This document shows, piece by piece, positions 1-64,000 of a stretch of 64,000 nt of DNA. Under the pieces are notes generated by a model that worked only from the letters and a program-made list of their open reading frames with translations, was not told the origin of the DNA and did not search any database. Position 1 is the first letter of the stretch. Every line of letters starts with the position of its first letter. The stretch is taken from NCBI GenBank assembly GCA_965197745.1, contig CBDANS010000007.1, forward strand, positions 288,001 to 352,000. Reading direction: 5' to 3'. Made by a program: the position numbers and the translations under genes. This stretch comes from Opitutales bacterium. GTDB lineage: Bacteria > Verrucomicrobiota > Verrucomicrobiia > Opitutales > PNEW01.

Positions 1-373
1 CCGGTTGCACGTATTTTGTAAAAAGAGTGCTTAGGTGTTTAAATATAATCAGTTGCTTTATCCGCCAGCACCCCCGCGTTATTAAAGGAAAAGCAAAACC
101 GCTTTGATTAAACATGTGGTTAAGTTGTCGCTCGGAGAGGAAAACCATTTTTATCGCTTTTGCATTATCGTTCGCTCCCATAAACTCGCAGCAACCGTTC
201 TCAAATTTAATCACAGCATTTAATTGAGAGCGTGTGCTGATAGAGATGGAAAAATTCGTTTTTCCGAGGATTTGCTTAGCCTCAGGAACCACCGTCATAA
301 AATCCTCGAAAGCGTAAAGGACAGCGTTAAGATGCAATCGACAAAGAATATGATCTTCAGCAGCGGAATTCAT
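1..373 (-). CDS. Hypothetical protein, partial (runs off the left edge)
   Basis: Hand translation from ATG 373 gives MNSAAEDHILCRLHLNAVLYAFEDF...FTKYVQP, open to position 1. Starts 8 nt after the stop of the upstream glycosyltransferase, so probably co-transcribed. Confidence 0.7.
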   Translation of the reverse strand, partial: MNSAAEDHILCRLHLNAVLYAFEDFMTVVPEAKQILGKTNFSISISTRSQLNAVIKFENGCCEFMGANDNAKAIKMVFLSERQLNHMFNQSGFAFPLITRGCWRIKQLIIFKHLSTLFTKYVQP

Positions 374-381
374 CGATCTAT

Positions 382-1494
382 TTAAGGGATTAAATGGTGG
401 ATCTTTTCCAGAATGTCGATGGGGTGTTGCCGGGGCCGGACCGCCTCCATCTTTGCTTTTTCATCCTCGCGGGTTCGAGGGTTGTTCATCCAATCTTTCA
501 GCATGTCCGGAAGCTGGCGTGCTCTATTTATGGTCCTTGCGAATCCATGCTTTTGGCAGTATTTCAACGTGATGTATTCCTGGGGCATGACTCCCCCCAT
601 AGTATTATGTATTATTGGGCAACCGGTAACTATGGCTTCACTCGTGGTTCCAGTCCCGGGGCGAGCTAATATCGCTGAAGCGCCTTGTAGCAGTTGGTTC
701 ATATTCTCGTGATACCCCAGGGGTGTGATTTGCCAATCGGAAAATTGATTTGCCCAGGATATTATTTTGCGGTGAGATTTTTTATTATAACCACAGAGAG
801 CCGTTACTTCAGGTTTTAACGCTGCTCTTTTTAAAGCTTTTAAAAAAGATAAATGGTTGTGTGCGCTGTTCGCGCCTGTTGATAGAATGAGCTTAAAATT
901 TTTATTATATTCTTCCTTTGTGGGGTGATTGTAAAATTCGGGTTTAAGGAGAAAACCCCCACACCAGTTTTTGTCTTTCGGCATTCCCCATTGCGTTGCG
1001 GCTTCACAGGTTTCTGGTACCGCGCCGATAAAGAGATCGCATTCCGAATTTACCCAGTGTTTGCTGAAACCATATCCCCCGTAGAGTTCGCCACAGTAGG
1101 TAACACATGCCAGTGGTGATTTTATTCCTTCTTGAGCCATTTTAAAAAACCCATGATTGAGATGTCCGTGGGTGCTTATAATTATCTGTGGCTGATAAGA
1201 TTTAATAAGTTTTCGATATTTGTTTTTACCCAGCAATCTCCCCTTCGATCGATGCATGGAGGCAAGCTCAAGATAATTGAAATAAAGATGGTGCAGGCGG
1301 GGAGATCTTTTCTGAATAAAATTATAAAGACTTACACCGAAAGCGTAGAGAGGGTGGGTTAACTCTAAGGCTGAGTGTATGGAGACTTCAAAATTAAACT
1401 TACGCGCATCATCCGTTTGTGCCCATGCTTTGAATGCCTGCGCGCGCATGTTATGGCCGCCGCCAGTGCTCGATGTCAAAATGAGAATTCGCAT
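382..1494 (-). CDS. MGDG synthase / UgtP-like GT-B glycosyltransferase (GT28-like)
   Basis: N-terminal ILILTSSTGGGHNMRA motif and C-terminal RPGTGTTSEA...P...QE motif typical of diacylglycerol glycosyltransferases. Confidence 0.85.
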   Translation of the reverse strand: MRILILTSSTGGGHNMRAQAFKAWAQTDDARKFNFEVSIHSALELTHPLYAFGVSLYNFIQKRSPRLHHLYFNYLELASMHRSKGRLLGKNKYRKLIKSYQPQIIISTHGHLNHGFFKMAQEGIKSPLACVTYCGELYGGYGFSKHWVNSECDLFIGAVPETCEAATQWGMPKDKNWCGGFLLKPEFYNHPTKEEYNKNFKLILSTGANSAHNHLSFLKALKRAALKPEVTALCGYNKKSHRKIISWANQFSDWQITPLGYHENMNQLLQGASAILARPGTGTTSEAIVTGCPIIHNTMGGVMPQEYITLKYCQKHGFARTINRARQLPDMLKDWMNNPRTREDEKAKMEAVRPRQHPIDILEKIHHLIP

Positions 1495-1660
1495 TATGGT
1501 GTAAAAGGTGGATCTGAAACCTGCCTATTCTAATTCCACTTGATTTTATGTTGGGTGCAAATCATTTAGTCCATGGGTATTCGAGTTATGGCGTAATTAT
1601 TTGTTATCTATGGTCATGCCTGTTGACTTAGAGACTTAAACGAACGATAATTAAAACGCC

Positions 1661-2590
1661 ATGTTGATCGCATCGCGTAAGCAGGTCTACTCTTTAGCGT
1701 CTCCCAGCGCTGGTTACATTCCGGAGGCGATAGGGGATGAAAAAACTATCCTGTGTCTGCACGAGGGAAAAGATCTGTCCGTTATTGTATATGAAGGAGG
1801 TGAACTCGCATTACGTTCAAATGGTCATACCCATAATGTTCATTCCGATGTAGTGGAATCGATTGAATGCGTCACCATCATAGGCGAAGTCCCCCCGCTG
1901 GTATTAATGGGAACGGAAGCGCCTCATCTCTATCAAATTTCAGATAATGGTAAACCAGCAAAACGTATGATTGCATTTGATCAACTTAATGCTCGCGATC
2001 AGTGGTATACACCGTGGGGAGGTCCTGCCTCCGTGCGCAGCATCGCCCACACAGGCGATTGGGTCTATGCCGATATCCACGTTGGCAGCATCATGCGTTC
2101 CCCCGATCGTGGCACTACCTGGGAACCGGTGAAACCAACCTTACACGAAGATGTCCACCAGGTAATTACCTCTCATCTTGCCGAAACGCGTGTTTATGCC
2201 AATACGGCAGACGCTGTTTATGTCAGCGAGGACCATGGGAACTCATGGGAACATCGTGCCAGTGGTCTGAGCGCTCGCTATGGTCGTGCCATCGCAGTGC
2301 ATCCCCATGAACCGGACTGCCTCCTCGCAACCGTGAGTCAAGGTCCCGGATCTGATGTTAATGGTCAGCTCTATCGCTCAGATAATGTGGGGCGCACCTG
2401 GTCCCATGTTACTTCCGGGTTTCCTCCTTCAACCTATAATAATATCGACACATTCCAGGTCACTTTTTCATCAGATGGCACGGCATGGGCGGTAGTAGAA
2501 AAGGTCCTTTATAAAAGTGATGACCGGGGTAATACCTGGGAGATCTCCTGGGAAGCTTCGGATGAAATAATAATGCTTTCATGCGCATGA
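1661..2590 (+). CDS. BNR/Asp-box repeat beta-propeller protein
   Basis: Repeated SxDxGxTW boxes: SPDRGTTW, SEDHGNSW, SDNVGRTW, SDDRGNTW. Confidence 0.85.
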   Translation: MLIASRKQVYSLASPSAGYIPEAIGDEKTILCLHEGKDLSVIVYEGGELALRSNGHTHNVHSDVVESIECVTIIGEVPPLVLMGTEAPHLYQISDNGKPAKRMIAFDQLNARDQWYTPWGGPASVRSIAHTGDWVYADIHVGSIMRSPDRGTTWEPVKPTLHEDVHQVITSHLAETRVYANTADAVYVSEDHGNSWEHRASGLSARYGRAIAVHPHEPDCLLATVSQGPGSDVNGQLYRSDNVGRTWSHVTSGFPPSTYNNIDTFQVTFSSDGTAWAVVEKVLYKSDDRGNTWEISWEASDEIIMLSCA

Positions 2591-2621
2591 TCATCACTTG
2601 TCCACTCAGAGAATTTTAAAT

Positions 2622-3410
2622 TTAATTTTTTCTCAACCAGCAAAACGAGTCTAGGAGAAAGAGAGAAATGCGTTGCTGGAATTTGAGTTTCATATAGGCA
2701 GTACCATCTTTAGGGGTGTAGCCAAGAAGCTTACAAGTTTGCCTGATATCGTATTGGCATTGGTAGTGACGTGAGAATCCATGAGCTATCGCAAAATCTA
2801 TCCCGTCAACTTCAATGCACTGTTCAATTAAATGAGCAGAATCTCCTAGCGTAATCCAATTTGCTCGCTTTATCGGATCATTTTCAGGCGCTTTTTCTAC
2901 AATACCACCGAAGCGAATACAGAGAGAGGAAAGACGATGCATATGAAAGAAACTTTGTGCTAGAGCCTCGCCAAAAACCTTGCATGAGCCATATACATAC
3001 AACGGGTTTGGGGCAGATTTCGGGGTAACTCTCATTCCATCGGGATACCCATTTATCGCGTTCACGCTGCTCGCATAAATAACGCGGCGACATCCCTGAT
3101 CCGCAGCTGCCCGGTATATGTTATATACCCCTATGACATTACATGCTAATAAGGTATCGTAAAAATCAGCTTTTTGCGATGGATCCGCGGCCAAATGGAC
3201 CACCGTGTCCATTCCCTTACATGCCATCTGCATATCCTCAAGTTTGCTGATATCCAGCTTTTGGAAATCCGTATTCTTCTTTAATGGATAATCTAAATTG
3301 CGAATATCCGTTAATCGAAGATCGTAACGATCCTGCCATTGGCACCCCAAATAACCGCCTAGATTTCCCGCGGCGCCTGTTATTAAAACTTTTCTCTTGG
3401 ATTCAGACAT
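2622..3410 (-). CDS. NAD-dependent epimerase/dehydratase (uronate dehydrogenase-like extended SDR)
   Basis: LITGAAGNLG Rossmann motif, VVHLAA, YASS and YGSCK (YxxxK). Start placed at MSESKRK (3410). Confidence 0.85.
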   Translation of the reverse strand: MSESKRKVLITGAAGNLGGYLGCQWQDRYDLRLTDIRNLDYPLKKNTDFQKLDISKLEDMQMACKGMDTVVHLAADPSQKADFYDTLLACNVIGVYNIYRAAADQGCRRVIYASSVNAINGYPDGMRVTPKSAPNPLYVYGSCKVFGEALAQSFFHMHRLSSLCIRFGGIVEKAPENDPIKRANWITLGDSAHLIEQCIEVDGIDFAIAHGFSRHYQCQYDIRQTCKLLGYTPKDGTAYMKLKFQQRISLFLLDSFCWLRKN

Positions 3411-3477
3411 TAAAGATCTCAAAAAGGGGATTATCACAGGTTGTGATGTAAAACCCCGCGATATTTACAATCTTAAT

Positions 3478-4659
3478 TTAATGTTCAGCACTTTGGCTAC
3501 CAGTGTGCTGTGCATGACTGGTCGTAAAACGCATCTTTATTCGCTCCCATAATTTAGCAACCACAAAGAGCGGTATTTGCCATGGGTTTTTTAAACCCCA
3601 GATATCCTGAAGGTAACCGGGAAATCCAAAAATCTTTTGTCGTAAACTGCTATTTTTTACCAGTCTTAAATAATTAAAACAGTGCCCGGGAAATACACCT
3701 AAGATACCAATTGGTTTATCTTTAAGGCGATATTCCATGCGTTCGATTAAGGGATGGGGAACATCATCGAGGGTTTCCAGAACCCACGGGGGCACCGAGA
3801 CGTTAAAGTTCATTTTTATATAATTTAAGGTGTCCCTTAGGGGTAGGGTAAGCCAACGATTAGTGGCTTGCCTCACGAGGCGATCCCAGTCTACTTCAGC
3901 AGATGATGTTCTGAAAATAATCATGGCATCAGCTATCCAGCGAATGGGCGGAGTCAGATTCCACCTGGCCCCATGAACACAAACATGAAAAAGCAGATCG
4001 GTGGCATTTTCACATCGAGTGGGTACACCCACAAAATCTGTTTCGACGGATCCAGACCAGACAGGATCGTCAGCGTGAGGTTGTCGGCCCTGGGGAAAAA
4101 GATACCAGTGCACGTCGATTGCCTGTCCGCGTTCATTGACAAATGATCCCGCATTGCTGCGACTGAGTATCTTGTCGATGGTCATCCATTCATCTTTTAA
4201 GTGCCACCTATTATCTAATAACAGATTGATAGCCTCTTTGGCTTTCGAGACTGGGATTAATATATCGATATCGTCCATGGGACGTAAGCCGTGATCACGA
4301 TAGTGCATCAGGACCAACGCTCCTCCTTTTAAAATCATGGTCTCAATCCCTTTTTGCTGCAGGGCTTCTAGAAGCGGAGCGGTTTGATGAAAGAGTAACT
4401 GATTTTGGGCCCAATGATAGCGGTAGACTCCTTTCATCTTTTTCATCATAGGATCATCAATTCCTGCTTGGGTCAGGTTGTGATGAAGAAGGGGCAACAA
4501 CCGATGGGAACCGGGATCTAATTTTTCAATGTCAATTTTTGATCTCCACGAGTACCAGGCGCTTTCCACTTCATCCTTGCTCAGTAGGCAGGCCCGAAGC
4601 ATTAACTCCTGTTCCTGGTTCGGCCAGAAACCCTTCGCCTTAATCTTTTTCCCCCTCAC
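3478..4659 (-). CDS. Uncharacterised nucleotidyltransferase (NTP_transf_5-type)
   Basis: LKGGAL...RPMDDIDILI and IDVHW motifs of the family found in lasso/PqqD-associated clusters. Confidence 0.85.
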   Translation of the reverse strand: MRGKKIKAKGFWPNQEQELMLRACLLSKDEVESAWYSWRSKIDIEKLDPGSHRLLPLLHHNLTQAGIDDPMMKKMKGVYRYHWAQNQLLFHQTAPLLEALQQKGIETMILKGGALVLMHYRDHGLRPMDDIDILIPVSKAKEAINLLLDNRWHLKDEWMTIDKILSRSNAGSFVNERGQAIDVHWYLFPQGRQPHADDPVWSGSVETDFVGVPTRCENATDLLFHVCVHGARWNLTPPIRWIADAMIIFRTSSAEVDWDRLVRQATNRWLTLPLRDTLNYIKMNFNVSVPPWVLETLDDVPHPLIERMEYRLKDKPIGILGVFPGHCFNYLRLVKNSSLRQKIFGFPGYLQDIWGLKNPWQIPLFVVAKLWERIKMRFTTSHAQHTGSQSAEH

Positions 4660-5357
4660 TCTGAAGCTCTACCTTGCTCTTTTCGCCTGCGATCGAGAGA
4701 TGCTTTTATAATATTAGTAAACTCGGTAATTGAATCGCGTTTGTGCAGCATCGTATTAGACGTATGCAATCTTCGGCGCATGACCAAATCGGGTATTACA
4801 TTTATCTTGAGATCAAGTTCTTTGGCACGTAGGTACCAGCTCATAAATTCTCCAACCCCTAATTGCGTTTCAAATAATCCTACGCGAAAAAAAGCATCTC
4901 GTTTTACTAACATCGTGCCACAATGAATGCCCGCGATCACCTCATCAGGACAGTATAATTTTTTTTTCGCCTCACCATCTAAATCCGGGCTTATAAACTG
5001 TTCCAGATGTCCAAATGCAATATCCAAAGTGAGATCAGCGTTGAAGGCCTCAATTTGCAAAGATAGCTTATCTTTTGTCCATAAATCATCACCATCAAGA
5101 AATGCTAATAAATTTCCGTTTGCCTTTTCCACCCCAAGATTGCGAGCCGCGGCGATTCCTGCGTTAGGTTGAAAATAATAGTTTAGAGCATCCCCATAAG
5201 ATTGGGCAATTTTTGCGCTATCGTCAGACGAACCGTCATCAATGACAATAGTTTCATACGGTTGAGAGGTTTGATTGAGTACGCTTTCTATTGATTCCGC
5301 GAAGTAATTTTCGCCGTTGTAGATGGGAATGATAACGCTAACCCGAGGCTTATCCAT
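4656..5357 (-). CDS. Glycosyltransferase family 2
   Basis: VSVIIPIYNGE, IDDGSSD, ARNLG, FLDGDD. Start placed at MDKPRVS (5357); 4-nt overlap with the nucleotidyltransferase start. Confidence 0.9.
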   Translation of the reverse strand: MDKPRVSVIIPIYNGENYFAESIESVLNQTSQPYETIVIDDGSSDDSAKIAQSYGDALNYYFQPNAGIAAARNLGVEKANGNLLAFLDGDDLWTKDKLSLQIEAFNADLTLDIAFGHLEQFISPDLDGEAKKKLYCPDEVIAGIHCGTMLVKRDAFFRVGLFETQLGVGEFMSWYLRAKELDLKINVIPDLVMRRRLHTSNTMLHKRDSITEFTNIIKASLDRRRKEQGRASE

Positions 5358-6138
5358 TATGATGAGGGCCTTTTCCTGCCTCTTTTTGACGATCTTTGCT
5401 CGTGGCGACAAGAAAGTTGGATAGACTGGGTAGGGATGTCGCTTTACCCTTACTTTGTTTGCGGCGACGGTCTAATGATTTTTTTATCACTTCCATCAAA
5501 TTTAATTCCTGCCAGTGGTTTATTTTTTGAGTGGTATTATTCTCGTGTCTTCGATAGAGCAGTGAAACCTGGGGCACGGTGATGATCTTTACGCCACTTT
5601 CTCTGAAGCGAAAAAACCAATCTACATCTTCGCTCAAACGAAGGTCTGAATTAAATAAACCAATATTTTCAAAAACTGATTTTTTAACGATATAACTGCC
5701 CATGAGGGGAGCGAGAATGGGTTCACCCAGATTCTCAAACTCTATTTTTTCATCGTCGATCTGAACTTCGCGCACAAGCTGAGTTTGTCCCATTACTAAA
5801 TCGACTTCGGAGTCGTCAAAATAGGGGAGTTGCCGTGATAAATTATTGGATGCCCACATGTCGTCCGCATCCAGAAATCCAATAATTTTACTTCGTGAAA
5901 TACTAAACCCGTGATTGCGTGCAGCCGCGGCCCCCTGGTTCTCCTGGTAAATATATTTAATGCCTTCACTAAATGACCTGGCAATCTCTCCGGTTTTATC
6001 GGTCGAACCATCATCGACAATAATAATTTCCAGGGAAGAGTGTTTTTGTTGAAAGATACTATTCAGGGCGGTAGGGAGTACCCTTTCTCCATTATAAACG
6101 GGTATTATAACACTGATCGATGGCGGCTCAACGGACAT
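5350..6138 (-). CDS. Glycosyltransferase family 2
   Basis: ISVIIPVYNGE, VDDGSTD, FLDADD, SEDVD. Confidence 0.9.
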   Translation of the reverse strand: MSVEPPSISVIIPVYNGERVLPTALNSIFQQKHSSLEIIIVDDGSTDKTGEIARSFSEGIKYIYQENQGAAAARNHGFSISRSKIIGFLDADDMWASNNLSRQLPYFDDSEVDLVMGQTQLVREVQIDDEKIEFENLGEPILAPLMGSYIVKKSVFENIGLFNSDLRLSEDVDWFFRFRESGVKIITVPQVSLLYRRHENNTTQKINHWQELNLMEVIKKSLDRRRKQSKGKATSLPSLSNFLVATSKDRQKEAGKGPHHNG

Positions 6139-7237
6139 TAATATTTTCAGTAAGGAGTTGTGTAATCACTTCTGGTATGGTGGATAGGTTTGTGCCCAGT
6201 TCCAGTTGATAAGATTGAACTTTTGTAACCAGATTTGCCATCGTGCGAAAAGCCTGTTCACCGGCGCCGGGTAATTGAAAAATCGTGCTCGGCGCCAGTT
6301 CTCTTAATGCCATGGCTGGAGTCGTCTTAGAAAATTTGGATGCGGATAACCCCGTGATTCGTGGTAAAAGTATCGCTTTTATCGGCAGATTGGAAGTGAA
6401 TTGTCGTTCGTAGTTATCATATAAATACAATAGCGCTTTCTCATCCAATGCTCCATCGTCATTAATAATGTTCTGCTTAAGATGAGTGAATCTTTGTAAA
6501 TTGTCTGGTTTTAGTTTTGCCACACAATAAAGACTAAATACCTCGGGAGTTTTTTCAGTGCTGATAAGAGAATAGTCATCACCAAGATATAATAATCCAG
6601 CATCGAGGCATGCCAAGGAAGAGGACGATTTACCCGAACCACCTTTACCTACCAACAAAACTGCACCTTCTCGTGTTCCTACCGCCGCAGCATGCATGAT
6701 CTGTCGTTGATGGTTACTTAGCCATAAGTGAAGTATGGTACGAAGGGGATAAGCCATTTCATAATAGGCAATACGCGATGCATCCGCGGCCCAGAAAATT
6801 GCAACATTTTCCTTCATATCAATAATACTAAGGATGTTACTATCAATTTGAAATACCGTATGAATCCTGGCGTTGTTGTTATATTTAATTTCTTCTCGAG
6901 GTGAGTAATCGTCGCTATGCCAGGGAGGGGTGGGCATGGAAATGCCTGATGATTTACTGTCCCACAAGTAAATAGTAAGCGATTTTTTCGGGGTGGGAGC
7001 TGTCCTCAAGTGGGAGAGCGCCAGGGTGGTTGGGGTAACCAAGGTTCGACCCGCAAACTGTAGTAAAATATTGTATCCTCCCACCTCATAATATTGGTCA
7101 ATAACCTCTCCTTCATTTTCTTTCGCACGATTAAAATTTGCGCGTGCGATTTTGAAATATTCTAACGGTCTAAAGTTGCTTTTGTCCTCAGCCCCGTTTT
7201 CAGTTTTCAATGGGGACATCTTCTCGGAATTCGGCAT
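6128..7237 (-). CDS. HPr kinase-related Ser/Thr kinase (P-loop)
   Basis: HAAAV...GKGGSGKSS (Walker A) followed by LGDDY, the HPrK/PEPCK-type signature. Confidence 0.85.
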   Translation of the reverse strand: MPNSEKMSPLKTENGAEDKSNFRPLEYFKIARANFNRAKENEGEVIDQYYEVGGYNILLQFAGRTLVTPTTLALSHLRTAPTPKKSLTIYLWDSKSSGISMPTPPWHSDDYSPREEIKYNNNARIHTVFQIDSNILSIIDMKENVAIFWAADASRIAYYEMAYPLRTILHLWLSNHQRQIMHAAAVGTREGAVLLVGKGGSGKSSSSLACLDAGLLYLGDDYSLISTEKTPEVFSLYCVAKLKPDNLQRFTHLKQNIINDDGALDEKALLYLYDNYERQFTSNLPIKAILLPRITGLSASKFSKTTPAMALRELAPSTIFQLPGAGEQAFRTMANLVTKVQSYQLELGTNLSTIPEVITQLLTENINVR

Positions 7238-7267
7238 TTGCTTGGAATATAACCCGAATTTGTGGGG

Positions 7268-7723
7268 TCACTTTATTTCCTTAGGATTAGTTCGAGGCCA
7301 TCCCATTTCGTCAACTTCGTGGATGGGGTCGATGAGCAGGAGCTCCTGCATGTCCGTAAATTTTTGTAATGTTGGTCTTTCAAATGGAAGTTTATCAATA
7401 TTTTTATCATCTGTTGAATTTTCATCGGGTGAAGATTGATCGTCATTATTAATCTCTGAAGATGTAACTAACGAATCATTTTTAAGTTCATCAACGAATC
7501 GGGTAACTTCATCATTAATATTAATCCCATTGCTTAAATATTCTTTATTCAAAGTATTGACGATGTAATCTACGGTGGTCGTATTTTCCAGGAGGTTCCA
7601 TATGCGAACGCCGACATTGAGCAAACTGTAATAATCTCCAGTATTAAGATTGATAATGACAACTTCACCTTCGATATTCTGGTGAACAATGTTGGGCTGA
7701 TTAATTTGAAATTGTGGGGGCAT
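7268..7723 (-). CDS. PqqD-family RiPP recognition element (RRE) with C-terminal peptide extension
   Basis: Residues 1-88 fit the PqqD/RRE pattern (IEGEVVIINLNTGDYYSLLNVGVRIWNLL...FVDELKNDSLV), followed by an acidic linker and FERPTLQKFTDMQELLLIDPIHEVDEMGWP. Confidence 0.85.
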   Translation of the reverse strand: MPPQFQINQPNIVHQNIEGEVVIINLNTGDYYSLLNVGVRIWNLLENTTTVDYIVNTLNKEYLSNGININDEVTRFVDELKNDSLVTSSEINNDDQSSPDENSTDDKNIDKLPFERPTLQKFTDMQELLLIDPIHEVDEMGWPRTNPKEIK

Positions 7724-7907
7724 TGTTGAATTAATTTCTAGAACAGAAAATAAATAAATAATATATTGAATTATGAATTAGTTTGGTTGCCCATAATATA
7801 TGATCTCCTTACTTAATCAATTTATAAATCTTATCCATTATATAAAAATGATAACCTGCTTTCCCTGTAGTCATGTCATCATATAAAATACCTCTATCTT
7901 GATCAAG

Positions 7908-9107
7908 ATGGCAGAGATGAAGGTCATACGTAAAATCATGCGTGATCCGCTGATTTTACCTGTTTACCTTCCTTCATTAATGGGTGCATTCAGCAGCGGT
8001 CTGCTCGTTCCGATTATCCCGCTTTATATTGTAAGCTTTGATGTTTCATACGGCCTGGTCGGATTGGCTCTTGCCAGTCAAAGTATTGGGACGATGTTGT
8101 GCGATGTTCCGAGCGGGTTGCTCTTGAGAAAATTTGGGGTAAAACGTTCAATGCTTGTGGGGATTGCCTTTATCACGCTTTCAACCTTCGCTCTTTATTG
8201 GTCCACCAACATTATCGAGGTTATAGCCCTACGCCTTTCTTCCGGATTGGGAATGGCGCTATATGGTATCGCCAGACATAACTATATAGCCGAAACTATT
8301 GTTATTAACTACCGCGGTCGGGCCAGTGCCCTCTTTGGTGGCGTTAATCGGGTGGGAAAGTTTACGGGGCCTGCGATAGGTGGATTTGTGGCTGCTGCTT
8401 TCGGTTTGCAAACCGTCTTTATTCTTTTCAGTGCTGTTTTTATATTTATATTTATCATTGTCACAGTCGTCGTAGACGAAAAATACTCAGCTTCCATTAA
8501 ATCCACCACGCTGCATGGCAATAGCATATACAAAACGCTGAAATCAGAGTACCGCATTCTCCTAACAGCCGGGCTTGGGCAGCTTTTTGCACAGATGATT
8601 CGGGCGGGAGTGATTGTGGTTATTCCTCTTTATGCTGCTGAAGTAATCGGTCTTAAAGTAGAGGTTATCGGGCTCATCGTCAGTATTGCCGCAGCGGTAG
8701 ACATGTCTTTATTTTATCCTGCCGGATTGCTTATGGACCGCCTCGGGAGAAAATATGCGATCATTCCTTGTTTTTTTATCCAGGCCGTTGGATTGGGACT
8801 ATTGCCGTTCACCGATAGCTATAACACGCTTTTAATAGTCGCTGTCTTAATCAGTATTGGAAACGGTCTTGGCTCGGGAACAATGCTCACATTGGGAACA
8901 GATTTCGCTCCAGAAAATTCACGCGCTGAGTTTCTCAGCCTCTGGCGATTTATTCATTCTGTGGGACAAACCGGTGCTCCTGTGCTTATCGGTACCGTCG
9001 CGGCCATTATTACGATGCAGGCCGCAGTGTGGTCAATATCCGCCACCGGTCTTCTCGCGGTATTTATATTTGCTTTTCATGTCCCGGAGACCCTTAAAAG
9101 AAAATAA
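7908..9107 (+). CDS. MFS transporter
   Basis: About 12 hydrophobic segments; motif A-like GLLLRKFGVKR and GLLMDRLGRK. Confidence 0.9.
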   Translation: MAEMKVIRKIMRDPLILPVYLPSLMGAFSSGLLVPIIPLYIVSFDVSYGLVGLALASQSIGTMLCDVPSGLLLRKFGVKRSMLVGIAFITLSTFALYWSTNIIEVIALRLSSGLGMALYGIARHNYIAETIVINYRGRASALFGGVNRVGKFTGPAIGGFVAAAFGLQTVFILFSAVFIFIFIIVTVVVDEKYSASIKSTTLHGNSIYKTLKSEYRILLTAGLGQLFAQMIRAGVIVVIPLYAAEVIGLKVEVIGLIVSIAAAVDMSLFYPAGLLMDRLGRKYAIIPCFFIQAVGLGLLPFTDSYNTLLIVAVLISIGNGLGSGTMLTLGTDFAPENSRAEFLSLWRFIHSVGQTGAPVLIGTVAAIITMQAAVWSISATGLLAVFIFAFHVPETLKRK

Positions 9108-9163
9108 GGAGCAGGGTCTTCTGCAATTTGCTAAATAATAATTCTGAATTCCCGATTAATATA

Positions 9164-9547
9164 TCATTCTTCTAAGAATTTTTCGTAATCGGGTGCAGAA
9201 AGAAGGGACTCGTTTTCGTCTTCATCAGAAATTTTAATTTTAATCAACCATCCCCCTTCATAAGGTTCATCATTTGCCAGCTCGGGTGCGCTTTCCAGTT
9301 CGCCGTTAACCTCTTGAATATCACCGCTGACCGGCATATAAAGGTCAGAAGCGGCTTTAACCGATTCAATTACGCCAAAAGTGTCCCCTTCTTTAAAAGA
9401 GCTTCCAGGTGAGGGTAATTCGATAAAAGTTATATCACCGAGACTTTCCTGAGCAAAATCGGTGATGCCAATAATACCTATACCATTCACAATTTTTATC
9501 CATTCGTGTTCCTGGGTATACTTAAGTTCTGTGGGTATCTTACTCAT
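9164..9547 (-). CDS. gcvH: Glycine cleavage system H protein
   Basis: LKYTQEHEW, GITDFAQESLGD and the lipoyl-Lys motif IESVKAASD. Start placed at MSKIP (9547). Confidence 0.97.
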   Translation of the reverse strand: MSKIPTELKYTQEHEWIKIVNGIGIIGITDFAQESLGDITFIELPSPGSSFKEGDTFGVIESVKAASDLYMPVSGDIQEVNGELESAPELANDEPYEGGWLIKIKISDEDENESLLSAPDYEKFLEE

Positions 9548-9575
9548 AAATTTTAAAAAAAACTGGTGTGAAATA

Positions 9576-10676
9576 TCAGGTCTTATCTCCTTTATGCAAT
9601 GGAGGTATTGCGCGTTCAAGTTTTATCTGATTGCCGCGCAAGTCGACGTAGAGTTTATCCGCATTGATGTCACCGGTGTTGATCAGAGCGGAACCTATGG
9701 GTTGATTTATTATCGGTGACATTGTGCCAGAGACGACCTCACCAACTTGCTCACCCTCAAAGTAGACGGGCGATCCACGGCGCGCGATGCGCCGATCATT
9801 TAACTTAAAATAGATTAATTGTCTTCGAGAACCGTTAGCTTTTTCTTTTTCAAGAGCACTGCGGCCGATAAAATTATCGGCTTTTGAAAATTTAACGGTC
9901 CAACCGAGACCGGCCTCCAGGGGTGAAATAGTATCACTTATTTCATGACCATAAAGCGACAATCCCGCTTCCAGGCGCAGGCTGTCACGCGCGCCGAGTC
10001 CGCATAACTGGAGTCCGTAACTATTTCCCCTTTTATCTAAGGCGCGGGCAACCCTATCAGCATCCTCCGTTTGGCAATAAATTTCGTATCCGTTTTCTCC
10101 CGTGTACCCGGTACGGCTTATCATTACTTCGGCCCCATCAACTTTATCTTCGACTAAACGAAAACGCTTTAGTCTGCTAAGGTCAAAGGTGGTGAATGTA
10201 TTTAATAATGATTCGGCCTTGGGCCCTTGTAAAGCGAGGAGCGCGTATTGAGATGAGACATCATTTACTTCGCATTGATAATTTTCGGCATGCTTAAGCA
10301 TCCATCTTACATCTTTTTCCGTGTTGTCCGCATTAACACAGAGAAAAAAAACATCATATTTGAAACGGTAGATGATGACATCATCGACGACGCTACCGTT
10401 TTCATTGCATAACATGCTGTAAAGGGCTTTACCGTCTATGAGTGATGTAAGATCATTGGTGGCAATATAATTTAAATATTTTTCGGCGTCGACGCCTGAG
10501 ACCTTTACTTCACCCATATGGCTTACATCGAAAAGACCAAGGGATTGGCGAACGGCTCGGTGTTCTTCGAGAATACTTGTGTACTGCACCGGCATTTCCC
10601 AGCCCGCGAAGGGAACAAAACGTGCCCCATTTTCCTCGTGAAATAAGTGCAGTGGCGATTTTTTCAGTTCAGACAT
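9576..10676 (-). CDS. gcvT: Glycine cleavage system aminomethyltransferase T
   Basis: [37 protein letters not shown]. Confidence 0.97.
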
Positions 10677-11160
10677 CTCTTACTCTGTAAGTTCGGTAAA
10701 TTATTGGAAGGGGTGGCACTTTTAAATGTTTCGGATATTCTGAGGTCAAGGATTAAGACAGTATTGCTGTATGATAAATGACATTAGCCGATGTACTGAA
10801 AGTAATTCTTGAAATGTACAGTTATTAATACATATTAAAAGGATTGAAGATAGCCGAATTGATGAAAGTTAACGGATACCGACATCGTTCTTATGACAGG
10901 ATCGGGTTACGGCAAAATAACTCCGGGAGTCGTGATTGCTCATTAATTTCGCAACTAAGAGGAATTGCTGCTATCGTTTAGTCCCGTTAATACCCCTGGG
11001 GTGATTATAAGCGGCATTTGCCCACTGCTATAATCACTATACCCGATTAATGAATACCGTATGGCCAATTTCACCTTAACATAGCATTACAGGAGATTCT
11101 GAATCGCCGACAACGATGTGGGCGCATTTATGGCGATCACACAGTGCGGCGCAAAAATAT

Positions 11161-12261
11161 ATGACCCCATTGATAGTAGCCATAACCTTTACTCTCGGAG
11201 TTTCCGCGTTCTGTTCTTTAATGGAAGCTTTTATTCTCAGTACTACCACCGCGGAAATTGAAAGCCTCAAGCAAAGTTATCCCAAGCGAGGGCACCTTCT
11301 CGATAAATACAAGAATGACATTGAGGAGACAACATCGGCCATTCTTACCCTCAATACCATTGCCAATACCCTGGGTGCCACCCTCGTCGGCGTCCTCGCT
11401 GGTAAACTATTTGATAAGTTCTGGGTAGGTGTTATTTCCGGGGGACTGGTCCTGGGAATACTCATTTTTTCTGAAGTTATTCCGAAAAATCTGGGGGTAA
11501 TTTACCGGAAGCAATTGCAAAAGAATCTTGTTTACCCCTTGCGTATGGTGAGATGGGTAATGATACCGTTCTCTTTCTTATGTAAGTTTTCGGTGCGTCT
11601 TATTATTCGAAAAAAGCCTACCATGAGTACTACGGAGCAAGAGCGTGAAATTTTACTGCTAGCTGAAAAAAGCGCTAAGGAGGGTTCCCTCTCTCACAAT
11701 GAGAGTAATATGATCCATAATGCCCTTAGCCTTGATGACATCCTGATCAGCGACATTATGACGCCGCGTACCGTGGTAACCGCAATGGATCAGAATCTTA
11801 CAATCGAGAATGTCTTTCGAAACCATAAAAATATACCCTTTGCGCGCATCCCCGTTTACGATGAGACGATCGATAATATTGTAGGCGTTGTTCGCCGCCG
11901 TGATCTTCTTCAGGCGCGTGCGGATGACCGTGATAACGTGACCGTTGCCGAACTGAAAGGGGAGGGCATCTTTGTCCCTGAAACCGCAAACGCGGCTGAC
12001 GCGCTGCAGCTGTTTCTCAAAAATCACCAGCAGCTGGGGGTGGTCGTCGATGAGTTTGGATCAACCGCGGGTGTTGTTGCGATGGAAGACATCGTGGAGC
12101 ATATTCTCGGGCGTGAAATTTATGAAGAATCGGATATCGCGGTTGATATGCGGGCATTGGCACGCAGTAAAGCGCGAAATAATGAGCAAAATACACCCGA
12201 AGACAAAGCACGTCTTCCTCGTAGAACTAATCCGGCGACTATTCGTCGTCCGGCATCTTAA
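11161..12261 (+). CDS. CNNM/CorB-type (DUF21 + CBS pair) membrane protein
   Basis: SAFCSLMEA, SEVIPK, IMTPR, RIPVY, VVDEFG...EDIVE. Confidence 0.92.
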   Translation: MTPLIVAITFTLGVSAFCSLMEAFILSTTTAEIESLKQSYPKRGHLLDKYKNDIEETTSAILTLNTIANTLGATLVGVLAGKLFDKFWVGVISGGLVLGILIFSEVIPKNLGVIYRKQLQKNLVYPLRMVRWVMIPFSFLCKFSVRLIIRKKPTMSTTEQEREILLLAEKSAKEGSLSHNESNMIHNALSLDDILISDIMTPRTVVTAMDQNLTIENVFRNHKNIPFARIPVYDETIDNIVGVVRRRDLLQARADDRDNVTVAELKGEGIFVPETANAADALQLFLKNHQQLGVVVDEFGSTAGVVAMEDIVEHILGREIYEESDIAVDMRALARSKARNNEQNTPEDKARLPRRTNPATIRRPAS

Positions 12262-12285
12262 AAATCATTTTATTTAAAGTATAGG

Positions 12286-13128
12286 GTGCCAGCGACAAAT
12301 CCAGGTGGAGCGCCGGATTACTGGGTGCATGATTTGGACCCTTTCCTATTGCGGTTCAGTGAAAATTTTGGACTGCGCTGGTATGGATTCTCCTACATTC
12401 TGGGATTTGTCGCCGCCTATTTTCTACTGCGGCTATACTATCGTAACAACCGGTCGCCCTGGAATGCCGACCAGTCTCTCAATGCGATATACGCTATAGC
12501 TATCGGTATCATTATCGGAGGTCGGGTCGGCTACGTCTTACTCTATGATTTTCAGAATTTCGTTCATAATCCTTTATCATTATTCAAAGTCTGGGAAGGG
12601 GGTATGGCCAGTCATGGAGGATTTATCGGCCTGGCGCTTGCTCTTATATGGTTGGCGCGTAATACTGAGATCTCATTTCTCAAAGCAAGTGATATAATCG
12701 TTACCCTGGCCCCTCCAGGTCTGTTCTTCGGAAGGATAGCTAATTTTATTAACGGTGAACTCTGGGGTAAAATAACCGATGTATCCTGGGCCGTCAAATT
12801 TCCCGCGAGTGCGCCACCTGGAACGCCGATTGAACTCATCTCCCCACGGCATCCTTCCCAATTATACGAAGCCGCACTCGAAGGTTTGTTCCTTTTAATC
12901 TACACGCAAGTTCGTTTCTGGTGGGGCAAGTCCGACAAAACGCATGACGGTCAAATCTGTGGTGAATTTTTACTTCTTTACGCCATCGTTCGGATCATCG
13001 GTGAACAGTTCCGCGAACCCGATGCCGGCCTCATCCTCGGTCTCAGCCGTGGTGTGTTTTATTCTCTCTTTCTCGCCCTGGCGGGAATTGGATTTATCCT
13101 TGTCGCCCGCAGAAGAACAAGAAGTTAA
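12286..13128 (+). CDS. lgt: Prolipoprotein diacylglyceryl transferase
   Basis: LRWYG, GGRVGY, WEGGMASHGG, GRIANFINGELWG, HPSQLYE. Confidence 0.97.
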   Translation: MPATNPGGAPDYWVHDLDPFLLRFSENFGLRWYGFSYILGFVAAYFLLRLYYRNNRSPWNADQSLNAIYAIAIGIIIGGRVGYVLLYDFQNFVHNPLSLFKVWEGGMASHGGFIGLALALIWLARNTEISFLKASDIIVTLAPPGLFFGRIANFINGELWGKITDVSWAVKFPASAPPGTPIELISPRHPSQLYEAALEGLFLLIYTQVRFWWGKSDKTHDGQICGEFLLLYAIVRIIGEQFREPDAGLILGLSRGVFYSLFLALAGIGFILVARRRTRS

Positions 13129-13157
13129 CCGCAGAAGAACAAGAAGTTAACCGCAGA
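13107..13157 (+). repeat. 22-bp perfect tandem duplication spanning the lgt stop codon
   Basis: CCGCAGAAGAACAAGAAGTTAA at 13107-13128 and 13129-13150, plus a partial third copy CCGCAGA. Confidence 0.95.
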
Positions 13158-13235
13158 GGCACAGAGAGTGAAAAGACAGAATAGCCACAAAAGGCACAAG
13201 AAAGAGATTTTTAAAAAGTAAGAATTACACCCGTT

Positions 13236-13278
13236 GTCATTGAGAGGATCCCGCAAGTGCGGGGACGCGGCAATCCAG
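13236..13278. repeat. REP-like palindromic element (GTCATT...GCAATC type)
   Basis: GTCATTGAGAGGAT-CCCGC-AAGT-GCGGG-GACGCGGCAATCCAG with an internal hairpin; resembles the widespread GTCATTGCGAG...GCAATC intergenic repeat. Confidence 0.6.
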
Positions 13279-13317
13279 GAAGACGGATGACAATTACCGA
13301 TTCAGCTTAAAGATTAT

Positions 13318-13458
13318 TAACCGCGGAAAACACGGATTAATACGGATGTTTAAATATTTACTATAAAATTCGCACAAAACGAATGTGACTCTATACACTA
13401 TGGACCCCGTTTCCATTTTTGAGAAACTTATCCGCGTGATCTGTGTAATCCGCGGTAA
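13318..13458. repeat. Imperfect inverted repeat pair (ACCGCGGA..ACACGGAT type)
   Basis: 13318-13347 TAACCGCGGAAAACACGGATTAATACGGAT versus the reverse complement of 13430-13458, TTACCGCGGATTACACAGATCACGCGGAT. A related pair lies at about 15017-15096. Confidence 0.7.
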
Positions 13459-13463
13459 TCTCT

Positions 13464-14914
13464 TCAGCATCTGCGGCGGAAACGCCAGAAGATTAAGAGA
13501 CAACCCATTCCCATCAGGGCCCAGGTGGAGGGTTCGGGGACAACCGTAAGGGAGAGTGTCCCAAATTCATCGTCATAGAAAGGCTGGAAAAAATTGCCGG
13601 GATTTAATGAGGATCCACCCACATCCACTGTGATGTTGTCGAATGCACCCGACCTCGTTCCGTCCCAGGATATGGCAAGAATATTGTCACCAATCAGGGG
13701 CACGTAATCTTCGAGAAAAACATTAAGCGTGCCGCTTGAAAATGTCAGGTCACCGGATCCGGTATCATCGAGAATGCGTAAAAAATTAGCGCCCGGGCCC
13801 TCACCTGAATCGAAAACAGTGATATCTAAAAAACTACCGGCATTGAAGGTAACACTTCCATCCACTCTTAAATTAAAGCTTTGATCGACAGTGATTTGTC
13901 CTGAGTTCATGATATCGCTTATGATGAGACCTCCTCCTTCTAATTCCCCCAGTGATCCGACCGTGATACTGTCGGCAATTAAAGTGCTTTGATCATATAC
14001 TCCCAAAAATCCCTCTCCAAGGTTACCCACATAAATATCATTTATCATTAAAGTTGATCCACCACTGGCTGAGGCATCATCTACTACAAGCTCGGAAGCG
14101 ACACTACTCGCCTGGTTGCCTATAATTACAGACGCATCGATAGTAGGAGTAGCGGTATTATGGACGTGGAAGGTTCCCTGCCCGGCATCTCCGACAATGA
14201 TCGAACCCTCTCTGATGGCTGGCTTACCTGGGTCCCCATATGAAGCTGGGAACCTGCTCCATCAATGGCAAACTTGCCGTCTGACCCCGAGTTTACGCCC
14301 AGGGTTAAAGTACTCGTATTGATCACTTCAACCAAGCCTCCATCGATTATATCGACAAGCCCGAATTCGTTAATACCGATGTTCAAATCGTTGGCGGTAA
14401 AAATGGAACCGGTATTGTAAACATTAACAATACTCGGACCATCTACGCCGATATCAGCAGTATTTGTGATATTTAAAATGCCCGTTGATGACACACCGTC
14501 TCCAATATCGAGTTGGCTGTAAGTCGAATTGAAGTTACTTGAGGTGTCCAGGCTGCTTGCGTTTACCGTTCCATTCTTAATTAGCAGGGTAGCAGTATCC
14601 TCGTCATTGTGAGCGAGGGACAGGGAATTATTTAAGGTCAATGTATTAGTCGATAAATCAAAAGTGACAAAATCATTTTCAACTTCGAGACTGTGGACCG
14701 TGGGACTGGAACTGAAGGAAACGGTATAGGATGAACCAAGATCAAATTCTCCGACAACACTGGTATTGGGAACACCAAAATTCCAATTGGATCCGTTGCT
14801 GAAATCGCCACCTGAGGTGTTAGTCCAATTAGTATTTGAAACGGATGCTTGCGTTGAAAACCAACCCAAGCATAGAAAAACAGGTAGGAACGCAATTACT
14901 TTCAGCTTCAACAT
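13464..14914 (-). pseudogene. PEP-CTERM surface protein A, frameshifted (+2 nt)
   Basis: ORF 14126-14914 carries the signal peptide and WTNTSGGDFSNGSNW N-terminus; ORF 13464-14048 ends VPEPSTWALMGMGCLLIFWRFRRRC. An extra GA in TCAGAGAGGGT (14208-14213) relative to paralogue B's TCAGAGGGA explains the split. Confidence 0.85.
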
Positions 14915-15178
14915 GAGATCAACAGGTAGGTGTAAATTTCAATTAACACCCTATAAAAGATATGGTTTGAAGACAAGCTTAATCGGGGCTGTCCATTGCT
15001 GATTTTCGATTGTCGATTTAACACAACGGATTTAACAGTGTGTAAACTCAGTTTGGTCAATCTTTTGATCAATGTAATCCGTAAAATCCGTGGTAAATGG
15101 ATAGATAGCCACGGAGACCTGAATAGAGCTTATAACAACAATTACCCTGAAAAGTAATCGTTTCCAGTTTTTTAAATC

Positions 15179-16461
15179 TCAGCTTCTGCGGCGGAAACGC
15201 CAGAAGATTAAGAGACAACCCATTCCCATCAGGGCCCAGGTGGAGGGTTCGGGGACAACCGTAAGGGAGAGTGCCCCAAATTCATCGTCATAGAAAGGTG
15301 AAAAAAAATGTCCGGGTGACAATGAAAGCCCTTCAAAATCTACTGTGATGTCCCCGAAGGTTCCCGTTCTTAATCCTTCCCAGAAGAGGACATCGAAACT
15401 ATCGCCAATTTCAGGTACCACATCGGAGATAAATAGATTGAGCGTTCCACTCGAAAAAGTTAAGTCACCGCTGCCATTAGAATCTATAATATCTAAGTTG
15501 TTAGAGCTGAGTCCCTCATCTTGAAAGATAACAATATTCAAAACACTGCCAGCTTTAAAGTCGACGCTTCCATCAATGGTCAGTCCAAAAAACATACTCA
15601 TTGGGGTGATTTCGCCAAATATGTCAACGTCGCTTCTGATCGTGCTATCACCTTCAATACTACCTAGAGATCCAACCGTGATACTATCAGCGATTAGCAG
15701 GCTACTATCAAATACCCCCAGGAGACCCTCACCCAGGTTACCAACCGTAATATCATTTACCGTTAATGTGGATCCACCGCTGAATGTTTGATCATCCACA
15801 ACAAGCTCGGAAGCGACGCTGCTCGCCTGGTTGCCGATGCATCGATGGTAGGGGTTGCGGTATTGTGCACATGAAAAGTTCCCCGCCCGGCATCTCCGAC
15901 AATGATTGATCCCTCTGAACCTCCACCAACCTGGGTGCCCATCAGCAGTTGAGAGCCTGTGCCGTCAATAGCCAACTTGCCATCTGACCCGGTATTCAAG
16001 CCGAGAGTTACGGTGAGAGGACTGGAAATTTCCACCGTTGCGCCGTTAAAAATATCAACTAAAGCCGTCCCTGAAACCCCGGAATTCAAGTTGCTGGTTT
16101 GGAGGGTGCCATTTATAAGCGTAAGATTCGCAATATCCGAAGCGGTTAAGCCGAGATCTGTGTCATTGGTTACGGTCAGGGTGTTGTCATCGAAAAGATC
16201 AAAAATAACAGAGGTGTCAATGATATCTAAATTGTTCACGGTGTGATCCGACATGATTGACACCACCGGGGTAGAGGTCGGTTCAACATTAAAAACGACA
16301 TTAACGGAACTGGTAGGAACGACAGCATTAGACCAATTACTGCCCGTATCAAAATCACCTCCAGATGCGCTGATCCAAGTCCCATTCGGTAAGGATGCCA
16401 AACCGTTATTCAAGGACAAGCTGAGAAGAACAGAGAGTGCTACTAAGAATTTCAGCTTCAT
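15179..16461 (-). pseudogene. PEP-CTERM surface protein B, frameshifted (-10 nt)
   Basis: ORFs 15763-16461 and 15179-15799. At about 15836-15840, B reads GAT GCATC GGC AAC where paralogue A reads GAT GCG TCT GTA ATT ATA GGC AAC. Ends VPEPSTW...WRFRRRS. Confidence 0.85.
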
Positions 16462-16703
16462 GTATGATCAATTAATATGCCGGAAAATAATTTGCTGTAG
16501 CGATAGTAGCTACAGCAATTACTGTAAAACAATAATAATAACTCTATATTATCTATTGTATAATGACAAGATTAAACGCCATTCAGATACGCTATTAACC
16601 GCTGAATTACTGGACTCAGACAGCATTAAGAGGAGGGGTAAGTGACAGGGGCACGCCCTCTCTTATTTGTCTTTCTTGTGCCTCTTGTAGCTATACTAAT
16701 CTC

Positions 16704-18233
16704 TCAGTTTCTCCTTCGAAGTCGTCAGAGGACGAGGAGGCAGCCCATCCCCATCAGCGCCCAGGTCGAGGGCTCGGGGACAACTACGAGGTCGAGAGAG
16801 TTGGCATTGTAAACAGGGGTAAAAAACAGATTACCATCATCAAAACCAAACTCGTCATCGACGGAACCGAATTGACCGGTCAGCGTCCCGGTCCAGGTGA
16901 GCACCGTAAATATATCACCAAATTGGGGCAATGTTCCACCGAGGAGATCTATTTCCAATGAACCGCTCGAGAAAGACAAGTTACCGGTGACATTTAATAC
17001 ACTCCAGTCAATGGCATCTAAGATGGAAACCTCGTAAGTACTTCCGGATTCAAACACAAGATTGTTCACGACATCGAGTGGCCATGTTGTATCAGGCGCA
17101 ATGGTGCCGAAATTGTGAAAGGTATCAAAATCGGTGTTTATTTTACCTGCTCCTTTAATTTCACCGTAATTTATTAAATCACCAACTACTTGTAATTCCG
17201 ATTGATTACCACCTGCTGTAAACATTTCTATGACTCCATTCGTCCCGACTGTTACCTCATTGCCATAAAGAGTTCCATCGTAATGTATATTAACCTGGTT
17301 AATGGGACCAGAGGGACCGACTGTGCCCACGAAAATATTATCAGCTTCCATATAACCTCCGGCAGAACCGCCACCATAGATATCTACGGTTCCCTCTCCA
17401 CCCAGACCTACTTGCAGATCGCCGGTAACCCATATACTTGAATTGTCATACAACTCAACGATTCCTGTGCTGCCTGTATCAAAGCCGATAACCATGTCAC
17501 CACCGACATCGACATGTGCAGTATCCGGATAGCCGGTTACTACAAGCGACCCATTTCCGTTGCCTCCGATGATGAAACGGCCCTTAATATCAAGATTCGC
17601 ATTACCTGATTCATTGGTGGCATCAAGGCGAATTTCACCGGTGCTGCTGGCGTTAACACCGACAATCGCATCGTTTCCACTTATATCATTGTTAACAGTG
17701 AATACCGCACCTTCTAATACTTCGAGCAAGCCATCACCTGTAGCGTTACGACCGACATTCAAATCTAAGGTGTCGAAAGTAATCGCATCGATGACATTAA
17801 GATGTGCCATTCCGGAAGTTCCGATTTCTGTAAGAAAATCGACGTCCACTATGCCATTCTTTATGGTCAAATTAGCGTCATCACCAATGTCAGGCGCGAG
17901 GACAAAACTTGCCGATGGACCGGTACTGTCAACGGTCAGGGTTTTCGTGTTCAGATTCATGATTAAAAAATCACTGGGCGCATCAGAATCATGAATTTCC
18001 AGTCGGTCCACGGTGTGGTTCGCAGAAAAAGTTGCCGTGGGTGATGTTGACGGGTTACCATCGAAAATAGCATTTCCGGTAGCATCGGGAACGGTTGAAA
18101 AATCCCAATTGGTACCCGTGTTAAAATCACCGCCGGAAGTGTTAGTCCATATACCGATTGGAATAGATGCCGACGCTGATATCCCGCCCAGGCAGAGAAG
18201 AAGAGGGAGTAAATATAAAGTTCTAACATTCAT
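16704..18233 (-). CDS. PEP-CTERM surface protein C with T5SS/PEP-CTERM-type Gly repeats; premature TGA at 16725-16727 removes the basic tail
   Basis: Signal peptide, WTNTSGGDFNTGTNW and VGxxGxG repeats; ends VPEPSTWALMGMGCLLVL-TGA-RLRRRN-TGA, where the paralogues have W at the first TGA. Confidence 0.85.
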
Positions 18234-18508
18234 AGTGATAAAACAGGAGTTGGAAATAAAACAGGTGTAGTTCCCCATTTGGGGAATAAAATAACCATAT
18301 ATTAACTATCGCGCTATGACAAGATTTTACGTGTTCTCGGGTGTATTTTTTTGGCAACTTTTCACCACGTTCTCCCGGTAAAAAAAATTCTATTACATTG
18401 GAATAATTTTTTGACACCTTCCCCATTTTTGTATTACACCTTGCGGAAATCACACCAAAAAATCGCGTCAACAGTTGACAAAGAGGAATTTAAGTAGATT
18501 TATTAGTT

Positions 18509-18844
18509 ATGAATATTGTCGCATATTTAAAACCGCAATGTGGATGGAGCAGGGGAGTCCGCGCTATTTTTGAAAAGTACAGCCTCGAATACGAGGACAA
18601 GGATATTATTAATAATCCGGATATTTACGCCGAGATGGTGGAAAAAACCAGCCAGCCGTTGGCCCCTTGTGTGGAAGTCGACGGTGTCATGCTTGCTGAT
18701 GTCAGTGGGGAAGAAGTGGAAAATTATCTTCTCAGCAATCAGTTGGTAAAACCATCGGACCATAAAACTGGGGTGCCAACCAATTCAGCCTGCTCAGACG
18801 AAGAGCACGCGAGAATGGGCTCCCAGACAATCCGGTTTTTTTAA
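18509..18844 (+). CDS. Monothiol-type glutaredoxin
   Basis: PQCGWS active-site motif and TSQPLAPCVEVDG cis-Pro region. Confidence 0.85.
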   Translation: MNIVAYLKPQCGWSRGVRAIFEKYSLEYEDKDIINNPDIYAEMVEKTSQPLAPCVEVDGVMLADVSGEEVENYLLSNQLVKPSDHKTGVPTNSACSDEEHARMGSQTIRFF

Positions 18845-18883
18845 CAGGCGCTATACGGGGTAACTCCCCACCTTTTTATAAGC

Positions 18884-18907
18884 CGACCGGGAAGACAAGC
18901 CCGGTCG
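18884..18907 (+). terminator. GC-rich hairpin between the glutaredoxin gene and gltB
   Basis: CGACCGGG-AAGACAAG-CCCGGTCG 8-bp stem; only a weak U tract follows. Confidence 0.4.
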
Positions 18908-18965
18908 CTGTTTATACGGAGATAGTAGTAAAGAGGAGTGATTTAATTGAATAGACAGTGGTAAA

Positions 18966-21900
18966 ATGAAAAAACAAGCTTCCCAGGGACTTTACGATCC
19001 GCGGCATGAGCATGACTCCTGTGGCGTTGGTTTTGTCGTAAATGTAAAGGGAGAGCGCTCGCATAAAATTGTAAACCAGGGGCTTGAAATTCTATTAAGT
19101 CTCGCACATCGCGGCGCTTGCGGTTGTGAGGCCAATACCGGTGACGGGGCGGGTATACTTATACAAACACCGCATAAATTTTTACATAAAGTCTGTGAAC
19201 CACTGGGCATACATTTGCCAACCCCAGGTCAATTCGGCGTGGGTATGGTTTTCCTCCCCCCTGAAATTCATTCACGGCGCGAATGCGAAGAAATATTTCA
19301 AGAAGTCGTTCAAGCTGAAGGTCAGCGTTTTCTCGGATGGCGGACGGTCCCAACCGCAAATGATTTGCTGGGTGAAACGGCCAAAGATGAAGAACCGGTA
19401 GTGAGGCAAGCGTTTATTGGACGCAATCCGGAAATTAAGGATGATATGGCTTTTGAGCGAAAGCTCTATGTCATCAGGCGTCGGACAACTTCCAGCGTTT
19501 GGTCGGCCCGACTACCCGAGGCCAGTTGCTTCTACATTCCCAGTCTTTCTTATAAAACCGTAATTTATAAAGGGATGCTCATGTCTGAGCAGGTTTCGCC
19601 CTTTTATCCAGATCTTTCGGACCCTGATGTAGAGAGCGCACTGTCCGTCGTTCATTCCCGTTTCAGCACTAATACCTTCCCCAGCTGGGATCGTTCTCAA
19701 CCATTCCGCTACCTCTGTCATAATGGTGAGATAAACACCCTTCGCGGCAACCAGAACTGGATGCACGCGCGTCAGGCGATGATCGCCTCTGAATTATTTG
19801 GCGAGGATATTGAAAAGATTAAACCTATCTTAAGGGAGGATGGCAGTGACTCCGCCATATTTGATAACTGCCTTGAATTTCTCGTCCTCTCAGGACGTTC
19901 CCTCGCTCATTCCATAATGATGATGATCCCCGAGCCATGGACCAAACATGAAAGTATGAGCGATGAGAAAAAAGCTTTTTATGAGTACCATTCCTGTCTC
20001 ATGGAGCCTTGGGATGGACCCGCCTCGATTGTATTTACTGATGGGATACAGGTTGGAGCAGTCCTCGATCGCAACGGGCTTCGTCCCTCACGCTATTATG
20101 TGACCAAAGATGATCTCGTTGTCATGGCTTCTGAAGTGGGGGTTCTCGACCTCGAACCGGAACGTATTGAACATAAAGGCCGACTACAGCCGGGCCGCAT
20201 GTTTTTTATTGATACCTCGGAGGGGCGCATTGTCTCCGATGAAGAAATTAAAAAGACGATTGTAAGCAAGCATCCCTACCGTAAATGGATGGACGACAAT
20301 TTTGTCAGTCTTGAAGATTTACCTCAGGGTAAATCAATACCGGAACCCGATCACCATACGGTGGTCAGGCGCCAGATGGCATTTGGCTATACCCAGGAAG
20401 ATTTAAAGCTTATCCTGGCTCCCAGCTCACTAGACGGCAATCAACCCTTGGGATCCATGGGCACTGATACCCCGCTGGCGACCCTTTCCGACAAGCCGCA
20501 ACTCCTCTATAATTACTTCAAGCAACTGTTTGCCCAGGTGACGAACCCCCCTATCGATGCGATTCGTGAGGAGATCATTACTTCGACGGAAACAACCCTG
20601 GGATCAGAGGGTAACCTGCTTAATCCTCAACCGCAAAGTTGCCGCCTGATTAAATTGAAAAGCCCTCTATTAAATAATGATGAATTGGAGAAGCTAAGGG
20701 AATTGGATATACGCGGTATTAAATCGGCCACGCTCCCCATCCTGTTTAATCCAGACAAAAGTGGGGTTGGATTGAAAGAGGCGATGAAAGACCTTTGCCA
20801 GAGGGCAAGCAAACTGGTTTGGGAAGGCGTTAATATACTTATCCTATCTGACCGTGGGATCAACCCGGAGGAAGCACCCATACCGGCCCTTCTCGCGGTC
20901 TCAGGCCTGCATCACCACCTTATCAATGAAGGTTCCCGGACACGTGTGGGGTTGGTTCTTGAAACAGGAGAACCGCGAGAGGTTCATCATTTTGCTCTTC
21001 TTATGGGTTACGGCGCGGGAGCTATTAATCCTTATCTCGCCTTTGAATCGCTCGATGATATGATCCTGCGGGGTCAATTAAGTGAGATTTCGCATGAGAA
21101 GGCAGTAGCTAATTATATAAAAGCATCCGTTAAAGGCATTGTTAAAACGATGTCCAAGATGGGTATTTCCACGATACAAAGTTACCGCGGAGCGCAGATA
21201 TTTGAAGCTGTCGGATTAAACAGCGCAGTCATTGATAAATATTTTAAGTGGACCTCTTCACGGGTTGAAGGTGTAGGCATGGAAGTATTGACTGAAGAAG
21301 TATTAATGCGTCAGCGACGTGCTTTCCCCCGTCGTGATACAGGAGATGAAGTGCTCGACCCCGGAGGTAATTACAGTTGGCGGCAAGATGGGGAATATCA
21401 CTTATTCAACCCTATGACGGTACATCGATTACAACGAGCCTGCCGCACCGATGACTATGGGGTATATACAGAGTATGCAGAATTGGTGAACGATCAGTCC
21501 CACAAGATGTGCACCCTGCGTGGCTTGCTTGACTTTAAATATCCATCAAAAGCAATTCCGATTGAGGAAGTGGAACCTGTAGAATCTATTGTTAGGCGTT
21601 TTAAGACCGGCGCCATGTCCTATGGTTCGATAAGCAAAGAAGCCCATGAATCGCTCGCCATTGCCATGAACCGCTTAGGGGGTAAGAGCAATACCGGAGA
21701 GGGAGGAGAAGATCCGGCTCGTTATGTGCTTGAATCTAATGGTGATTCAAAAAACAGCGCGATCAAGCAGGTTGCCTCTGGCCGTTTTGGAGTAACCAGT
21801 TATTACCTTTCCAATGCGAAGGAGCTACAGATTAAAATTGTCCAGGGCGCCAAGCCGGGTGAAGGCGGTGAATTACCCGGTTCAAAAGTTTACCCATGGA

Positions 21901-23555
21901 TTGCCAAGGTGAGGTATTCAACTCCCGGAGTGGGCCTTATCTCACCACCACCGCATCATGACATTTATTCCATTGAGGATCTTGGTGAATTGATTCACGA
22001 CTTGAAAAATGCCAATCGGGGCGCACGCATAAGCGTTAAGCTCGTCGCTGAAGTCGGGGTTGGAACCGTTGCCGCGGGAGTCGCTAAAGCACATGCTGAT
22101 GTGGTGCTAATCAGTGGTTACGACGGTGGGACGGGAGCTTCACCTTTGTCCAGTATCAAACATGCCGGTGCCCCATGGGAGTTGGGGTTGTCGGAAACCC
22201 ATCAGACGCTTGTCCTCAATAATTTGCGCAGTCGTATCGCGGTGGAAGTTGATGGTCAATTAAAGACAGGGCGCGATGTTGCCATAGGTTGCCTTCTTGG
22301 CGCGGAAGAGTTTGGCTTCGCCACCGCTCCCCTGGTCGTCATGGGCTGTATCATGATGCGGGCTTGTCACCTCAATACCTGCCCCGTTGGAGTGGCCACC
22401 CAGAATCCTGAACTGCGAAAACAATTTACGGGCAACCCCGATCATGTTGTCAATTTCATGCGCTTTATTGCCCAGGATTTGCGCGAGCATATGGCCAGGC
22501 TCGGTTTTCGAACCATTAATGAAATGGTAGGACGCGCAGACTTACTGGACATGCGGAGTGCCGTCGATCATTGGAAAGCCAAGGGACTGGATTTCTCTCA
22601 TATTCTCTATCAACCGGATGTTCCATCTACAGTCGGTCGATATTGCCAGATAGCCCAGGACCACGGACTCGAAAAGTCGGTTGATTTACGATTGCTATTG
22701 AATATCTGTAAGCCGGCTCTCGACCACGGTAAAATGGTAAACAGCACCTTGCCTATCAATAATACCGACCGTGTAGTCGGTACCATCCTTGGTAACGAAG
22801 TCACTAAACGTTACGGTTTCGAAGGGCTTCCCGAAGATACCATTTATCTTAATTTTAAAGGATCTGCCGGTCAAAGTTTTGGCGCTTTTATTCCGCGGGG
22901 AATTACCCTTAACCTTGAAGGCGACGCTAACGATTATACGGGTAAAGGTTTATCTGGAGGTAAAATGATAATTTATCCCCCTGCCCAATCTACTTTTTTA
23001 CCGGAGGAAAATATAATTGTCGGTAATGTCGCGTTTTACGGAGCAACCAGTGGTGAAGCCTATATTCGAGGAATGGCAGGTGAAAGATTTTGTGTCCGCA
23101 ACAGTGGTCTCCACGCTGTTATCGAGGCTGTTGGCGATCACGGATGTGAGTATATGACGGGTGGTTGTGTTGTCGTTCTTGGTCACACCGGCCGCAACTT
23201 TGCCGCGGGTATGTCGGGAGGCATAGCTTATATTTATGATGAAGATGGCGATTTCGCGTCACGGTGTAATAGGGAATTGGTAAGTCTGGAGCGCATTGAT
23301 GATGAAGAAGAAATAAGCAAGGTTCGCACGATGATTGAAAAACATGTCGCGTATACCTCGAGCGACAGGGGCAGGGACTTTCTTTCGCACTGGGAAGAGA
23401 GGGTATCAAAGTTTGTCAAAGTAATGCCGAATGATTTCAAACGCGCGATCGAAACGATGGAACGGGTAACCGCGAGTGGAATGAGCGGTGACGAAGCGGT
23501 GATGGCTGCTTTTGAGGAAAATGCGCGCGATATGGCACGGGTTGGCGGTAATTAA
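18966..23555 (+). CDS. gltB: Glutamate synthase large subunit
   Basis: [10 protein letters not shown]-terminal nucleophile Cys, [36 protein letters not shown] and GXGXG C-terminal domain. Confidence 0.99.
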
Positions 23556-23574
23556 TTTTATAATTTGAACAGAT

Positions 23575-25053
23575 ATGGGTAAACCAACCGGATTCCTGGA
23601 ATTTCTTAGAGAAACTCCCGACTATCGACCACCGCGGGAACGCGTCGGTGACTGGAATGAGTTCCATCTCCCTATGCCCGAGGAAAAGCTCAAAGAGCAG
23701 GGCGCTCGCTGCATGGATTGCGGTATCCCATTCTGCCATACCGGCATGACATTATCGGGCATGGCAAGCGGCTGCCCCATAAACAATCTGATACCTGAAT
23801 GGAATGATCTTGTTTACAATGGTCAATGGCGTGAGGCTCTCGATCGACTGCATAAGACAAATAATTTCCCTGAATTTACGGGCAGAGTGTGTCCTGCCCC
23901 TTGTGAAGGGTCATGTGTTCTTGGTATCATTGACCCCCCGGTTACGATTAAAAGTATCGAACAGGCCATCATTGACCGCGGTTTTGATGAAGGGTGGGTG
24001 TTACCACGTCCTCCAACCGTGCGCACCGGCAAAAAGGTGGTTATTGTAGGATCCGGTCCCTCCGGCCTTGCCTGTGCAGACCAGCTCAATCGAGCGGGTC
24101 ATAAAGTAACCGTTTATGAGCGTGAGGATCGGATCGGTGGACTTCTCATGTATGGCATTCCCAATATGAAGTTAGATAAACGAAAAGTGGTGCAACGTCG
24201 GGTGGACCTGCTTGCTGCTGAGGAGATTCAGTTCATAACTAATACCGAGGTGGGTAAGGATATTTCCGCGCAAATGCTATTGGATGAGTCGGATGCGGTT
24301 GTCCTCTGCGGCGGAGCAACTCAGCCCCGTGACCTGCCTGTCGAGGGACGCGATTTAAAAGGCGTTCATTTTGCCATGGAATTTCTAACTGCTAATACCA
24401 GAGCGCTCCTTAATGGAGAGAAAACGCCAATCACGGCAATGAATAAAGATGTGGTCGTCATCGGTGGTGGTGACACGGGCACTGACTGTGTGGGAACTTC
24501 ACTCCGTCATCGATGCAGGAGTCTCGTCCAATTAGAGATTCTCCCTAAACCCCCGCTCGAACGGGCCCCGAACAACCCCTGGCCAGAGTGGCCCAAAGTC
24601 TATCAACTTGATTATGGTCAATCAGAAGCGGCGGCCCTTCAGGGTGAAGATCCCCGTCAATATTGCATCATGACAAAAAAGATGGTGGGTGACGCCGAGG
24701 GAAATGTGCAGGAATTACATATTGTTCAAATTGAATGGGACAAAGATGAAAACGGTCGCTTCGTCCCCAAAGAGGTCTCCGGCACGGAAATAAATATACC
24801 AGCGCAACTGGTGCTCCTGGCCATGGGATTTCTCGGACCTGAAGATACAGTTCTCTCTGATTTAAAGGTGGAGCGCGATGAGCAATCAAACGCCAGGGCT
24901 GAATACGGTAAATTTGCGACGAGTATAGAAGGTGTATTTGCCGCGGGTGATATGCGACGCGGTCAAAGTCTTGTCGTATGGGCGATCAATGAAGGGCGCG
25001 GCGCGGCGCGTGAATGCGATCGCTATCTGATGGGGTCGACGGACCTGCCGTAG
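23575..25053 (+). CDS. gltD: Glutamate synthase small subunit
   Basis: [42 protein letters not shown]. Confidence 0.99.
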
Positions 25054-25078
25054 GATATGCGTTTACGCGTATAAGCGC

Positions 25079-25288
25079 AGATGCGTGAAAGAGATAATGC
25101 GTACCGAGGGTGAAGCCCGACATCCTCATATGCGTTAATGTGTATATGTGGTAATGCGGAAGTTGGAAGGACGCGCGTTGTCGTGTCCGTCTGATTAATT
25201 CCGAAAACACGGCCACGTCGACGCGTGGCCCTCCAGAATTTAATGAGAATATCAATCCTCATCCACGCATTATCGCTTTCACGCATCT
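25079..25288. repeat. 210-bp element bounded by 24-bp inverted repeats (MITE-like)
   Basis: AGATGCGTGAAAGAGATAATGCGT (25079-25102) matches the reverse complement of 25265-25288 at 23/24. Internal palindrome GGCCACG-N6-CGTGGCC at 25211-25230. Confidence 0.75.
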
Positions 25289-26063
25289 ACATTTTTTTCA
25301 GCGCGGTAGACAACTGTTGCACGCTGTCGGTAATAATTTGTAAGGGTATACCCGCCTCAATCCAGCGCGCTCCTCGTACCACCCATTCCTTGATTAGATC
25401 AATATCCGCGGCGATTGAAGTTCCCACGGGTATTCCCGCCTTCCCCGCTTTCTCAAATATGGTGCCCACTGCTTTAAGCGCTTCGGGATGGCGAGGCTGG
25501 CCGGGAAATCCTATCGATCCCGCGAGGTCATTGGGGCCAATAACGATCGTCGTTATTCCCGGAACCTGCAATATTGCTTCAAGATCGTTGACCGCATCAA
25601 TGTGTTCAATCTGCAAAATAATGACCACCGTTTTGTTCGCCTCATGGCAAAAATCAGCCCCTTGCGTTTGCGCATAAAGGGCTGCGCGGCCTGGGCCGAT
25701 TCCCCTTATTCCCTCGGGTGGATAAAGGCAGGAACGCACCGCTAGCTTTGCTTCTTCTACGGTCCGAATCTGTGGGAATATAATGCCATCAGCCCCCGCA
25801 TCCAGTACCGGTTTGACTTTAACCGGGTCCGTCCACGCTACCCTGACTATTGCAGCGACATCAGAATTTCGTGTGGCCATAATAAAACTGTCCACAGTCT
25901 CAATGGTGATCGCAGGGTGTTCCATGTCGATCCATAGGAAATCAATGTCCGTCCCGTGTGCGAGACACTCAGTAAGAAGGGCATCACCTCCTGGATTAGA
26001 ACCCGTGCCGAAACAAACCGCGTCACCCTTTAATTTTTCTCTGAAGGTATTTGCGTTTTGCAT
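25287..26063 (-). CDS. HpcH/HpaI aldolase family protein (copy 2)
   Basis: WIDMEH, VRV, LDAGADG, YPPEGIRG, QIEH, IGPNDL. Start placed at MQNANTFREK. Confidence 0.92.
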   Translation of the reverse strand: MQNANTFREKLKGDAVCFGTGSNPGGDALLTECLAHGTDIDFLWIDMEHPAITIETVDSFIMATRNSDVAAIVRVAWTDPVKVKPVLDAGADGIIFPQIRTVEEAKLAVRSCLYPPEGIRGIGPGRAALYAQTQGADFCHEANKTVVIILQIEHIDAVNDLEAILQVPGITTIVIGPNDLAGSIGFPGQPRHPEALKAVGTIFEKAGKAGIPVGTSIAADIDLIKEWVVRGARWIEAGIPLQIITDSVQQLSTALKKM

Positions 26064-26106
26064 GCGGCTGTTTTTACAGAATAAACAATTAGTTTCGGTG
26101 ATGAAA

Positions 26107-26877
26107 TTATTTACGCATCTCAGCACACATCTGTTTAATCCCATTTAAGAAAAAAGGAACGACCCCTCCCGTAGAAATCCAGCGACACCCTCTTGCCGCC
26201 CAGTCTTTGACATGCTCGAGGTCAAAGGCGATGGAAACACCTACCGGCATACCCACCTTATTGGCGGCTTCAATTATCCTGTCCGCGGTCTTCAGCACTT
26301 CGGGATGGCGTGGTTGTGCGGTATAGCCCATGGATGCTGATAAATCATTAGGTCCAATAACGATTGTCGTGATGCCCGGGACTTCGAGAATGGATTCGAT
26401 ATCATTTACGGCATCGATATGTTCGATTTGAACGACGACGATCACCGATTCGTTTGCTTCTTTACAATAATCGGCTCCTGACGAATCAGTATACAAAGCG
26501 GCGCGATTAGGGCCATAACCCCGTATCCCTGCCGGAGGATAGAGACAGGCACTTACGGCCATGCGCGCTTCTTCAACGCTGCGTATCAGTGGCGTAACAA
26601 TGCCGTCTGCGCCAGCGTCAAGCACCGGTTTTATAAGGACATGATCATTCCACGGCACTCTAACAATAGTTGGCAGTTTCGAGTTCCTGGTGGCCATAAT
26701 GTGATGGTCGACTGTCTCGATTGAAATGGACGAGTGTTCCATATCTACCCATAAAAAGTCTAAAATATTACTTCTCGCTAATATCTCTGTAAGGGCCGGT
26801 TCCGTTTTGGCAATATGCGTGCCGTAGCAGACTGCATCTCCTTTTAACTTTTCTCTAAATAATTTAGCATTTTGCAT
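26107..26877 (-). CDS. HpcH/HpaI aldolase family protein (copy 1)
   Basis: WVDMEH, LDAGADG, YPPAGIRG, QIEH, IGPNDL; tandem paralogue of the downstream gene. Confidence 0.92.
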   Translation of the reverse strand: MQNAKLFREKLKGDAVCYGTHIAKTEPALTEILARSNILDFLWVDMEHSSISIETVDHHIMATRNSKLPTIVRVPWNDHVLIKPVLDAGADGIVTPLIRSVEEARMAVSACLYPPAGIRGYGPNRAALYTDSSGADYCKEANESVIVVVQIEHIDAVNDIESILEVPGITTIVIGPNDLSASMGYTAQPRHPEVLKTADRIIEAANKVGMPVGVSIAFDLEHVKDWAARGCRWISTGGVVPFFLNGIKQMCAEMRK

Positions 26878-27305
26878 ACAGCAAGATCCGTGTGAGGATT
26901 GAATTTAATTAAAGATGAACGCTTTCTTGATGGGTTAATCTGCTATCAAATGTCAATCCATTTCCCTCTCGGGCATTCACATAAGCAGGTATTGATATAA
27001 ATGGGATCTTTCATCACAATAACCGGTCTATCCTCATTAAAATCCTGATTCAGATTAATTCGGGAATGAATCAGGTTGACAGGCCTTATTATGTTATTGG
27101 GATAATCTATCTCCCTGCCATCTCCCATTTTCATGAACAGATAATAATGAGTATTTTCAAATACTACCGAGAGAACTAAAATCGTGCGCCTGACACCGTA
27201 ATAATTAATAGTGCTAAAAAGAAAATTAGAGAATCTTCATTCAAAAGACATAAGATACTTACCCAAATGTTTGTAATTATCTCAGCATCCAGTAATATTT
27301 TTAAA

Positions 27306-27533
27306 ATGAGAACACGGAATATAGGGACTTTCATTCTACTTGCATGGATATTAATTATTGCTTCCAGTTGCACGCACGTTGAAGTGACTGAGCAGAGACT
27401 GGTCTCCAAGCCTAATATGCTTTTTTCCGATTCACCGGTTTTTAATTACCAGTCGCGATTTATTTCTCAAATTGAGCCTGGATCTGCGTCCGATGGTGGA
27501 AATCAAGGTACCGGTTGTAGCACATGCCAGTAA
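27306..27533 (+). CDS. DUF4266-like small lipoprotein
   Basis: Lipobox-like IIASSC; C-terminal EPGSASDGGNQGTGCSTCQ resembles the Gly-rich, Cys-pair end of DUF4266. Confidence 0.75.
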   Translation: MRTRNIGTFILLAWILIIASSCTHVEVTEQRLVSKPNMLFSDSPVFNYQSRFISQIEPGSASDGGNQGTGCSTCQ

Positions 27534-27543
27534 AATTCAAATA

Positions 27544-29337
27544 ATGAAGGCTCAAGTGCTTAGGTCGGTATTCGGCTTTTGCCTGGGGGTAGGGTGGTCG
27601 GTTTTAACGCTTAATGCAAATCCAGATGACTCCGTTTATCACTTTAAACTGAAAAGTTGGCAGAGTGAAGCATTCGTAAATCTCGATGACTATCGAGGGA
27701 ATATTGTTGTCCTCGATTTTTTCGCTTACTGGTGTGTGCCCTGCCTCACAGCCACCACCGGTTTGGAGAATAATATACAAAATTACTATGCGGAATTGGA
27801 TGGCAATCCTCATCGTATCCCTGTTCGTGTTTTATCAATAAATATCGAGGCATCTTATCCGAAGAAAACAGAGCAATTTATAAATAAAACCGGAGCCAGC
27901 TTTGTTCTCAATGATACCGATGGAGCGGTTTACAAAAAATTTGATGGCCGAGGACTTCCTTTCATTGTCGTTCTAGACGGAACTGCGGTTTCATCACGAG
28001 GTGATGGATGGAATATTGTATATCACCATGCAGGTTATGAAGGGGCAGCTACAATACGTGCGATTATCGATGCTATTGTTGGGGCCCCGAGCCCAGACAT
28101 GTCCGCTTCTGAAAAGACAAGGAGTGAAATTCCCGTTCAGTCAATGACAACAGATACGGCGGTTGAAACCAATAAGGCTAAGGGATTAGAAAAATCAGTG
28201 GAGAGTAATCATTCTGTCGATAACATAGAGTCACATCGAGGGGGAGTGACAATACTCGTGAGCCGGGAGCAATCAAAAAACGATCGTCAAGATCGCGGAA
28301 AAATAAGAAGCCACTTTATTGAACCTTCCATCGAAGCACTCTGGTCATCGGATATCATCCTCGTGGAAAACTACATAAATTATCGGGTAACCGGGGCTTA
28401 TGCGGATTTTGGTCTGGGCGTGTCTTACAGTATTTTAGACATTGATTATCTACCGTTCGCTCCTGCTGATAATGTCGGCTTTCCAAATCATCTCTCTGAA
28501 GGTCGATCATCTTTTCTTTTAAATTTCAGTAGAGACTTGAGCCCCAGTTTAACCTTTTCAGCAACTGGGGGTGGCTATAATGGTTTTACCGATTATCGTT
28601 CTCTCTGGTTAGATGAATATTATCGGCAGCAGTTTTCTGGCATTGAAGGGTACACTACGGCTGATCCGCGTGGATTTAATTTTATCTTGGGATTGCGCTG
28701 GGAGTATATTCCAGGGAATGGCTTTATCGAGGTTACCGGTTCTTACTCTGAAGATGAAATTTCACCGGGCTACGAAAGGGTACTATTTGAACCTCTTGTC
28801 CGCGGCATCGATTTTCTCAAAAGCTCATCGTTAGGAGTTAATTTAGAAAATGTCTTAACCTCCCGACTGCGGTCACTTCAGCAATTTCAATTTATTGATA
28901 CCACAGCCCGCGAACTAAGATTTTCATATCAAGGTTCGCTCAATTGGGCCGTAAAAGAGAGTTGGGTTTTCCGCGCCGTGGGTGGAGCAACGGTGGAAGA
29001 TGATGCTGACCGAGGGACCTTTAATTCTTTCTCTGCCGGTTTTAATCTGGAACATGACTGGAACCAGACATGGTTCCTGTCTATAAGCGCTCGCTACTAT
29101 CAGGATAATGGACAGATTGAAGAATCCCTTCTCGTCGATAGCGGCGTGCTACCGCTTCAAACTTTTGAAAGTGGTATTACGCTGCGGTGGCAGGGTGAAA
29201 ATACTTCATTTAAAATAGTGGCCCAACCCTACTTTACGCGGTTTGATAGGGTCGAACAGGACGTTGCTCCTTTCGCCAATCTCTATACCGATAGAGACTG
29301 GGCTTTGTTTGGTTTTACATATTCTTACAGTTTTTAG
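27544..29337 (+). CDS. TlpA-like thioredoxin fused to a DUF3570-like outer-membrane beta-barrel
   Basis: Signal peptide and VVLDFFAYWCVPC; the C-terminal 330 aa or so have alternating beta-strand patterns ending in YSYSF (terminal Phe). Confidence 0.7.
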   Translation: MKAQVLRSVFGFCLGVGWSVLTLNANPDDSVYHFKLKSWQSEAFVNLDDYRGNIVVLDFFAYWCVPCLTATTGLENNIQNYYAELDGNPHRIPVRVLSINIEASYPKKTEQFINKTGASFVLNDTDGAVYKKFDGRGLPFIVVLDGTAVSSRGDGWNIVYHHAGYEGAATIRAIIDAIVGAPSPDMSASEKTRSEIPVQSMTTDTAVETNKAKGLEKSVESNHSVDNIESHRGGVTILVSREQSKNDRQDRGKIRSHFIEPSIEALWSSDIILVENYINYRVTGAYADFGLGVSYSILDIDYLPFAPADNVGFPNHLSEGRSSFLLNFSRDLSPSLTFSATGGGYNGFTDYRSLWLDEYYRQQFSGIEGYTTADPRGFNFILGLRWEYIPGNGFIEVTGSYSEDEISPGYERVLFEPLVRGIDFLKSSSLGVNLENVLTSRLRSLQQFQFIDTTARELRFSYQGSLNWAVKESWVFRAVGGATVEDDADRGTFNSFSAGFNLEHDWNQTWFLSISARYYQDNGQIEESLLVDSGVLPLQTFESGITLRWQGENTSFKIVAQPYFTRFDRVEQDVAPFANLYTDRDWALFGFTYSYSF

Positions 29338-29525
29338 TATTCGCATTATCCTTAAATAACTTTAACAGAATCTATGCCTCCCATTAAAATGTTTGAGGAT
29401 TATTAGAAAAGGAGTTACCGGGAATAAACTTGTTGACTCAACCGTCTAGCCTACAATGAGTTTTGGTTATTATTTCTCATTTAAAATGATCGTATTATTT
29501 GAGTATTTATAGTATTTATCTTACA

Positions 29526-30416
29526 ATGATTCAGCGAATTAAGATCACTTTTTCAGCAGCTTTTCTGGGCGCTCTTTCATTTCTTCATCCGGGTTATGGT
29601 CAGCCGTTTCCCCAAGGATCGATTTCCCCTGATTTTACCCTGCCTAATCGTAGTACGGGTGAACCGTTCAGTCTCTACGATCTCGAAGGACAAGTTATCA
29701 TTTTGGATTTCTTTGCTTTCTGGTGCCCCCCTTGCGCCTTCGCCTCACCTGATCTGGAGGTAAATGTTCAGCAACATTTCGAGGCCCTCGGTGGCAATCA
29801 GGATGGCATTCCGGTGCAGGTCGTTTCCATAAATATAGAACCCGAAGACGCAGAAAAAACCGATGAATTTATCGCTGAAGTCGAAACAGAATTGGTCATT
29901 GATGACTTTGATGCAGTGGCTTGGAATACATACAATATAACAAATGGTACTCCTCTGTTTGTGGTCATCAATGGAGTTGCCAACTCGCCCAGTCATGCGC
30001 AATGGGAAGTGCTTCACAACCAGGCGGGATACTCCGGTTCTGATTTTCTGCGTGACCTCATTAATCAGGTCGAGGTTCCAACCGATGAAGGCAGTAATGG
30101 CGAATCGATAAATCTTTTTGCCAACCTCGAAGATATGGGTAATGGGTGGAAATATTCCGAATGGTTCGGGTTTGTTAACGATACCTATGATCCCTGGATA
30201 TTTCACCGTGATCACAATTGGATGCTGATTGACAGTGGGAGTACCCTCGAGGGACTATTGCTTTTTGATTTATCGTTAGGCTGGATATATACGACCAGCG
30301 AATTCTACCCCCACCTGTTCAGTTTCGAACGTGAGTCATGGTTGTATTATGAACAAACGACAAGTAATCCCCGGTTTTTCTTTGATACGAAACGTGAGGA
30401 ATGGATATCTTTTTAA
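29526..30416 (+). CDS. Secreted TlpA-like thioredoxin with C-terminal Trp-rich domain
   Basis: Signal peptide, PDFTL, LDFFAFWCPPC; C-terminal SEWFG...PWIFH...GWIYT...YP...WLYY...NPRFF. Confidence 0.85.
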   Translation: MIQRIKITFSAAFLGALSFLHPGYGQPFPQGSISPDFTLPNRSTGEPFSLYDLEGQVIILDFFAFWCPPCAFASPDLEVNVQQHFEALGGNQDGIPVQVVSINIEPEDAEKTDEFIAEVETELVIDDFDAVAWNTYNITNGTPLFVVINGVANSPSHAQWEVLHNQAGYSGSDFLRDLINQVEVPTDEGSNGESINLFANLEDMGNGWKYSEWFGFVNDTYDPWIFHRDHNWMLIDSGSTLEGLLLFDLSLGWIYTTSEFYPHLFSFERESWLYYEQTTSNPRFFFDTKREEWISF

Positions 30417-30426
30417 TTTTTGCGCC

Positions 30427-31440
30427 ATGTTTTTTAAAACAATATTTTTTATTCTTTTAATCATTTATGCCGCATCCCCATTGTCGCTAATAGCACAAAC
30501 GGTACCTGATATCGATCCGGGGGCACCTCCCAATATTGATCCCGGGACACCACCGGAGATAACCCCTGATCCTAATCCACCCACTGATCCGATCCCCGTA
30601 ATCATCAACGGTGATGGAACGACCAATCTGAATGGTATTGATCTCAACAATCTGGTCCACCCGAACGGAAACATCTATGACCAGATCCTGATGACCGGGA
30701 AATCGATTACCTTCCGGGCTGACGAGGGGCAAATTACCCGTATTTCTTTTATCGATATTAATGATGATATCGTTCAATTGGAATTTTCAGGTTCGGGTAC
30801 TTTTCAGGTGTCTATGGACGATGATAGTTTTTCGGAACCCGCGCGGCCGGTTAATTACTCGCAGGAAGTGGATTATGTTAAAGGATTACCGACAATCATA
30901 ATAAGCGGAGCGAATGACACCACCAACGTGGGCTCTTTTGCCGTCAATTCTTTATCTTCTCCAGGAACAACGATTCTTATTGAAGGGATTAATTACGATG
31001 CCATTGCCAATATTGCCTTCCTTGAAGTGTCGGGAACGGGCATGGCCAGCATCGGATTAGGCAATGTTGTTTTTACCGGCACGCAGGGCAGTGTTGGCAT
31101 CAATGCCCCTGTCCCGGTATCAGGTCGGGTGATCATTAATGATATCGACGCGCAGGGGTCAGCGACTCCGTTCCTTCTCTTAGATGAAAGTTCGCCTATC
31201 GCTGATCCATTAGGTTCTCAAAAAAGTGTACGCATAGCAGGAGGTGATCTCTCCCAATCGAATGGGCGTGCCATTATCGTCGCCCCCATTTCAAGCAGTA
31301 ATGCGGGTTTCACAAATATCATCTCACAGAATAATTTCAAAGCGGATGGGACACCCCTTTCACCGCAAACCATTTCCGCCACCCTTACTAATTCGCAGAG
31401 TGAGCCCATTATAGTGACGTCAGAGATACAAAATTTTTGA
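30427..31440 (+). CDS. Secreted hypothetical protein with Pro-rich linker
   Basis: Signal peptide, PDIDPGAPPNIDPGTPPEITPDPNPP repeats, then a beta-rich domain starting HPNGNIYDQILM. Confidence 0.8.
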   Translation: MFFKTIFFILLIIYAASPLSLIAQTVPDIDPGAPPNIDPGTPPEITPDPNPPTDPIPVIINGDGTTNLNGIDLNNLVHPNGNIYDQILMTGKSITFRADEGQITRISFIDINDDIVQLEFSGSGTFQVSMDDDSFSEPARPVNYSQEVDYVKGLPTIIISGANDTTNVGSFAVNSLSSPGTTILIEGINYDAIANIAFLEVSGTGMASIGLGNVVFTGTQGSVGINAPVPVSGRVIINDIDAQGSATPFLLLDESSPIADPLGSQKSVRIAGGDLSQSNGRAIIVAPISSSNAGFTNIISQNNFKADGTPLSPQTISATLTNSQSEPIIVTSEIQNF

Positions 31441-31500
31441 GGCAAATCTGCGCCTCAAACTAAGTATCATCATTAGCGAGACGTGCTATATCTCCAGAAA

Positions 31501-32797
31501 ATGGTCCCACATTTTAATAAATCTATTTTTGTTTTAACCACTGCCGCTTTGCTTTTAGCAGGTGTCAGTTATGGCCAGGGTGGGATTGATCCTCAAGCCA
31601 TATGGCCGGAAGCCCGGAATATCGGCGATGGCCGGAGAGTTTCCTCCTGGTTTGGTTCTTTTAATATCAGCCGTGTGCCCTGGATCAGGCATGACGAGCT
31701 GGATTGGTTAAAGGTGGCCGATGGTAGCACGCAGTTCAGCCTCTATCTCTTTGATCCTGCTTTAGGGTGGTTGTGGACTAACCGTGAGATCTATCCCATA
31801 CTCTACAGTTTTAACCGTGCAGCATGGTTGTCTTACGCTGAGGGAACTTCAAATCCTCGATTTTTTTACGATTTTGCATTGGAGGATTGGATTACCCTCT
31901 TTGCCCAGGACGATAATTCGGGGCCGGTTTTGAACGGCTTCAATATTTTTAATACTTCCTTGCCGCTAAATGAGGTGCTCGTGGGTGGGGTTCCGCGAGA
32001 TGGGATTCCATCTATCGACAACCCTCATTTTGTTTCAGTCAGTGAAGCTATTGCCAGTTTCATGGAAGACGATGATGTTCTCACCAGTGTAACAATTGAT
32101 GGTGAGACGCGCGCTTACCCCTTTCGTGTCTTAAACTGGCATGAGATTGTAAATGATAATATAGGGGATACTTGCCGCCACCTATTGTCCCTTGTGTGGC
32201 ACTGCCATGGTCTTTGACAGAATGGTAAATGGGCGTCTCCTCGAATTTGGAGTATCGGGATTATTATTTCAGGATAATCTTCTTATGTATGATCGAGAGA
32301 CCGAAAGTCTCTGGCAGCAATTCACTTTGAAAAGTGTGGCCGGGCCTCAGCTCGGAACAAAATTGCGTTTCATGTTGAGCGAACAGCTTACCTTTAAGGC
32401 ATGGCGCGAAAAGTACCCCGAGGGTCAAGTTTTATCAACCAATACCGGTTTTTTTCGTAATTACTTTATCAATCCTTATGCCGCATATGAAAATTCACCG
32501 GGTGCTTTATTTTTCCGCGGAAATATTCGGGATGATTTACGGGGAAAAGATTTCGTTTTGGGATTAATCATCGACGATGTGGCGAAGGCCTACCCACGGG
32601 ATCAATTGCCTTCAGGAGCAACATTTGAAGATGTCGTTAACAGCAAAACGTTGTCCATTACCTATAATGCGGATACCGGTTTAATTCAGGCTATCGATAA
32701 GGCAACGGGAATTGAATTAACCGGAGTATGGTCGTTCTGGTTTGTCTGGCAGGCTTTTTACCCGGACAGCTTAGTCTGGTCTCCGGTTAGTGGATAA
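31501..32797 (+). pseudogene. Trp-rich domain + DUF3179 protein, frameshifted just before CPLC
   Basis: GGVPRDGIPSID and RAYP...WHEIVND in one frame; AATYCPLCGTAMVFDR...FGVSGLL...MYDRETESLWQQ continues in the next frame after ATA GGG GAT ACT T (about 32173). Confidence 0.85.
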
Positions 32798-32866
32798 GCT
32801 GTATGTTGTAAAAACCTTAAATACCTCTCCTCCTTTTTTACCGACTGGAAGTAAGGTTATCTTCAG

Positions 32867-33658
32867 TTATGATGGTTCAACGGGAGGAATCTCTTTCGCT
32901 ACCGGTTTTTTTATTTCGATAAGTTCGATATCAAAAATGAGCGTTGAACCCGCGGGAATTTTTCCTTTTGACTGATTACCATATCCGAGGTCGGGAGGGA
33001 TATAGAGTTTAGCTTTACCCCCTTCGCCAATTAACTTTAAGCCTTCTTTAAAACCCTGGATGACACCGCTCATATGAAAGCTGGCGGGAGTTCCGCGATC
33101 GCGCGAACTATCGAACACCTCGCCATTAATATACGTTCCATGATAATGGACCACGACATTGTCAGCAGCTGTCGGTCTTACATCGGTGCCTTCTTCAATG
33201 ATTTCATAGTAAAGACCTTTTTCCGTTTTGGCTATTCCGCGGTTATCAAGGTCGGCAAATAAGACCTGGCCAGCCGTTATATTTATCGAAGCTGTTTCCG
33301 CATCCAATTTCGCCTTTTTATCCTGAAACGCCTTTGCCTTTTTTCCGACAATTTCCCTTACCATCGGCAGTATTTCCTGCAGATTCTCCGGTTCCGATGT
33401 GCCCTGTGCCGCTCGGCGCATGCCTTCAAGAATACGATCAATCTCTTCATCAGTGTACCCCATATGAAGACCTGTCTGTCGGACAATCATCCATCCATAG
33501 ACCTCGAGCGCTTCATTTAATTTGTTTGCCTCAACTATTTCTGCCGAAACGGTTTCACTGTCATCTGTGGATTCGCTCTCGGCCATGACAAGAGGGAGTA
33601 TCATAAATAATCCAACCGCAGGGATGAGGAGGAAATAAAAAATAGAGGTGCGTCTCAT
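32867..33658 (-). CDS. FKBP-type peptidyl-prolyl isomerase (FkpA/Mip-like)
   Basis: Signal peptide, VVHYHGT, FDSS, VIQGFKEG, IPPDLGYG, IPAGSTLIFDIEL. Confidence 0.95.
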   Translation of the reverse strand: MRRTSIFYFLLIPAVGLFMILPLVMAESESTDDSETVSAEIVEANKLNEALEVYGWMIVRQTGLHMGYTDEEIDRILEGMRRAAQGTSEPENLQEILPMVREIVGKKAKAFQDKKAKLDAETASINITAGQVLFADLDNRGIAKTEKGLYYEIIEEGTDVRPTAADNVVVHYHGTYINGEVFDSSRDRGTPASFHMSGVIQGFKEGLKLIGEGGKAKLYIPPDLGYGNQSKGKIPAGSTLIFDIELIEIKKPVAKEIPPVEPS

Positions 33659-33948
33659 AAGCGGTTAAGCTCACAAATTAAAGATCATGGGTCAATTCAT
33701 TAGTATAAATTGAAATGATTTCACGATTGAAGATGCGCTATCTCTCTCGCTGAATAGCCTGGCAGAGGTAATTATTTTAATGACTATTCCGAGTAAGACA
33801 TAGTAAATGAAGTAAGTCTTCAGGCGTGCTATGAGCACCGCATAGCTTAATGGCTTAATTTTTACTTTGCGCTTTAGAAGCGATTAAATACCAATTTATT
33901 TGCTGTATAAGTATATTTATAATTTTAGAAATTTTAAAATCATAGGAC

Positions 33949-34611
33949 ATGACCTTTACAGAATTATTATGGGAGAGCATCGAACCCACTTATAATCAAA
34001 TTTTAAAGCATCCCTTTATCCATGGATTGACTAGCGGGGAATTAGACGAAGAGGCCTTTCGATTTTACGTCATTCAGGATGCCATTTACCTCAAAGATTT
34101 TGGCCGTGGTCTGGCCTTGCTCGGAGCGCGCAGTGAGAACGATAATGACTTAATGATGTTCTGCGAACATGCCAAAACGGCTATTGTCGTGGAACGAGAA
34201 CTGCACAAAAGTTTCATCGAAGCCTGGGGTCTTTCCTGGGGAGATATTGAAAAAACAGAACCTTCACCTAATTGTTTGCTTTATACATCTTATCTCCTGC
34301 GCGTTGTTTATTCGCGACCCTACTACGAAGCCTTGGGCGCCTTTTTACCCTGTTACTGGATATACCGGGAGGTTGGGAAGGCGCTTGTTAAACAAAGCTC
34401 ACCCCATGCTCTTTATCAGCGCTGGATCGATACTTACGCGGGTGAAGAGTTCGCCCTTACGGTTCGCGATATGTTGGCTACCGTTGAAGATGCTTGCTCT
34501 TCGCTCAGCGCTGGGCAGAAAGAAAGGGTAGCGAATCATTTCAGGATAACCTCAAAATTTGAATACTTATTTTGGGATATGGGTTATCACCGCCAAAAAT
34601 GGCCTCTTTAA
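33949..34611 (+). CDS. tenA: Thiaminase II
   Basis: HPFI, FYVIQDAIYL, LPCYWIY (catalytic Cys), WIDTY, EYLFW. Confidence 0.93.
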   Translation: MTFTELLWESIEPTYNQILKHPFIHGLTSGELDEEAFRFYVIQDAIYLKDFGRGLALLGARSENDNDLMMFCEHAKTAIVVERELHKSFIEAWGLSWGDIEKTEPSPNCLLYTSYLLRVVYSRPYYEALGAFLPCYWIYREVGKALVKQSSPHALYQRWIDTYAGEEFALTVRDMLATVEDACSSLSAGQKERVANHFRITSKFEYLFWDMGYHRQKWPL

Positions 34612-34691
34612 AATATTACGAAATAAAGAGTGAGAATCAGACTCATATCTATTATAAAACCCCTTCAGCTCTTTCTTTTGAGCTTTTATAC

Positions 34692-35621
34692 ATGAAATTC
34701 AATTCACTATTGATAGCGCAATTTTTAATAATCGCTGTTTTCACCGTCGGTTTTTTGCCTGGTACATCAACCCCGCTTTCTGGCGAAGAGGTATCAGAAT
34801 TTGATAGCCTCATCGATGAAATATTCGGGGGTAAAATCAGGGATGAAAATGTATTCAGGGAAAAACTGGAGCGTGTGCGTGTCCTCGGCGCCTCGCCTCA
34901 GTTGATAGCCGAAGCCAGAATGCTTTTTCATCTTATGAATCAGGATTATGAGGGAATTTCGCCCTATTTACCTGAAATAGATGAAGTGGCGGAAAATTGG
35001 GAACCTGAAGAAAGTAAAGTATTTCGCGATTCTGCCGGTTACGATGGATTGCGTTCAGCTCTTCATGCCTACGATGCGCGATCGAAGGATGACGTAGCCG
35101 CTTTTGAAAAGTATTCGAAGGAAGCGTTCTGGCATGATCCCAGGCTTGCTCCGCTTCTTACCACTTGGATCCAGGATTATCGCAATGATAATTTATTGAC
35201 TGATCTTCAGGTTCCAATGGATATGCCCATTCAACAATCTGATGGAAATGCCACTACCCTTGGCTCACTTGTCAGCAGGAAGAAGGCTATATTACTCGAT
35301 TTTTGGGCAACATGGTGTATCCCATGCGTTTCCCTTATGCCGGAGTTAATAAAAAAAGCTGAAATCCTCGAACCACAAGGTGTTCTCGTAGCCGGGATGA
35401 ATACGGAAACCGTAGAGAAAGCGGAGCAATTTAGAAAGAAAAGAGAAATTAATGTTACCTGGCTCGTGGAACCTGAGGGTCAACCCTTAAGCCGACTGCT
35501 GTCAATCGATAGTATTCCGAGGATGATCCTTATCGATGGCCAGGGACAGGTTCTCTTTAATGGACATCCTATGGATCCATCGCTGATCGATGCGCTTGCC
35601 ATATTGGAAGTGAAATTATAA
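34692..35621 (+). CDS. Secreted TlpA-like thiol-disulfide oxidoreductase
   Basis: Signal peptide, helical N-terminal region, LLDFWATWCIPC, SIPRMILID. Confidence 0.9.
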   Translation: MKFNSLLIAQFLIIAVFTVGFLPGTSTPLSGEEVSEFDSLIDEIFGGKIRDENVFREKLERVRVLGASPQLIAEARMLFHLMNQDYEGISPYLPEIDEVAENWEPEESKVFRDSAGYDGLRSALHAYDARSKDDVAAFEKYSKEAFWHDPRLAPLLTTWIQDYRNDNLLTDLQVPMDMPIQQSDGNATTLGSLVSRKKAILLDFWATWCIPCVSLMPELIKKAEILEPQGVLVAGMNTETVEKAEQFRKKREINVTWLVEPEGQPLSRLLSIDSIPRMILIDGQGQVLFNGHPMDPSLIDALAILEVKL

Positions 35622-35625
35622 ATAC

Positions 35626-36285
35626 TTATAACGAGCGCAACCATGCGCCGTTTTCCTTCATCTCGGGGCAGAAAATCAAGGATCCGGGAACGACTATATC
35701 TGCTCCGGCTTCCCGTAAGCTCGGCACTGTATGACGGCGGATTGCACCATCAGCCTCAATTTCAAAATCCAAACCTCTATCGCTTCGCATGCGAACAAGA
35801 CTTTGGATTTTCGCACACGTTCCATCGGCAATATCACTAATTCCTTTCACCGCGAAACCTGTTCCCAGGACACAGACAATAGCGAGTTGTTCTAAATAGG
35901 AATGGATTATGGAAACGGGATTTTCTATGGCCAGTGAGATGCCAACACTCATCTTATGCGATTTGATAGAATCGATAATTCCCTGTTGGTTTTCAGTGGT
36001 GTCGGGGTAATAGATGATGCGGTCAGCACCGGCTTCAGCAAAAGGGGTTACCCATCGTTCAGGGTTTTGAGTTATGAGATGAACTTCGATTGGCTTTTCA
36101 GTCTTACCACGAATAGCTCTGGCTAAATCAGGAAAAAAGAGAAGAAGCTCGGCATAAGTTCCGTCAGCTACGTCAAGATGGTATAAGTCGGCGTAGGGGT
36201 CCACGCGCTCTATTTCGGATTCCAGATTTGTCAAATCAGCAGACCATAATGAAATCGAGGTTTTTAGCGGTCGTGTAGCCATCAT
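35626..36285 (-). CDS. Ribulose-phosphate 3-epimerase family protein
   Basis: SLWSAD, HLDVADG, EVHL, EADG, GADIVVPGS. ATG at 36285 overlaps the upstream TGA (ATGA). Confidence 0.85.
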   Translation of the reverse strand: MMATRPLKTSISLWSADLTNLESEIERVDPYADLYHLDVADGTYAELLLFFPDLARAIRGKTEKPIEVHLITQNPERWVTPFAEAGADRIIYYPDTTENQQGIIDSIKSHKMSVGISLAIENPVSIIHSYLEQLAIVCVLGTGFAVKGISDIADGTCAKIQSLVRMRSDRGLDFEIEADGAIRRHTVPSLREAGADIVVPGSLIFCPEMKENGAWLRSL

Positions 36286-37085
36286 AATATCGATTTTAAA
36301 AAAGCGGCCAAATGGCATTGAAAGCTTTTAGTATGTTCTTCAATGCTTTCAATTTTCGCAGGTACCTGAATAAATTTTCCTTGAGGCAGGTGCTTCTCCC
36401 ATTCTTTTGCAAAGGCCATGGGATGCGTGGGATCCGGTTCATTTCCGACAATTAAGGTGGGAAAATCAAGCCTTTCAACTTCGCGCCAATCGAAAGTCGG
36501 GGCATCGTTGGGAATATGTCTGAGACGTGCTCGGCGATCAAATGCTTGTGGTGACTGAAATTGCTGGCACAGTGATTCGGCATTATCCATAGATTGCCGC
36601 TTTATGGCTGCAAACTCAGGTAACTGCTTAAAATATTCCAACCCCTCATATTCCCCATGGGCTTCCATTAACTCAGCTATGCGGGGGATGATGCTCAATG
36701 TATCGGGTAAAGATTGATCAACCCATGCCGGACGCATAAGCACGAGCGCTTTAATCTGTTGGGGAAAAAGTACCGCGTAGCGTACCGATACTGCCGCTCC
36801 CATGGATATCCCACCAATTACCGCTTGTTCGACTTTAAGATGATTAAGTAATGCATCGAGGTCTTTCGCGAAAGTGGTAAAGTTAAATTTTTCCTCCGGT
36901 CCTACCGGATCGGTCTTACCATGCCCCCGGCAGTCCCAGACAATCCTTTGATAGCCATTTATCTCACCGCATAGATCTTTAGGTTGTTGCAAATCACTGC
37001 CCAGTCCGTGAGTAAAGACAAACGGAATACCTTCACCTATCACTTCAAAACAAAAGCGGATCCCGTCATGTTCAAAATAGCTCAT
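36282..37085 (-). CDS. Alpha/beta hydrolase
   Basis: HGLG, DCRGHG, GISMG nucleophile elbow. Confidence 0.92.
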   Translation of the reverse strand: MSYFEHDGIRFCFEVIGEGIPFVFTHGLGSDLQQPKDLCGEINGYQRIVWDCRGHGKTDPVGPEEKFNFTTFAKDLDALLNHLKVEQAVIGGISMGAAVSVRYAVLFPQQIKALVLMRPAWVDQSLPDTLSIIPRIAELMEAHGEYEGLEYFKQLPEFAAIKRQSMDNAESLCQQFQSPQAFDRRARLRHIPNDAPTFDWREVERLDFPTLIVGNEPDPTHPMAFAKEWEKHLPQGKFIQVPAKIESIEEHTKSFQCHLAAFLKSIL

Positions 37086-37948
37086 AGTCCTGTTTCCGAT
37101 TCTGACACGGGTCTATACCACTTAAATATTTCACGCTGGAGGAATTCAAGGCTCATATCAACCTGTGATTTTTTAAGGTTGTGCAATACGATAGGGCCTC
37201 TAAAACCAATTTTAGCCAGTGATTGGCAATAAGTCTGCCAGTCTAAAGCACCTGTTCCTGCAGCTCGACTGTACCCGGTTTGCTCAATTGGGATGTCTTT
37301 GGCGTGTGCCATAATAATATCGGGACCGAGTATTTCTATCGATTCTTCAATCACCTCTTTCATCCTCGATAAATCAGTTGTCTCAAAAAGATTGGCTCCG
37401 TCGATAATAATTTTGAGTTGCGAAGATTGCATTTCATCCAAGAGGCGTCGGGCTTTTGTGGCTGAATCGATTACATTGGCTTTCTCCGGCTCGATGCCAA
37501 GGACCACATTATTATCCTGTGCCACCGGTAACAGTTTTTCGAGGGTGGTTATAAGATCCTTCCAGGCTTCAGGTTCAGCGTTGTCGGGATGGCGCTGCCA
37601 CATGTTATCAGGATCGCGTGTTCCCGTGCATAATGAGACGATGGATGTTCCTAATTTTCTGCATCGCTTAATGAGGTGACAAGCACGGTCGACTGACCGG
37701 CTGCGCATTTTTCTATCGGGATGGATGGCGTTAAAAGTCCCCGAAATGGCAATCATTTCCATTGTCCGTTGTTCGAATGCTTCATAAATATGTCGACATA
37801 AAGTATCATCGATCAATTCCGGCAAGCTCTCGATTCCGGCGCCATTAAAGTTAAAGTGAACAGCGTAGAGATTATGCGCGAGAATGGTGTCGAGCAGGTT
37901 CTCGACACTCGATCTGCTGAAGGTCCTGGAAAAAATCCCAATCTGCAT
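37082..37948 (-). CDS. Sugar phosphate isomerase/epimerase (xylose isomerase-like TIM barrel)
   Basis: LGIEPE, IDGAN, AHAKD, GTGALDW metal-site pattern. Confidence 0.88.
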   Translation of the reverse strand: MQIGIFSRTFSRSSVENLLDTILAHNLYAVHFNFNGAGIESLPELIDDTLCRHIYEAFEQRTMEMIAISGTFNAIHPDRKMRSRSVDRACHLIKRCRKLGTSIVSLCTGTRDPDNMWQRHPDNAEPEAWKDLITTLEKLLPVAQDNNVVLGIEPEKANVIDSATKARRLLDEMQSSQLKIIIDGANLFETTDLSRMKEVIEESIEILGPDIIMAHAKDIPIEQTGYSRAAGTGALDWQTYCQSLAKIGFRGPIVLHNLKKSQVDMSLEFLQREIFKWYRPVSESETGL

Positions 37949-37953
37949 CTTTC

Positions 37954-39018
37954 CTAAGAGGGAGCCTTGGGTTTTACCACTTCCTGGTGCTTACCGCTAA
38001 CAGACGAAGCTTTAACTGCCTCGGTGAGCATTACCGTGGCAAGACCTTCACGCGCATCGGGATTTGTCGGCTCATCATTTTTCACGGCATGAACAAAAGC
38101 TTCGATTTGGCGTTTGTAAGGATTGCTATGAGCACTCAGGGGTGTATGCCATTGTTCACTGCGAGCATCGAAGGCGCGAACTTTACTCGGGCGGTAGTAA
38201 AAGGGGAGAAAAGTATTTATCTCCACACTGCCACTTTCGCCATGGACAACATATCCTTCGGACCAATCTGAATTGACCTTAACCGTTAACTCAAAGTTGC
38301 CAATCCCTCCGTGTTCATATTCGAGAAGACCATGCCAGGTATGCTGATTGGATTTATAAGCATGTTTTGTTGTGACCCCCGCTATATCTCCGCCAAGGTA
38401 ACGCAGATTATCAAATAAATGCGCCCCATGCGTAACCAGAGAATAGTGCTCCTTATCATTTTTGGGATCGGTTGAAGGCTTAATCACATCTTTACTTGTG
38501 AGCAAAGGCGGGAGCAGCGTTTCCTGTAATGACGGGCGAAATAATGTGTCTCGATACCATCCGCTGATGGACAGTATTTTGCCAAGAGATTCTTTTATAA
38601 ATTGTCGGCCGAATGCTATTCCCGGATCGTGCCGCTTCATGGAGCCGACTTGTAACTTCAATTGCGTCTCTTGTATTTTATCAATTAAGAGTTCGCATTC
38701 TGTCGCGTTTACGCCCAGTGGTTTTTCCACTAACACATGCTTGCCTGCATCCAGTGCCTGCATGGCCAGGGGAACATGAAATTCATCGGGAGCCGCAATG
38801 ATCACTGCCTCTATGTCAGATTCTTCAAGAAATTGGGTGTAATCGGTATATAGATTTTTAACCCTTTCACGGTTACCCACAGTCTTTAATAAATCATCGG
38901 CTCCTTCACAGATCGCGGTCAATCGCGCGCTCCGTACTTTTGCAAGGGCGGGAAGATGGGCATATTGGGCTATTGTTCCGCAACCCAGCAAACCTATATT
39001 TAACACTGATTCTGACAT
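37954..39018 (-). CDS. Gfo/Idh/MocA family oxidoreductase
   Basis: GLLGCGTIA, AGKHVLVEKP. Confidence 0.92.
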   Translation of the reverse strand: MSESVLNIGLLGCGTIAQYAHLPALAKVRSARLTAICEGADDLLKTVGNRERVKNLYTDYTQFLEESDIEAVIIAAPDEFHVPLAMQALDAGKHVLVEKPLGVNATECELLIDKIQETQLKLQVGSMKRHDPGIAFGRQFIKESLGKILSISGWYRDTLFRPSLQETLLPPLLTSKDVIKPSTDPKNDKEHYSLVTHGAHLFDNLRYLGGDIAGVTTKHAYKSNQHTWHGLLEYEHGGIGNFELTVKVNSDWSEGYVVHGESGSVEINTFLPFYYRPSKVRAFDARSEQWHTPLSAHSNPYKRQIEAFVHAVKNDEPTNPDAREGLATVMLTEAVKASSVSGKHQEVVKPKAPS

Positions 39019-39167
39019 TATCCTTAATAATTAAAGCAAAATAATAACGATCACCGCACTGATAATCAAGAATTCAGAACATCGGAAATTAGTGAACAGT
39101 ATTAGGCAGGGTATAATCAGTTGTCATCGACCTACATTAGTAAATTAAGACCGGTAAAGAGAAAGGC

Positions 39168-39196
39168 TTTTGACCTTCGATCTTTGACTTTCGACT
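39168..39196. repeat. Degenerate heptamer tandem repeat
   Basis: TTTGACC TTCGATC TTTGACT TTCGACT; a shorter similar run GATTTTC GATTGTC GATTT lies at 15001-15019. Confidence 0.6.
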
Positions 39197-39265
39197 GTAT
39201 ATAAAAAACAGTTGTCAGTAAGATTGATTTTAAAGTTAATAAAAAGCGAATTTTAAAAATTTTGT

Positions 39266-41008
39266 GTGAGTAGTATTTGGCTAGTTCTTGTTGGGGGAAT
39301 AATCTTTTTTTTGGGATACCGTTACTATTCTAAATATATTGCGGAAAAAATATATCGTTTAGATCCCGATTATATTACCCCTGCGCATCAGTTTGAAGAT
39401 GGGGTCGATTTTGTTCCCACTAATAAATATATCCTGTGGGGCCACCATTTCACTTCGATTGCCGGGGCGGCTCCTATTGTGGGACCTGCCATTGCCGTCT
39501 TTTGGGGGTGGCTGCCCGCGTTTTTATGGGTTGTCTTAGGGACTGTTTTTGCCGCCGGTGTCCACGATTTCGGCACGCTGGTAATTTCTATCCGGCACAA
39601 AGGTAACTCCATCGGCACGCTTGCCAACCGGCTAATTGGTCAGCGGGCTAAATTGTTGTTTCTCTTTATTATACTTATCCTAGTCCTCATGGTAAACGCC
39701 GTCTTTGCCTGGGTGATCTCAAAATTATTTATCCAAAATCCCGCAAGTGTGCTTACCGTTTTAATTGAGATACCGTTGGCCCTTTGGATTGGGTATGTCT
39801 ACATAAGAAGAAAAAAAGGAATGCTTGTTCCCTCGATAATCGCCTTAGCGGTGATGTATATAATTGCGATTTTATCGAGCTACAACCCCGCTATGCAAAT
39901 TGATCTCGTTAGGTATCTCGGTGGAGCGGATAAAGTGGTATGGTTCGGATTAAACGGAGTTTCCACCGCATTTTTTATCTGGATCCTGGTCTTAATGATT
40001 TATGTTTACATTGCTTCGACCCTGCCGGTATGGAAACTTTTACAGCCAAGAGATTATATTAATTCGCATCAACTCGTTGTTGGTTTGATCATATTATATT
40101 TAGGCCTGTTCATTACCTATCCAAAGATTACCGCACCGGTGATGAATGCCAATGCCGATGTTTCCTGGTTCCCCCTCCTTTTTATCACTATCGCCTGTGG
40201 TGCGATATCCGGCTTTCACGGTCTTGTCTCGTCAGGTACTTCATCCAAACAGATATATAAAGAGACGGATGCCCGCTTTGTTGGCTATCTGGGTTCCATT
40301 GGTGAAGGCGCGCTGGCCTTGATATCTATTATTGCGGTTGTCACTTTCTTTGGGAGTAAAGGGGAGTTCCTGGGAACTTATAGCAGCTTTTCATCCGCCA
40401 GCAGCGAAGGATTGGGAGCTTTTATTAAGGGAGCCGGTCAATTGGGAACCGGTCTTTTTATTCCCGCCGAGGTAGCCAGAACGATCATCGCCGTTATTGT
40501 TGTCAGCTTTGCCGCGACGACCCTGGATACTTCGGTTCGGTTGATGCGTTATATTATCTCCGAATTGGGAAGTGAATATAAACTGAAGGTATTGACGAAA
40601 AAACACATAGCCACATCCATCGCGGTCTGTTCCAGCGCCGCTCTCGTATTGCTGCCACAGGGGCCTAAGGGTTTTGGATCGGGGGGGTATTTATTATGGC
40701 CGTTATTTGGCACTTCAAACCAACTGCTGGCCGGTATCAGTTTGCTCCTTGTCACCATTTGGTTGAAAAAACAAAAGAGAAATTATCTGGTAACCCTTAT
40801 ACCCATGGTTTTCCTCTTGTTCATGACCTTATGGGCCATGATTAATCAGGTTGTTTTTGAATGGTCAGGGATAGGTGATGCTGAGCGAAACGGGCTGCTT
40901 TTTCTTTTGGGAGCTATTATCATGTGTTTTTCTCTATGGATATTAGCGGAGGCCATCAGAACATTGGTGGGGAAAGGAAAACACGGAGAAATTGAAGAAT
41001 CCGCTTAA
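39266..41008 (+). CDS. cstA: Carbon starvation protein A family transporter
   Basis: TPAH, DGVDFVPT, GHHFTSIAGAAPIVGP, LLQPRDYIN, FITIACGAISGFH, LWPLFGTSNQLLA. Confidence 0.96.
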   Translation: MSSIWLVLVGGIIFFLGYRYYSKYIAEKIYRLDPDYITPAHQFEDGVDFVPTNKYILWGHHFTSIAGAAPIVGPAIAVFWGWLPAFLWVVLGTVFAAGVHDFGTLVISIRHKGNSIGTLANRLIGQRAKLLFLFIILILVLMVNAVFAWVISKLFIQNPASVLTVLIEIPLALWIGYVYIRRKKGMLVPSIIALAVMYIIAILSSYNPAMQIDLVRYLGGADKVVWFGLNGVSTAFFIWILVLMIYVYIASTLPVWKLLQPRDYINSHQLVVGLIILYLGLFITYPKITAPVMNANADVSWFPLLFITIACGAISGFHGLVSSGTSSKQIYKETDARFVGYLGSIGEGALALISIIAVVTFFGSKGEFLGTYSSFSSASSEGLGAFIKGAGQLGTGLFIPAEVARTIIAVIVVSFAATTLDTSVRLMRYIISELGSEYKLKVLTKKHIATSIAVCSSAALVLLPQGPKGFGSGGYLLWPLFGTSNQLLAGISLLLVTIWLKKQKRNYLVTLIPMVFLLFMTLWAMINQVVFEWSGIGDAERNGLLFLLGAIIMCFSLWILAEAIRTLVGKGKHGEIEESA

Positions 41009-41072
41009 GCCCGATATAATCCAGAAAATCGATCCTCACATAATTATAGTTAACTGTATATAGATTCGGGAA

Positions 41073-41348
41073 ATGGCATTAGGTAATAAAAAGAAGTCGC
41101 CCATAAAAAAACTGATCGATGGTTATGATCAAGCCATCAGCCTTTCCCATCAAGCGGAGATTAAGAGAGAGTTAAGGGATGAAGATGACCTCTTCCTGCT
41201 CATGTGCTTTTCAGAATTGTTAGGGATTCCGAATCCGGTCTCCTATTATACAATGGAATTGTACCCGGTGCAGATGGAAAAATTTCACCAGTGGCACTTG
41301 CGTATGGGAATGGATAAGTCACCGCTTGAAGAAATTCGTTGCTGCTAG
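41073..41348 (+). CDS. Small protein ending in Cys-Cys (cory-CC-star-like)
   Basis: RDEDDLFLLMCFSELLGIPNPVSYYTMELYP...FHQWHLRMGMDKSP...RCC-stop, between cstA and an ArsA ATPase; family name recalled, not searched. Confidence 0.8.
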   Translation: MALGNKKKSPIKKLIDGYDQAISLSHQAEIKRELRDEDDLFLLMCFSELLGIPNPVSYYTMELYPVQMEKFHQWHLRMGMDKSPLEEIRCC

Positions 41349-41406
41349 TGATAAGAGATGCAGTTCGCTGATTTTTATAGACTGAAATTATCATTGCTAA
41401 AATGTT

Positions 41407-42357
41407 TTGAATCCTGAACTAAAGATTACTTTTTTCAGTGGCAAAGGGGGGGTAGGTAAGTCGACCATCGCTTCCGCCTATGCGCTGTTTTTATCTTCCC
41501 AGGAGAAAAAAACGCTGCTCGTGTCTACCGATCTTGCGCATAGCCTGGGTAACATTTTTAAAACTGATATCGGAGGGAATGCGACACGGCTTCGCAATGA
41601 TCTGTGGGGTTTGGAAATTGATCCCAAAGGTGAAAACAAACGGTATATCGAGCAGGTTAAAGGATCTTTAAAAGGACTGGTGAAAGCAAAGATGGAGGAT
41701 GAGGTAAACCGGCTGATTCAGTTGGCGAGCGTTTCACCGGGAGCAGAGGAAGCGGCTCTATTTGACGCCATGGTAACCATAGTCCTCGATGAAGGTCTTG
41801 TCTTTGATCGTATCGTTTTTGACACGGCCCCAACCGGTCATGCTATCAGGCTGTTATCACTACCCGAAATGATGAGCGTATGGATAGAGGGAATGTTGAA
41901 TCGGAGAACAAAAGTTACGAAGGATTATTCACAATTGCTTGGTGATGGTGAAATATTAGAGGATCCTGTATACGATTTATTAAACAAAAGAAAACAACGA
42001 TATGCGGCGGCAAAGGATATAATTATGGATGCCAATAAAACCGAAATTGCCTTCGTGCTGATCCCGGAAAAACTCCCCATCATGGAAACGCAAGCCGGTC
42101 TTCATTTATTAACGCATTACTCAATTAAAGTAGACACCCTCCTCGTAAATAAAATTCTCCCTGGAAATATTACGGATCCATTTTTCATAAAACGTAAACG
42201 CCAACAAGTGACTTACATCGATACCATTAAAAAAACTTTCGAAGATCAGGATATTCTGTTACTGCCCCTCTTAGAAGAAGATGTCACCACCCTTCAGGCT
42301 TTGGAAGACCTTAGCAACTACCTGACCCGGAGCAAAGTCCTAAGCATGGAAGGATGA
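41407..42357 (+). CDS. ArsA/Get3 family ATPase (single domain)
   Basis: GKGGVGKST, STDLAHSL, PGAEE, FDTAPTGH, VNK. Confidence 0.93.
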   Translation: MNPELKITFFSGKGGVGKSTIASAYALFLSSQEKKTLLVSTDLAHSLGNIFKTDIGGNATRLRNDLWGLEIDPKGENKRYIEQVKGSLKGLVKAKMEDEVNRLIQLASVSPGAEEAALFDAMVTIVLDEGLVFDRIVFDTAPTGHAIRLLSLPEMMSVWIEGMLNRRTKVTKDYSQLLGDGEILEDPVYDLLNKRKQRYAAAKDIIMDANKTEIAFVLIPEKLPIMETQAGLHLLTHYSIKVDTLLVNKILPGNITDPFFIKRKRQQVTYIDTIKKTFEDQDILLLPLLEEDVTTLQALEDLSNYLTRSKVLSMEG

Positions 42358-43062
42358 GGGAAAAAATATATCATCCAATAAGTTAAAGATGCTCAATTTA
42401 GTTGCTGAAAATATCTGGGAAATTAACCATCCCTTAAAATTGGCCGGTATGAACTTAGGTCATCGGATGACGGTCATCCGGTTAAGAAATGGTGATCTCT
42501 TTATCCATTCACCGGCGCCTCTCGAAGACGCGCTATTCAGTGAATTAAATTCATTGGGTAAGGTAAGTGCGATTGTTGCCCCCAGTCGAATGCATGATCT
42601 TTATCTGAGACTTTACTTTGAAAAATATCCGAACGCGCAATTTTATTGTGCGCCTGGCCTGGCCGAAGAACATCCTCAATTGCCCTTCACGGCCACTTTA
42701 TCATCAGAAAAGAATTATTTCTGGAATAAAGAAATTCAACAATTGCTCGTTCATGGGATGCCGAGAGTCAACGAGGTTGTCTTTCTGCACCGTTCAAGTG
42801 GCAGCCTGATCGTAGCTGACCTCTTGTTTAATTTAGGGAGAAACTGTTCATTTATCACAAAATGTTACCTCCTATTAGCCGGTGCATATCGAAAAGTCAC
42901 CCCCACCAGGCTTTTCAGGTTATTAATAAAAGATCGGAAAGCGATGAAAACATCGATTGGGTAGTGTCTCAGTTTGATATAAAGAAAAAGAAAAGAAAAT
43001 TTGACAAAAATACTATTTTGACAAATTTATATAAAAATATCTTTTTTGCAAAAAATGAAATA

Positions 43063-43284
43063 ATGCCAAAAGGACCAAAAGGACAAAAACGGCCTGCGGA
43101 CGTGATTGGCAATGCTGTAACAGTTGCAAAAATCGCAACGGGTGAAATAGAGGAAACCTGTTACAAACAACCAGCAAAGCGCAATGGTGGTTTAATAGGC
43201 GGTAAAGCACGTGCTGAATCATTAACGCGTGAGCAAAGAACTAAGATTGCTAAGAAAGCCGCCGCGAAAAGATGGGGAAAGTAA
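43063..43284 (+). CDS. Small basic protein of IS1-like elements (GGKARA motif)
   Basis: MPKGPKGQKRPADVIGNAV...GGLIGGKARAESLTREQRTKIAKKAAAKRW, 73 aa. Confidence 0.8.
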   Translation: MPKGPKGQKRPADVIGNAVTVAKIATGEIEETCYKQPAKRNGGLIGGKARAESLTREQRTKIAKKAAAKRWGK

Positions 43285-43317
43285 ATTAACTTTCCTAACC
43301 TAAAGTAGCCAACAATT

Positions 43318-43710
43318 ATGGCTGAAACAAATGATAAACCAGAAGGACTGGCGGTTATAATATGCGATAATATCATTACAGATCCTTCAACGAACAAAAA
43401 GACATTATTTGGGCTATTTAATAATATCAATGCCCCTTCTTTTCCAGTCAATCTTCAGAAGATATGCATATTTGTCACGATATATAATGGTAATGGAAAA
43501 TATAATGCAAATTTTAAGATCATACATAGCGATGATAGTGAAGCTATTTACGAAGCAAAAGGCCCTGTTAAATTCGAAGACCCAAACCACGTCGTTGAAA
43601 TGGGATTTATAATTGAGGACTTAGTATTTCCAAAACCCGGAATTTATAGCATTGAATTTTATTGTGATGAAGAATTGATTTCTGACCGCCGATTTACAGT
43701 AAATAAATAA
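43318..43710 (+). CDS. IS passenger protein (DUF6941-like beta-sandwich)
   Basis: IICDNIITD...KKTLFGLFN...FPKPGIYSIEF pattern. Confidence 0.75.
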   Translation: MAETNDKPEGLAVIICDNIITDPSTNKKTLFGLFNNINAPSFPVNLQKICIFVTIYNGNGKYNANFKIIHSDDSEAIYEAKGPVKFEDPNHVVEMGFIIEDLVFPKPGIYSIEFYCDEELISDRRFTVNK

Positions 43711-43738
43711 CAAAACAAATAAACAACTATAATTAATT

Positions 43739-43927
43739 ATGGCACAACATATTACAGAACAATTGCCCATATTTGAAGACAAGCCACCAAAGGTAATAGG
43801 GCGAGGTGGAGTTCTTAAGGTAGACTACTATGAATATGTCTCCAAATCTCCTTTGCCAAACTCAGAAGACTCAGATGATTTAACCTGTATAAAAAATCGT
43901 CAAGATCCGAAACGTTGGACAAAGTAG
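43739..43927 (+). CDS. Small hypothetical passenger protein; 3' end possibly corrupted
   Basis: ATG 28 nt after the previous stop on the same strand; the 3' part enters the mosaic region. Confidence 0.4.
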   Translation: MAQHITEQLPIFEDKPPKVIGRGGVLKVDYYEYVSKSPLPNSEDSDDLTCIKNRQDPKRWTK

Positions 43928-43954
43928 TTCAAGACTTGGGAATTAATTATTCGT

Positions 43955-44393
43955 CGCGCCTGGCCTAGATAAGGCCGAAGACTTAGAATATTAGACATCC
44001 TCAAGGCTTTGCCCTTCACGAAGGCCATCTTTATCATCAGAAAAGAATTATTTCTGGAATAAAGAAATTCAACAATTGCTCGTTCATGGGATGCCGAGAG
44101 TCAACGATGTAAAAGCTACGCGTGTTCAGTGTGATGAAATCTGGTCTTTTTGTTACGCTAAGGACAAAAATATTCCTACTGCTAAGGCCGCACCACAAGA
44201 CGCAGGCGATGTCTGGTGGCAGCCTGATCGTAGCTGACCTCTTGTTTTTAATTTAGGGAGAAACTGTTCATTTATCACAAAATGTTACCTCCTATTAGCC
44301 GGTGCATATCGAAAAGTCACCCCCACCAGGCTTTTCAGGTACGTATTCACAAGTTAAAGGTAAAAGATCGGAAAGCGATGAAAACATCGATTG
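43955..44393 (+). repeat. Mosaic second copy of about 42650-42959 (DUF4336 3' half)
   Basis: Long exact blocks (e.g. TTATCATCAGAAAAGAATTATTTCTGG...GAGTCAACGA) interleaved with short foreign inserts. Confidence 0.9.
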
Positions 44394-44588
44394 AAATTAT
44401 GCTCCTCTGGGAGTTCGATCGCATTATCGTGGGGCACGGGGATATTGTTAATTCTTCCGGCAAGGATGCTTTGCGTAATGCTTACGCCTCGTTGTTGAAT
44501 AATGCGTGAGTTCGTCGATTGATACAGGGGCGAAACTCGGGTGAGCAGATGGCCACTTCTTGTTGCTACTCTTTACTTCTGTGGATAT

Positions 44589-46916
44589 TCACTTATCGGT
44601 GGCAGGTGATATTATTTTGTCTCGAAAAGCTTTAGCTGTGAGAACCATATTTTTGAGGGCCGGTTTGACCTCCTCCCATTGACGTGTTTTCAGTCCGCAG
44701 TCGGGATTGACCCAGATATTCTCTTTGGGGAGAACTTCTATCGCTTTTTGCAGAAGATTGTCCATCTCCTGCACATCGGGAATCCGGGGTGAATGAATAT
44801 CATAAACACCAGGACCGATTTCATTAGGGTAATTGAATTTTGCAAAGACATCGAGCAATTCCATGTTAGAGCGGGAAGTTTCAATAGAAATGATGTCGGC
44901 ATCGAGATTGGCAATCGACTCAATAATATCATTAAACTCTGAATAGCACATATGGGTATGAATTTGTGTGTCATCGCGCACACCGCTCGAACAGAGACGA
45001 AAGGCTTTAACGGACCAGTCGAGGTAATAATGCCAATCCTCTCGCCGTAAAGGGAGACCCTCACGCAAAGCAGGTTCATCAATCTGAATGGCTGCAATAC
45101 CAGCTTTTTCCAGATCATTCACTTCGTCTCGAATCGCGAGGGCTATTTGTTTAGCGGTCTCTCCACGTGGTTGGTCATCACGGACAAAACTCCATTGTAA
45201 TATTGTTATGGGTCCGGTGAGCATTCCCTTCATGGGTTTATTCGTTAACGATTGCGCATAACTCGACCATCGCGTCGTCATCGGAGTAGGACGTGAAACA
45301 TCGCCGAATATAATGGGTGGTTTTACATAACGTGATCCGTAACTCTGTACCCACCCGTTTTGGGTAAAAGTAAAACCTCCCAATCGTTCACCAAAATACT
45401 CCACCATATCATTGCGCTCGAATTCCCCATGGACCGGCATATCAATATCAATCTCATTCTGAAATTCGACGACATTCTTTATTTCGCTTTCAAGGAAGGT
45501 TTCATAATCCTCGGTTGAAATTTGGCCTTTTTTGTGTTTTGCGCGCATAGAACGGACTTCTTTAGTTTGTGGAAATGAGCCAATGACCGTCGTTGGGAAA
45601 ATTGGCAGGTTGATTTTATCATGTTGAACCTGCTGTCGTACTGGAAACGACGAATTTCTTTTTAAGTAGTCTTCGGTCACTGCGGCACATCGTTCTTTGA
45701 CTGCCGGATTGTGGATGCGCTTGCTCTCGCGTCTGGAGAAAATCGACTGTCGATTGGAAGCGATATAATTTTCATCACTTTGATTATCGAGTATTCTTGC
45801 CAGAGCGGTAACTTCGTTCAGTTTCTCTTCCGCGAATGAGAGCCAGCTTTTAAATTCATCGTCAAGATCATGCTCGTTTCTAAGCGTTATCGGTGAATGC
45901 AGAAGCGAACAGGAAGGTGCTATTATTAAACGTTCGTTGCCCACGACGGTGCGTGCTTTTTCAAGCAGTACCAACGAGTGTTCAAAATCGTTTTTCCAAA
46001 CGTTTCGTCCATTTATTACACCCAACGATAATAATTTATTTTCAGGATAGGCAGCTAGAACAGTATCTAATTCATCAAATGCGCGCACAGCGTCGATATG
46101 CAATGCGTCTGCCGGTAAATTGATAAAGGATTCCAGGTTATCGCACAATTTGCCGAAATAGGATGCCACCATAATTTTCAGTGTGGTTAATCCGGATGTA
46201 ATATTATCATAAATCATCTTCAGCGCCAGGCGTTGATCAGAGGTTAAATTAAGAGCAAGAACCGGTTCGTCTATCTCGACCCATTCTGCTCCCTGAGCTT
46301 CCAGCTTTTTTAATATCTCAATATATACGGGAATAAGTTTTTTAATAAGATCGATGAAGTCAGAATCGCAGCTGTTTTTCCCCTGAACCTTTCCCAAAAT
46401 CAAATAAGTTAATGGCCCGATGATGACAGGTTTCGTTTTTATTCCCAATTCCAACGCTTCCTGGAATTCATCAAAAAGTTTTTCCGATGAGAGCTTAAAG
46501 GCTGTATCCTTATTATATTCGGGTACGATATAATGGTAGTTGGTGTCGAACCATTTTGTCATTTCACATGCGTATGTGGATAAAGAGTCAGCCCTTTGTC
46601 CTTTACCGCGCGCTATTAAAAATCTTATGTCCAGATCTATCATCTCACCATTCCACTTAAAGCGGGGAGGGACGTTGCCCAGAAGACAACTCATATCGAG
46701 CATCCGGTCGTAAAAACTGAAGTCATTCGACGGGATTAAATCGATGCCCATTTCTTTTTGTTTCAGCCAGTTGGCTTTACGTATGGAAGCACCCGTTGCC
46801 TTGAGTTCAACTGCCTCTATCTTACCTCTCCAATAGGCTTCAGTAGCTTTTTTTAACTCACGCTTCTCTCCAATGCGGGGATAGCCGAGGTTTTGTGTCA
46901 GTACCTTATCTTTCAT
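44589..46916 (-). CDS. metE: Cobalamin-independent methionine synthase
   Basis: LGYPRIGEKRELK, KWFDTNYHY, HGEFERNDMV, HTHMCYSEF, WVNPDCGLKTR. Confidence 0.99.
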   Translation of the reverse strand: MKDKVLTQNLGYPRIGEKRELKKATEAYWRGKIEAVELKATGASIRKANWLKQKEMGIDLIPSNDFSFYDRMLDMSCLLGNVPPRFKWNGEMIDLDIRFLIARGKGQRADSLSTYACEMTKWFDTNYHYIVPEYNKDTAFKLSSEKLFDEFQEALELGIKTKPVIIGPLTYLILGKVQGKNSCDSDFIDLIKKLIPVYIEILKKLEAQGAEWVEIDEPVLALNLTSDQRLALKMIYDNITSGLTTLKIMVASYFGKLCDNLESFINLPADALHIDAVRAFDELDTVLAAYPENKLLSLGVINGRNVWKNDFEHSLVLLEKARTVVGNERLIIAPSCSLLHSPITLRNEHDLDDEFKSWLSFAEEKLNEVTALARILDNQSDENYIASNRQSIFSRRESKRIHNPAVKERCAAVTEDYLKRNSSFPVRQQVQHDKINLPIFPTTVIGSFPQTKEVRSMRAKHKKGQISTEDYETFLESEIKNVVEFQNEIDIDMPVHGEFERNDMVEYFGERLGGFTFTQNGWVQSYGSRYVKPPIIFGDVSRPTPMTTRWSSYAQSLTNKPMKGMLTGPITILQWSFVRDDQPRGETAKQIALAIRDEVNDLEKAGIAAIQIDEPALREGLPLRREDWHYYLDWSVKAFRLCSSGVRDDTQIHTHMCYSEFNDIIESIANLDADIISIETSRSNMELLDVFAKFNYPNEIGPGVYDIHSPRIPDVQEMDNLLQKAIEVLPKENIWVNPDCGLKTRQWEEVKPALKNMVLTAKAFRDKIISPATDK

Positions 46917-47059
46917 ATCATCTTATAGTTATATATTGATATGTATATGAATCGACGATAGATGCCAATCAAAAAGTAACATAAAATACTCTATCGGTAA
47001 ATAACTGGAGGCTTTAGAGAAAGGGCCGCAATGAATCAGCCCTGAATGAAGGTACCGAT

Positions 47060-48658
47060 TCAGGACGGGTCCTGAGAGGTTTTAACCTCTATCACTTCCA
47101 CGTCATGAGGTGAAGCTTCTCGCTGTCCTGCGGGAGAGACTTTGATATAACGCGCTCGCTCTTTGAGCTCAGACAGATCCACCGCGCCCAGGTATCCCAT
47201 GCCTGACTGAATACCACCGACTATTTGAGTCATCAGTTTATCGAGCGAGTCGGTTACTTCCTTCAGTGCTTCAACACCTTCTGCTGCAACCTTGCGCGGC
47301 GGTTCATTTATGCTGTGTCCATAGCGTGCAACGGAGCCTGCCTTCATTGCCTCCAGGCTTCCCATACCGCGGTATTGCTTATAAATTTTTCCGTTTATCT
47401 CCATAATTTTTCCAGGAGCTTCACGACAACCGGCAAGGAGGGCTCCACAGATGACAGCATCGGCGAGGGTGAGCGCTTTCACGATATCTCCGGATTTAGT
47501 AATTCCGCCATCGGCAAGTATGGTTACACCCTGACTCGCAGCTTTGCGGGAAGCTACGTAAAGGGCGGTTAACTGGGGGACACCAACGCCGGTGACAACA
47601 CGCGTGGTGCAAATAGAACCGGGTCCTTGACCAATCTTGATCGCATCTGCTCCGGATTCGGCAAGAAAAGCAACTCCTTCAGCGCTGGTAATATTGCCGG
47701 CGATAATAGTCAGGTCCTTAAATACACTTCTGATCGTTCGCACCGCTTCGCCAACACCCTGGGAATGACCGTGAGCAGTCGAAATTGCCACCGCATCGAG
47801 ACCTTCGTCGACAAGGCTCCCAACGTGATCAATGATGCGGTCCTGGTCGATTTCGTCGACACCGGTTCGAGCGGCTGAGACAGCGGCGCCGCAAACTAAT
47901 CGGAAAGAACTATCCCGTGCAGGTTTACGGCGTGAATGGGCTTCCTGCATGATACGCTCTATATCGCTTAAAGTGAAGAGACCACGTAAACGGTTATTCT
48001 CGTCGACAACCAGTAACTTATGGATGCCCATGTGTTCGTTAAAAAATTTATCTGCCGCAGCGATGGGATCGTCAGCTATATCCTTCTCTAGAACAGTAAA
48101 GACCTGATCGCGTGGAGTCATAGCTTCATGCACCATTTTACTGCTATAGCGTTCCTTGACGACTAAGCCGGAGAGCAGGCCAACAAAAATGCCCTTATCA
48201 TCGACTACAGGGAAGGTGTGAAATTCGTATTTTTTCTCTTGAATTAAATTAAGGACATCACCGATGTGCTGATCCGGTATTATAGTGATGGGCTCCTGAA
48301 TCAGTCCGTGAATATGGTTTTTTACCCGCGCCACTTCTTTAACCTGCTGTTCTTTAGGCAGGTTGTAATGGATAAGGCCAAGCCCCCCCTGTTGTGCCAT
48401 TGCGATCGCCATGCTAGCTTCAGTTACCGTATCCATATCAGAAGATATGATAGGTATCTGCAGGGTTAAGGATTCTGAAATCTTCGTATCTAACCGAATA
48501 TCGCTTGGCGACAAAGTGGAAAAGCGAGAAGCCAGCGTTACATCGTCATAAGTAAGCCCATAGGGCAGTTGCAGGGGAAAAAACGTGTCAGCTGATTGGT
48601 AAAAAGCAGAGTCCGTCTCATCTACTACGGATTCGGTATCGCTATCTAGTATCGCCAT
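47060..48658 (-). CDS. guaB: IMP dehydrogenase
   Basis: [18 protein letters not shown] pair, [20 protein letters not shown]. Confidence 0.96.
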
Positions 48659-48737
48659 GTTGAAAAATGTCAGAAATGTTTAGAAGAATCAAGTGTAAAT
48701 AATAGGGAGATTAATTTTAGGTGTTCTCGCTTTGCTC

Positions 48738-49748
48738 ATGGATTATCGTTTTGAATTTAAATTTTATCGCAGGCAATTCTGTCAAGAATTGGTAACCGGT
48801 CACGGAGGATGGAACATTCGCGAGGGCTTGCTTGTGCGATTGGAGGATGAAAGCAACGTGATTGGATACGGTGAGATCGCGCCTATGCCTTTGTTTGGCA
48901 GCGAGAGTATAGATGAAGCGGGTGATTATTGCCGTCATCTCAATGGCCGTATTAATGATTCTTCCATTGATTCGATGGACTATAACTTACCTGCTTGTCG
49001 CTTTGCCCTGGAAAGTGCGCGTGATACAATCCAGCGTGGAATTGGAAACAGCGAAAAGAGGGAGGTGCGGGTAGCAGCCTTACTGCCCCATGGTGAAAAT
49101 GGTTTAAAAAATTTAAAGAAATATTCTGAGCGGGGTTTTACTACTTACAAATGGAAAATGGGAGTGAATGAATTAGAAGATGAACAGTCCGTATTCGCAA
49201 GAATCGTCAAGGCCTTACCTGATAATGCCCGTATCCGCCTTGATGCGAATGGGGCGTTAACGGTTCGACAAGCCGAAGACTGGCTTAAGATCCTCGATGA
49301 TCACGACATCGAGTTCCTTGAGCAACCCCTTCCGCCATCGGAGATGAATTCCATGTATGAACTAACACGAAAGTATCGAACACCTATCGCGCTTGATGAA
49401 TCCGTGGCTACTTTCGAGAATCTTAAAAACACCGTTGACCGGGGGTGGCCAGGATTACTCATAGTCAAGCCATCGATCATGGGGTCCCTTACCGCATGGT
49501 ACACCTGGAGATCTCAATCTCATACTCCCGTGATATTTTCTTCAGTATTTGAAACCGCCATCGGTTTTCAGGCAGGACTTAAACTGGCCGCTGCCTGCGA
49601 GATGCAGGATTACGCTGCTGGATATGGAACTAACAGTTATTTTTTAGATGACGGGTTTTCCCTGCACGGAGACGGTCCCATCTTAAACGCCGATTTGTGC
49701 ACACTCGAAGATTTTGAAAAAATATGGAGACTGATTGGGAAAAATTAA
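48738..49748 (+). CDS. menC: o-Succinylbenzoate synthase
   Basis: GEIAP, KWK, RLDANG, EQP, ALDES, SSVFETAIG; adjacent to menE. Confidence 0.9.
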   Translation: MDYRFEFKFYRRQFCQELVTGHGGWNIREGLLVRLEDESNVIGYGEIAPMPLFGSESIDEAGDYCRHLNGRINDSSIDSMDYNLPACRFALESARDTIQRGIGNSEKREVRVAALLPHGENGLKNLKKYSERGFTTYKWKMGVNELEDEQSVFARIVKALPDNARIRLDANGALTVRQAEDWLKILDDHDIEFLEQPLPPSEMNSMYELTRKYRTPIALDESVATFENLKNTVDRGWPGLLIVKPSIMGSLTAWYTWRSQSHTPVIFSSVFETAIGFQAGLKLAAACEMQDYAAGYGTNSYFLDDGFSLHGDGPILNADLCTLEDFEKIWRLIGKN

Positions 49749-51061
49749 AGCAAAGCCTTAAGCGCAGAGGGTGGGATACCGATGTAATTGTTCATGAGAA
49801 ATTACATAATAATCAAGATCCTTCACCCCGTGTATTAATAGCTGAAAGTAATATAGAGAGATTCATCCCTTCTTTATTCAAGTATGCCATGAAGGGAAGT
49901 CATATTTTTCTTGGTAACCCCAAATGGGGAAGCGATCGCTGGCGCGAAGCAATCACACTGGTCAATCCGCATCTCTGCATTGGGGATATACCGAATGAAG
50001 GGGTAATCGATTATAAACAGAACGAGGATTTGGAAGCCTTATATTCAGAAGATGGACCGCTTCTCATGATACCTACCGGGGGGAGTACCGCGGGTCTGCG
50101 TTTTACGATGCATGGATGGAAGCATTTCGTTATTTCGGTTCATGCCTTTCAAACGCATTTCGAGGCTATGAAAATCAACAATTGTTGTGTCCTGCCCCAT
50201 TACCATGCCGGTGGATTCATGCAAATTATGCGTTCAATCTTAACCGAGGGTTCTCTTGAATTTCCTTCCTGGTCAGGAATCAAGGAGGGGAGGTTTCCCG
50301 CCTTTGATCCTGCGGAATTTTTCATCTCTCTCGTGCCAACACAATTATGGCAGCTTCTTAGCCATACGCCTGCAGTCGACTGGCTGAAGCAATTTAATAC
50401 CGTGCTTCTCGGCGGCGGCGCTGTGAGTGAACAGGTGCTCGATAAAGCGCGATCTTCCCGCATCAGGCTGGCTCCCTCTTACGGTATGACAGAAACGGCC
50501 GCTATGGTCTCTGCCCTGAAGGCCAAGGATTTCCTCAATGGTAAAAGGGGTGTGGGCCGGCCCTTGCCTCACGCAAAAATAGCGATACGCGATGTTAGAG
50601 GGAATCCCGTAGAGCGAGGTAGCCCTGGGCGCATTATCGTAAAAACGAAAACACTCAGCCATGGTTATTATCCGGATATTAATTTGCCGGTGAGTGACGA
50701 ATTTAATACCGGAGACGAAGGTTATTTCGACGAAGAGGGTTGCCTGCATATCCTTGGTAGACTTGATCGCGTAATTATTACCGGAGGAGAAAAAGTGGAT
50801 CCTCTGGAAGTTGAAGCAGCAATGTTCGCTACCGGCCTGATCAGGGATGTTTGGGTTTTAGGACGGGCCGACCCTGAATGGGGGCAACGTGTCATTGTGG
50901 TCTATGTGCCCATTGATGAAGAAATAAGCGACGAATGTATAAAGACCCAATTACGCGATAAATTATCGTCACATCAAATGCCCAAATCATGGATTGCTCT
51001 CAAAGCTATTCCACGTAATGCCGCGGGAAAAATAGAAATCGATCAGATCGATTTATTTTAA
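49724..51061 (+). CDS. menE: o-Succinylbenzoate-CoA ligase
   Basis: PTGGST, LLGG, SYGMTET, TGDEG, IITGGEKVDP, PRNAAGK. Confidence 0.88.
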   Translation: METDWEKLKQSLKRRGWDTDVIVHEKLHNNQDPSPRVLIAESNIERFIPSLFKYAMKGSHIFLGNPKWGSDRWREAITLVNPHLCIGDIPNEGVIDYKQNEDLEALYSEDGPLLMIPTGGSTAGLRFTMHGWKHFVISVHAFQTHFEAMKINNCCVLPHYHAGGFMQIMRSILTEGSLEFPSWSGIKEGRFPAFDPAEFFISLVPTQLWQLLSHTPAVDWLKQFNTVLLGGGAVSEQVLDKARSSRIRLAPSYGMTETAAMVSALKAKDFLNGKRGVGRPLPHAKIAIRDVRGNPVERGSPGRIIVKTKTLSHGYYPDINLPVSDEFNTGDEGYFDEEGCLHILGRLDRVIITGGEKVDPLEVEAAMFATGLIRDVWVLGRADPEWGQRVIVVYVPIDEEISDECIKTQLRDKLSSHQMPKSWIALKAIPRNAAGKIEIDQIDLF

Positions 51062-51143
51062 ATTGATAAATATTTTATCATAAATGATCATACTGTTATC
51101 ATACTGATATTGACTAATATTAAATAAAAAGCAGGAAGCAAAG

Positions 51144-52148
51144 ATGGATTATCGGAATTTCGGACGAACAGGGGTCAAAGTCAGTCCGATCTGTCTCGGG
51201 TGCATGATGTTTGGAGGGAAAACAAATCCCAAAGATTCATACACGATAATAGATCGGGCAATCGATGCGGGAATAAACATTCTGGATGTAGCCAATGTTT
51301 ACAATAGGGGGCGCAGTGAGGAGGTGACAGGTGAAGCGCTCAAACGTAACGGAAAGCGAGACCGTATTTTTCTAGGCACTAAGGTTCACGGCTCAATGGC
51401 TGACGACGACCCCAATGCCCAGGGTAACTCGCGTCGCCATATCATAGAACAGTGCGATGCCAGCCTTCGCCGCCTGCAGACCGATTATATTGATCTTTAC
51501 CAAATCCACCGGCCACAGCCGGTCACGCCTATCGACGAAACCCTGCGCGCTTTAGATGATCTCATTCATGCAGGTAAGGTCCGTTATATTGGCGCAAGTA
51601 CATTTGCGGCCTGGCAGTTTACAGAATCGCTGTGGGTGGCAAAAGAACTGGGATTAAACCGGTTTGTCTCTGAGCAGCCCCCCTATAACATACTGGATCG
51701 GCGTATTGAGCGTGAACTTTTACCCATGGCCCAGACTTATGGCGTTGCCGTTATTCCCTGGAGTCCCTTGGCAGGGGGCATGCTCACGGGTAAATATTCA
51801 AAAGAGTGGAAGGCGCCCGGTGTCGCCCGATATAATGAAGCGAAGCCTTTATGGAGCCAAAGACTTACCAACATGGGATTTGCCGCTGTTGAGGCGCTTA
51901 AACCGATTGCCGAAATGAAAGCGCGCCCTCTCTCACAATTATCACTCGCGTGGTGCGTGCAGCAACCGGGTGTGACCAGTCCTATTATCGGACCCCGCAC
52001 CATGGAGCAGCTCGAAGACAATCTGAAAGCTCTCGATTTGGCTATTACTGACGAAGACCGGAGAAGTATTGACGCTGTAGTGCCACCCGGACGCATGGTT
52101 TCCCCCTATTACGAGGCAGATTTTGGACCCCACCCGTTTGCCTTGTGA
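51144..52148 (+). CDS. Aldo/keto reductase
   Basis: LGCMMFG, DVANVY, SLRRLQTDYIDLYQIH, PWSPLAGG, IIGPR. Confidence 0.95.
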   Translation: MDYRNFGRTGVKVSPICLGCMMFGGKTNPKDSYTIIDRAIDAGINILDVANVYNRGRSEEVTGEALKRNGKRDRIFLGTKVHGSMADDDPNAQGNSRRHIIEQCDASLRRLQTDYIDLYQIHRPQPVTPIDETLRALDDLIHAGKVRYIGASTFAAWQFTESLWVAKELGLNRFVSEQPPYNILDRRIERELLPMAQTYGVAVIPWSPLAGGMLTGKYSKEWKAPGVARYNEAKPLWSQRLTNMGFAAVEALKPIAEMKARPLSQLSLAWCVQQPGVTSPIIGPRTMEQLEDNLKALDLAITDEDRRSIDAVVPPGRMVSPYYEADFGPHPFAL

Positions 52149-52187
52149 TAGGTAATATCTACAATTGGAGTTAGTTACCAAAAACCA

Positions 52188-52315
52188 CCCCAGAGGGGTG
52201 TGACATACATAGCCCACAGCGCAAGCTGTGGGAGAATGGATAAGTGTAAATAATAAAAGCCCCAGCGGGGCGACACAGTATTTATTCGAACTGGATTGTG
52301 TCGCCTCGCTGGGGC
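52188..52315. repeat. Composite REP/BIME-like element
   Basis: CCCCAGAGGGGTGTGACA; hairpin CCCACAGC-GCAA-GCTGTGGG (52213-52232); inverted pair GCCCCAGCGGGGCGACACA (52259-52277) and TGTGTCGCCTCGCTGGGGC (52297-52315), 18/19 match. Confidence 0.85.
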
Positions 52316-52532
52316 CAGGTTGTGTCGTTAAAGATTAATCTTTGGCACTGCTTACCCAGTCATGTTCCATTCAGCGATGGGTTGCTTATTAATAATTTGC
52401 TAAAAGAAATATTACAAGAATGGGGATGATGAAAATTAAGAAATATTCGATTCTACCCAAGATAGTTCTTTATCATCCGCTTTATCCTATTAATAGTATG
52501 AATACAAAAGTATCACTAATTAAAGAATACGG

Positions 52533-53906
52533 ATGAAAGCAAAAACCGCTGAAGGATCGAAAACGACTGAGCCATCATCACTGGCGATAAGGGGTGGAGA
52601 AACAGCAGTCAAATCAGATTCTGGGGATAATTTTACCTGGCCAATTATGACACGCGAGGATGAGGAAGCGGCTTTGGATGTTATCAGACGCGGAGCAATG
52701 TCCGAAATCGATGTCACGATAAAATTTGAAGAGGAATTTGCTCGCTGGCAGGGCTGCACTTACGCGTTGGGCTATAACAACGGTACCGGTGCGATCCAGG
52801 CGGCTATGTTCGCCATAAAAATTGGTGTCGGTGATGAAATTATATGCCCAAGCCTCAATTTTTGGGCTTCCGTTATCCAGTGTTACTCCCTAGGCGCCAC
52901 ACCGGTGTTTGCAGAAGTCGATCCCGATACGCTTTGTCTTGATCCCAGTGACATAGAACATCGCATAACCGGTAATACCAAGGCGATTGTCGTAAATCAC
53001 AATTACGGGCACCCGGCTGATATGGATGCTATCATGGATATTGCTAACCGTGGAAATCTCAAGGTTCTCGAAGATGTCTCCCACGCGCATGGGGCACTGC
53101 TTAAAGGTAGAAAAGTGGGATCCTTTGGTCACGTCGCAGCAGCTTCCATGATGAGTAAAAAATCATTAGCCACCGGCGAAGCTGGAATACTATGGACTGA
53201 AGATAGAGAGATTTATGATCGAGCTATAGCCTGGGGCCACTACAATCTTTATTCCCCTAATATCGAGACAGATTATTTAAGAAGCAATTTTGGAATTCCT
53301 CTAGGGGGTATTAAAGGACGAACGCACCAGGTGAGCGCGGCGATGGGAAGAGTGCAATTAAAACACTACGATCAGCGAACCGCGGAGATCCAAAAGGCGA
53401 TTAATTATTTCTGGGATTTACTCGAAGGGGTCCCGGGAATTAAGCCCCACCGCATCTCCAGGGATTCTGGTTGCACTATGGGGGGGTGGTACTGGCCAAG
53501 GGGACATTACCGCTCTGAAGATTTAGAGGGACTTTCTATATCAGCTTTTGCGGATGCCGTTAAAGCTGAAGGCAGTCTATGCGATCCGGGTTGCAATTTG
53601 CCTCTCCACCTCCACCCGGTTTTCAGTGAAGCAGATATTTATGGGCACGGAAAACCCACGCGGAATGCCCATACTACTCGAGAGATTTACCAACCCTGGG
53701 GAAGCCTTCCGGTAAGTGAAGGAATCGGGGAAAGGGTTTTTGGTGTGCCTCGATTTAATTTTTATAAAACAGACTTTATTGAAGAACACGCGGCGGCCTA
53801 CCGCAAGGTGGCAGAAAATTATCGTGATTTACTCACCGATGATAAGGGAAACCCCGGTTATCTCACCCGTTGGGATATTCCAAATCCTAAAGTCTGGTCC
53901 GCTTAA
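52533..53906 (+). CDS. DegT/DnrJ/EryC1/StrS PLP aminotransferase
   Basis: NNGTGAI, GDEIICP, EDVSHAHGA, SMMSKKSLATGEAG (PLP Lys region). Confidence 0.93.
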   Translation: MKAKTAEGSKTTEPSSLAIRGGETAVKSDSGDNFTWPIMTREDEEAALDVIRRGAMSEIDVTIKFEEEFARWQGCTYALGYNNGTGAIQAAMFAIKIGVGDEIICPSLNFWASVIQCYSLGATPVFAEVDPDTLCLDPSDIEHRITGNTKAIVVNHNYGHPADMDAIMDIANRGNLKVLEDVSHAHGALLKGRKVGSFGHVAAASMMSKKSLATGEAGILWTEDREIYDRAIAWGHYNLYSPNIETDYLRSNFGIPLGGIKGRTHQVSAAMGRVQLKHYDQRTAEIQKAINYFWDLLEGVPGIKPHRISRDSGCTMGGWYWPRGHYRSEDLEGLSISAFADAVKAEGSLCDPGCNLPLHLHPVFSEADIYGHGKPTRNAHTTREIYQPWGSLPVSEGIGERVFGVPRFNFYKTDFIEEHAAAYRKVAENYRDLLTDDKGNPGYLTRWDIPNPKVWSA

Positions 53907-53973
53907 GCCCGGTTCCTGTTTAAGATAAGCCCCTAGATCTTTTTAAGATCAAACCTAGGGAGCCCGGAATTTT

Positions 53974-54002
53974 TGAACGTTTTAACCCCTTTTCCGTCTA
54001 TA
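53974..54002 (+). promoter_or_regulatory. Possible ECF-sigma promoter
   Basis: TGAACG-N15-CGTCTATA resembles the AAC...CGTC ECF consensus and lies upstream of the tandem RNA-like motif. Confidence 0.35.
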
Positions 54003-54084
54003 CATTGTAACCGTAGAAATTCTTAAAAAATTTGTAATTAAAACGATATAGAGTCCAAGACAGTTCATCACTATTCCAGATATA

Positions 54085-54197
54085 TATTCACTCATTTTTA
54101 TGTTTTCCTCCTGAAAAGGAGTTTTGGGGTAACAGACGTAATTGGATGATAAGACGGGCAGCTTAGGGGTAGGCTGCCCGTTTTCTTTGTTTTTTTT
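54085..54197 (+). ncRNA. Candidate structured RNA, copy 1
   Basis: TATTCAC, hairpin CTCCT-GAAA-AGGAG, TTTTGGGGTAACA, hairpin CGGGCAGCTTAGGGGTAGGCTGCCCG, then a long U tract. Confidence 0.55.
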
Positions 54198-54363
54198 AAT
54201 GTGCCCGTTGCTTTTTAGGGTTTGGACTTAACCTCTGTTTTACTAAATTTTTACAATTAAATAAGTGTTTCTTATGGCACCTGTAGCACTGATAGTATTG
54301 TATCTGATAAGGGTTAAATAACTTGAACGTAATCCGACTTAGATAATCTATTAGTTTTGAGTC

Positions 54364-54470
54364 TATTCACATATCTTTCTCCCTCAGGGGAGTTTTTTGG
54401 GTAACAAAAAAGAATAGTGAAGTAGAAAATAAGCGGCGGGCAGCTTAGGGGTAGGCTGCCCGCCTTATTT
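54364..54470 (+). ncRNA. Candidate structured RNA, copy 2
   Basis: TATTCAC, hairpin CTCCC-TCAG-GGGAG, TTTTTTGGGTAACA and the identical 26-nt hairpin at 54437-54462. Confidence 0.55.
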
Positions 54471-54728
54471 GATACCGATATAACCGGTATCGATGGACAA
54501 ACCGGGAGATTCTGTGGCGTGGGTTAAATTCCCTTATTGGATCAAGTTGCTGGTGGATAATAGCTTGAGCCCATAAGACACCAACCGTTAGGGGACCGGT
54601 GGCGCTAAATCGAAGGGGATTTAGATAAAGAGAAGTCGTGACATTATTTTTATTTGCCTCTTCGTCTTCGTCAAAGATGAGTCTATGACAACTCTTGGTA
54701 TACATTTTTTAGGACGTAGAGGCAGACC

Positions 54729-54767
54729 CGTCTTCGCCAGTAGTCTACGACGTGGCAAGCGAAGACG
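54729..54767. repeat. Palindromic element downstream of the ABC permease gene
   Basis: CGTCTTCGC...CTACGACGTGGCAA...GCGAAGACG with 9-bp inverted arms. Confidence 0.5.
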
Positions 54768-54782
54768 AAGAGTTAATGTCAA

Positions 54783-57332
54783 TTATTCCTCCTCACGCAG
54801 GATGATTAAAGGTGGATGACTGGCAATACCGCGACTGTTGAAGAGCCCGGTAAGGAGTGTCAGCAGAGAGACGGTAATCACGGCTACCGGTAAACTTATC
54901 CAAACGACATCATAGGGAATTTTAAAAACAAAACGAGCGAGGGCCCAGGTGGCAATAAGAGACAGGACTGAACCTGCAATGCCGGACAGGGTGCCAAGCA
55001 GGAGATATTCAATTGTAATGATTCCACGAATAAGTCCGCTCGATGCACCTAAAGTCCGCAGCAGGACACTTTCACGAACGCGCTGGTAACGACTGGTTAT
55101 AATTGCCCCCGCCAACACCACTAATCCTGTGGCTATGGTAAAGGTTGCTATGAAGCGGATGACAAAAGCGACTCGATTCAGAATTGAAGTGACGGTTTCA
55201 ATTACCAGTGACAAGTCAATAGCTGAGACATTAGGAAATGTGGTAACTATTACTTCCTGTAAGCTGGCAGTAGCAATACGATTCGGCACCTTAGTGACGA
55301 TAGCGTAAAATGTTGGCGCTTCTTCTAATATACTGGTGGGGAAAACCACGTAAAAATTAGTCCGCATTTTCTGCCAATCCACTTCCCGTATACTCTCTAT
55401 CCGGGTCTCAATAGGGATTCCTTGCACGTCAAAGAGAATATTGTCACCCCGTTTTACTTCCAGTGACTTGGCAATACTTTGTTCGATGGATACCGGTATT
55501 GGTATTCTATCGTCCCAGTCTCCAATCAGCTTACCTTCGGTGATTTTTTCTGTGTCAATAAGATGGTTGCGGTAGGTAGAGCGGTATTCCCTATTTAAAG
55601 CCCAGCTTTCTGTTTTCGACTGCGGATCTGATTTTATTTCCGGAACTGAGCGGCCATTGATTTTAACGAGGCGCATAGTCACGATAGGCACCGTTTCGAT
55701 AATCGTATAACCCGCTTTTTCGATTATGGAAGTAACGCCTTTAATTTGATCGGGCTGTATGTCAAAGAGTACCATGTTTGGTTGGTCTCCGGCGTCTGAG
55801 AGCGCGACTTGCCGCAGTAACATTCCCTGGCAAAGATAGAGTGTGTAAATGAGAAATGCTCCCATCCCAAGGGTAACGACAAGAAATACGGTCCGATTAT
55901 TGGGGCGATATAGGTTAGAGAGACCCTGCCTCCAGATATAGGGCCACGTTTTAGGGAAATAGCGACGCATTATCCAGCGCAGACCTACGGCGAGTGCACT
56001 CAGGAGAAATAAACTGCCGGCTATTCCACCCGCGAAACCCAGGGCGTAACGGAGTTCGCTCGTTTGGGAAAAGCAGAATCCCAGGGTAATAAATGCGATG
56101 ATAGATGAAATTATCCAAATCCAGGGATCACGTCTTAAGAGGTGAGCGTTTTCGAAAGCCACACGCAAGGCATGGAGGGGAGTAATCCTGCGTACCGATA
56201 ATAGAGGGATGAAGGCAAAGAGCAGAGATATGAGCAATCCGAATGCGACGCTGAAAAACACACTCCACAAAGATATGAATACATCTACTTCGAATGGAAG
56301 AAATGAGCGAAGAACCCAAGGGAGGAAAAACTGCACGGTCACCCCAAGCACAGCGCCGAGTGCCGACCCGATAAATCCTACAACAATGATCTGTATAAGA
56401 TAGACGCCGAAAGCCTGACTTATTTTACAGCCCAGACATCGTAACACGGCAACGGTGTTTAGTTTCTCCTGCAAATAAATTTGAACCGCGCCCGCGACAC
56501 CCATGCCACCGAGTAAAAGCGCGACGAAACCGACTAGATTGAGAAAGTCATAGAGGTTGTCCATAACCTCACCAATGTTTCGTTTGCGCTTTTCTACCGT
56601 ATCATAGCCCAGGCGTTCTTCAGCAAAGATTCCTTTATCTGCTTTTTCTAAAATTGCGGTATCGATCTCTTGAGGAAGTTTAAAATAGATTTTATATCTG
56701 GCTATACTTCCCGTTTTTATAAGATCCGAGGCATCGAGCCACTTTTTGGAGAAAAAGATACGCGGGGCATAAATACCGGCTACACCGTTTTCACCGGAAA
56801 TGCGTTGCAGACCACCGACAATTTCAAATTCTAACCCTCCCAGAATTAACGAGTCACCGGGATGCACCCGGTAATGGGTCATCAGGCTTTTTTCTACAAG
56901 GGCTATAGGTCTATTCGGGGTAAGGAAATCTATAGCATTCGGTTCGGTTTCAATCTCACCGTAAAAAGGAAATGTTCCCTCTAATGCCCTGGCTTGTATT
57001 AAACGCGTTTTTCCCTGCCGGGGAAAATAAGCCATGGTTCGAAATCGGACTTCACGCGATTGTTCTCCTCCCAGAGAGGAAAAATATGATTCCGCCTTAT
57101 CCGAAAATGGACGTCTTCCAGAAATGGCTAAATCGGCGCCTAAAAGACTGCGTGAATGGAGTTCAATTGCCACTTCGAGATTATGCCGAAACGAGCTTAT
57201 TGCTACTAAAGCACCGATCCCGAAAACAATACAGAAAGTAAAGAGAAGTAATTTACGGCGATGGCCCTGACTGTCTCTCCAGGCCATGATCACCATCCAT
57301 CTCAATTCGTGGGCAGGGATTTTTATTCTCAT
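54783..57332 (-). CDS. ybbP: ABC transporter permease, double FtsX domain (YbbP-like)
   Basis: AWRD, LLGADL, FPFYG, VLRCLG, FDIQPDQ, LLRTLGAS; context with ybbA and tesA. Confidence 0.88.
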   Translation of the reverse strand: MRIKIPAHELRWMVIMAWRDSQGHRRKLLLFTFCIVFGIGALVAISSFRHNLEVAIELHSRSLLGADLAISGRRPFSDKAESYFSSLGGEQSREVRFRTMAYFPRQGKTRLIQARALEGTFPFYGEIETEPNAIDFLTPNRPIALVEKSLMTHYRVHPGDSLILGGLEFEIVGGLQRISGENGVAGIYAPRIFFSKKWLDASDLIKTGSIARYKIYFKLPQEIDTAILEKADKGIFAEERLGYDTVEKRKRNIGEVMDNLYDFLNLVGFVALLLGGMGVAGAVQIYLQEKLNTVAVLRCLGCKISQAFGVYLIQIIVVGFIGSALGAVLGVTVQFFLPWVLRSFLPFEVDVFISLWSVFFSVAFGLLISLLFAFIPLLSVRRITPLHALRVAFENAHLLRRDPWIWIISSIIAFITLGFCFSQTSELRYALGFAGGIAGSLFLLSALAVGLRWIMRRYFPKTWPYIWRQGLSNLYRPNNRTVFLVVTLGMGAFLIYTLYLCQGMLLRQVALSDAGDQPNMVLFDIQPDQIKGVTSIIEKAGYTIIETVPIVTMRLVKINGRSVPEIKSDPQSKTESWALNREYRSTYRNHLIDTEKITEGKLIGDWDDRIPIPVSIEQSIAKSLEVKRGDNILFDVQGIPIETRIESIREVDWQKMRTNFYVVFPTSILEEAPTFYAIVTKVPNRIATASLQEVIVTTFPNVSAIDLSLVIETVTSILNRVAFVIRFIATFTIATGLVVLAGAIITSRYQRVRESVLLRTLGASSGLIRGIITIEYLLLGTLSGIAGSVLSLIATWALARFVFKIPYDVVWISLPVAVITVSLLTLLTGLFNSRGIASHPPLIILREEE

Positions 57333-57349
57333 TGAGACGTTTTTAAATA

Positions 57350-58051
57350 TTATAGCCCATTATCAACTAGCTGGCCATTGTCTATGCGCAGTATGCGTTT
57401 GTTGCGGGCAGCTAATTTAAGGTTGTGGGTGACCAAAACGAGGGTGGTCCCCGAGGCTTTATTGAGAGAGAAAAGTAATTCGGTCACATGCAGGCTGGTT
57501 TCACTGTCAAGGTTTCCTGTCGGTTCATCGACGAATAAAATTTTCGGATCATTGATAAAGGCACGGGCGAGAGAGACGCGTTGTTGCTCACCCCCTGACA
57601 ACTGGACCGGATAATGATCAGCGCGTTCAATTAGACCTACTTCATCAAGTAACTCATGGGCGCGTGTAAATGATTTTAAATTACCGCGAAGTTCGAGGGG
57701 AACCATGATGTTTTCTAATGCTGTCAGCGTGGGAATGAGTTGAAAATTTTGAAAGACAAACCCCACATTTTCATTGCGGAAAAGCGCGCGCTCATCTTCG
57801 TTCAGGGTTTCCAATTCAATTCCGTTGATCATAACTGACCCACTTGTGGGTTCATCAAGACCGGCACAAAGCCCGAGCAGTGTTGTCTTCCCGCTTCCTG
57901 AAGGGCCCACAATAGCAATGGATGAACCCGGCATCACACTGAAGTTAATGTCCTTCAGAACAATTAAAGGGTGACCACCACTTTGAAATACTTTGCTCAG
58001 GGATTTTACCCTGAGAATGGATTGTGGTTGTGGGGAATCAGTTTCAGGCAT
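57350..58051 (-). CDS. ybbA: ABC transporter ATP-binding protein (YbbA/LolD-like)
   Basis: GPSGSGKTT, LSGGEQQRV, DEPTGNLD. Confidence 0.9.
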   Translation of the reverse strand: MPETDSPQPQSILRVKSLSKVFQSGGHPLIVLKDINFSVMPGSSIAIVGPSGSGKTTLLGLCAGLDEPTSGSVMINGIELETLNEDERALFRNENVGFVFQNFQLIPTLTALENIMVPLELRGNLKSFTRAHELLDEVGLIERADHYPVQLSGGEQQRVSLARAFINDPKILFVDEPTGNLDSETSLHVTELLFSLNKASGTTLVLVTHNLKLAARNKRILRIDNGQLVDNGL

Positions 58052-58186
58052 ATATAGAAATTACTCTTCCATAAGAGCACAGCGTGCTTTGAGATGTTGC
58101 AACAAAGTTACACTTAGATTAAAATGGCCAATCGTAAATATTGTAATTCCATAGAGAATTTGATTCAGCATCCATCTTCCTCTTAA

Positions 58187-58819
58187 ATGAAACTTAATCG
58201 CAAATCTTATTTTTTCTGTCATTTTTTGCTGTGCTTTTACGCCGCCAATGCATCCCTTCTGTTTGGCGATACTCCCACTATCCTCTTTTTCGGGGACAGC
58301 CTGACTGCCGGTTATGGCCTGGAGCCAGATGAAGCTTACCCCGCACGCATTCAAGAGAAAATTGAAAAGGAAGGTTTAAATTTCAAGGCTGTCAACGGTG
58401 GATTGAGCGGTGAAACAAGTGCCGGGGGCCTGCGGCGTATTCAATGGATGCTTAGAAGACCCATCGCTATTCTCATCCTTGCTCTCGGATCCAATGATGG
58501 CCTGCGCGGACTCGATCCGATGAATACGCGACAAAACCTTCAGGCCATCATGGACCAAACGAGGCAGGTAAACCCTCATGCGGTGTTCCTCATTGCGGGG
58601 TTAAAGGCGCCCCCAAATATGGGCAGCGACTATTCAGAAATGTTTGACCGTATTTTTCACGATCTGGCAAAGATTAATAATTCGGTATTAATCCCTTTCT
58701 TACTCGAAGATGTCGCGGGTATTCCCAGTTTAAACCAGGCAGATGGCATTCACCCAAATAGTGAGGGCCATCATATTATTGCCGATAACGTATGGAAATA
58801 TCTAAGACCTGTTCTCTAA
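58187..58819 (+). CDS. tesA: SGNH/GDSL arylesterase / acyl-CoA thioesterase I
   Basis: Signal peptide, FGDSLTAGYG, SGETSAGG, GSNDGLRG, DGIHPN; divergent from ybbA. Confidence 0.92.
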   Translation: MKLNRKSYFFCHFLLCFYAANASLLFGDTPTILFFGDSLTAGYGLEPDEAYPARIQEKIEKEGLNFKAVNGGLSGETSAGGLRRIQWMLRRPIAILILALGSNDGLRGLDPMNTRQNLQAIMDQTRQVNPHAVFLIAGLKAPPNMGSDYSEMFDRIFHDLAKINNSVLIPFLLEDVAGIPSLNQADGIHPNSEGHHIIADNVWKYLRPVL

Positions 58820-58899
58820 ATACAGGGCAATGGCGACCGTAATTCTTATTAAATGATTTACGATAACTGGATAATAATTTTTATTTCTATTAATCCAGT

Positions 58900-59613
58900 A
58901 TGAATAAGACGGAGACAGATTTACTAAGTGACGACGCTGTTAAGCAGTATTTTCGTGACGGGTTTCTCGTCGTTAAAAACCTCTATAGCGAAAATGAAAT
59001 GCAAACCTGGAAAAATAAATTAATGGCAATCTTAAAAGAAGAAGGTTCGATTAATAATACTTCCGGGGTGCGTGTTTTTTTTATGCATGATATACATTCT
59101 TACTTTAAGGATAAGATGGGCGATCCGAAAGTTGTCTCCATATTGCGCCAAATTATAGGACCCCAGATTGAGTTCCTAAGCGTAAAGGCAGTTTTCAAAA
59201 ATAATAAGACAAAATTTAACTCTCCCTGGCATCAGGATTGGTATTATTGGAAAGGCGCAAATAAGACATCGGTATGGATTGCCCTGGACGACGCTATTCC
59301 TGAAAACGGATGTCTGAAAATGATCCCATGCAGTCATAAAAAACTTTTTCCGTGGAACACTATCAAGAGTAGTAACCTCTTTAGCCATCGCACAGAGGAA
59401 GATGAAATTAAAGACCTGCCATTCCAGACTTTGGCTCTTAAACGGGGAGGTGCTGTTTTTTTTCACGATAGGACCTTGCACAGCTCTTATCCCAATTCCA
59501 GTGGTGCTGACCGCTATTCTTTTATCTCGACATACCGTGACGCTTCTATCAAAGACGAATCATCGGTATGGGATTCTGCCATGGTGGTAAGCGGTGATAG
59601 TGTGAATGGTTAA
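58900..59613 (+). CDS. Phytanoyl-CoA dioxygenase (PhyH) family Fe/2OG oxygenase
   Basis: PWHQD, WIALDD, ENGCL, TLHSS. Confidence 0.92.
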   Translation: MNKTETDLLSDDAVKQYFRDGFLVVKNLYSENEMQTWKNKLMAILKEEGSINNTSGVRVFFMHDIHSYFKDKMGDPKVVSILRQIIGPQIEFLSVKAVFKNNKTKFNSPWHQDWYYWKGANKTSVWIALDDAIPENGCLKMIPCSHKKLFPWNTIKSSNLFSHRTEEDEIKDLPFQTLALKRGGAVFFHDRTLHSSYPNSSGADRYSFISTYRDASIKDESSVWDSAMVVSGDSVNG

Positions 59614-59618
59614 CATAA

Positions 59619-60806
59619 ATGGATACAGGTGTGGGCGATAAATCCAGTGTAAAAGAAGTGGGAGTCGGAATCATTGGCTGTGGGTCCCGTATTCAAAAGA
59701 TTTTTACCCAAGTACATAGTAAGCATCCGGAGATTAAATTGCTTGCCTTGAACGATCCCCATCAAGGGTCAATTGACTCTACCCGTGGGGCCTTTAATTC
59801 CGACGCTCAGGTAATTCAAGATTATCATCAGTTGGTAACCATTCCTGAAATAGAATGGGTCCTTATTGGCTCTTGGAATCGTTTTCATTGTGATCACGCA
59901 GTGGCCGCGCTTGAAGCCGGAAAACATGTGTTTTGCGAAAAACCTCTGGCCATAACATTGGAGCAATGCCTGAAAATGAGAGATACCTGGAAACAGAGCT
60001 CATGTCAGTTTTCAATTGGATTTGTTTTACGCTATTCGCCATTTTACCAGAATGTATTCAGGCTCATCCAAGAAGGTGCTATTGGAAAAATTGTATCTTT
60101 TGAATTTAATGAGACGATAGATTTCAATTTAGCTACTTTAATTCACGGAGGGTGGCGAAGACATCGGGAGAATGCCGGCACCTTCATTCTCGAAAAATGT
60201 TGTCATGATCTCGATCTCGCCAATTGGTTTACCGGCAGTTTGCCGGTGCGCGTCGCCAGTTTCGGCGGGCAGGATATTTTTCGGCCTGAAAACGATTACC
60301 TCGTCAAAAAAACAGGCCATGACTTGGATGGGCGACAAGCTTACACGCGAAAAGCAGGAGTAAATGACATTGCAGTTGAAAATCCCTTTACCACGGGAAA
60401 AAGCATAGTTGATAACCAGGTCGTTATCCTCGAATACGCAAACGGGGTGCGTGGCACCTTTCATACCAATTGCCAGGCGGGTATCCTGGAGCGCCGCTTT
60501 TATATCCTGGGCACGGAAGGCGCCATTCGTGCGGATATCATAAGCGGCCGTCTTGAAACTCAGCGTGTAGGATTTAACAAGGAGCGTGAAGTTATAGAAT
60601 ACCCCCACATGGAAGGCCATTATGGCGCCGATCAATACCTGGCGGAATGCGTTTCTCAATCTATATTAAATGGAGACAAGCCCATGGCTGGCATTGAAGA
60701 GGGTATTAATTCAGCTGTCGCGGCATTTGCCATTGATCAGGCTTTAGATGAAGGGTGTATCGTCGACTTATCATCACTTTGGGAAAAGGTGGGCCATAAG
60801 CTTTAA
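59619..60806 (+). CDS. Gfo/Idh/MocA family oxidoreductase
   Basis: GIIGCG, AGKHVFCEKP, GFVLRY, EKCCHDLD. Confidence 0.92.
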   Translation: MDTGVGDKSSVKEVGVGIIGCGSRIQKIFTQVHSKHPEIKLLALNDPHQGSIDSTRGAFNSDAQVIQDYHQLVTIPEIEWVLIGSWNRFHCDHAVAALEAGKHVFCEKPLAITLEQCLKMRDTWKQSSCQFSIGFVLRYSPFYQNVFRLIQEGAIGKIVSFEFNETIDFNLATLIHGGWRRHRENAGTFILEKCCHDLDLANWFTGSLPVRVASFGGQDIFRPENDYLVKKTGHDLDGRQAYTRKAGVNDIAVENPFTTGKSIVDNQVVILEYANGVRGTFHTNCQAGILERRFYILGTEGAIRADIISGRLETQRVGFNKEREVIEYPHMEGHYGADQYLAECVSQSILNGDKPMAGIEEGINSAVAAFAIDQALDEGCIVDLSSLWEKVGHKL

Positions 60807-60963
60807 GCCATTTGCTTCAGGCTATGGGGTGGGAGAAAGTTTGTAGAATTCATAAATTGAACGCTTCCTCATAAATGGCTGCATTATCCTAATCTCACAG
60901 CGGAATATCATGATGGAGATTGAATTGACAGATACATCATCGTTTAAGTTATTTTAAAACCCT

Positions 60964-62553
60964 ATGTCCCAAGATAAACAATATGTACTTATTAATGGTG
61001 AATGGCGCCAGTCCGCAGCCACTGAATATTTCCAAGCGAGTAACCCCGCGAAGAAGGAAAAAATCTCCGAACAATTCCCAGTCAGCCCGTGGCCGGAAAT
61101 AGAAGATGCGATAAACGCCAGCGCACAGGCATTTGCGCAACTGCGTGATTTTTCTCCCGAGGACATTGCCAGATTTCTCGAGAACTACGCAGATCGCATC
61201 GAGGCGAGAACCGATGAGATTGTCGCTAAAGCTGCCGAAGAAACAGGGTTGCCGCCTGAGCCTAGACTGAAGGGAATTGAGTTGCCCCGAACGACTAATC
61301 AGCTGCGCATGGCTGCCGTCGCGGCTCGCGACCGATCATGGAGTCAACCGACAATCGATTCTAATAATAATTTGCGTTCCATGTATCGGGCGATTGGCCC
61401 GGTGATTGTTTTCGGCCCCAATAATTTTCCCTTAGCTTTTAATGGTGTCTCGGGCGGAGATTTTGCCGCGGCCATCGCCGCAGGCAACCCGGTTATCGCT
61501 AAGGCCAATACTTCGCATCCCGGAACAACGAGGCCATTAGCCGAAGAAGCCCTGGGGGCAATTGAGGAAACAGGCATGCCATCCTCATTGATCCAACTTA
61601 TTTACCGCACGGACCATGAGGATGGTAAGCGGATGGTCTCCCATCCGCTTGTCGGCGCCACGGGTTATACCGGTTCACGAAAAGCCGGGCTCGCTTTAAA
61701 AGAAGGTGCGGACAAGGCGGGGAAACCTATATATCTCGAGTTGAGCAGTATCAACCCGGTGGTGATATTGCCCGGCGCTTTGAAAGAACGCGCTGGCGAA
61801 TTGGCTGATGAATTCGTGGGCTCAGTCTTGATGGGTGCCGGTCAATTCTGCACCAATCCGGGACTCGTTATTCTCCTCGAGGATGAAAACACGCAAGGAT
61901 TTATCAGCGATATCAGTAAGCGCTTCGAGGATGCACCCGTCGGTACGCTACTCGGCGAAGGGGTAGAAAATGCGCTTGTAGAAAGCATTCATGAGATTAG
62001 TGACGGAGCGGGTGCGAAGCTTTTGACAGGTGGTAGTCCGGGTAGTGGCACGGGTTATAGTTGTCAGAACACGTTGATGATGGTGGACGGATCAAAATTT
62101 ATCGAGGCCCCTGAAGATTTTCAGAAAGAAGCTTTTGGCAATGCCAGTCTTCTCGTGGTCACCTCCGGAAATGATGAGCTGAATAAAGTCCTCCTCTCCC
62201 TCGAGGGCAACCTCACCGGTTGTGTCTACAGTCATAATGGAGGTGAGGACGATGAACTCTATAAAATGGTTGAACCCGTATTGCGCAGTAAAGTAGGGCG
62301 CCTTCTTAATGATAAAATGCCCACCGGGGTTCTTGTTTCACCCGCTATGAATCATGGCGGTCCATTTCCCGCTACCGGGCACCCGGGCTTTACCGCCGTT
62401 GGGATACCAGCGTCCCTCGGTCGTTTTTCAGCCCTCCACTGTTATGACAAGGTGCGTCATGACCGTCTCCCTCCAGAGTTACAGAATAAAAATCCTACGG
62501 GTCAATTAATGCGGTCAATAGATGGTCAAGTGACTGCGAATGACGTAAGCTGA
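60964..62553 (+). CDS. NADP-dependent aldehyde dehydrogenase (2,5-dioxovalerate/KGSA dehydrogenase-like)
   Basis: FGPNNFPLAF, GGDFAAA, YTGS, ELSSINP, GQFCTNPG, PTGV...HGGPFPAT. Confidence 0.9.
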   Translation: MSQDKQYVLINGEWRQSAATEYFQASNPAKKEKISEQFPVSPWPEIEDAINASAQAFAQLRDFSPEDIARFLENYADRIEARTDEIVAKAAEETGLPPEPRLKGIELPRTTNQLRMAAVAARDRSWSQPTIDSNNNLRSMYRAIGPVIVFGPNNFPLAFNGVSGGDFAAAIAAGNPVIAKANTSHPGTTRPLAEEALGAIEETGMPSSLIQLIYRTDHEDGKRMVSHPLVGATGYTGSRKAGLALKEGADKAGKPIYLELSSINPVVILPGALKERAGELADEFVGSVLMGAGQFCTNPGLVILLEDENTQGFISDISKRFEDAPVGTLLGEGVENALVESIHEISDGAGAKLLTGGSPGSGTGYSCQNTLMMVDGSKFIEAPEDFQKEAFGNASLLVVTSGNDELNKVLLSLEGNLTGCVYSHNGGEDDELYKMVEPVLRSKVGRLLNDKMPTGVLVSPAMNHGGPFPATGHPGFTAVGIPASLGRFSALHCYDKVRHDRLPPELQNKNPTGQLMRSIDGQVTANDVS

Positions 62554-62587
62554 ATTTTTTGGCGAACAAATCGCAATCGTCGATAGA

Positions 62588-63208
62588 TTATTTAAGCCCG
62601 GCGACGTAGTCGGCGTGTGCTTTCTCACGCGCTTTGTTTGTTTTTGCATTAACTCCCTGGTAATTAAGGACAATCCCACGGCGATGACGATCGGTGGTGT
62701 TAGCGCCACTGCGATGAGGAGTCAGAATGTGATGAATCGAGGCGTCACCCCGTTTTAAGAGAGCGGGAAATTCAGGATATATTTCTAAATCGAGTTGAAC
62801 AGTGAGTCCCTTGCTGAATAAAGCCACGTTGGTTTCGTGGTGGGGCAGGTCGCCCTCTTTAAAACAGCCTCTGGAAAAGTATACTGCCCCGTTTTCAATT
62901 GTCGTATCATCCAAAGCTATCCATATCACAGCTCCATCTGCGGGTTCAAGATGAAGGTAGGCATTATCCTGATGGTAGGGTGCAGGAGTCCCCGTTTTTG
63001 CGGATTTATAAAATACTTCAGAAGCAAGAGCTTTAACCGGGGTTCCAAGACAGGTTTCCAACAAATCAAAATTTTCAGGGCGATCTATGAGGTCTTTATA
63101 GTGATCACTAAAATGATCGGGGGAATTGAGATGTTTTATGGGTCTATCGGGTCCCGATTCATAATAGACATAGTTTTCACTAAGGTGGGGGACTTCATCT
63201 TTAATTAT
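62588..63208 (-). pseudogene. PhyH family dioxygenase, 5'-truncated by IS1595
   Basis: PYHQD, WIALDD, ENGA, HRSGAN retained. The first 19 codons of ORF 62588-63265 lie within the IS end. Confidence 0.8.
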
Positions 63209-64000
63209 GGGAATTATATATTTATTGCCCCAAAAATAATAAATAGTGCTTGACTTTTGGGGCATATAGTGTAAATTATTCTTATGAATAAATCAAAATC
63301 CCCTACAACGATTTCAGTGTTTGAATTTTTTACCCGATTTCCTGATGAAGCAACGGCAGTAAAATTTGTTGAGGAACAGATATGGAAAGATGGTGTTCCA
63401 GTTTGCCCTCACTGTGGCGATAGAAACGCCAGTCCACGCCCAGCCAGAAATGGTCATCGTTGTAAATCCTGCAGGAAGGATTTTACAGTGAGGCATGGTA
63501 CAATATTTGAAAATTCGCGAGCTGGATTAAGAAAATGGATCTACGCTATCTATTTGATGCAAACCAGTCGCAAGGGAATCAGTAGCTTACAGTTGTCTAA
63601 AGAGGTGGGGATAACCCAAAAAACCGCATGGTTTATGATGCATAGAATCAGGGAAGCTTGTAATGGCAACGAAACTCCATTATATGGCATTGTTGAAATA
63701 GATGAAACCTATATAGGTGGAAAAGAAAAAAACAAGCATACCGGTAAAAAGACCGTGGGCACCCAAGGAAGAAGCAATAAAACCAAAGCGACTGTAGTCG
63801 GCCTACGTTCAAGGGACGGTAAAGTAAAGGCAGGGCCAGTGAATACTCTAACCACTGGAACTATGCAAACTATTATTGATAAGCATGTTAGAACTGATAG
63901 TGCTCTTTGCACAGATGAAGCCTTATTCTACAAAGGAATTAGAGGATATAATCGATTTTCGGTCAACCACGCCGCTGGTGAATACGTCAAGGGCATAGCC
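63209..64000 (+). mobile_element. IS1595-family insertion sequence, left part
   Basis: End GGGAATTATATATTTATTGCCCCAAAA preceded by the AT-rich 8-mer TTAATTAT, followed by the transposase gene. Confidence 0.88.
63284..64000 (+). CDS. IS1595-family transposase, partial
   Basis: Hand translation: MNKSKSP...FPDE...CPHCG...CKSCRKDFTV..GTIFENS...KGISSLQL...TQKTAWFMMHRIRE...VEIDETYIGGK; open to the window end. Confidence 0.95.
   Translation, partial: MNKSKSPTTISVFEFFTRFPDEATAVKFVEEQIWKDGVPVCPHCGDRNASPRPARNGHRCKSCRKDFTVRHGTIFENSRAGLRKWIYAIYLMQTSRKGISSLQLSKEVGITQKTAWFMMHRIREACNGNETPLYGIVEIDETYIGGKEKNKHTGKKTVGTQGRSNKTKATVVGLRSRDGKVKAGPVNTLTTGTMQTIIDKHVRTDSALCTDEALFYKGIRGYNRFSVNHAAGEYVKGIA

What the first reader, a model, noticed from the sequence alone, without database searches (positions are those of the whole stretch)
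7268..7450. RRE appears fused to its own leader-core peptide
Seen: after the ~88-aa RRE comes an acidic Ser/Asp/Asn linker (SSEINNDDQSSPDENSTDDK), then FERPTLQKFTDM-QELLLIDPIHEVDEMGWP. Known: lasso leaders bind RREs through an aromatic-x-x-P-x-L motif, which FERPTL matches. Inference: the substrate is carried in cis, so the tail is a self-docking precursor (core around LLLIDPIHEVDEMGWP) or an autoinhibitory leader mimic. This would explain the missing stand-alone precursor.
Basis: partly seen in the sequence, partly recalled or inferred. Interest (0 to 1): 0.75.

Follow-up and report, generated by a model that had tools for sequence, protein, structure and literature searches.

The report
Peptide-binding domain fused to its peptide
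A small bacterial protein carries both a peptide-recognition domain and, on a flexible tether, the very peptide motif that such domains normally bind in a separate substrate, followed by an extremely conserved tail that is predicted to plug into the neighbouring kinase; this single-chain design is widespread but undescribed.

Summary
ORF 7271-7723 (-), 151 aa, has four parts:
- a PqqD/RRE domain (res 9-87);
- a variable acidic linker;
- an F-x-x-P-x-L motif;
- a 23-residue tail ending in GWP.

In 148 homologues the tail is the best conserved part (3.5 bits/column; RRE 2.1, linker 0.6).

The family is large and spans many phyla. 452 species genomes encode a relative, and in 80 of 80 fetched loci the RRE and tail lie in one frame. 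It heads a conserved cassette: HprK-like kinase (72/80 loci), GT2 glycosyltransferases (72/80) and NTP_transf_5 (64/80). I found no lasso cyclase, lasso B2 protease or leader peptidase in the cassettes, and no conserved small ORF.

AlphaFold2 places the FxxPxL segment with pLDDT 96. The closest solved folds are lasso B1 RREs bound to leader peptides. A controlled complex prediction puts the RRE sheet and the tail on the kinase (0.86 against 0.01 for the best control). Natural RRE-tail-kinase fusions exist.

Best reading (0.5): a self-presenting, cis-tethered acceptor for phosphorylation and glycosylation. It would be a single-chain relative of the linear polyphosphorylated peptide (LPP) system described in 2026. 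The main rival (0.3) is that the tail is only a kinase-docking adaptor. The lasso frame and a released core are not supported. Verdict: a new variant of a known kind. An earlier first-reader note of this scan flagged the same operon; nothing was found on other DNA.

The parts
7268..7723 (-). Whole gene: 151-aa RRE-linker-leader-like-tail protein plus stop codon (7268-7270)
   Evidence: ORF list; 77 homologues of the same length and architecture; 452 species genomes.
7463..7699 (-). PqqD / RiPP recognition element domain (res 9-87; strands 4-7, 12-17, 20-25, 31-35; helices 37-45, 51-61, 69-82; strand 86-89)
   Evidence: PF05402 at 44.3 bits. AlphaFold2 pLDDT 93-98. Foldseek top hits are TbiB1-leader complexes 5v1v/5v1u, 31-33% identity, rmsd 1.7 A, target TM 0.81-0.87. 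phmmer to TbiB1 E 5.2e-8 and to PbaB1 (9x90) E 1.8e-4.
7388..7462 (-). Variable acidic Ser/Asp/Asn linker (res 88-112)
   Evidence: 0.64 bits/column; length 17-42 residues across 148 homologues; pLDDT 61-68.
7358..7387 (-). Leader-like motif PFERPTLQKF (res 113-122), i.e. F-x-x-P-x-L plus the strand that follows
   Evidence: F 130/148, P 145/148, L 120/148. pLDDT 96 for res 111-120 and a strand at 118-122. It matches the [Y/W]xxPx[L/V/I/F/A] RRE-binding motif (PMC13381572 sections 6 and 8; PMC10368454). A P[FY]xxPx-hydrophobic motif also follows the extra RRE copies in the tandem proteins P0079, P0126 and P0192.
7295..7357 (-). Ultra-conserved tail core TDMQELLLIDPIHEVDEMGWP (res 123-143)
   Evidence: 3.52 bits/column over res 121-143. 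P133, G141, W142 and P143 are invariant; D124, M125, D132, H135 and V137 are at least 95% conserved. Helix at 125-131; the rest has low confidence in the monomer. In the complex model res 122, 124-125, 128-131, 133-134, 137, 140-143 and 145 touch the kinase.
7271..7294 (-). Short variable C-terminal extension (res 144-151)
   Evidence: 0.89 bits/column; 3-27 residues long. The last residue is Ser in only 13/148, so there is no paeninodin-type C-terminal Ser.
6128..7237 (-). HprK-like P-loop kinase (369 aa), 30 nt downstream of the RRE-tail gene
   Evidence: TIGR04352 at 41 bits, below its cut-off of 200. The profile aligns with the HprK/P active site of 1jb1/1kkl at E 1.4e-4. H182, P-loop G197-S204 and D220 are invariant, D221 at least 90%. 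Found next to the RRE-tail gene in 72/80 loci. Fused to RRE-tail in P0104, P0133 and P0148; P0148 is 35% identical over kinase res 23-362, E 2e-56.
5350..6138 (-). GT2 glycosyltransferase a (262 aa)
   Evidence: PF00535 at 126.5 bits; a relative in 72/80 loci.
4656..5411 (-). GT2 glycosyltransferase b (251 aa)
   Evidence: PF00535 at 107.6 bits; a relative in 72/80 loci. The GT2 family has 163 members in 69 loci.
3478..4659 (-). NTP_transf_5 nucleotidyltransferase-fold protein (393 aa), of the PsmN/LppN type by annotation
   Evidence: PF14907 at 138.1 bits; D-x-D at res 130-132; present in 64/80 loci, often in two copies.
2622..3437 (-). NAD-dependent sugar epimerase/dehydrogenase (271 aa), last gene of the co-directional run
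   Evidence: PF01370 at 64.8 bits; Azf-like at 122.8 bits, below its cut-off of 400. A relative in only 7/80 loci, so it is an accessory gene.

Best explanation
The protein is a lasso-B1/LppB-type RiPP recognition element that carries its own ligand.

Proposed mechanism:
- After a floppy 17-42-residue linker, the F-x-x-P-x-L motif folds back into the RRE's own leader cleft. The aromatic, Pro and Leu side chains fill the two hydrophobic pockets, and the following residues add a strand to beta4.
- This fixes the next 23 residues, the most conserved part of the protein, in position for the HprK-like kinase encoded 30 nt downstream. The RRE sheet sits on the kinase's conserved C-terminal helices. 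The tail lies on the kinase N-terminal domain beside the P-loop.
- I infer that the tail is the acceptor. It would be phosphorylated, with T/S123 the only conserved hydroxyl. The phosphate would then be hexosylated and extended by the NTP_transf_5 protein and the GT2 pair, as PsmK and PsmN do on pseudomycoidin.
- Because no leader peptidase travels with the cassette, the modified tail probably stays on its RRE carrier.

In effect this is a single-chain ('cis') version of the linear polyphosphorylated peptide (LPP) system.

Shown here, by computation only: the architecture, the conservation, the synteny, the natural fusions and the predicted docking. Inferred: every chemical step and the site of modification.
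For: - **Conservation.** Tail 3.52, FxxPxL 2.2, RRE 2.09 and linker 0.64 bits/column in 148 sequences. All seven invariant columns of the 48-sequence alignment lie in the tail.
- **Always one chain.** A single tblastn segment runs from residue 10 or earlier to residue 143 or later in 80 of 80 loci.
- **Cis docking.** Res 111-120 reach pLDDT 96 with a strand at 118-122, although the linker scores 61-68. The best structural matches are RRE-leader complexes.
- **The cleft is maintained.** I mapped the PbaB1 pocket residues (PMC13381572 section 8) through the HMMER alignment. They fall on Y32, L34, V37, I41, L58, Y62, F76, L80 and L85. All but V37 stay hydrophobic or aromatic across the family; V37 is often Thr, Ser or Ala.
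- **Partner.** The complex model with the kinase scores 0.86 against 0.01 for the best of 3 controls. In the tool's calibration that mark was reached by 116 of 157 solved complexes and by 2 of 215 mismatched pairs. The runs agree in at least 87% of contacts and the partner's pLDDT is at least 78. These counts hold only roughly because my own alignments were used.
- **Interface is conserved.** Kinase residues L311, P316, S317 and Q321 at the interface are near-invariant, and P-loop K198 touches the partner.
- **Gene fusions.** P0104, P0133 and P0148 join RRE-tail, two further RREs and this kinase in one protein.
- **Synteny.** Kinase 72/80, GT2 72/80 and NTP_transf_5 64/80 loci.
- **No other substrate found.** 1947 intergenic small ORFs give no cluster spanning more than 3 loci. 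The genome has one tail copy.
[quoted passage not shown] LppB is insoluble without its leader (PMC13381572 sections 6-8). PsmK phosphorylates a Ser, and PsmN is required to add hexoses to the phosphate (PMC6993621 passages).
Against: - No modification has been observed; everything structural is a prediction.
- T/S123 is Thr in 107/148 sequences, and LppK did not phosphorylate an S3T variant.
- Position 123 is D, E or K in 14/148 sequences and another residue in 4/148. The T > S > D > E pattern also fits a helix N-cap for the predicted helix 125-131.
- In the complex model the tail mostly touches the kinase N-domain. Only one active-site-adjacent residue (K198) is listed, and residue 123 itself is not named.
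- Conservation at nearly every position is unusual for a RiPP core.
- In the kinase fusions the tail is internal.
- L041 and L052 have long flanks and keep the tail, yet show no kinase within 10 kb downstream.
Confidence: 0.5

Rival explanations
1. Adaptor, not substrate. The RRE-tail protein is a permanent regulatory or scaffolding subunit of the kinase. The cis FxxPxL only plugs and stabilises an RRE that is unstable when empty. The conserved tail is a clamp on the kinase N-domain. The molecule that is phosphorylated and glycosylated is something else, such as a glycan, a lipid-linked intermediate or an unlinked protein.
For: - The tail contacts mainly kinase res 100-155 rather than the catalytic residues.
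- Conservation is extreme at every position, and gene fusions with the kinase exist.
- The residue pattern at position 123 is compatible with a helix N-cap.
- Thr was not accepted by LppK.
- LppB is insoluble without its leader.
- The cassettes sit among polysaccharide genes: GT4, Wzm/Wzt, a flippase and sulfotransferases.
Against: - An interface with one partner rarely fixes charged and hydrophobic positions alike over 23 residues.
- HprK-like kinases of this clade act on RRE-bound peptides in every characterised case.
- P-loop K198 is at the interface.
- No alternative substrate gene is conserved.
Confidence: 0.3
2. Autoinhibitory leader mimic. The cis motif keeps the RRE closed until a separate, unlinked precursor with a stronger [Y/W]xxPxL leader displaces it.
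For: - The flexible tether varies in length (17-42 residues).
- The first position is mostly Phe (130/148). Phe lacks the hydroxyl or indole group that fixes Tyr or Trp leaders by hydrogen bonds, so binding could be weaker and displaceable.
Against: - No conserved small ORF was found in 80 loci.
- The genome has no second tail-like sequence.
- This reading does not explain why the 23 residues after the motif are the best conserved part, nor why they are predicted to bind the kinase.
- BLAST-short clustering could miss precursors with variable cores.
Confidence: 0.08
3. Classical fused RiPP precursor. A protease cuts near L130/I131 and a modified core, LDPIHEVDExGWP..., is released and exported.
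For: - With lasso numbering (Y-17, P-14, L-12) the junction would fall after L130, with L129 at position -2. This resembles the Ile/Val(-2) leaders of PMC10368454.
- An MsbA-like ABC exporter is present in 19 of 80 loci.
Against: - No peptidase family appeared among the 19 accessory families or the 56 further cassette ORFs scanned.
- No B2 domain was found in the genome.
- There is no exporter in this operon.
- The tail is internal in the fusion proteins.
- The 'core' is near-invariant across phyla.
Confidence: 0.07

Closest known systems
Linear polyphosphorylated peptide (LPP) system of Bacillota: LppA/LppB/LppK/LppN/LppS/LppD (Popov et al., Nat Commun 2026, PMC13381572; sections 6, 7, 8 and 12 read)
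   Same: - An RRE of the lasso-B1 type works with an HprK-like kinase and an uncharacterised NTP transferase, without a macrolactam cyclase.
- An aromatic-x-x-P-x-(V/L) motif is bound in the RRE cleft.
- The cluster is embedded among glycosyltransferase and polysaccharide genes.
- An MsbA-like exporter is present in some loci (19/80 here).
- Distribution is patchy: 5 of 121 genomes of the order carry the tail.
   Different: - Here the RRE and the motif are one polypeptide in 80 of 80 loci.
- What follows the motif is a near-invariant 23-residue tail, not a variable core with a phosphorylated Ser3.
- No SpI-like peptidase was found.
- Two GT2 genes belong to the conserved core.
- The family spans Verrucomicrobiota, Cyanobacteria, Acidobacteriota, Nitrospirota, Chloroflexota, Actinomycetota and others. 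LPPs are reported as restricted to Bacillota.
- The window RRE matches LppB (9x8z) only at E 0.035.
Phosphorylated and phosphoglycosylated lasso peptides: paeninodin, pseudomycoidin, Bsf (PMC8498205 passages, PMC6993621 passages, PMC10368454 section 25)
   Same: - B1-type RRE fold. TbiB1 is the best sequence and structure match.
- YxxPxL-type motif.
- An HprK-like kinase together with a PsmN-like NTP-transferase-fold protein.
   Different: - No cyclase and no B2 protease.
- No separate precursor.
- No C-terminal or ring Ser target.
- NCBIfam lasso_PqqD_Bac scores 55.6, below its cut-off of 80.
HPr kinase/phosphorylase with HPr (1jb1, 1kkl, 1kkm)
   Same: The kinase core is shared: the conserved His, the G-x-x-G-x-G-K-S P-loop and the DD pair align. 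From recall, not tested here: HPr also docks on the C-terminal helices of HprK/P, as the RRE does in the model.
   Different: Only about 50 residues align (E 1.4e-4). The N-terminal domain differs. The partner is an RRE with a tethered tail, not HPr. TIGR00679 scores 15.8 bits against a cut-off of 240.
Conserved-core cofactor precursors with RRE chaperones (PqqA/PqqD, MftA/MftB with the GT2 enzyme MftF); recalled from general knowledge, apart from the weak MftF-model hits
   Same: A peptide that is conserved across phyla is presented by a PqqD-family RRE. In mycofactocin a GT2 enzyme then glycosylates the product.
   Different: No radical SAM enzyme belongs to the core cassette (only a few loci have one). 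Peptide and RRE are fused. A kinase takes the place of the radical SAM enzyme.

Membership tests
PqqD / RiPP recognition element (PF05402) | Match to the family model above its curated cut-off | tested here: met
   44.3 bits against a cut-off of 23.4, res 20-86.
PqqD / RiPP recognition element (PF05402) | Winged helix-turn-helix fold with a three-stranded sheet and three helices, as in solved RRE-leader complexes | tested here: met
   AlphaFold2 pLDDT 93-98 over res 1-90. Foldseek hits 5v1v/5v1u with target TM 0.81-0.87 and rmsd 1.7-1.8 A; 6jx3 with TM 0.83.
PqqD / RiPP recognition element (PF05402) | Hydrophobic leader cleft between beta4 and helices alpha1-alpha3 | tested here: met
   The equivalents of PbaB1 Y39, L41, I44, I48, L65, Y69, F83, L87 and L92 are Y32, L34, V37, I41, L58, Y62, F76, L80 and L85. 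All but V37 stay hydrophobic or aromatic in 148 sequences. The mapping was done by hand from the alignment.
Lasso peptide biosynthetic system | B1 chaperone scoring above the NCBIfam lasso PqqD cut-off | tested here: not met
   NF033536 scores 55.6 against a cut-off of 80; NF033530 scores 26.2 against 70.
Lasso peptide biosynthetic system | B2 transglutaminase-like leader peptidase | tested here: not met
   No PF13471 match in the whole genome, which is 92.28% complete. None among the cassette ORFs scanned.
Lasso peptide biosynthetic system | Asn-synthetase-like macrolactam cyclase in the cluster | tested here: not met
   No such family was found among the 9 window proteins, the 19 recurrent accessory families or the 56 further cassette ORFs. 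The genome was not searched for it outside the window.
Lasso peptide biosynthetic system | Separate short precursor with YxxPxL and a core | tested here: not met
   No conserved small ORF. The motif is inside the RRE protein in 80/80 loci.
LPP system (PMC13381572) | HprK-like kinase next to the RRE | tested here: met
   Window 6128-7237; present in 72/80 loci; catalytic residues intact. Orthology to LppK was not tested because no LppK sequence was at hand.
LPP system (PMC13381572) | Uncharacterised NTP transferase (LppN/PsmN type) | tested here: inconclusive
   PF14907 at 138 bits, present in 64/80 loci. That LppN and PsmN belong to PF14907 is my inference from their description as 'uncharacterized NTP transferase'.
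LPP system (PMC13381572) | Discrete RRE plus a separate precursor with the motif YxxPxVLxHQxIxFETxxS and a phosphorylated Ser3 | tested here: not met
   RRE and motif are fused. The sequence after FxxPxL differs, and there is no conserved Ser.
LPP system (PMC13381572) | Archaeal-type signal peptidase I (LppS) | tested here: not met
   No peptidase family in the window operon or among the scanned accessory ORFs. 17 of 73 small cassette ORFs and all minus-strand ORFs were not scanned.
LPP system (PMC13381572) | MsbA-like exporter | tested here: not met
   Absent from the window operon; an unrelated MFS gene lies divergently at 7899-9107. An ABC exporter with fused membrane and ATPase domains is present in 19 of 80 related loci.
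HprK-related kinase A (TIGR04352) / HPr(Ser) kinase (TIGR00679) | Score above the curated cut-off | tested here: not met
   41 bits against 200, and 15.8 bits against 240. Only the P-loop core aligns.

The most novel reading that the evidence does not exclude
The RRE-tail protein is a protein-borne primer. The kinase and the NTP_transf_5 protein put a hexose-phosphate on the tethered tail, and the conserved GT2 pair, with the locus-specific GT4, GT10, sulfo- and methyltransferases, builds a phosphoglycan on it. The protein would then work like a bacterial 'glycogenin' for a peptide-anchored polysaccharide. A bolder variant is that the invariant Asp132-Pro133 is a reactive cleavage or ester-forming site that hands the chain to a glycan, as Asp-Pro motifs do in some eukaryotic and RTX proteins. 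That analogy is recalled and was not tested here.
Probability: 0.15. Interest if true: 0.85.

Novelty: new variant of a known kind. Interest (0 to 1): 0.7.

Why it matters
RREs are the general adaptors of RiPP biosynthesis, and in the systems I read about they bind a separate leader peptide. This family instead has receptor and ligand in one chain. It occurs in at least 452 species genomes and in at least 1906 clusters at 50% identity, across many phyla.

- It offers a soluble, self-contained model of an RRE-leader complex.
- It gives a confident, testable model of how an RRE docks on an HprK-like kinase.
- It gives a defined candidate acceptor for the still unresolved chemistry of the PsmN/LppN nucleotidyltransferase-fold proteins.
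- It extends the newly described LPP logic (RRE, kinase and NTP transferase without a cyclase) beyond Bacillota.
- It links that logic firmly to glycosyltransferases, which bears on the open question of what these phosphorylated peptides are for.
- RiPP genome-mining tools that look for a small precursor ORF would miss this family.

Tried and rejected
- **Stand-alone tail peptides.** A search for short proteins with the window tail's words found none. A profile of 66 tails found 186 short proteins among 212 candidates. Of the 18 I read, 10 still carry the end of RRE helix alpha3, so they are truncated gene calls. Of the 6 I looked up, 3 share a 90% cluster with full-length proteins of 153-359 aa. 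I therefore do not count them as split genes. P0254, P0229 and P0263 remain unresolved because their contigs could not be fetched.
- **Tail against other databases.** The tail profile found nothing in PDB sequences at E up to 10. The ESM Atlas gave no usable hit.
- **Small-ORF clustering.** No result.
- **HPr-rel-A system** (recalled TIGRFAM set). Rejected: the kinase scores 41 bits against a cut-off of 200, and no PqqD model of that system matched.
- **C-terminal Ser target as in paeninodin.** Rejected: the last residue is Ser in 13/148 sequences.
- **Position 123 against kinase presence.** All 66 genomic tails have T or S, so the comparison was uninformative.
- **Literature.** Seven searches for a description of the fused family found none. 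They returned only the lasso and LPP papers cited.
Full report
**1. What is in the sequence**

The minus-strand ORF 7268-7723 encodes 151 residues. It has five parts:
- Res 9-87 form a PqqD/RRE domain. Pfam PF05402 scores 44.3 bits against a cut-off of 23.4. NCBIfam lasso_PqqD_Bac scores 55.6 bits, below its cut-off of 80.
- Res 88-112 are an acidic, Ser/Asn-rich linker.
- Res 113-122 read PFERPTLQKF.
- Res 123-143 read TDMQELLLIDPIHEVDEMGWP.
- Eight further residues end the protein.

The stated coordinates cover res 92-151.

**2. The tail is conserved, and more so than the domain**

The word-indexed search returned 77 homologues from 81 candidates. Nearly all are 130-170 aa long and cover more than 92% of the query. 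The exhaustive representative search counted 4625 proteins at E up to 1e-3 and 1906 at E up to 1e-10. 149 of the 150 best align through residue 143 or beyond.

I aligned 48 of the 77 homologues. All seven invariant columns lie in the tail: D124, L129, P133, H135, G141, W142 and P143.

I then aligned 148 sequences, 21 and 127, leaving out the long fusion forms. Mean information per column, weighted by occupancy:

| Region | Bits/column |
|---|---|
| RRE | 2.09 |
| Linker | 0.64 |
| FxxPxL segment | 2.2 |
| Res 121-143 | 3.52 |
| After GWP | 0.89 |

The linker varies from 17 to 42 residues. So the tail is not drifting sequence behind a domain. It is the part under the strongest constraint.

**3. 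Distribution and context**

A pattern scan of 185,579 species genomes found 534 stretches. 452 of them encode a relative, and the best 80 were fetched with flanks. They come from Verrucomicrobiota, Cyanobacteria, Acidobacteriota, Nitrospirota, Chloroflexota, Actinomycetota, Ignavibacteriota, Desulfobacterota and other phyla.

In all 80 loci one tblastn segment runs from residue 10 or earlier to residue 143 or later. RRE and tail are therefore always in one frame.

tblastn with the window's neighbouring proteins gave these counts out of 80 loci:

| Neighbour | Loci |
|---|---|
| HprK-like kinase | 72 |
| Each GT2 query | 72 |
| NTP_transf_5 | 64 |
| Epimerase | 7 |

The usual gene order is RRE-tail, kinase, GT2s and then NTP_transf_5, all on one strand. 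Several of the loci without a hit are short contigs.

Recurrent accessory families:
- an ABC exporter with fused membrane and ATPase domains (19 loci);
- an SDR (19 loci);
- GT4 enzymes (16 and 7 loci);
- an SGL lactonase-like protein (15 loci);
- sulfotransferases, a GlcNAc 2-epimerase and Wzm/Wzt;
- singly: GT10, GT61, GH26, methyltransferases, a flippase and, in a few loci, radical SAM/SPASM proteins.

No lasso cyclase, B2 protease or signal peptidase appeared. Of the 73 further cassette ORFs I scanned 56; the 17 shortest were left out.

The window's own genome is 92.28% complete. It has one tail copy, no PF13471 B2 domain and only one other PqqD-domain match. Earlier notes of this scan place it in the Opitutales; I did not check this. 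Within its order the tail was found in 5 of 121 genomes searched, the window's own included, and in 0 of 3 genomes of its family. It is therefore an accessory, patchily distributed cassette.

**4. Does the motif dock in cis?**

- *Model confidence.* AlphaFold2 with the 148-row alignment gives mean pLDDT 84.3 and pTM 0.74. The RRE scores 93-98, the linker 61-68, res 111-120 score 96 and res 121-130 score 77. The last 20 residues score about 53. A strand is predicted at 118-122 and a helix at 125-131. A segment that follows a disordered linker and still reaches pLDDT 96 must be packed against the domain. I could not inspect coordinates.
- *Closest solved folds.* The best matches are TbiB1 bound to its leader peptides (5v1v and 5v1u; 31-33% identity; rmsd 1.7 A) and 6jx3. 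By sequence, TbiB1 matches at E 5.2e-8, PbaB1 (9x90) at 1.8e-4 and LppB (9x8z) at 0.035.
- *How such RREs bind leaders.* PMC13381572 section 8 describes it. The aromatic residue and the Pro of [Y/W]xxPx[L/V] sit in a first pocket and the Leu or Val in a second. A conserved Phe divides the two pockets, and the next residues extend the sheet along beta4.
- *The cleft is maintained here.* Carrying the listed PbaB1 pocket residues through the HMMER alignment gives Y32, L34, V37, I41, L58, Y62, F76, L80 and L85 in the window protein. All but V37 stay hydrophobic or aromatic in the family. Examples are Y32 133/148 (plus F 14), F76 101/148 (plus L 37), L80 142/148 and L85 133/148; V37 is often Thr, Ser or Ala.
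- *The motif travels with the RRE.* The tandem-RRE proteins P0079, P0126 and P0192 have a P[FY]xxPx-hydrophobic motif after each RRE copy, but the full tail only after the last copy. So the motif belongs with the RRE and the tail core is a separate module.
- *A rationale for fusion.* The same paper reports that LppB is insoluble without its leader.

**5. Who receives the tail?**

The kinase keeps the HprK/P catalytic set. H182, P-loop G197-S204 and D220 are invariant in 52 sequences, and D221 is at least 90% conserved. This stretch aligns with the active site of 1jb1/1kkl.

A controlled complex prediction of kinase plus RRE-tail, both given as alignments, gave the following:
- The score is 0.86 (three runs: 0.85, 0.88, 0.86) against 0.01 for the best of three controls.
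- In the tool's calibration that mark was reached by 116 of 157 solved complexes and by 2 of 215 mismatched pairs. The counts hold only roughly because my own alignments were used.
- The runs agree in at least 87% of contacts, and the partner's pLDDT is at least 78.
- RRE strand residues 10-33 sit on kinase res 306-338. L311, P316, S317 and Q321 there are near-invariant.
- Tail res 122, 124-125, 128-131, 133-134, 137, 140-143 and 145 touch kinase res 100-155 and P-loop K198.

This is the model's confidence, not a measurement. No like complex appeared in my sequence searches of PDB chains.

Independent support comes from natural fusions. P0104, P0133 and P0148 (781-849 aa) carry RRE plus full tail, two more RREs, and then a domain 35% identical to the window kinase over its res 23-362 (E 2e-56).

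**6. Mechanism**

The characterised relatives give the chemistry:
- HprK-like kinases of lasso and LPP clusters phosphorylate a Ser of the RRE-bound precursor.
- PsmN, an uncharacterised NTP-transferase-fold protein, is required to add one or two hexoses onto that phosphate.
- LPP clusters lack a cyclase and sit in glycosyltransferase-rich capsule loci.

By analogy I propose that the window protein presents its own tail to the kinase. The phosphate would then be hexosylated and extended by NTP_transf_5 and the GT2 pair. The product would stay on the carrier because no peptidase is present. T/S123 is the only conserved hydroxyl: 130/148 in alignment A2 and 66/66 in the genomic tails.

Several points count against this:
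- Thr dominates at position 123, and LppK rejected S3T.
- 14/148 sequences have D, E or K at 123 and 4 have other residues. The T > S > D > E pattern also fits a helix N-cap.
- The listed tail contacts lie mostly on the kinase N-domain.

For these reasons I give the substrate reading 0.5 and the pure adaptor reading 0.3.

**7. Comparison and novelty**

The closest described system is LPP (PMC13381572). That paper says LPPs and paeninodins are restricted to Bacillota, and its 'fused' and 'fusion' mentions all concern experimental tags.

The present family shares the RRE, the kinase and the NTP transferase. It differs in four ways:
- a single-chain RRE-motif-tail architecture;
- a near-invariant tail;
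- a conserved GT2 pair;
- no peptidase found, and a spread across many phyla.

Seven literature searches found no description of it. Subscription journals are not covered by that library.

I classify it as a new variant of a known kind. It is not a lasso system, since the B2, cyclase and precursor tests all failed. It is also not a member of LPP as defined, since the discrete RRE, separate precursor and SpI peptidase tests failed. It most likely works like LPP.

**8. Limits**

All structural statements are predictions, and coordinates could not be inspected. The stand-alone tail question is not fully closed for three short proteins whose contigs could not be fetched. The supplementary data of the LPP paper were not opened. 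They could list LPP-like clusters outside the described clade.

Noticed in passing
P0104, P0133, P0148 (metagenomic proteins): These single proteins of 781-849 aa carry three PqqD/RRE repeats followed by the HprK-like kinase. Only the first repeat has the full conserved tail; the others keep a degenerate PF..-type motif.
   Followed up: partly
L017, L026, L028, L035-L037, L045, L046, L049, L053, L058, L060, L065, L071, L076: Many loci, mostly cyanobacterial, carry two NTP_transf_5 paralogues. They are either adjacent to each other or one lies just upstream of the RRE-tail gene and one at the end of the cassette.
   Followed up: no
L024:16316-17395, L064:18687-19547, L077:6367-7443, L073:14826-15998, L022:1539-3044: Radical SAM proteins lie inside or next to some cassettes; three have SPASM domains and one is B12-binding. 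This hints at further tailoring in some lineages.
   Followed up: no
L018:12282-13202: A PEP mutase gene lies inside one cassette, suggesting phosphonate decoration in that lineage.
   Followed up: no
L041 and L052 (Ignavibacteria): The RRE-tail gene is followed directly by the two GT2 genes, with no HprK-like kinase within 10 kb downstream. The tail is kept, but V137 is replaced by I or L.
   Followed up: partly
G000:C6:933244-933411 (+), locus L083: A second, weak PqqD-domain match (24.2 bits) lies inside a 753-aa open frame elsewhere in the genome. It was not examined.
   Followed up: no
window 13464-14048 (-), with neighbours 14126-14914, 15179-15799 and 15763-16461: A tandem set of PEP-CTERM-anchored proteins lies here (PF07589 at 28.1 bits for the first).
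   Followed up: no
window 7899-9107 (+): An MFS transporter is transcribed divergently from the RRE-tail gene, 176 nt away (PF07690 at 154.9 bits). No relative of it was found in any of the 80 related loci, so it is probably not part of the cassette.
   Followed up: partly
window 9164-10676 (-), 11116-12261 (+), 12286-13128 (+): Housekeeping genes follow the cassette: glycine cleavage H and T proteins, a CNNM/CBS transporter-like protein and prolipoprotein diacylglyceryl transferase Lgt. They mark the upstream boundary of the cassette.
   Followed up: yes
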